The notes below the pieces were generated by a model, which searched no databases, was not told the origin of the DNA, and saw nothing but the letters and a program-made list of their open reading frames with translations. Positions 1-25,097 of a DNA stretch of 25,097 nucleotides are shown here, one piece after another. This DNA comes from Acidobacteriota bacterium (GTDB taxonomy: Bacteria > Acidobacteriota > UBA4820 > DSQY01), in assembly GCA_049967655.1 (NCBI GenBank), contig JBMFSH010000004.1, positions 1 through 25,097 of the forward strand, in the 5' to 3' direction. Position numbers and translations under genes: made by a program. Position 1 is the first letter of the stretch, and every line of letters starts with the position of its first letter.

Positions 1-326
1 AAAGCCCGATGGGGCCCCACCTCTCCCTTGGTGCCCTCTTCGCCTTCGGCTCGATGGCCCCCAATCCCTCATGGGTGTGACACCCTTTCCCACTGGGCGT
101 GTCCTGCCGCGCCTTCCACGGCTATTCCCCTCCTCCATCGCGGGATTGGGGCCGCTCGCTTCCCTTGGCCGGCATCGCTCTTCCCTCCACGGCGTTGGTC
201 CGTCCTCCCCACGGGGCCTGTAGCGACGGTTGACGGACCCGATGATCGAGGGAGCCACACGGGGACTCCCCCGCCCCAGGGTCGCAGAGAGGGCGGCGGC
301 GCGCAACGGCATCACCCCGCCAACGC

Positions 327-521
327 TTAATTGGAAGCCCACCGGGCGCTTGGTCCACTCGGCGATGCAGTAGGGGCACTTGAGGGAGGACTTGGTGAAC
401 TGGAGCTGCCATCTCACGAAGAGCAACGGCAGGGCCTGGCGGCCTCGGGGGTGACCTCGGCGGTCACGCCGGTCTGGGGAGCACGTATGGCGACGGGCGC
501 GAGCCCGGTCTGGACGGTCAT
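327..521 (-). pseudogene. Frameshifted, truncated gene remnant, possibly the N-terminus of a radical SAM protein
   Basis: ATG at 521 with GGAGGAG upstream. The frame stops at 414-416, but a shifted frame reads LFVRWQLQFTKSSLKCPYCIAEWTKRPVGF with strongly G/C-ending codons. This resembles W..T..CxxxCxxC with the first Cys lost. The coding signal fades near 330. Confidence 0.35.
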
Positions 522-594
522 GGCAGACTCCTCCGGCGGGCCCAAGGGCCGCCTCCTCGATCCTCGCCCTCCCCCGCCTCGGTGCGCAACCTGG

Positions 595-624
595 ATTTTA
601 GCAGTCTCGCCGCCCCGATGGCAA
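595..624 (-). promoter_or_regulatory. Putative sigma70 promoter for the remnant gene
   Basis: Minus strand TTGCCA-18 nt-TAAAAT with a TGn extended -10. Confidence 0.4.
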
Positions 625-773
625 TCGGCCCCTTCCGCGCACACCCGCACGCCGCCGCGCACGAACGGCGCTGTGCGGGGAATTCACGCCGGCCAGGCGG
701 ACGGGAGGGGGCCGACCCGGCGAGCTCCGCCGCCGAGGCCTTCGCCACGGGGCCGGCCCGCGCCGGAGGGGCC

Positions 774-1490
774 CTACTTCGTCAGCGCTTTAACCTTCTC
801 CATCAGGCGGTCCTTGAGCGAGGGCGCCGGGCTGCCCGGCTGGGTCTGCACGGGCTGCGCCAACGCGTTCTCGTAACCGGCCAGCTTGGCCAGGTGGTTG
901 AATTTCATGCGCACCTTGGGCAGGGCCGCGTCCACGCCGGGCTTGTCCTTGCTTTCCGCCGCCGTGGCCAGCGCGGCCACGTCCGCGGAGAGTTCGGAGG
1001 AGAGCTGTCTCTCCTTGGCGTCACCGCTCCTTTGGACCTGGTCGGCGAGCGCGGCCTGCCTGAGCTTCATGGCGGGCGCGAGGTTTCTCACCAACCCGTA
1101 GCGGCCCTTGGCGTGGGCCTCCCGCGCCTGGTCGAGCACGAGGCTGAAGTCCGAGAAGGCCTCCATGGAGGCTTTCTTCGCGGCGCTCATCTCCTTCTTG
1201 GTGGAGGCTCCCACGCCCACCAGGCTGAAGCCGCCGGAGGCCGCCGCGTCGGAGATGTCCATGACGGAGGTCTTGGTGTCGTCGAACTGCACCATCACCA
1301 TACGGCTGGAAGGATCGGTGGCGGCATCCAGGACGCCCGGGACGGCCTTCAGCTCCGATTCGAGCTTCTGGGCGGCCGCGGGCGTGTCCATGGCCTCCGC
1401 CTTGAAGGTCGCGACGCGCTGGGCGCCCAGCGCGCCCATGGTGAACAGGAGCCCCGCAAACCCTAACCAACAAGCTTTCTTGATCTGCAT
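774..1490 (-). CDS. Exported protein with an HMA-like (heavy-metal-associated fold) domain lacking the CxxC motif, plus a helical C-terminal region
   Basis: 238-aa ORF with AGGAGG RBS and a signal-peptide-like N-terminus. The segment 'ATFKAEAMDTPAAAQKLESELKAVPGV...VQFDDTKTSVMDISDAAASGGF' follows the HMA pattern. Confidence 0.7.
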   Translation of the reverse strand: MQIKKACWLGFAGLLFTMGALGAQRVATFKAEAMDTPAAAQKLESELKAVPGVLDAATDPSSRMVMVQFDDTKTSVMDISDAAASGGFSLVGVGASTKKEMSAAKKASMEAFSDFSLVLDQAREAHAKGRYGLVRNLAPAMKLRQAALADQVQRSGDAKERQLSSELSADVAALATAAESKDKPGVDAALPKVRMKFNHLAKLAGYENALAQPVQTQPGSPAPSLKDRLMEKVKALTK

Positions 1491-1564
1491 CGAATCCTCC
1501 TGTCGGAATACTCAGACTGTAGTCCCTCGCCGGCGGAGGCAACAGGCCTCGGGCGGGTGAATGC

Positions 1565-2869
1565 CTAGCCGATCGCTCCCAGGAGCAGGCCGTGCACCTC
1601 CTCGATGTGCGGCCGCTTACCGGGCAGGGACCGGTTCGATAGGAGGAAGGCGTCGTGGCGGTTGTGCATGCCGGTGAAGTGCGTGCGGGCGAAGAGTTCG
1701 GCCTTCTTCGGGTTTCCCTTCAGGTCGAAGCCGTCGGAGGTGAGCAGGACCAGGTCGGGAGCCTTGTCGAACTCCGGCCCCTCGTAGATCTGCTCGGGGA
1801 AGAAGACCTCCTTGATGAAGCGCCGCCCCTCGTACTCGAGCCCCAGGAAAAAGCCCTTCAGCTCCTCCCTCAGCGCCGGCACCTCCCCCTCCTCCACGCG
1901 GCCCTTGGGGTAGCGGCCCTTGCGGTGGATGTAGATCCGCGACGGATCGAGGGCGAAGGCGCGGGCCTCGGGGTGGATGTCCGCGAAGGAGTCGGGCGGA
2001 TCCTTTTCCCACTTGAGGAAGCCGCCGTCCACGAGATGCCTGTTCACCAGGACCTCCGTCTCGATGGCGCAGAAGCCGTGGTCGCTCATGAGCAGGCAGA
2101 GGTCCTCCCCGCCCAGGCGGTCGAGCAGCCGCCCCACGACGGCGTCGGCCTTGGCGTAGTAAACCATGGCCCGCTCGTGGTTGGGGTGGGACGGGTCGGC
2201 CACGGCGTGCCACTGGAAGTGCTGGAGCCGGTCCGTCCCCGTGATGACGGCCACGAAGAGGTCCCATTGCTCGGTCTTCCAAAAGTGGTCGAAGGCCCGC
2301 TCCCGCGCGGCGAGGGTCTCGTCGAGATCCCGGTAGAGAAAGTCGGCATCGGCCGCCCTGCTCGTATCCACGTCGATGCGGTAGCCCATCTTCTCCAGCT
2401 CCGGCAGGATGGAGGGCGGATGGACGGCCTTCTTGAGATCGATGGCCACGAAGCCGGAGACGAGCACCCCCTCGTGGGGCCGGGCGGGGTAGGTGCCGGG
2501 GAGGTTGAGGACCACCGAGCGCTTGCCCCGCTTGCCGATGGTGTCCCAGAGGGGCTCGGCCTTCAGGTGGGGGTAGCTCGGGAAAACCATCTGGTAGGTG
2601 CCGGGCTTCAGGTCCATGAAGCCGTAGATACCGTGGCGCGCGGGGTTCGTGCCGGTCATGAAGGAGGACCACGAGACCGACGAGATCTCCGGAAGCGTGG
2701 CGTCCATCTGCTGGAAGTGCGAGGGACCCGCCGCGGCGGCCCTGCCCAGGTTCGGCGTGACCCCCTTCGCGATCAGGGTTTCCAGTAAGGTGTACGGCAC
2801 CCCGTCCAGGCCGATCAGCACCGCGCGGGGCTTGGTGGATCTCGTGAAGAGCTTGCTTAGAAGAGCCAT
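1565..2869 (-). CDS. Alkaline phosphatase superfamily protein (nucleotide pyrophosphatase/phosphodiesterase type, COG3379-like), Ser nucleophile
   Basis: Motifs LIGLDG, PEISSVSWSSFMTG, DRLQH, MSDHGF and GMH; GGAGG RBS. Confidence 0.88.
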   Translation of the reverse strand: MALLSKLFTRSTKPRAVLIGLDGVPYTLLETLIAKGVTPNLGRAAAAGPSHFQQMDATLPEISSVSWSSFMTGTNPARHGIYGFMDLKPGTYQMVFPSYPHLKAEPLWDTIGKRGKRSVVLNLPGTYPARPHEGVLVSGFVAIDLKKAVHPPSILPELEKMGYRIDVDTSRAADADFLYRDLDETLAARERAFDHFWKTEQWDLFVAVITGTDRLQHFQWHAVADPSHPNHERAMVYYAKADAVVGRLLDRLGGEDLCLLMSDHGFCAIETEVLVNRHLVDGGFLKWEKDPPDSFADIHPEARAFALDPSRIYIHRKGRYPKGRVEEGEVPALREELKGFFLGLEYEGRRFIKEVFFPEQIYEGPEFDKAPDLVLLTSDGFDLKGNPKKAELFARTHFTGMHNRHDAFLLSNRSLPGKRPHIEEVHGLLLGAIG

Positions 2870-2882
2870 GGGGCCTCCGAAG

Positions 2883-2916
2883 AAGGTGATGTGAGGAAGT
2901 GAGGAAGTTAGGAAGG
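2883..2916. repeat. 8-bp tandem tract (GAGGAAGT)2 TAGGAAGG, the downstream inverted arm of the four-helix-bundle cassette
   Basis: 2891-2907 is the exact 17-nt reverse complement of 3385-3401. Confidence 0.85.
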
Positions 2917-2940
2917 AAAGAAAGCCCCCTCATGGGTTAG

Positions 2941-3366
2941 TCAGCGATAACGGCGGAGTAGCCCGTTGATCATCGCCCCGATTTTTCCGGACGAATCGAG
3001 CAATAATCTCGTTGACTCTGCGGGAAGATACCCTAGTCGGCCGGCAAGGATCACTTGAGTCTCCAGTTCGCTCAGTGAACCTCGCGCAATGAAGAAGAAC
3101 TGGCGTCTCTCGGCACCACCCCTCCTTGCGACGCCCTCCGCCAGGTTGGAAGGGACGCTCACTGCCGCACGCCTCATTTGGGAGGCCAGTCCATAAGTCT
3201 CGTGAGCCGGGAAACGACTGGAAGCCTCGTAAATGGCCAGGACGTAGTCCATGGCTTCTTTCCAACATTGCAGATTCTCGTGGGGCCAAACGATCCTCTC
3301 CCCGGTCCCGTTCGACGCAGAGTGGTATGCTCCTTCACCATATTCCGCTTCCCTTTCCCATTTCAT
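2941..3366 (-). CDS. Four helix bundle protein (TIGR02436 / 23S rRNA intervening-sequence protein family, Avd-like fold)
   Basis: Motifs 'HENLQCWKEAM', 'FPAHETYGLASQMRRAAVSVPSNLAEG' and 'FFFIARGSLSELETQ'. Start placed at ATG 3366 after GGGGGAG; the ORF-track start at 3393 lies inside the repeat. Confidence 0.92.
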   Translation of the reverse strand: MKWEREAEYGEGAYHSASNGTGERIVWPHENLQCWKEAMDYVLAIYEASSRFPAHETYGLASQMRRAAVSVPSNLAEGVARRGGAERRQFFFIARGSLSELETQVILAGRLGYLPAESTRLLLDSSGKIGAMINGLLRRYR

Positions 3367-3384
3367 CCGCTCCCCCTTCCCCGT

Positions 3385-3464
3385 CTTCCTCACTTCCTCA
3401 CTTCCTAACTTCCTCTCTTCCTAACTTCCTGACTCCCTAACTTCCTAACTCCCTATCTCCCCCA
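3385..3464. repeat. 8-bp tandem array, about 10 degenerate units of CTTCCTMA, the upstream arm of the four-helix-bundle cassette
   Basis: cttcctca cttcctca cttcctaa cttcctct cttcctaa cttcctga ctccctaa cttcctaa ctccctat ctccccca; overlaps the PHP stop codon. Confidence 0.95.
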
Positions 3465-4287
3465 CCAGCCCCTCCCAGCACCCCATCGGCACGTCGAGCC
3501 CACCCTCGCCGACGCCGAGGCGGATGCCGGGGCGGTTGGTGCCGTGGAAGTCGGAGCCGCCGGTGACGAGGAGGCCGTAGCGCTTCGCGAGGGCGAGGAA
3601 GCGCCGGGTGTCTTCGGGCGTGTGGTTTCGGTAGTGGCATTCGAGGCCCTGGAGGCCGGCCTCGACGAGCGCTTGAACGATGGCGTCAAGAGCCTTCTCG
3701 TCAGCCGCCTGGAGCTGGAGGGGGTGGGCCAGGACGGCCACGCCGCCGGCGGCCCGAATGAGGGCGATGCTCTCCTCGGGCGAGAGCCTTGCCTTGTCCA
3801 CGTAGGCGGGACGGCCCTTGGCGAGGTAGCGGTCGAAGGCCTCCTGCCGCGTTGCCACGTAGCCCTTGTCCACGAGGACCTTGGCGAAGTGCGGCCGTCC
3901 CACGAGGCCGCCCCCGGAGACCGCCTCGACCTCGGGCAGGGTGAGGGCGACGCCGAGGTGGCCCAGCATCTCGACGATCTTCGGATTGCGCTCGCCACGC
4001 CAACGCTGCACGGCGGTGAGCCGCTCCAGAAGCGGGGGGCTGGTCTCGTCGACGCCGTATCCCAGGATGTGCATGGTGCCCGGCTGGTACTCCGCGGAGA
4101 TCTCCAGGCCGGAGAGGAAGGCGATCCCCTGCCGGTGGGCCTCCGAACGGGCCTGGGCCACGCCCTCCACGGTGTCGTGGTCCGTGAGGGCCATGTGGGT
4201 CAAGCCGGCGGCCTTGGCTTCGCGCACGAGCTCGGCGGGAGTGAAGGTGCCGTCCGAGCAGGTCGAGTGCACGTGCAGGTCGATCAT
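3445..4287 (-). CDS. PHP-domain metal-dependent phosphoesterase (TrpH/YciV, COG0613 type), probable 3',5'-nucleoside bisphosphate (PAP) phosphatase
   Basis: Motifs DLHVHSTCSDG, ALTDHDT, GLEIS, HILGY, GRPH, LAHP and GGSDFHG. The substrate is inferred from adjacency to cysC. Confidence 0.88.
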   Translation of the reverse strand: MIDLHVHSTCSDGTFTPAELVREAKAAGLTHMALTDHDTVEGVAQARSEAHRQGIAFLSGLEISAEYQPGTMHILGYGVDETSPPLLERLTAVQRWRGERNPKIVEMLGHLGVALTLPEVEAVSGGGLVGRPHFAKVLVDKGYVATRQEAFDRYLAKGRPAYVDKARLSPEESIALIRAAGGVAVLAHPLQLQAADEKALDAIVQALVEAGLQGLECHYRNHTPEDTRRFLALAKRYGLLVTGGSDFHGTNRPGIRLGVGEGGLDVPMGCWEGLVGEIGS

Positions 4288-4314
4288 GGTCTTCGAAGGA
4301 GTCCTTTGGGGGCC

Positions 4315-4390
4315 GTGATGAGGAGATGAGGTGATGAGGGAAGGGGGCCGGCTCGCGAGCAGCCTTGCCTCCTAGTCCCCTAGTCCCCTA
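4315..4390. repeat. Bipartite intergenic element: (GWGATGAG)3, a GC-rich spacer, then (CCTAGTCC)2.5
   Basis: Read directly. The spacer and arm junction are homologous to 5079-5116. Contains the cysC stop codon. Confidence 0.85.
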
Positions 4391-5014
4391 CCCCAAATAC
4401 CCAAGATCCCGGAGCCTTGCGGCGACGGCGGCCTCCTCGTCGGCACCGTAGTCGTCGCCGGGCACCGGCGGCACCAGCTCCAGCATCTCCAACGTCTTGA
4501 CAATGCGGGCGCAGGACTGCTCCGGCGGCTCGTCGCCGGTGTAGACTACGACCTCGGGCTTGGTGGGCGGCTCGTAGGGGTCGGAGACGCCGGTGAAGTG
4601 TGGGATCTCACCGGCCAGCGCCTTCTTGTAAAGCCCCTTCACGTCGCGCTCCATGAGCTTCTCCATGGGGCAGTCCAGGTAGGTCTCCACGAAGGTGGCC
4701 CGCTGCTCCACGCGGCTCCTGATCTCGTCGCGAACTTCCCGGTAGGGGGAGATGGCCGCCGTGATGGCGCAGACGCCGTTGCGCGCCAGCAGGTTGGCCA
4801 CGTAGCCGATGCGGCGGATGTTGGTGTCCCGGTCCTCCTTCGAGAAGCCGAGCCCCTTGCTGAGGTTCGTGCGCACCTCGTCGCCGTCGAGCACCTCCAC
4901 GGGCACACCGCGCTCCAGGAGGCGCTCCTCCACCAGCTTGGAGAGGGTGGACTTGCCCGAACCCGACAACCCCGTGAACCAGAGAACGAAGCCTTTGCCG
5001 TTGCCGTTAGCCAT
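4388..5014 (-). CDS. cysC: Adenylyl-sulfate (APS) kinase with C-terminal '[16 protein letters not shown]' extension
   Basis: Motifs [12 protein letters not shown] (P-loop), [29 protein letters not shown] and [14 protein letters not shown] 5014 after AAGGAG. Confidence 0.95.
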
Positions 5015-5044
5015 GGTCACTCCTTCGAAGTGGTCCGTTGGGAG

Positions 5045-5175
5045 AAGGTGACTAGGTGATTAGGTGATTAGGAAAAAAGGGCGGCCCGCCAGCGGGCTTG
5101 CCTCCTAGTCCCCTAGTTACCTAGTTACCTAGTCCCCTAGTCCCCTAGTCCCCTCATCACCTACTCACTTACTGA
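5045..5175. repeat. Bipartite intergenic element: about 4 x TAGGTGAY, a hairpin spacer, then about 9 x CCTAGTYM
   Basis: aaggtgac taggtgat taggtgat tagg ... cctagtcc cctagtta cctagtta cctagtcc cctagtcc cctagtcc cctcatca cctactca cttactga; the arms are approximate reverse complements. Confidence 0.92.
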
Positions 5176-5182
5176 CCTCTCC

Positions 5183-6565
5183 TCACCCCACCACGTTCCC
5201 GATCATGTCCTCGGGCACGTCGACGCCGAGCGTCCGCAGCACGGTGGGGGCCACGTCGTAGATCTCCACGCCCTCGCGGCGGCCGGGCGTCACGCCCGGT
5301 CCCTTCAGGATGAACATCCCGTACTGCGCGTGGTTGGCGTCATCGGGGCCGGTGTCGTTCTCGAAGACGTGGATGGCGCCGGTCCCGACGCTGCCCGCGC
5401 TGCGCCAGGCCAGGTCGCCGAAGTAGACGATGAGGTCCGGCGGCACCCCGTTCACAGTCCGGTAGATTTCCTCCGGCTTGAAGGCGCGGGTGCCCATGGG
5501 CCTGCCCTGGTCGTCGCCGAAGCCTTCCAAAAGGTCCCGGATGCGGTCCCGCACCTTCTCGTAGTCGGCGGGCTCCACGGTCCCCTGCGGCTCGCGCCCC
5601 TTCACGTTCAGGAAGATCCGCGAATAGTAGCCCCCCTCGCCCCAGCAGGCGGTGCGGCTCCAGTCGATCATGGAAGTTTTGAGAGGGCACTGGCCCGTGG
5701 GCTCTTCCTTGAGGTGCAGGAGCCCCTCCCGCCGGAACAGCTCGTTCACGCAGACCGCCCCGTGCATGGTCCGTGCACCGTGGTCGGAGACGACCCACGT
5801 CTGCGTCCCCTCGGGGAGCAGGTCCAGCACCCTTCCGATCTCCCCGTCCAGGTAGCGGTAGTAGTCCCGGATGGCGAACTCGAAGCGGTGGCCCTTCTCG
5901 TAGAGGCGGTGCCCCTTGTCGTGATAGCGCCAGAAGCCGTGGTGAATGCGGTCCACCCCCATCTCGACGAAGATGAAGAAGTCCCACGGCTTGCTCTTCA
6001 CCCACTCGCGGACCACCTTGAACCGCCGGCGCGTCATGACGGTGATCTGCTCCAGGAGGCGCTCCTTGTCGTCGGTTCGGAAGTCCTTGACGTCGATGAT
6101 GTAGTCGCCCTCGGCGATGCGGTCCAGCTCGTGCTTGGCCTCGTCGGGCCAGGTGTACTGCACCTCCTTCGATGGCGTGAGGAAGGAGGCCACGAGGGTG
6201 CCGTTGAGCGGCTTGGGGGGGTAGGTCTGGGGCACGCCGAGGACGACGCTGCTCAGGCGGTTTCGCGAGAGGACCTGCCAAAGCGTCTTCTCCTTCACGT
6301 AGGAGGCGTTGGCGAAGTAGAGATCGTCGTAGCCGTAGCCCTTCCGGTTGCGGAAGCCGTAGAAGCCGAGGGTGCCGGGGTCCTTGCTCGTCATCATGGC
6401 CGTCCAGGCGGGCACGGTGATGGGGGGGATCGTGGACTTCATCTCGCCCCACGCCCCCTCCTCCATGAGCCGGCTCAGGTTGGGCAGCTCGCTACGCCAC
6501 TCCTCGAAGACGAGCTGCGGCGCCATGCAATCCATGCCGAAGATGAAGACCTTTTTCGCTCTCAT
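5183..6565 (-). CDS. Alkaline phosphatase superfamily protein (nucleotide pyrophosphatase/phosphodiesterase type, COG3379-like), Thr nucleophile
   Basis: Motifs IFGMDC, STIPPITVPAWTAMMT, DRIHH, VSDHG, NVKGREPQG, DDANH and IYDVAPT. ATG 6565 after AAAGGA; 6583 is an alternative start. Confidence 0.88.
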   Translation of the reverse strand: MRAKKVFIFGMDCMAPQLVFEEWRSELPNLSRLMEEGAWGEMKSTIPPITVPAWTAMMTSKDPGTLGFYGFRNRKGYGYDDLYFANASYVKEKTLWQVLSRNRLSSVVLGVPQTYPPKPLNGTLVASFLTPSKEVQYTWPDEAKHELDRIAEGDYIIDVKDFRTDDKERLLEQITVMTRRRFKVVREWVKSKPWDFFIFVEMGVDRIHHGFWRYHDKGHRLYEKGHRFEFAIRDYYRYLDGEIGRVLDLLPEGTQTWVVSDHGARTMHGAVCVNELFRREGLLHLKEEPTGQCPLKTSMIDWSRTACWGEGGYYSRIFLNVKGREPQGTVEPADYEKVRDRIRDLLEGFGDDQGRPMGTRAFKPEEIYRTVNGVPPDLIVYFGDLAWRSAGSVGTGAIHVFENDTGPDDANHAQYGMFILKGPGVTPGRREGVEIYDVAPTVLRTLGVDVPEDMIGNVVG

Positions 6566-6584
6566 GCGGGAAGTCCTTTGCATC

Positions 6585-6676
6585 GAGATGGGGAAATGAA
6601 AGGATGCCGAGATGAGGAGAGAGAAAAGAACAATCCACGCGGATGGTCCTCATCCCCTCATCACCTCATCACCTTA
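6585..6676. repeat. Bipartite intergenic element: degenerate GAGATGAG units, a spacer, then (CCTCATCM)3
   Basis: gagatggg gaaatgaa aggatgcc gagatgag ... cctcatcc cctcatca cctcatca cctta; ends at the RHH stop codon. Confidence 0.75.
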
Positions 6677-6886
6677 AAGGTACCCCATACTCTTGAGCCG
6701 CTGCCGGATGGCCTCGATCTCCTTGGCCGAGAGGGCGCCTTCCAGCTTGCCCTCCTGGTGGGAGACGAGGTCCCGAAGCACGTAGACGACGAATTCCGTG
6801 ACCGACGCAAAACCGCTCCCCTCGATGAGCACGGCCAGGTGGTCATACAGGGGTCGGGGGATCTTGAGGGTCACGCGGGGCTCCAT
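6674..6886 (-). CDS. CopG-family ribbon-helix-helix regulator with C-terminal 'EIEAIRQRLKSMGYL' tail
   Basis: Beta ribbon VTLKIP, then helices 'RPLYDHLAVLIE' and 'SVTEFVVYVLRD'. ATG 6886 has a GGGAG RBS; ATG 6898 would be nearly leaderless. Confidence 0.85.
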   Translation of the reverse strand: MEPRVTLKIPRPLYDHLAVLIEGSGFASVTEFVVYVLRDLVSHQEGKLEGALSAKEIEAIRQRLKSMGYL

Positions 6887-6906
6887 TTGCACTCCCATTG
6901 GAGTGT

Positions 6907-6935
6907 AGTGTAAGGCCGGTGAGAGGGGCTGTCAA
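6907..6935 (-). promoter_or_regulatory. Sigma70 promoter of the RHH-AlkP-cysC-PHP operon
   Basis: TTGACA (6930-6935), 17 nt, TACACT (6907-6912) on the minus strand. Confidence 0.8.
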
Positions 6936-6942
6936 GGGGGTG

Positions 6943-6991
6943 TGGAGACGGGAAACGGGAGACGCTAGACGCGATTAGGCGAAAGGCGATT
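6943..6991. repeat. 7-bp degenerate tandem tracts (GGGAGAC-type, then GGCGAWW-type)
   Basis: tggagac gggaaac gggagac gctagac gcgatta ggcgaaa ggcgatt. Confidence 0.6.
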
Positions 6992-7036
6992 GAGCGAGAG
7001 GCAGAGAGGCAACTGGCCGGAACGCGGCCCCCTTTT

Positions 7037-7096
7037 CCGTCATCCAGGTGAGCGAAGCGAGTCTAGAATCGGATTCCGGACGGGCCGGAATGACGG
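7037..7096. repeat. CGTC-type REP-like palindromic element
   Basis: Termini CCGTCATCCAGG and CCGGAATGACGG are near-perfect inverted repeats; internal hairpin TTCCGG-ACGGG-CCGGAA. Confidence 0.65.
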
Positions 7097-7152
7097 TGGA
7101 GTCTGTGACGCCGAAGGCGACCGGCCGACTCGCCCCGCTCGTGCCCGGCCAA

Positions 7153-7368
7153 TCAGTGCAGGCCGCCGCCGGCCTTCTCGGAGGCCTCCTTGAACCGGGC
7201 GAGGATCTCCCGCTCGTGGCGGAGTTCGTCCTCGGCAAAGGCCAGCAGGACCTGACGCAGACCCTCGTCCTCGCAGAGGCCCGCCGCCTCCTCGTATGGG
7301 GCGCGCGCCTGGCGCTCGGACTCCACGGCCTCCTGGAAAATCTCGAAGAGCTTCTCGGCTCGGTTCAT
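7153..7368 (-). CDS. Small ferritin-like/rubrerythrin-family protein (one helix pair)
   Basis: 'EAVESE..AR..YEEAA' and 'FAEDELRH' (ExxH); AGGGGGA RBS; 71 aa. Confidence 0.72.
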   Translation of the reverse strand: MNRAEKLFEIFQEAVESERQARAPYEEAAGLCEDEGLRQVLLAFAEDELRHEREILARFKEASEKAGGGLH

Positions 7369-7586
7369 GGAGATCCCCCTTGCATGGCGAGATTCCGAAA
7401 TTCACACGTGCCGGCGGCACCCGCTTCCGGTCCCCGGCGGCATCGCCTCATCCCCCCAGCCTCCGCGATGGAAACGCGGGTGGCTTCGGCCAGGCTCCAG
7501 GTTCACGGGGAAACGACCTCACCTGTCTCACGGGGAAGGGCCTCCCGGCCCCTCGCCCCCGCGGCCGGCGTCCCTCGGCGCGCGGG

Positions 7587-10430
7587 TCATGGCCCCACCA
7601 ACCGCCGGGCGAAGGCGTCGAGGATCCGGAGGTAGGGTTGGATGCTCGGTATGAAGTGCCGCTCGTGGCGGCTGTGGGGGCCGATGCCGCTCTGGCCCCA
7701 CACCACCGCGTTGCCGCCCGGGGCGAAGCGGGCCGAGGTGCCGGCCAGCTTGTTGGCGGGCTGGGGACGGGTCCCGCTCACCTCGGCGGCCGCGTCGAAC
7801 AGGGCCTGGAGGTGGGGGTTCGCGGCGGGACAGGCGACGCCCGCCTCCATGACCTCCGTGACTACCTCCATGTCATTGGCCTGGCAATACTCCTCTAGGG
7901 CGTAGACGAAGCCGTCCAGGGAGTCCTCCGGAATGGGCCGGATCTCCAGGCCGAGGATCCCCTCCCCGGGCGTGACGTTGTACACGCCCGGCTCTCCGTA
8001 GGCGAAGAAGGGGAAGCGCGCGCCGGTCTGCCAGCCGTCGGGCGCGTGGAGCGTGAGCCGCTCCTCCATGAGAGCGTGCAGGCTCTGGCGCGCCTGGATG
8101 AGCTGCTCGCTCAGGTCCTTGGGCACCCCGGCCACGCCCGTGTGGCCGCGCTCCCCGCGGGCCACGAGGCGCAGGCGCACGACGCCGCGGTTGGCCGTGC
8201 AGATCTCACCGAAGCGCTCGTCCCCCCGTTCGCCGGTGCGCTCGCCGAAGATCATGAACTCGGGGGCGTAGAAAGCCTCCTCCTTTAGGTCCTTGAGGAC
8301 CTGCGGCGTCCCGTAGGCCTCCGATTCCCCGTTCTCCTCGTTGCCCACCAGCAGGAGGTTGAGGGGCGGATAGGGCGGGCCCGCCTTCAGGGCCCTCTCC
8401 ATCCAGACCATGTTGGTGGCCACCACGGTCTTCATGTCCGCGGCTCCGCGCGCCCAGAGGTAATCTCCCTCGATGCGCGGCTCGAACTGCGTGTCGTTGG
8501 GGTCGGGCTCCACGACGTCGAAGTGGCCGCCGAGCGTCACGGGAGCCAGGAGTCCGCCCGGGAAGCCCGCCAGCACGGCGGGGTATCGCCCTCCCTGGAA
8601 GAGGCGCACCTGGGCCCCGGCCTCGCGGAGCTCGCCGGCGATGAAGTGGGCGCAGCGCCAGACCTCTTCCAGCCGCTCCCGCGGGCAGTTGGTGACGGAG
8701 GGGATGCGGCAGAGGGCCTCGGAGAGGGCCAGGACCTGGGAGAGCTCGTCGCCCGCGCCGGCGACGGCCTCCTGCCGCGCCGGGGCGGCCAGGAGCACCG
8801 GCAGCGAGGGATCGCGGCGCCCCGCCTCCTCGAAAGCCGCGAGGAGTTCGCCCAGCTTGGCCTGCTCATCCCCGAGGAGTTTCTGGTCCCTCAGGACGGA
8901 GGCTAGCTCCGAGCGCAGGAGCTCCCGGCGGCCCCCCAGCCACTTCCGGAAGAGCTCGCGCGGCACGATCCGGTTGCCCCAGGGCGAGAGCATCTCCCCC
9001 CGCAACTCGTGGGCGAAGAAGCTTCGAGTTCGTTCGGCTTCGTTGGGGGCGCCCTCCGCCATCTCGCGGATCGGAATCAGGTGGGCCGAGGTGCCCAGGG
9101 CCTCGGCGAGGGGGTCCAGCCGGTCCAGGGTCTCGCGCAGGAAGGCCCGCAGGGGCACCCGGTCCCCCGTGAAGGGGTGCTCGATGTGCGCCTTAAGCCC
9201 GTCCCTGGCCGCCTGCTCCTCGTTCCGGCGCGCCCGCGCCACGTCCTCGGCGTCGTACGCGTAACCCGCCCCGAAGGCCTCGTCGCCGTAGATCATCAGC
9301 ATGAGGCACTCCTTGAAGGCGATCTTGGCGGCGGAGAGCTCCAGGCTGTCCCCTCCCTCGTCGGTCCTCACCTCCACCCGGTTCATGGGCAGGTCCACGC
9401 GGGCGCAGAGGTTCTCCACCAGCAGGGCCTGCTCGGCCTCCTCCAGGCTGGCGTGCTCTCCCGCCCGGTAGAGCCCCTTCTGGTAGAGCTTGAGGAGCTG
9501 CTCGCTGGTGGCCCAGATATTCCGGTTGACGGGGTCCACGTCGGAGCGGGCGCGCACCGGCGTCCAGTTGTTGGCCCCGAAGCGGACGCCCCGGCGCACC
9601 AGGTCGTAGGAGATCCGCAGGTAGTCCTGGTGGCTCGCGTAGAGGTAGGGGACGTCGAGCTCGGGGGGGTTGGGGAAGGTCAGGAGGCGGTTGCTGTCCA
9701 CCTCCGTCAGGACCACCTCGGGGCGGCCGTTCACCGTCTCCCAGCCCAGCGGCGTGGAGGCCGTGACGGCGATGAAGAGCGGGCAGAAGGGGCGGAGCAG
9801 CCGCGTCGCCCGGATCACGGCCTCGTTCCGGAAATCCACGAGCGTGCGGCCCTCGCGGCGGTGGCGCGGGAGGTGGAAGAAGTCCCAGGAGAGCAGCGCC
9901 TCAGGGTAGGAGTGGTTGGTGTGGATGCCCGCCGTGGCCAGGCGGCTGCCGTAGAGCCCCACGCAGCGCGCCAGGTATTTCTTCTTGGCCAGGCTCCAGC
10001 CGTCCGGGATGGACTCCTCCCCCACCTCCACGGGGTAGGGCAAGTTGCCGTGCAGGGGCAGGAACTGCTCGCCGAAGGCTAGCCCGGCACCGGCCAGCGC
10101 GTTGACCACCACCGCCTCCAGCACCCGGCCCTCCATGGCCGTCCCTCGGAGGTCGTAGTAGGGCCGGGTGGCGGCCTCGGTCATCCAGTGGAAGACCTCG
10201 AGCTGGAAGCGCGACCGCGCCCACTCGGGGATGTGCTCCGCCATGAGGTAGTCGGAGAAGGAGCGGCGGCCCGGCCCGAAGCCCACGGTGGTGACGGGCC
10301 GGATCTGCGAGTCCAGCACGTTGAACTCCAGCTCCAGCCCCGAGAGCCCCCGTTCGAAGTGGGTCTCGATGGACGACTCGATCCCGAGCCGGACCTTCTC
10401 GGCGTACTTGCCCCAATCGGCGGTTTTCAT
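7587..10430 (-). CDS. Fusion protein: N-terminal glutamate-cysteine ligase family 2 (GCS2/YbdK-like carboxylate-amine ligase) and C-terminal M20 (ArgE/DapE-like) metallopeptidase
   Basis: N-terminal motifs SGLELEF, GIHTN, TASTP, DSNR, WTPVR and RVEVRTD. C-terminal motifs GHFDVV, RGAADMK, NEE, GE, GHTG and GPHS..E. Continuous 947-aa ORF. Confidence 0.82.
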   Translation of the reverse strand: MKTADWGKYAEKVRLGIESSIETHFERGLSGLELEFNVLDSQIRPVTTVGFGPGRRSFSDYLMAEHIPEWARSRFQLEVFHWMTEAATRPYYDLRGTAMEGRVLEAVVVNALAGAGLAFGEQFLPLHGNLPYPVEVGEESIPDGWSLAKKKYLARCVGLYGSRLATAGIHTNHSYPEALLSWDFFHLPRHRREGRTLVDFRNEAVIRATRLLRPFCPLFIAVTASTPLGWETVNGRPEVVLTEVDSNRLLTFPNPPELDVPYLYASHQDYLRISYDLVRRGVRFGANNWTPVRARSDVDPVNRNIWATSEQLLKLYQKGLYRAGEHASLEEAEQALLVENLCARVDLPMNRVEVRTDEGGDSLELSAAKIAFKECLMLMIYGDEAFGAGYAYDAEDVARARRNEEQAARDGLKAHIEHPFTGDRVPLRAFLRETLDRLDPLAEALGTSAHLIPIREMAEGAPNEAERTRSFFAHELRGEMLSPWGNRIVPRELFRKWLGGRRELLRSELASVLRDQKLLGDEQAKLGELLAAFEEAGRRDPSLPVLLAAPARQEAVAGAGDELSQVLALSEALCRIPSVTNCPRERLEEVWRCAHFIAGELREAGAQVRLFQGGRYPAVLAGFPGGLLAPVTLGGHFDVVEPDPNDTQFEPRIEGDYLWARGAADMKTVVATNMVWMERALKAGPPYPPLNLLLVGNEENGESEAYGTPQVLKDLKEEAFYAPEFMIFGERTGERGDERFGEICTANRGVVRLRLVARGERGHTGVAGVPKDLSEQLIQARQSLHALMEERLTLHAPDGWQTGARFPFFAYGEPGVYNVTPGEGILGLEIRPIPEDSLDGFVYALEEYCQANDMEVVTEVMEAGVACPAANPHLQALFDAAAEVSGTRPQPANKLAGTSARFAPGGNAVVWGQSGIGPHSRHERHFIPSIQPYLRILDAFARRLVGP

Positions 10431-10487
10431 CTTCGAAGAAGCCCCCAGAGGTTTCGAGGTGCCGGGCTGAGGAGAGGAGGGACCACC

Positions 10488-10537
10488 TCCGCTCCCCCGC
10501 TTTCCCTCCTCACTTCCTCACTTCCTCACTTCCTAAC
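10488..10537. repeat. 8-bp tract plus RBS motif identical to the upstream arm of the four-helix-bundle gene
   Basis: 10513-10537 is identical to 3385-3409 (25 nt), and 10488-10498 is identical to 3366-3376 (tccgctccccc). Confidence 0.85.
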
Positions 10538-11847
10538 CTCTCCAAAGCCTGCCAGAGCCTGGCGGCCGCCCGCTTCGTGACCTCGGGCGGCAGGGCGTAA
10601 GAGAATCGGATCCAGCGCGAGCCGAACTCGCTGAAGTAGACGCCCGGCACCACCGCCAGGCCGAAGCGCTCGGCCAGATAGGAGCCCACGGCCGCGCTGT
10701 CGGCCATCCCCGCCCTCTCCATCCAGGGCCCCACGTCGATGAAGGCGTAGTAGCCCTTTCCGATGACGGCCCTCAGGCCCTTCTCTTTCAGGAAGGGGCC
10801 GAGGACCTTCCGGCTCTCGTTGGTGGGGCCGATGATGCCTGCGGCGGCACGGTCGTAGCCCATCTCGTAAGCCGCCATGGCCACGGCCTGGCTGTGGAAG
10901 GAGGGAATCACGCCGTGGGAGGCGCGGTTCTGCATGAACTTGACCACCTTGGCCGAGGCCAGCAGGTGGGCGTTGCGCACGTTGCTGGCGCCGAGAGATT
11001 TGGTGAGGCCGTCCAGGATGAAGACGCGCTCGCGCTCCTCGGGCGAGAGGGCCGTCAGAAACCGGTTGAGGTCGTGGGGCTCGCCGTCGGTCACGCGGTG
11101 GTAGATCCAGTCGAAGAGGACGAAGGGGATACCCGCCCGGAAGGCGGCCCGCGCCAGATCGAGCTGGCGCTCCTCGGGGGTCGTCCTCCCCGTAGGGTTG
11201 TCGGGCGAGGTGATGACCACGCCCGCCACCTTGCGCCCGCCGTAGCGCTCCGCCTCGGCGGCGCAGGCCGCGATGCCCTCCGGCGTCATCTCCCACGCCT
11301 CCGCCTCCCTGCCGGGCGCCAGCATCACGTTGGCGCCCACGCTGTAGGGGCCCCAGTTGTAGGAGATCCAGGGCACGCGGGAGGTGACGATGAAGTCGCC
11401 CTTGCGGCCGTGGCCGAGGAACTGCATGGCGTCGTAGGCCTTGTTCAGCGCGTCGCGCCCGCCCTGGCAGCCGAGCACGTTGGCCGGCCCCCAACCGGTG
11501 GCGGCGTCGAGGCCCCAGTACTGCTCCACGACGGCCTTGCGGAAGGCCGCCGTGCCGAAGGGCTGGTCGTAGGCCGAGCCGTGTTTCTTCTGGAGCTCGT
11601 GGGCGCGGTCCCAGATAGCCTCGGGAACGCCCGGCAGGCTGGCGCCGCCGTCGCCCTGGCTGGCGTCGAACTGTTCGCCCCCCGGGAAGTCCCGCTCGTA
11701 CACAGCCAGAGCGTCTCTGATCTCGAACATCCGCGAACCGGGGATCTCCGTCATGGTCCGCGGGCTCGCGTCCAGGCCCGCCAGTTGCGGCGGCTCCACG
11801 ATGAGGACGGGGGCGTCCTGCGTCTTGTGTGCGCTTGGGTCGCTCAT
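10510..11847 (-). CDS. PLP-dependent aminotransferase, class I/II
   Basis: Motifs SPDNPTG, FDWIY, DGLTKSLGASNVR (PLP Lys), YAF, VVPG..F and IRFSYA; GAGGGAG RBS. Confidence 0.88.
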   Translation of the reverse strand: MSDPSAHKTQDAPVLIVEPPQLAGLDASPRTMTEIPGSRMFEIRDALAVYERDFPGGEQFDASQGDGGASLPGVPEAIWDRAHELQKKHGSAYDQPFGTAAFRKAVVEQYWGLDAATGWGPANVLGCQGGRDALNKAYDAMQFLGHGRKGDFIVTSRVPWISYNWGPYSVGANVMLAPGREAEAWEMTPEGIAACAAEAERYGGRKVAGVVITSPDNPTGRTTPEERQLDLARAAFRAGIPFVLFDWIYHRVTDGEPHDLNRFLTALSPEERERVFILDGLTKSLGASNVRNAHLLASAKVVKFMQNRASHGVIPSFHSQAVAMAAYEMGYDRAAAGIIGPTNESRKVLGPFLKEKGLRAVIGKGYYAFIDVGPWMERAGMADSAAVGSYLAERFGLAVVPGVYFSEFGSRWIRFSYALPPEVTKRAAARLWQALERLGSEEVRK

Positions 11848-11896
11848 GGGTCTCTCCCTCAGGTCAGATGGGCCGGTGGATCAGAGGCAGTATAGA

Positions 11897-11950
11897 GTGA
11901 AAAGCGAAAAGTGAAAAGTGAAAGGAAAAAATCACCACCAAGACACCAAG
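11897..11950. repeat. 7-bp tract (GTGAAAA)x4 followed by a 9-bp-period TCACCAC-CAAGACAC-CAAG tract
   Basis: gtgaaaa gcgaaaa gtgaaaa gtgaaag ... tcaccaccaagacaccaag. Confidence 0.7.
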
Positions 11951-11985
11951 AGATTTGGGATTGCAGAGGGTGAGGGCCCGGCGGG

Positions 11986-12009
11986 TCGGCCTCTGGAGAG
12001 GCCTCCTAC
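11986..12009 (-). repeat. GTAG-type REP element, copy 1 (GTAGGA-GGCCTCT-CC-AGAGGCC-GA)
   Basis: GTAG tetranucleotide followed by a 7-bp palindromic stem; a homologous copy lies at 25004-25027. Confidence 0.8.
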
Positions 12010-12124
12010 GGCCCCATCGGCACCTGGGGTCTGGCGTCTCGCTTCCCGTCAAAGACGAACCCCCGCCCCCGGGCATGCGCCGGGAACGGGGGAATGGGCA
12101 TCGTGAATGAGGAGAAACGACGGA

Positions 12125-12676
12125 TCAGTTGGGCGAGGCGGAGCCGCCGGTGGGGGCGGCAGCCGATCCCTGCTGGCCTACCGGAGCCTTGGAGGCCTGG
12201 TCGGCGGCGGTAGGCTGAGCCGCGCCGGAGGTCTGGGGACTGGGGTTGCCTCCACCGGCACCCGCCGAGGCACCGGTAGCGCTGCCCTTGTGGTTGGCGT
12301 AGGCGAAATCCGCCACGTGCATGCTGTTATCGAGGGCCACCTTGATGTCCACGTGACCCTTCTGGAACTCCGCCACCTGCGTCACGATGAAGTAGCCGCC
12401 CTTCTGTTCCATCTTGGCCTGCTTCATCTTCACGAAGGGCCCCGCCTTCGTCACGAGCTGCTGCCAGACCTGCTGCCACTTCTGGGCGTTGGTCTTGAAG
12501 CCCAGGTTCGAGTCTACGCGCTGGTAGGCACCATCGTAGTCCCCCTTCTGGAGGAGCTGGATGAATTCGTCGGCTTTGCTGATGGCGATGTCCTGGGCCT
12601 GCGCCCACAACCCAAGGGCCATGCCCAGACAGCTGGCCGCAACCAAGACCCGGCGGATGACGGAACCACGTTTCAT
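12125..12676 (-). CDS. Exported DUF3887-domain protein with low-complexity Ala/Gly/Ser/Pro tail
   Basis: Signal peptide; 'ADEFIQLLQKGDYDGAY...WQQVWQQLVTKAGPF...VAEFQKG...VALD' matches the DUF3887 pattern; AAGGAGG RBS. Confidence 0.78.
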   Translation of the reverse strand: MKRGSVIRRVLVAASCLGMALGLWAQAQDIAISKADEFIQLLQKGDYDGAYQRVDSNLGFKTNAQKWQQVWQQLVTKAGPFVKMKQAKMEQKGGYFIVTQVAEFQKGHVDIKVALDNSMHVADFAYANHKGSATGASAGAGGGNPSPQTSGAAQPTAADQASKAPVGQQGSAAAPTGGSASPN

Positions 12677-12762
12677 ACGGAAGTCCTCCTTAGCACGAAC
12701 AAAAAAACCAACGCCGCCTCGGGGAATTCCCGCGCCTACCCAAGGCCGCCTTGGATGGGGCC

Positions 12763-12791
12763 ATTATATGCTCGCCGCTCCCTCCCGTCAA
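12763..12791 (-). promoter_or_regulatory. Sigma70 promoter of the DUF3887 gene
   Basis: TTGACG (12786-12791), 17 nt, TATAAT (12763-12768). Confidence 0.8.
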
Positions 12792-12823
12792 TCGGGCGTA
12801 GGACTCTCTCTTGGCAACGCCTT

Positions 12824-13621
12824 TCAAGGGCTTGCGGAGCCTTTTGCCTCGGGCGCGAGGCACCTTCGGAGCCACGCCTCCATCCCGCCGACGATGGCCC
12901 GATCCTCATCGAGGACGGGAAAGCCGTGCGGGCTTCCCTTCAGCATCCAGGTCTCGGCCCCCAGCAGCGCGGCGGTGGAGGCGAGCTCCCCGGGGAGGAA
13001 GAAAAAGTCCCGCTCGGCCGCGAGCAGCAGGTGGGGACGCCCCTCCTGCAGGGCGCGCAGCCGCCTCCTCCGGATCCGATGGGACGCCAGGGGAGCCCAC
13101 CGCATCAGCGAGAGGGCGCGAATGACCCGCGGGCTCTCGGCCACGCAGCGCTCCATGAACCTCTGGACCACCTCTTCGGGCGTATCGGGCAGGAAGGTGG
13201 TGCGGCGGACCAGCTCCCTTCTTGTGAGGACGGGAGGGCGGCCCAGGAGCAGGCAGGCCGCCGTATCCCACGGCGCCAGCTCGAACAGGGCGCGCTGCGT
13301 CCTCGGCGGGAGCCCCTCCGCCGGTACGGGCGCCAGCAGGACGCTGGCCGCCACCTGGTGCTCCTCGAGGTACTTGAGAATGAGCCAGCCGCCGAGGCTG
13401 TGACCCACGAGCACCGTGCGGCCTGGGTCCCAGACGCCCTCCTCCAGGGCCTCCAGGTAGTCGCCGAGCCCGTACCGGCCGGCCTCGTCGCCGGACCCGT
13501 GGCCGGGCAGGGTGAGCGACCGGACGGCCCAGCCGCCCTCGGCCAGGTAGGCGCTCCAGGGTGAGAAGGCCCAGGGGCCCTCCCACGCGCCGTGAACGAA
13601 GAGGAGCTCATAGCCGAACAT
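12824..13621 (-). CDS. Alpha/beta-fold hydrolase
   Basis: HGAW oxyanion motif, LPGHG, GHSLGG nucleophile elbow, and AERD and SPHG as candidate triad Asp/His. Confidence 0.88.
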   Translation of the reverse strand: MFGYELLFVHGAWEGPWAFSPWSAYLAEGGWAVRSLTLPGHGSGDEAGRYGLGDYLEALEEGVWDPGRTVLVGHSLGGWLILKYLEEHQVAASVLLAPVPAEGLPPRTQRALFELAPWDTAACLLLGRPPVLTRRELVRRTTFLPDTPEEVVQRFMERCVAESPRVIRALSLMRWAPLASHRIRRRRLRALQEGRPHLLLAAERDFFFLPGELASTAALLGAETWMLKGSPHGFPVLDEDRAIVGGMEAWLRRCLAPEAKGSASP

Positions 13622-13638
13622 GGGGGCTGGAGCTTGCC

Positions 13639-13826
13639 GAGATGAGGGGATGGGGTGATGACGTGATGAGGGGAGGAGGCCGCAGCGAGGGGGCTATGCA
13701 CAGCCAGGCATGCGGCTGTCTATCGTCGGTGGTTGGGGGTCGGTGGCGGCCGGTCCTTTTGATTGGCCCTTCTCCATTCGCCAGGCCCATGGTTCCATTC
13801 CCAAATCCCCAATCCCCTACCCCTGG
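13639..13826. repeat. Mosaic of tandem tracts: 8-mer GKGATGAG x5, 7-mer GGTGGTC-type, 7-mer TCCCCAA-type
   Basis: gagatgag gggatggg gtgatgac gtgatgag gggaggag; tatcgtc ggtggtt gggggtc; tcccaaa tccccaa tccccta. Confidence 0.75.
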
Positions 13827-14260
13827 AACCAGTCGGGGAAGGCGCCCCACCAGCTCATGGTCACCTTGAAGGTGCCGCTCCGGTCGGGCGTCACCATGAA
13901 GAGGGCCGGGGACTCGAAAAACCGGCCGTCGGGCAGGGTGGTGCGCACCTTCCTCCGGACAAGGGCCGTGAGGGGGGAGAGCCATTCGATCCGCTCCTCC
14001 ACCGATTCCTGGGCGATGGGCTCCTCGCGGTGGGCCTCCACCGTCTCCCTGAATTCGTCGATGCTGGCGTGCCAGATGTTGGCGAGCCCCTTCCACTCGA
14101 TGATTTCGGTAGTGGGCAGGTGGGCGTGGGCCTCGCCCCGGTCCGGATCGCCGTCCCTGTAGGCAGCCATCAAGCCGTCCACGGCACCCCGCACCTGGTC
14201 GTCCTTGGAGGGTTCCCCGGTCCCTGGCTGCTGAACTCCGCTGTCGTCCGGTACGCTCAT
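13817..14260 (-). CDS. NTF2/SnoaL-like (DUF4440-type) fold protein
   Basis: 'VRGAVDGLMAAYRDGD' helix and beta-rich 'IEWLSPLTALV...FKVTMSWW'; ATG 14260 after GAGGG. Confidence 0.6.
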   Translation of the reverse strand: MSVPDDSGVQQPGTGEPSKDDQVRGAVDGLMAAYRDGDPDRGEAHAHLPTTEIIEWKGLANIWHASIDEFRETVEAHREEPIAQESVEERIEWLSPLTALVRRKVRTTLPDGRFFESPALFMVTPDRSGTFKVTMSWWGAFPDWFQG

Positions 14261-14315
14261 GGCCGCCCTCGATCGCCGTTTCTGCAACCGACGAGGCCCC
14301 GGATAGGGGCGTCTC

Positions 14316-15416
14316 TCAGCGTATAACCGACCGGGCTCCCGTGTCCAGCAGGGTGAACCGGACGGCCTCCTCCAGCCCCTCGGCGAAGGGGATGCGGGGC
14401 ACGAAACCCAGCTCCGATTCTGAGGCGGCGGGGTCGAGCGCGCGACGCGCGTCGTGCGCCTCCCGGTCGGGGGCGAAGACGATCAGCGCCTCCGCCTCGT
14501 CCTGGTCGAACCCCAGGATGCGGGCCGCGCATCGCGCCACCTCCCTCACCAGCTCCAGGTTGGTCCGCTCGCACCGGGCGCCGAGCGGATAGGCCCTCCC
14601 GGCCCTTCCCCGCTCCAGGGCCAGCAGGACGCCCCGGTTGTGGTCATCCACGTGAATCCAGTCCCGCCGGTTCTCTCCCGTTCCGAAGACCGGCAGGGGC
14701 TTTTTGTCGCGGACCCTCAGGGCGATGGAGGGGATGAGCTTGTCCGGAGACTGAAAGGGGCCGTAGATATTGGTCGTGCGCGTGACCAGGGTCCGCATGC
14801 CGTAGGTCCGGTGGTAGGCCAGCGTCAGCTCGTCGGCCGCGGCCTTGCTGGCCGCGTAAGGGGTGGACGGATTGAGGGGCGAGCGTTCGGTGAAGAGGCC
14901 CTCGGGGTGGGAGCCAAAGATCTCGTAGGAGGAGAGGTGCACAAAGGTGCCCTGCCCCTCAGCCCACGCCGCCCGCGCGGCCTCCAGAACGGCGGCGGTC
15001 CCCAGGACGTTGATCTCGGCGAAGGAGAGCGGATCCCCCGCTCCGGACCCGGAGGGGTTCCGTGCGGCGGCGTGGATCACCGCGTCCACCCCCTCGTCGC
15101 ACAGGAGGCGCTGGAGCGAGCCGCCCTCCGTGATCCGCTCCCGAATCAACCGGAACCGCCCCGGATGGGCCTCCTCCAGGCCATCGAGGACGGGTGTCAA
15201 AGGCCGGCCCCCCAGGCTGTCAAAGACCGTGACCCGCCAAGCCGGCCGCTCCCGCAGGACCATCCGGACCAAGTTGCCGCCGACGAAGCCGCCTCCCCCC
15301 GTGACGAGGAGGTGGGAGATGGCCCTCGGCGGGCGGCCGCCGCCCACCGGAGAAGCGGGGGCGCCGCCGCTCTCGTCCTCGCCCTGCGGGCCCGGGTTCC
15401 GGCTCAGCGTTCTCAC
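14316..15416 (-). CDS. Divergent dTDP-glucose 4,6-dehydratase paralog (extended SDR) with altered catalytic motif
   Basis: Motifs LVTGGGGFVG, YAASK, NIYGPFQ and RDWIHVDDH. SSYE replaces STDE. The start is uncertain (GTG 15416 directly after the rmlB stop). Confidence 0.78.
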   Translation of the reverse strand: MRTLSRNPGPQGEDESGGAPASPVGGGRPPRAISHLLVTGGGGFVGGNLVRMVLRERPAWRVTVFDSLGGRPLTPVLDGLEEAHPGRFRLIRERITEGGSLQRLLCDEGVDAVIHAAARNPSGSGAGDPLSFAEINVLGTAAVLEAARAAWAEGQGTFVHLSSYEIFGSHPEGLFTERSPLNPSTPYAASKAAADELTLAYHRTYGMRTLVTRTTNIYGPFQSPDKLIPSIALRVRDKKPLPVFGTGENRRDWIHVDDHNRGVLLALERGRAGRAYPLGARCERTNLELVREVARCAARILGFDQDEAEALIVFAPDREAHDARRALDPAASESELGFVPRIPFAEGLEEAVRFTLLDTGARSVIR

Positions 15417-15420
15417 CCCT

Positions 15421-16466
<1,046 letters not shown>

Positions 16467-16470
<4 letters not shown>

Positions 16471-16946
16471 GATCGCTCCTCCCCGCCCGCAAAGGGCTTC
16501 CCCCGCCGGCCGGCAAAGTCGAGCAGGTTCCTGTAGTGGCGCAGGTCCTCCCGGCCCAGCCGGCCCAGGAGCCGGGTGAGGCTCGCCGGGAGGACCCCCT
16601 TCGAGAAGCGGGTGTGGTTTTCCGAGTCGTGGTTCTCGATCTCGAGGGCGAAGCGGATGGCCTCCTCGAGGGTGGGCGGGGCCTCCCGGGAGAAAGCCCG
16701 GATGCGGGCCAGGGCCTCCCGGATGTGGCTCTGTTCCAGGGGGGTGGGGACCTCGATCTTGTTCTGGCGCAGGAGGCGGCGCTCGTACCGAATGAGTATC
16801 GCGTGCGACCGCTCGTCCCGCGCCATGCGGTAGAAGAGGCTGGCCGCCTCCTCGTCCTCCTCGAAGAGCCGGCTGAACCCCTCGTAGAGGTCGCCCAGGC
16901 TCTCTTCCAACTCCTCCAGCGGCTTCAGCAGAGACTGCAGGTCCAT
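16467..16946 (-). CDS. Ferritin-like/rubrerythrin-family diiron protein
   Basis: 'LEELEE...LY', 'MARDERSH', 'FALEIE' and 'EDLRH' ligand pattern; GAGGG RBS; translationally coupled to rmlB. Confidence 0.75.
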
Positions 16947-17011
16947 CCCATTTCCCTCGCGCCGCTAGAGCATAGGCGGCCACAAGCACGCGCCGCCCTC
17001 CGGCCGGCTTG

Positions 17012-17875
17012 TCATTCTCCCGCAAACCTCTCTCGGGCGCCAGCCAGATAGTCTTCGAGCGCCTCGCGCCAGTGGCGGACCGCCCCGGCCGGCACCCCCT
17101 CGCCGCGCAGCCATGCGTGGGCCGGGCGGCGCGCCAGGCGGGGGAACTCGGCCGTGGAGCACGGGACCACGCGCGCCGGGAGCCCGAGCCTGAGCGCGAT
17201 GGCCCTGGCGAAATCGTACCACGTGATGGGGCCGCCGCCGCCCACCGTGTGGGCCACGCCGCGGGCGCCCATCTCGAGAAGAGCCGCCACCTGGAGGGCC
17301 AGCTCGCTCGTGTGCGTCGGGACCCCCCACTGGTCGTTGACCACCCGCACCTCCTCCCGGCTTGAGAGAAGCCCCCTCATGGTGTCCACGAAGTTCTTCC
17401 CGCGGCGGCCGTAGAGCCACTGGGTCCGGCAGATGAGCAGCCGTTCCGGAGGAAGCTCCCCCTGCGCCGCCCGCTCCCCCTCCAGCTTGCTCTCTCCGTA
17501 GGCGTTGATGGCTGGGCCCGGGGGATCGCCGGGAAGGTAGCCCTCGGGGCGGGTGCCCGGGAAGACGTAGTCGGTGCTCAGGTGAACGAGGAGCAGCCGC
17601 CGGTCGGCGCAGGCCTTGGCCACCATGCGGGTGCCGAAGGCGTTCACCCGGAAGGCCTTCTCGCGCTCCCTCTCGGCGCCGTCCACGTCGGTGTAGGCGG
17701 CGGCATTGAGCACCGCCTCGGCGCGGTGCGCGTCCAGGAGGCGCTCCAGCGAGGCCGGGTCGGTGATGTCCGCCTCGGGCAGATCGGCGGGCACGACCCT
17801 GTGGCCGGCCCCCTCCAGAATCGGGAGCGCGTCGGAGCCGAACATGCCCTTCGCGCCGAGAAGGATCAGGCGCAT
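17012..17875 (-). CDS. rmlD: dTDP-4-dehydrorhamnose reductase
   Basis: Motifs LLGAKGMFG, NAAAYTDVDGAE, STDYVF, YGESKLEGE, KNFV, VNDQWGVPT and RRP. Confidence 0.93.
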   Translation of the reverse strand: MRLILLGAKGMFGSDALPILEGAGHRVVPADLPEADITDPASLERLLDAHRAEAVLNAAAYTDVDGAEREREKAFRVNAFGTRMVAKACADRRLLLVHLSTDYVFPGTRPEGYLPGDPPGPAINAYGESKLEGERAAQGELPPERLLICRTQWLYGRRGKNFVDTMRGLLSSREEVRVVNDQWGVPTHTSELALQVAALLEMGARGVAHTVGGGGPITWYDFARAIALRLGLPARVVPCSTAEFPRLARRPAHAWLRGEGVPAGAVRHWREALEDYLAGARERFAGE

Positions 17876-17902
17876 GGCGGGCCGCTGTGGGAGGGAGGGT
17901 GC

Positions 17903-18094
17903 ACAGGGGACAGGGGACAGGGGACAGGGGACAGGAAGGGACAACCGCACGGCCTACAAGTCTCTTTCGACATCACCTCATCACCTCATCCCGAAATCTC
18001 GCTTCGGCTCACCCGGAGACGCGAGACGCGACGGTCAGGGGAGGGTGGAGAGTGGAGACCACCGGCCGCCGTCTGCCGTCTGCCGTCTGCGGTC
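17903..18094. repeat. Mosaic of tandem tracts: (ACAGGGG)4, 8-mer CTCATCAC-type, GCGAGAC-type, GGAGRGT-type, about 4 x TGCCGTC
   Basis: Read directly in the rmlC-rmlD intergenic region. Confidence 0.88.
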
Positions 18095-18132
18095 CCTCTT
18101 TCAGCCATCGATTGAGGACCATCCACTCCCCC

Positions 18133-18591
18133 CTACCGGTCCCTCGTGGTCCAGTCGTAGTCGATGACGCCGTTGCGGTGGGGATCCAGGCGGTACTCGT
18201 CGGGGTCGTCGTAGTTGTAGGTCTTGGTGGGCAGGTTGATGACGTAGGCCTCCTCGCACCCGAGGCACTTCCAACCGTGGTAGACCCCGATGGGGACCTG
18301 CACGAGGAGGGGGTTGTGCTCCCCGATCACGAACTCGGCGATCTCTCCCTTGGTGGGCGAGCCCTCCCGGGTGTCGGCGAGGACGAGCTTGACGGTTCCC
18401 TTCACGCAGACGAAGTGGTCCTTCTGGAGCTTGTGGTAGTGCCAGGCCTTCACGACGCCTGGGTAGGTCGTGGAGAGGTAGACCTGGCCGAAGGCCTCGA
18501 ACTCCGGATCGTCCGCGCGGAGCATCTCCATCAGGCGGCCCCTGTCATCCGGGATCACCCGCAGCTTCTTGACCTTGACGTCGTGGATCAT
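18133..18591 (-). CDS. rmlC: dTDP-4-dehydrorhamnose 3,5-epimerase family (RmlC-like cupin, short form)
   Basis: Motifs DDRGRLME, GQVY, GVVKAWHYH, DTREGSPT and VPIGVYHGW; ATGA overlap with rmlA. Confidence 0.88.
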   Translation of the reverse strand: MIHDVKVKKLRVIPDDRGRLMEMLRADDPEFEAFGQVYLSTTYPGVVKAWHYHKLQKDHFVCVKGTVKLVLADTREGSPTKGEIAEFVIGEHNPLLVQVPIGVYHGWKCLGCEEAYVINLPTKTYNYDDPDEYRLDPHRNGVIDYDWTTRDR

Positions 18592-19310
18592 GACCCTTCT
18601 CCTTCCGCGTACTGATTGGCGCGGGACAGGCTCTCGAAGGTCCCCGCGTCGGTCCACCAGCCATGGATGAAATCGTAGCCCATCTCCCCCCTGGCGATGT
18701 AGTGGTTGTTCACGTCGGTGATCTCGAGCTCGCCGCGGGCGCTCGGCTTGAGGGTGCGGATGATCTCGAAGACGCCCCCGTCGTAGAGGTAGATGCCCGT
18801 CACGGCCCAGCGGCTCTCGGGCTCCCGGGGCTTCTCCACGATCTTGGTGACCCTCTCCCCCTGGAGCGTGGCGACGCCGAACCGGTGGGGGTCGGGCACC
18901 TCCTTCAGGGCGATGCGCGCTCCCCGGTCCCCCTGATCCCGCCGGAACCTCTCGATCATGGGCGCGAGCGGGTCCTCGAAGAGGTTGTCCCCGAGGATGA
19001 CGGCCAGAGAGTCTCCCGCCGCGAAGTTCTCGGCCAGGTTCAGCGCCTGCGCGATGCCCCCGGCCTCGTCCTGCACCTTGTAGGTGAAGGCGCAGCCGAA
19101 CTCCCGGCCGGAGCCCAACAGGCCCACCACGGAGCCCATGTGCTCCGTGCCGGTGACGATGAGGATCTGCTCGATGCCCGCCTCGGTCAGCTTCTCGATG
19201 GGGTAATAGATCATGGGCTTCCGGCCCACGGGCAAGAGGTGCTTGTTGGTGACCTTGGTCAGCGGAAAGAGCCGCGAACCCGTTCCTCCGGCCAACACGA
19301 CGCCTTTCAT
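18588..19310 (-). CDS. rmlA: Glucose-1-phosphate thymidylyltransferase (short SpsI-like form)
   Basis: Motifs LAGGTGSRLFPLT, NKHLLPVGRKPMIYYP, ILGDN, VEKP, PSARGELEITD and WTDAGT; AAGGAG RBS. Confidence 0.9.
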   Translation of the reverse strand: MKGVVLAGGTGSRLFPLTKVTNKHLLPVGRKPMIYYPIEKLTEAGIEQILIVTGTEHMGSVVGLLGSGREFGCAFTYKVQDEAGGIAQALNLAENFAAGDSLAVILGDNLFEDPLAPMIERFRRDQGDRGARIALKEVPDPHRFGVATLQGERVTKIVEKPREPESRWAVTGIYLYDGGVFEIIRTLKPSARGELEITDVNNHYIARGEMGYDFIHGWWTDAGTFESLSRANQYAEGEGS

Positions 19311-19397
19311 GGACGCTCCTTGTTCGCAAGCAACGACGATCGTTATACCGCACTTTCTCCCACTCTTCCGCCGCGACGCGGGAGGGCGTGCCCAGCG

Positions 19398-20441
19398 TCA
19401 ATCCACCGAGGAGGGAGGCCGGGCGCCCAGCAGCCGCTCCACCGGAGCGCGAAGCTCCTCGGCCCCGGCGAGCGGCGTAACGAGAAGCCCCGCCTCGGTC
19501 TCCACGACCACCTGCCCGGCGAGGCCCCGCACGAGGGTCCTCGGGCTCTCGGTGACCACCAGACAGCCCCTGCACTCCTCCATCCGCCCGGGGCCCCACG
19601 CGGCGTTCCCCTCCGAATCCTTGGGAAGCAGCGCGTAGAGCACCGGGAAGGTGCCCACGTCGCTCCAGGAGAAATCGGCGGGCACCACGACGGCCCGCCG
19701 GGTCCGCTCCATGACGAGCCGGTCGAACGGAGTTGATGGCAGGGCCCTGTAGCGCTCCGGCTCGGCCCCCTCCAGCCAGGATTCGGCGGCCTCCCAGAAG
19801 CCGGCGGCGTGAAGCGCCAGCTCCTCCCTCAGAACTCCCAGGGGAAGCAGAAACATGCCCGAATTCCATGATGCTCCGGGTTCAACGAGCAGCTCCTCGG
19901 CCCTCTCGCGGTCGGGCTTCTCCACGAAGCGGCTCACGGCGAAGCCTTCCCCCGCGGGAGCCCCCGGTTGGATGTAGCCGTAGGAGCTCTCGGGGCCCGT
20001 GGGCCTGATACCCAGGATGCCCAGCGCCCCGCGCTCTCGGCACAGCCCCGCCAGCCGCCGGATCGTCGCACAGAAGGCCTCCGTGTCCGGGATGTGGTGG
20101 TCCGAGGGGAGAACCAGCAGCAGGCCCTCCGGCCCCGCCATCGACCAGGCCCGCACGGCGGCGAGGGCCACGGCCGCCCCCGTGTTCCGGGCCGCCGGTT
20201 CGGGCAGGAACTCCACTCCCGGAGAGGTGCACAGCTCCCGCATGGAGGCCTTCCCCACGGCCACGAGGGTGGCCGGCTCCAGGGCCAGCGCCCTCTTCAC
20301 GCAGGCGCCGTACAGGGTTCCGAGGGAGCCCAGGGGGACGAAGGGCTTGGGGCGCTCGGGCGAGGAGAGGGGCCAGAGGCGGCTTCCCGCTCCTCCCGCC
20401 AGAACGGCCACGTGCAGGTGGGCTTCGCCTTCCGCACTCAC
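19398..20441 (-). CDS. manC: Mannose-1-phosphate guanylyltransferase (no PMI domain)
   Basis: Motifs LAGGAGSRLWPLS..ERPKPF, EPAARNT, PSDH, YGYI, FVEKP, WNSGMF and WSDVG; GTG 20441 after GAGGAG. Confidence 0.88.
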   Translation of the reverse strand: MSAEGEAHLHVAVLAGGAGSRLWPLSSPERPKPFVPLGSLGTLYGACVKRALALEPATLVAVGKASMRELCTSPGVEFLPEPAARNTGAAVALAAVRAWSMAGPEGLLLVLPSDHHIPDTEAFCATIRRLAGLCRERGALGILGIRPTGPESSYGYIQPGAPAGEGFAVSRFVEKPDRERAEELLVEPGASWNSGMFLLPLGVLREELALHAAGFWEAAESWLEGAEPERYRALPSTPFDRLVMERTRRAVVVPADFSWSDVGTFPVLYALLPKDSEGNAAWGPGRMEECRGCLVVTESPRTLVRGLAGQVVVETEAGLLVTPLAGAEELRAPVERLLGARPPSSVD

Positions 20442-20493
20442 GGCGTCTCTCCTCTCTTCCGCCTCAACCGCCCCCCGATCATACCCCGCCGAC

Positions 20494-20521
20494 CTCCACT
20501 CTCCACCCTCCACCCTCCATG
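20494..20521. repeat. 7-bp tract (CTCCACY)4
   Basis: ctccact ctccacc ctccacc ctccatg; 20494-20511 is the exact reverse complement of 18040-18057. Confidence 0.8.
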
Positions 20522-20522
20522 G

Positions 20523-21026
20523 TCACTTCAGCAGGTTTCGGTCCGCCTCCACGGGGAGCGCTCCGCCGAGGTATTCCAGTAGGAGGCGAACCCGGTCCTT
20601 GGAGGGCATGGCCTCGAGGACCGTCCCCTCCATGCCGGCGAAGACCCCCTCTTGAAACCGCACCCTCTGGCCCACCCGGAACGGGGCTTCGGGCTCCGGA
20701 CAGAGGTAGCCGCGCCCTCCCTCGCGCTCCCGCCAGCGCTCGATGAGTTCGGGCTCCACGCAGGCGAGCCCCTCCCCGAAAATGAGCGGTTTGAGTACGC
20801 CGGGGAAATACCGCACCTTCGCGAGCTCGGCCATGGGCGACAGGTGGACGAAGAGATAGCCGGGAAACATGGCCTGGGGGAGAGGGCCCGTGTGCCGGTT
20901 TTTCACCTTGGGTTGGTAGCCTTCAAACCCCTCCTCCCCGAGAAGGATGAGGGCGATCTCCTCCTTGCGGGGCTTGGTGGCCAGAACGGCCCAGACCCGC
21001 CTGGCGCTCGACAGGTCAGCCAGCAT
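20523..21026 (-). CDS. NusG-paralog transcription antiterminator (RfaH/UpxY-like)
   Basis: NGN domain 'WAVLATKPRKEE' and 'MFPGYLFV'; KOW domain 'FRVGQRVRFQEGVFAGMEGTV' and 'RVRLLL'. Confidence 0.88.
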   Translation of the reverse strand: MLADLSSARRVWAVLATKPRKEEIALILLGEEGFEGYQPKVKNRHTGPLPQAMFPGYLFVHLSPMAELAKVRYFPGVLKPLIFGEGLACVEPELIERWREREGGRGYLCPEPEAPFRVGQRVRFQEGVFAGMEGTVLEAMPSKDRVRLLLEYLGGALPVEADRNLLK

Positions 21027-22190
21027 CTAGCCCCTTCCAGCGTAGAAGCTCCGAATCCCCTCGCACACCTCTTGGACCTCGGCCTCGGTCAGCTCGGCGA
21101 AGATGGGCAGGGCCAGGACCTCTGCGGCCGCGCGCTCGGTGTGGGGAAGCGCCCCCTCCGCGTAGCCCAGGAACCGGAAGCAGGGCTGGAGGTGGAGGGG
21201 CACGGGGTAGTAGATCATGGAGCCGATCTGGCGGTCGGCGAGGTGCGCCTTCAGTTCGTCCCGCCGCTCCGCCCGGATGACGAACTGGTGGTAGATGTGG
21301 GTGTAGCCCTCGGGGGCTTTGGGCGTGTGCACCGAGGGGATGCCCTTAAGGCCGCGCCGGTAGAGATCCGCCACCTCGGCGCGCCGCTGGTTCCAGGCGT
21401 CCACGTGGGGCAGCTTGACCCGCAGGACCGCCGCCTGGACCTCGTCCAGCCGGGAGTTGTAGCCGATCTCCTCGTGGATGTAGCGCTCCCTGCTGCCGTG
21501 TACCCGGAGCATGGCTAGGCGGTCGGCGAGGGCCGCGTCGTCCGTGGTCAGCAGGCCGCCGTCCCCCGCCCCGCCCCAGTTCTTGGTGGGGAAGAAGGAG
21601 AAGGCGCCGAGGTGGCTCAGGGTGCCGACGCGACGGCCCTTGTAGAGCGCCCCGTAGGCCTGGCAGGCGTCCTCCAAGACCTTGAGGCCGTGAGAGGCCG
21701 CCACGGCGTTGAGGGCGTCCATGTCGGCCGGCAGGCCGTAGAGGTGGACCGGCAACAGCACGCGGATAGCCACGCCCGTGGCGCGGTGCAGGGGCAGCCC
21801 CTCGGGGCCCTTGCGGCACTCCTCCTCCAGGAACCGCTTCACGGCGGAGGGGGAGAGGTTGAAGGTTTCGGGGTCGATATCGGCGAAGAAGGGCCGCCCG
21901 CCGGCGTTGTGGATGGCGCCGGCCGTGGCGAAGAAGGTGAAGGAGGTGGTCAGCACGCCCTCGCCCTGCTTGAGCCCCAGGGCCCTGAGCCCCAGGAGGA
22001 GGGCGTCCGTGCCCGAGGCCACTCCCACCGCGTGGGCCGTCCCGAGGTGCGCCGCGGCCTCCTCTTCGAGGGCCTTGCCGTGCTTGCCGAGGATGAAGTG
22101 CTGGGTTTCGAAGACGTCCTGAAGGGCCCGCTGCACCGCTTCGCGGATCTGGGCGTGCTGCCTCGTCAGGTCTAACACCGGTACGCTCAT
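21027..22190 (-). CDS. DegT/DnrJ/EryC1/StrS-family nucleotide-sugar aminotransferase
   Basis: Motifs SGTDAL, FTFFATA, PVHLYG, EDACQA, SFFPTKNWGGAGDGG, GYNSRLDE and IYYPVPLH; ATG 22190 after AAGGAG. Confidence 0.93.
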   Translation of the reverse strand: MSVPVLDLTRQHAQIREAVQRALQDVFETQHFILGKHGKALEEEAAAHLGTAHAVGVASGTDALLLGLRALGLKQGEGVLTTSFTFFATAGAIHNAGGRPFFADIDPETFNLSPSAVKRFLEEECRKGPEGLPLHRATGVAIRVLLPVHLYGLPADMDALNAVAASHGLKVLEDACQAYGALYKGRRVGTLSHLGAFSFFPTKNWGGAGDGGLLTTDDAALADRLAMLRVHGSRERYIHEEIGYNSRLDEVQAAVLRVKLPHVDAWNQRRAEVADLYRRGLKGIPSVHTPKAPEGYTHIYHQFVIRAERRDELKAHLADRQIGSMIYYPVPLHLQPCFRFLGYAEGALPHTERAAAEVLALPIFAELTEAEVQEVCEGIRSFYAGRG

Positions 22191-22218
22191 GGGTTTGGGC
22201 TCCTTCGATAAAGGCATG

Positions 22219-22247
22219 CTTATAGCACAGCGCCCCCGGCGAGTAAA
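22219..22247 (-). promoter_or_regulatory. Putative sigma70 promoter of the glycan operon
   Basis: TTTACT, 17 nt, TATAAG with a TGn extension. Confidence 0.5.
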
Positions 22248-22262
22248 GCATTTCAGGCCCCT

Positions 22263-22291
22263 TTGAGGGGCCGGTGGGACCGTGGTATGGT
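22263..22291 (+). promoter_or_regulatory. Putative divergent sigma70 promoter of pilT
   Basis: TTGAGG, 17 nt, TATGGT with a TGn extension. Confidence 0.45.
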
Positions 22292-22315
22292 TGGGGCAGA
22301 TTCGGAGGCTCCACC

Positions 22316-23395
22316 ATGGATTCCACGGTCTTTCAGAAGCTTCTCATCAGCGCCATCCAGAAGGGCGCTTCGGACGTCCACCTTCAGACCGGCCACCCCC
22401 CCATGATGCGGATCAACGGGGAGCTCCTGGAGGTCAAGTACCACCCCCTGGAGCCATCGGAGACCCAGGCCATCGCCGAGGAGATCATCGCCCACACCTA
22501 CCAGAAGCCCGACGTGGCCACGCTCTCGGAGTTGGACGTCTCCTACGGCATCGAGGGCCAGGGCCGCTTCCGCGCCAACATCTTCCGCCAGAGGGGCAGC
22601 CTGAGCATCGTCCTGCGGGTGATCCCCATCACCATCCAGAGCTTCGCCGAGCTCCACCTGCCGCCCGTCATGGAGCAAATCGCCAACCTCCGGCGGGGGC
22701 TGGTGGTCGTCTCCGGCGCCACGGGAAACGGCAAGTCCACCACCCTGGCCGCCATGGTGGAGCACATCAACGAGACCCGAAGGGCCCACGTGGTGACCAT
22801 CGAGGACCCCATCGAGTTCCTCTTCCGCCACAAGATGTCCATCGTGAGCCAGCGGGAGCTGGGCAGCGACACCCCCTCCTACGCCTCCGCCCTCCAGGCC
22901 GTTCTCCGCCAGGACCCGGACGTGATCCTCATCGGCGAGATGCGCGACCTGGAGACCGTGGAGATCGCCCTCAAGGCCGCCGAGACGGGCCATCTGGTGC
23001 TGGCCTCGCTCCACACCACGGACAGCGTCAAGAGCATCTCCCGGCTCATCGGCATGTTCCCGCCGGACCAGGAGGCCAGCGTCCGCGGGCGGCTGGCCGA
23101 CGCCCTCATGGCCATCGTCTCCCTGCGGCTCATGCCCCAGAAGGGCGTGCTCGGGAGGATTCCGGCCGTGGAGGTGCTCCGCGTGACGCGGACCATCCAG
23201 GAGTGCATCCGCGACCCCTCTAAGACCGCCGACATCCCCGAGTACATGGCCAAGGGCGCGGAGATGTACGGCATGCAGACCTTCGACCTGCACCTGCTCC
23301 AGCTCGTGAAGGAGGGCAAGGTCGAGCTGGAGGCCGCCAAGCTCGCCTCCAGCAATCCCGCCGAGCTCGAGCGCGCCATCCTCATGGAGGGCTGA
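22316..23395 (+). CDS. pilT: PilT/PilU-family type IV pilus retraction ATPase
   Basis: Motifs GASDVHL, RFRANIFRQRG, GATGNGKST, TIEDPIE, LRQDPDVILIGEMRD, AETGHLV..SLHT and GMQTFD; ATG 22316 after GGAGG. Confidence 0.93.
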   Translation: MDSTVFQKLLISAIQKGASDVHLQTGHPPMMRINGELLEVKYHPLEPSETQAIAEEIIAHTYQKPDVATLSELDVSYGIEGQGRFRANIFRQRGSLSIVLRVIPITIQSFAELHLPPVMEQIANLRRGLVVVSGATGNGKSTTLAAMVEHINETRRAHVVTIEDPIEFLFRHKMSIVSQRELGSDTPSYASALQAVLRQDPDVILIGEMRDLETVEIALKAAETGHLVLASLHTTDSVKSISRLIGMFPPDQEASVRGRLADALMAIVSLRLMPQKGVLGRIPAVEVLRVTRTIQECIRDPSKTADIPEYMAKGAEMYGMQTFDLHLLQLVKEGKVELEAAKLASSNPAELERAILMEG

Positions 23396-23520
23396 GGCGG
23401 GAGAGGCGAGGCGGCGGCTGGTGGTCCGCCGCCGGCCGTCGGCAGCCGGGCGTCGAAGACGAAGGTCGGCTTGAGGCCCCGGCTCACTCCCCTCCGGAAG
23501 GACAGGAAAGAGAGGACCTC

Positions 23521-23661
23521 GCCGCGGTGGGAGCAGCGGACATCGCCGTTTTGCGGGAGGCGGGGCAAGACGACCGGGCTATCCTGGGCCTCATGCTCGT
23601 GGTCGCCTATTTCAATTTCGTCAACCGCCTCGCCGACGGCCTCGGCGTGCCGTCGGAGTAA
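23521..23661 (+). pseudogene. C-terminal fragment of a carboxymuconolactone decarboxylase/AhpD-like (peroxidase-related) protein
   Basis: Translates as AAVGAADIAVLREAGQDDRAILGLMLVVAYFNFVNRLADGLGVPSE*. The upstream in-frame sequence is unrelated and has no CxxC. Not in the ORF track because it is under 60 aa. Confidence 0.65.
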
Positions 23662-23725
23662 GGTTCCTTGGCGCCCGGCTTTCGAAGCTGCCCTCTGGAG
23701 AAAGTCAACCCTCTTCGTCTCCGAG

Positions 23726-23734
23726 TGGTATAAT
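23726..23734 (+). promoter_or_regulatory. Extended -10 promoter of the TA pair
   Basis: TGGTATAAT ends 7 nt before ATG 23742. Confidence 0.65.
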
Positions 23735-23741
23735 AAAAGCG

Positions 23742-24095
23742 ATGGAGAGGACCGTGGCAGGCTCCAACCGCCTTCCTCCGTTTCGCCTTTGGCCGGCCGA
23801 GGTGCGGCGGCTCTTCTGGGACCGTGACCCCGTTTCCATCCGGCCAGGCATGCACCGTGCCTTTGTGATTCAAAGGATACTCTCCTGCGGTGGTCTTGGC
23901 GCCCTTCGGTGGCTCTGCTCCCTCATACCCAGCGATGAGCTTCGCCGCCACCTTCAAGTGCGCCATGGCCGCGAAATCGATCCCCGCAGGTTGCGCTATT
24001 ACGAGCTGATCCTCGAACTGAAACGAGCCGAAGTGACGGATTGGATCCGCCGCCAAAAACGCGGGCCGCTCCCCGGGCGAAGGGAGGGGGGCTGA
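23742..24095 (+). CDS. DUF6922-like protein, putative antitoxin partner of the AbiEii-type NTase
   Basis: 'LFWD.....I.....RAFVIQRILSCG....LRWL' pattern; TGATG coupling to the downstream gene. Confidence 0.68.
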   Translation: MERTVAGSNRLPPFRLWPAEVRRLFWDRDPVSIRPGMHRAFVIQRILSCGGLGALRWLCSLIPSDELRRHLQVRHGREIDPRRLRYYELILELKRAEVTDWIRRQKRGPLPGRREGG

Positions 24096-24718
24096 TGCAC
24101 ACCGAAGTCATGACTCTCCCCCAGAGGCGTGCGCTGAGGATGCTGGGGCCGCCATCTTCCCGGCACGGCTTTGTCCTGGCGGGCGGCACGGCCGTGGCGC
24201 TCCACCTGGGACACCGGCGTTCGGTAGATCTAGATTGGTTCACCGACCGCCCCTTCCCCGATCCCCTCGCTTTTGCGGCGCTCCTGCGCTCCGATGGTAT
24301 TTCCTTCGAGACGCAGGAAGTATCCACCGGAACCCTTCACGGTGAGGCGGCGCGCGTGAGGGTGAGCTACCTCGAATTTCGCTATCCCCTGCTGGAGCCC
24401 CCCCTTCCGTGGCCTGGGGGCAAGTGTGCCCTGGCCTCCCTGGCGGACCTTTCGGCCATGAAGCTGGCGGCGCTCGCCCAGCGGGGCGCCCGCAAGGACT
24501 TCGCCGACATCTTCGCCCTTGCGCGGGAGTACCGCCCTTTGCCGGAACTCGTTGGTCTTTACCAGCGAAAATTCGGCATCAAGGATCCCGGCCATCTCCT
24601 CTTCGCTCTCGCCTACTTCGACGACGCCGATGGGGAGCCCATGCCCGCCATGCTCTGGCCCGTCCGCTGGGGCGAGATCAAGAAGTCCCTCCGCGCTGCA
24701 TTGAAATCCCTGGCGTAA
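24095..24718 (+). CDS. Nucleotidyltransferase AbiEii/AbiGii toxin family protein
   Basis: Motifs FVLAGGTAVALHLGHRRSVDLDWF and AMKLAALAQRGARKDFADI. Confidence 0.9.
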   Translation: MHTEVMTLPQRRALRMLGPPSSRHGFVLAGGTAVALHLGHRRSVDLDWFTDRPFPDPLAFAALLRSDGISFETQEVSTGTLHGEAARVRVSYLEFRYPLLEPPLPWPGGKCALASLADLSAMKLAALAQRGARKDFADIFALAREYRPLPELVGLYQRKFGIKDPGHLLFALAYFDDADGEPMPAMLWPVRWGEIKKSLRAALKSLA

Positions 24719-24952
24719 CGCTCCGGCTTCTCCAAAAGGTTCGTCCCTGCTCTGCTTTGCCCGGTTCGCTTCGAGCGAGCTTGCCCCCGTACCCCGGTAC
24801 GGAGTCTGTACTGCCTGGGGTCAGATCTTGTATTGCCACATGGGTTTCATTCTTGCCGCTGCGCGGTGAACCCTTCTTTGCGTTTCGCTTCTTCGCGTCC
24901 GGCGTCTCGCCCCCCGCGCGGAGCCCTTTTAACCGCCTTGTCCGCCTTCTTT

Positions 24953-25079
24953 CTCCGCGGCCTTCGTGCTCTCCGTGGTAAATTCCATTTCCATAGGCCC
25001 GAATCGCGCTCTGGAGAGCGCTCCTACAGGGCTTTCGAGGGCCGCGTTTCCTCTGTGTCCTCTGCGCCTCTGTGGTGAA
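24953..25079. repeat. Two ~9-bp-period tracts ending in GTGGTRAA
   Basis: ctccgcggc cttcgtgct ctccgtggt aaa (24953-24982); ctctgtgtc ctctgcgc ctctgtggt gaa (25051-25079). Confidence 0.7.
25004..25027 (-). repeat. GTAG-type REP element, copy 2 (GTAGGA-GCGCTCT-CC-AGAGCGC-GA)
   Basis: Same length and layout as 11986-12009, with compensatory stem substitutions. Confidence 0.8.
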
Positions 25080-25097
25080 TCCTTTTCCTCGCGTCCC

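Follow-up and report, generated by a model that had tools for sequence, protein, structure and literature searches.

Inverted 8-mer arrays around a four-helix-bundle gene in an Acidobacteriota operon: a candidate intervening-sequence-type cassette

The S23p-bearing rRNA intervening sequence of Coxiella is reported to be excised by RNase III in vitro, and the same paper describes the structure 2gsc as a homopentamer (PMC4990558). Avd, a protein of the DGR ribonucleoprotein, is reported to bind a defined RNA element and to be required for bRT activity (10.1101/2023.10.23.563531). Here we analyze a window of 25,097 nucleotides (the whole stretch of DNA studied) from an Acidobacteriota bacterium, in which gene-bearing and gene-less repeat-bounded elements of an mRNA operon resemble the ORF-bearing rRNA intervening sequences. 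We found no published description of such a cassette system.

The gene, its arms and the surrounding operon

The operon has the following features, listed in the order of transcription.

6907-6935, minus strand: sigma-70-like promoter match (TTGACA, 17-nt spacer, TACACT; 10/12 matches), a consensus match only
6674-6898, minus strand: first ORF, 74 aa, from the ORF list, earlier labelled RHH-like
6584-6676, minus strand: J1, gene-less hairpin; G-rich array GGTGATGA, 3.4 copies, at 6648-6674
5183-6583, minus strand: AlkP gene 1, type I phosphodiesterase / nucleotide pyrophosphatase (PF01663, E 5.5e-42)
5040-5182, minus strand: J2, gene-less hairpin; G arm GGGGACTA/GGTAACTA at 5104-5178, C arm CCTAATCA/CCTAGTCA at 5046-5072
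4388-5020, minus strand: cysC, adenylyl-sulfate kinase (APS kinase; PF01583, E 5.6e-62; NF002059, 260 bits vs. cut-off 244)
4288-4390, minus strand: J3, chimeric pair between cysC and PHP; G arm GGGGACTA at 4371-4390, C arm CCTCATCA at 4317-4339
3445-4287, minus strand: PHP-domain phosphoesterase (PF02811, E 2.5e-13)
3385-3465, minus strand: upstream (5') arm, about 9-10 units of GGAAGTTA/GGAAGTGA/GGGAGTYA (Tandem Repeats Finder: period 8, 8.9 copies, score 93)
2941-3393, minus strand: PF05635/TIGR02436 four-helix-bundle gene, between PHP and AlkP gene 2
2883-2922, minus strand: downstream (3') arm, CTTCCTAA/CTTCCTCA units complementary to the upstream arm (Tandem Repeats Finder at 2891-2915: period 8, 3.1 copies)
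1565-2869, minus strand: AlkP gene 2, type I phosphodiesterase / nucleotide pyrophosphatase (PF01663, E 2.4e-38)

The promoter match is the sole sigma-70-like match within 1400-7500 and lies directly upstream of the operon's first gene; no such site precedes the four-helix-bundle gene in this consensus scan. The gene content given in the first-pass annotation agrees with the ORF list and family profiles, except that the RHH-like label of the first ORF is unconfirmed, since this ORF has no Pfam or NCBIfam match. The PHP gene is nearest to 3',5'-nucleoside bisphosphate phosphatase, although its NF041577 score (231 bits) falls below the cut-off of 400.

The four-helix-bundle gene matches PF05635 (23S_rRNA_IVP) at 115.9 bits (cut-off 33.8) and TIGR02436 at 107.7 bits (cut-off 24), with the domain at 2962-3279. 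Judged from the sequence, an in-frame ATG at 3366, which follows GGGGGAG, is a likelier start than the GTG at 3393 of the longest ORF. The protein matches XCC0516 (2gsc) with an E value of 1.8e-28, and its AF2 model (pLDDT 96.8) superimposes on 2gsc with a TM of 0.92 and on Avd with a TM of 0.82-0.83; the likeness to Avd extends to a weak sequence similarity. No catalytic motif is known in this protein and no recombinase is linked to the gene. The higher share of A/T-ending codons already remarked on in this ORF is borne out by its GC3 of 0.62 (host mean 0.877, sd 0.049), a value below which none of 2477 host genes falls, and a gene caller based on codon usage missed the gene altogether. The six PF05635 genes of the genome have GC3 values of 0.62-0.75, all within the lowest 2% of host genes. 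None of four metagenome runs spans 2989-3344, inside the four-helix-bundle gene, while the flanks are covered.

The gene had been placed in the loop of an inverted element, and the 17-nt perfect match behind this proposal is indeed present (2891-2907 vs. 3385-3401), together with complementary stretches of 28 nt at 89% and 20 nt at 95%. In the whole-cassette fold both the MFE and the centroid structure show the arms paired around the ORF; this fold has no clear advantage over shuffled sequences (z -1.57, 1/20). The upstream arm is purine-rich, with stop codons contained in its word, and the last codons and stop TAG (3447-3445) of PHP fall within it. The tail of PHP is consequently array-encoded, reading ...CWEGLVGEIGS before the stop, vs. 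...CWSALERAASARN and ...CWTALQNAIEGSRPN in two element-free relatives (L004 and L017, respectively). The downstream arm stops 5 nt short of the ribosome-binding site GGAGG (2878-2874) of AlkP gene 2, and this site and the start are kept in relatives with and without the cassette (...GGAGGCCCCATG is common to L001-L004).

Gene-less junctions and solo arrays

As the first-pass annotation had it, every junction of the operon carries an array: Tandem Repeats Finder gives period 8 at all four minus-strand junctions. Its single consensus, KAGGDRRY, did not hold, being replaced by three distinct words, GGTGATGA, GGGGACTA/GGTAACTA and GGAAGTKA, and the complementary arms claimed for each junction are found at J1, J2 and the gene-bearing junction but not at J3, where the arms do not pair (z +1.1). 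The J1 array begins at the stop codon TAA and is followed by a partly complementary C-rich arm and the next start; its arm-to-arm stem folds at -35.7 kcal/mol (z -2.6, 2/200 shuffles equal). The J2 arms fold at -66.2 kcal/mol (z -3.7, 0/200 shuffles equal) around a loop with a terminator-like GC hairpin and T run (5084-5097). The G arm of J3 begins at the stop codon TAG, and its C arm, CCTCATCA, is the complement of the J1-type word rather than of its own G arm. J2 and J3 have in common a spacer core, TAGGAGGCAAG, that occurs nowhere else in the genome.

These elements vary among relatives. A metagenome contig of one relative lacks 6577-6648 at J1 (run X1), a contig of one relative carries an extra 8-nt unit at 5052 in J2, and there is a 13-nt difference at 4314 in J3. 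At J3, a matched GATGAGG/CCTCATC hairpin is present in the congener G002, and G001 and G003 share the GGGGACTA replacement arm; L019 and L020, the two outgroup loci examined, have overlapping or abutting genes and no element.

Across the genome, arrays of period 7 (130) and 8 (125) far outnumber those of period 6 (12), 9 (35) or 10 (1), and 223 of 250 merged arrays are intergenic. At a strict threshold 196 of 2574 gaps (7.6%) hold an array, including 3/4 junctions of this operon, the fourth being just below threshold. In co-directional gaps the arrays are polar with respect to transcription (64 G-rich near the stop and 49 C-rich near the start, vs. 24 and 7 reversed), and 35/77 G-rich arrays begin within 10 nt of a stop codon. 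Of 169 array-bearing gaps, 134 hold a single array and 22 at least two arrays that are not complementary, leaving only 13 same-word hairpins. The proposal of a mobile family akin to intervening sequences thus stands in part: gene-bearing and gene-less elements form one family in mRNA operons and turn over, but 'empty cassette' describes a minority, because same-word hairpins are so few. A search of 241 array regions in G000 gave 2 weak matches and no coding remnants of the four-helix-bundle gene, suggesting that most solo arrays are not recent decay products.

Generality and turnover of the cassettes

The gene-plus-arms design is shared by all six PF05635 genes of the genome, each with a purine-rich array upstream, a complementary array downstream and a word of its own, an outcome in favour of the first-pass annotation, which had suggested testing for 7/8-mer arrays beside TIGR02436 genes. 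The order-wide set comprises 29 genomes (78 PF05635 matches, 77 loci read, 73 evaluable); like all genomes used here they are draft MAGs, and the relatives do not count as independent samples. Inverted arms with a score of 14 or more flank 60/73 evaluable loci, vs. 0/73 in reversed sequence and 5.3% of 300 mismatched loci. The period is 7 in 36 and 8 in 24 of these 60. A wider sample took the best 80 of at least 599 relatives, spread over many phyla; in it, inverted arms occur in 61/79 evaluable loci (control 2), with period 7 or 14 in 57. Arms of different cassettes have different 7- or 8-nt words, yet are mutually complementary, and gene and arms travel as a unit of foreign base composition placed in operon junctions. 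The choice of period 7 or 8 tracks the protein tree, changing 6 times where 300 shuffles gave 16.5 changes on average and never fewer than 12. The tie between word and protein lineage is not absolute, as GGGAGAC arms are found around proteins with just 34-35% identity.

Where the upstream gene has been clipped, the upstream arm extends into its end and provides stop codons, usually in two or three frames. Its word contains a stop in 39/60 cassettes in the sense direction vs. 16/60 in antisense, and all three frames are closed in 29/60 vs. 5/60; the same trend is seen in the upstream arms of the many-phyla sample (22 vs. 9 of 61). Arm mismatches (n=466) have no sense-RNA wobble bias (G:T plus T:G, 104 with 99 expected; A:C plus C:A, 112 with 103 expected), suggesting that complementarity may be kept at the level of DNA or by copying rather than through selection for an RNA stem.

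Word abundance, counted as overlapping pattern matches in congeners G000-G003, is 2.4 to 12 times higher where the matching gene is present. GGAGGGT has 84 matches and AAGCGATT 128 in the cassette carrier G000, vs. 16-21 and 37-53, respectively, in the other congeners, while GATGATR has 148 and 58 in the carriers G003 and G001 vs. 20 and 12 in G000 and G002. Solo arrays in G000 number 36, 22, 5, 4, 0 and 0 for the resident words, with a mean of 1.7 for 54 non-resident words; a variant, GGAAGTGA, also found in the C4 arms, accounts for 13. Word tallies lead to an estimate that about 40% of G000 arrays have words without an intact resident gene. The link has exceptions: another cassette of this genome (own_C55) and its counterpart in a different genus (G024) are accompanied by almost no solo arrays of their word (11 and 9 matches, of which their own arms make up 8 in each case), and in G001, where no matching cassette was detected, GGGAGAC has 51 matches.

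What occupies an orthologous junction differs among relatives, from nothing at all to a gene-less element or cassettes belonging to different lineages. Comparison of the orthologous operons, a check proposed with the first-pass annotation, found the gene present, absent or replaced at the PHP-AlkP junction: among 20 loci, there is no element in G002 (29-nt gap), L017, L019 and L020, an empty hairpin in L013 and L016, a decayed gene in L006 and L012 and a RAYT-like gene in L014, with three gene/word lineages at the filled junctions. The four-helix-bundle protein shares 54.5% identity with its counterparts in congeners, where the flanking proteins share 88-97%, and 59% with the one from another genus. 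The AU test rejects a clade of the three same-genus genes (p 0.0009), and with it vertical descent. The own_C55 and G024 genes, conversely, are 95% identical in DNA with flanks at 77-84% (in global alignment, 95-97% by segment and 73-74%, respectively), sit at the same junction in both genera and have the longest arms seen (83-113 nt). A further cassette, own_C54, has flanks 93-96% identical to those in G001/G003, vs. a gene only 67-70% identical and a different word. One cassette of this genome has been partly emptied by deletion: G000:C32 matches the G002 locus at 95% identity except for the loss of 285 bp between short direct repeats, with arms intact. The C64 gene, also of this genome, is interrupted by a TAG. 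The left breakpoint in PHP (...CWEGLV) is the same for two unrelated cassettes of one genus.

Origin and possible mechanism

In close relatives this position carries another version or no element, pointing to a likely self-propagating insert. On balance we favour, with some reserve, the view that the gene and its two inverted 8-mer arrays are a single inserted cassette of the 23S-rRNA-intervening-sequence type, exchanged independently of its flanks; it likely persists as a selfish insert that is tolerated, and its Avd-like protein probably binds the words. The explanation nearest to the first-pass annotation has the gene-less hairpins and arrays as the older state, the gene with short homologous arms being dropped in by homologous recombination after uptake of foreign DNA, so that filled junctions derive from empty ones and the protein has no part in making arrays. 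It would account for the shared left breakpoint, for the 95% identical own_C55/G024 cassette with its long arms between diverged flanks, for J3, where one arm was replaced and the other retained with the spacer, and for arrays of a word in congeners without the matching gene; a cassette this similar at the same junction in two genera means that targeting to the junction is needed. We nevertheless consider it rather unlikely, as it explains neither the source of the arrays, nor the tracking of period with the protein tree, nor the abundance of resident words, and the PHP-AlkP junction of G002 is without any array, indicating that the site does not always come with an array.

Somewhat more doubtful is a host regulatory network, with arrays after stops and before starts acting as cis-acting RNA signals (processing, Rho- or hairpin-dependent termination, translational coupling) and the paralogues as word-specific RNA-binding regulators of operons carrying their word. 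Array polarity, the closeness of G-rich arrays to stops, the terminator-like hairpin of J2, word abundance that follows the resident paralogue and the reported binding of structured RNA by Avd (10.1101/2023.10.23.563531) are consistent with such a role, but elements at a single junction vary or are absent among congeners, pseudogenes and truncations are common (C64, C32), codon usage is foreign, the sense-strand wobble bias is absent, and selection for words with stops, acting where genes have been clipped, can account for the polarity. Retro-mobility of the DGR type, in which the Avd-like protein and a reverse transcriptase encoded elsewhere would copy the transcript or extend arrays as telomerase does, draws on the likeness to Avd, on the reported need of bRT for Avd and on the resemblance of tandem 7-8-nt G-rich units to products of templated repeat addition. 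It seems highly improbable: PF00078 occurs in only 8/29 genomes of the order vs. 24/29 for PF05635, no reverse transcriptase (PF00078) was found in G009, which has a cassette and 90 word matches, this genome has only two partial PF00078 matches, at contig ends, and neither a reverse transcriptase nor a template/variable repeat pair lies beside any cassette examined. Hardly any weight can be given to simple-sequence repeats arising by polymerase slippage anywhere in non-coding DNA, with adjacency to the gene incidental. Unit-number differences among relatives (at 5052 and 4314) would fit, as would an earlier proposal, cited in PMC4692102, that a heptamer excess reflects slippage; it is contradicted by inverted copies of one word around 6/6, 60/73 and 61/79 genes (the last in the many-phyla sample) vs. 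0-2 in controls, and slippage does not produce a complementary array beyond the far side of a gene.

For the cassette reading, we propose that the arms would fold into a long stem around the ORF in the operon transcript and that RNase III, as in rRNA intervening sequences, is predicted to cut this stem, separating the insert from the host message. A pentameric protein would likely recognise the tandem words, one word per subunit, and this recognition may favour the spread or retention of arrays with the protein's own word, giving rise to many gene-less arrays. Recombination with arrays of the same word that are already present is the likely route by which new copies enter, rather than reverse transcriptase. 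The gene-less repeats scattered across the genome would explain the long-puzzling 7- and 8-base repeats of bacteria.

Junction arrays of the operon and their arms

The window comes from a draft genome of 3.14 Mb (66.7% G+C, 147 contigs; G000 below). Its minus strand carries an operon of six ORFs between 6898 and 1565, in this order:

minus strand, 74-aa ORF, first of the operon, without a family match
minus strand, type I phosphodiesterase (PF01663)
minus strand, adenylyl-sulfate kinase (cysC)
minus strand, PHP phosphoesterase, nearest to 3',5'-bisphosphate nucleotidase
2941-3393, minus strand, four-helix-bundle gene (PF05635/TIGR02436)
minus strand, second type I phosphodiesterase gene (PF01663; AlkP below)

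The sole promoter-like match of the operon lies upstream of the first ORF, and three short arrays (GGAGACG three times, a 15-mer twice and GAGAGGCA twice) stand just upstream of that site, at 6944-7011. The host operon combines an APS kinase, a likely pAp (3',5'-bisphosphate) phosphatase and two enzymes of the nucleotide pyrophosphatase/phosphodiesterase family (1565-6583), a set that suggests a PAPS-linked sulfation or sulfur-nucleotide pathway. The cysC-PHP-AlkP gene order is conserved across the order. PADLOC gave no match to defence families.

Tandem Repeats Finder detected period-8 arrays at all four junctions (4/4), as the first-pass annotation had claimed: the gene-less junctions J1 (6584-6676), J2 (5040-5182) and J3 (4288-4390), and the PHP-AlkP junction, which holds the four-helix-bundle gene. 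Read along the mRNA, every junction opens with a purine-rich array, at or a few bases from the stop codon, and closes with a pyrimidine-rich array ahead of the next ribosome-binding site. The arms use distinct words (7- or 8-nt repeat units) in place of the single consensus initially proposed.

The arms that flank the four-helix-bundle gene (3385-3465 and 2883-2922) are complementary over 28 nt at 89% and 20 nt at 95%, with a perfect 17-nt match between 2891-2907 and 3385-3401, confirming that the ORF lies between complementary arms. The minimum-energy fold and the centroid fold alike bring the arms together around the ORF, so that terminal inverted repeats enclose the cassette as is asked of an intervening sequence (IVS) of 23S rRNA. 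The fold of the whole 601-nt cassette was not clearly better than those of shuffled sequences (z -1.57). J1 and J2 form arm-to-arm hairpins (z -2.6 and -3.7, respectively). The arms of J3 do not pair in the fold (z +1.1) and their words differ, the G arm being the J2 word and the C arm the complement of the J1 word. The claim of complementary arms at every junction thus holds for J1, J2 and the cassette, and fails at J3. We also considered the loop core of J2 and J3 as a dispersed MITE family and rejected it, its genome-wide copies being J2 and J3 only.

The GC3 of the four-helix-bundle gene (0.62) is below that of every host gene of at least 300 nt (2477/2477, mean 0.877), in agreement with the excess of A/T-ending codons seen at first reading, and because of this low GC3 the codon-usage gene caller skipped the gene. 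The protein matches PF05635 over model positions 1-106 of 106 (115.9 bits vs. a cut-off of 33.8) and TIGR02436 (107.7 vs. 24). Its translation (...GLASQMRRAAVSVPSNLAEG...) contains the conserved helix motif GxxRxxxSxxxNxxE described in PMC3936711; Q34, S41, E48 and E71 show no variation in the family alignment, and R37 and N45 almost none. By sequence it matches XCC0516 (PDB 2gsc; E 1.8e-28), and its AF2 model, a bundle of four helices (pLDDT 96.8), superposes on 2gsc with a TM score of 0.92 (rmsd 0.8 Å, 46% identity). Judging from about 50% identity to 2gsc, the window protein would probably be a pentamer.

Cassettes and solo arrays across genomes

All six PF05635 matches in G000 (6/6) have a purine-rich array upstream and a complementary array downstream, each locus with its own word, of period 8 on contigs C65, C4 and C32 and of period 7 on C64, C54 and C55. 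The genome-wide scan thus bears out the proposed association of such genes with inverted 7/8-nt arrays. PF05635 is present in 24 of the 29 genomes of the order, with 78 matches; 77 distinct loci were read, of which 73 were evaluable (4/77 were left out, their flanks being too short). Inverted arms scoring at least 14 were found at 60 of these 73, compared to 0/73 in reversed sequence and 5.3% of 300 pairings of arms across loci. Among periods 5 to 12, the best was 7 in 36 and 8 in 24 of the 60 armed loci, both arms agreeing at each locus. A broader set was drawn from a collection of species-level genomes by taking the best 80 of at least 599 relatives; arms were present at 61 of its 79 evaluable loci (control 2; 1/80 left out for short flanks), and 57 of the armed ones had period 7 or 14. 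The hosts of this set, which its query alignment (A2, 8 sequences) biases toward the main clade, include Acidobacteriota, Pseudomonadota, Bacteroidota, Clostridia, Planctomycetota, Chloroflexota, Elusimicrobiota and a CPR lineage. The window cassette is real, one instance of a widespread and apparently undescribed design; the literature outside subscription journals and supplements yielded no report that connects PF05635 genes with 7/8-mer arrays at their flanks.

With a minimum of 2.9 copies and a minimum score of 40, G000 has 130 arrays of period 7 and 125 of period 8, and 12, 35 and 1 of periods 6, 9 and 10, respectively. Merged arrays are intergenic in 223 of 250 cases, though 87% of the genome is called coding (2712 genes, crude codon-usage caller). 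In co-directional gaps, 64 G-rich arrays lie near the upstream stop and 49 C-rich arrays near the downstream start, distances to starts being approximate with these gene calls, vs. 24 and 7 in the opposite arrangements, and 35 of 77 G-rich arrays start within 10 nt of a stop codon. An array at threshold occurs in 7.6% of gaps; in the window it is 8 of 24, the operon being among the densest places for arrays in the genome. One 257-nt gap of the window (17876-18132) has five different short arrays in a row (AGACGGC, ACTCTCC, GCGTCTC, AGGTGATG and CCCCTGT on the mRNA strand), a mosaic no better folded than shuffles (z +0.8 and +1.5). A second repeat family of G000 (C83:1346-3455, C64:5767-6026, C31:9918-11193) consists of GC-rich tandem units of about 70 nt that start GTAGCGGCCG..., have internal palindromes and often adjoin GGAGGGT arrays.

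Are the gene-less arrays emptied cassettes? The first-pass annotation had supposed a family with filled and empty members, and the hairpins of J1 and J2 and of loci L013 and L016 in relatives fit the empty form. The idea does not extend to most gene-less array gaps: among the 169 of up to 700 nt, a single array occupies 134, at least two non-complementary arrays occupy 22, and a same-word hairpin is present in 13. The words resident in the six cassettes have 36, 22, 5, 4, 0 and 0 solo (gene-less) arrays, with 13 for the GGAAGTGA variant of the C4 arms. Two of the six genes in G000 are broken: that at C32:7815-7946 is truncated, the locus being 95% identical to a full-length locus of the congener G002 minus 285 bp lost between two short direct repeats, with the arms intact, and that at C64:2558-2872 has an internal in-frame TAG. 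Together with five further truncated PF05635 matches in the order, these cases show that deletion yields emptier forms. A blastn comparison of 241 array regions of G000 with the 60 cassette interiors returned array-to-array matches only, and just 2 weak matches when limited to the coding part. There is thus no sign that solo arrays are recent gene deletions, and deletion alone does not account for the roughly 190 gene-less gaps.

We also asked how words relate to proteins, using trees of those armed loci (55 out of 60) whose domain measures at least 85 aa, plus a hand-picked 20-row set. On the protein tree there are 6 changes of period label, compared to 16.5 on average and never fewer than 12 in 300 shuffles; the window gene falls in a 14-member clade, all of period 8 and with words of the form GGNRNNKA, and protein pairs at least 70% identical have the same word in 21/21 cases, nearly all orthologous. 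Since kin share labels, the period signal shows that gene and arm type have long been inherited together, and does not show specificity. A strict word-to-protein rule was rejected, as GGGAGAC arms occur with proteins only 34-35% identical. Counted as overlapping pattern matches in draft genomes of related organisms, GGAGGGT has 84 matches in G000, where its cassette is present, vs. 16-21 in the other congeners, and AAGCGATT has 128 vs. 37-53. Reciprocally, GATGATR has 148 matches in G003 and 58 in G001, where its cassette is present, vs. 20 in G000 and 12 in G002; the GATGATR cassette of G003 and G001 occupies the junction of the GGAGGGT cassette in G000. These reciprocal contrasts among four congeners are suggestive, a lead and not a test. 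There are exceptions: solo GGGAGAC arrays are almost absent from G000 and G024, which have cassettes with that word, and G001 has 51 GGGAGAC matches with no cassette detected.

Turnover of the cassette at orthologous junctions

We compared 20 loci with cysC-PHP-AlkP genes and found the cassette present, absent or replaced at the PHP-AlkP junction, in keeping with the mobile cassette first proposed.

Table. States of the PHP-AlkP junction
Array-free: congener G002 (29-nt gap, full-length PHP tail ...ALERAASARN*), L017, L019, L020
Empty hairpin: L013, L016
Gene with GGAAGTKA arms: G000, G014, G017
Gene with GGGGACTA arms: congeners G001 and G003 and four other genomes, two decayed
Gene with GGTGAKTA arms: three genomes
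635-nt insert between PHP stop and AlkP start: L014 (G009:C8), IS200/RAYT-like ORF (motif ...PDHVHLVVE...) with REP-like palindromes at both ends

The insert of L014 means that two unrelated 'gene between inverted repeats' systems have used one site. In L013 and L018 (G022 and G006) the four-helix-bundle gene stands before cysC and not after PHP, placing the cassette at different junctions of the same operon. The L013 spacer was also considered as retaining the first 20 nt of the gene, and this was rejected, as the shared stretch is 8-9 nt, within chance.

The four-helix-bundle protein of G000 is 54.5% identical to those of its congeners, compared to 88-97% for the flanking proteins, and 59% identical to that of another genus. 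The careful tree makes the G000 gene sister to that of G014 (support 96/87), and an AU test, its group set by genus and junction with the quick tree seen beforehand, rejects the grouping of the three genes from one genus as a clade (p 0.0009). Direct alignment of flanks between different genomes (both flanks at least 120 nt at 62% or more; 74 pairs) gave two opposite cases. The C54 cassette of G000 has flanks 93-96% identical in DNA to those in G001 and G003, with a gene 67-70% identical and a different word, while the C55 cassette has flanks 77-84% and a gene 95% identical to those of G024 (73-74% and 95-97%, respectively, by global alignment). The cassette is thus decoupled from its flanks in both directions. 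We rejected an orthology flag taken from a tblastx comparison of the outer flanks, since its 303 positives among 1759 pairs were too many, probably owing to leftover array sequence.

J3 has a similarly varied history. In the outgroup loci L019 and L020 cysC and PHP overlap or abut without an element, G002 has a matched GATGAGG/CCTCATC hairpin, and G000, G001 and G003 have the C arm and spacer as in G002 with GGGGACTA as G arm; no fewer than three additional word families occur there in other genera. Contigs from metagenomes with at least 85% identity to the operon span the flanks and never 2989-3344; one links 2835 to 3488 via 149 other letters, and their arrays vary by whole units.

The upstream arm overlaps the last PHP codons. 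In every insert-bearing relative, the conserved PHP sequence runs to ...CW and then into a short array-encoded tail whose stop codon is part of the word. Words with a stop occur in sense in 39 of the 60 cassettes of the order and in antisense in 16, and, since neither 7 nor 8 is divisible by three, an arm can block several frames: all three in 29/60 and at least two in 47/60 (antisense 5 and 17). The best 80 of at least 599 relatives show the same trend (22/61 sense vs. 9/61 antisense). Stop supply therefore gives selection a simple ground for favouring purine-first arms and avoiding periods 6 and 9, and leaves the absence of periods 10 or 11 unaccounted for. At the PHP-AlkP junction, the one that allowed filled and element-free forms to be compared, no target-site duplication was evident between L001-L003 and the element-free L004, the boundaries being blurred because the insert replaced the end of the gene.

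Known systems and the meaning of the cassette

The ORF-bearing IVSs of 23S rRNA (Leptospira; Coxiella burnetii helix 45) have in common with the window cassette the PF05635/S23p protein family, a gene inside terminal inverted repeats that form a stem, a host-unlike base composition, an often decaying ORF and a sporadic distribution that points to horizontal transfer (PMC4990558). The same source gives the Coxiella IVS an S23p ORF, a 28-bp terminal stem, cutting by RNase III in vitro and a proposed mobility; for the window cassette such cutting is predicted only. Tandem 7-8-nt words in the arms, as in the window, are not reported for IVSs in the part of PMC4990558 at hand. The window cassette also differs in lying between the PHP and phosphodiesterase genes of an mRNA operon rather than in helix 25 or 45 of 23S rRNA, in supplying with its upstream arm the stop codon of the clipped gene, and in sharing words with hundreds of gene-less arrays.

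REP/RAYT systems consist of a single-copy gene flanked by inverted copies of a repeat that is dispersed gene-less in intergenic DNA, with several gene/repeat lineages per genome; REPs are 20-40-nt palindromes, and their gene-less copies (REPINs) are hairpin doublets. The cassettes resemble them in having a single gene between inverted copies of a genome-dispersed repeat and several lineages per genome, and in G009 a RAYT-like gene with REP-like palindromes sits at the same junction. However, the window gene is PF05635 only, a four-helix bundle without a transposase fold and not an IS200/IS605-type Y1 gene, its repeats are tandem 7/8-mers and most gene-less copies are single arrays. Correia elements of Neisseria are hairpin-forming MITEs, small intergenic inverted-repeat inserts co-transcribed with their neighbours and cut by RNase III, and in such MITEs gene-less copies far outnumber any autonomous form. 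The small intergenic inverted-repeat inserts, their presumed co-transcription with adjacent genes and the excess of gene-less copies are shared with the window's family; its arms are internally repetitive and, unlike for MITEs, we know of no transposase-bearing parent element.

A retroelement reading could appeal to Avd, a basic, pentameric protein that binds its reverse transcriptase as well as a defined RNA element (10.1101/2023.10.23.563531) and that PF05635 resembles (PMC10053308). The AF2 model of the window protein superposes on Avd (PDB 4dwl, 8ub7) with TM scores of 0.82-0.83 at a sequence identity of 6-9%, and the protein matches the PHROG 'Avd protein of DGR' (E 1.7e-5). However, a reverse transcriptase, template repeat or variable repeat, as a DGR would have, was not found near the window gene. 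PF00078 reverse transcriptases occur in 8 of the 29 order genomes vs. 24 for PF05635, and most cassette-carrying genomes gave none; the window has none and G000 only two partial matches, at contig ends C5 and C14. This sparse distribution argues against the retroelement reading. The 466 mismatched arm positions speak against an RNA-only reading: G:T and T:G pairs, tolerated in sense RNA, number 104 and A:C and C:A pairs 112, both near the base-composition expectation, and in the absence of a wobble excess the complementarity looks DNA-symmetric.

The orphan heptamers of other bacteria (STRRs of heterocystous cyanobacteria; GGGGAYT of Nostoc and GGGAATC of Xanthomonas, the latter with 70-75 convergent inverted pairs, PMC4692102; TAACTGA of Beggiatoaceae, PMC4679880) resemble the arrays of G000 in being tandem 7-mers of intergenic DNA, with about 100-200 sites in each genome and often a strand bias with respect to genes. 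The present set differs in its host, an Acidobacteriota bacterium and not a cyanobacterium, and in the octamers found in 24 of the 60 cassettes of the order. PMC4692102 and PMC4679880 read these repeats as G-quadruplex or translational signals, and term searches inside both papers and 10.64898/2026.09.22.753630 returned no mention of the PF05635 family. A cassette in a Pseudoxanthomonas MAG (L148) has GGGAAT(A/G) heptamer arms, a word of the family of the abundant Xanthomonas repeat GGGAATC (PMC4692102), and 2gsc itself comes from Xanthomonas. Eighteen PF05635-type genes inside cas loci, one between cmr3 and cmr2, were read as having a CRISPR-linked function (PMC3936711).

The mechanism of spread and the role of the protein are a matter of inference, and one reading of them is possible, if on balance doubtful: the four-helix-bundle 'IVS proteins' would be word-reading nucleic-acid binders, each allele driving the genome-wide spread of its own 7-8-nt arrays, and would form a class of mobile elements without transposase or reverse transcriptase. 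Its outputs would be rRNA IVSs, cassettes in operons and cas loci, and the heptamer and octamer repeats of cyanobacteria, Xanthomonas, Beggiatoaceae and these Acidobacteriota.

Very large and with a structure solved, the PF05635/TIGR02436 family has been assigned no function, and short tandem heptamers have gone unexplained ever since their discovery in cyanobacteria. The present data link the two: gene and arrays form one evolutionary unit, which is swapped at fixed operon junctions among close relatives and whose arrays end translation of the clipped neighbouring gene, and the word that fills a genome seems to follow the resident gene allele. The present locus adds a natural series at one junction (no element, empty, different lineages, decayed, other element), a dated deletion, an exchanged arm, stop codons provided by the upstream arm and the reciprocal allele-word contrasts among congeners. 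For annotation it matters that cassette inserts alter where neighbouring genes end and cause assemblies to break. Should the protein indeed read its word, DNA repeats would have a new route of spread, the family would be one of programmable 7-8-nt readers, and the inserts that annotators find in operons, cas loci and rRNA genes would be explained.
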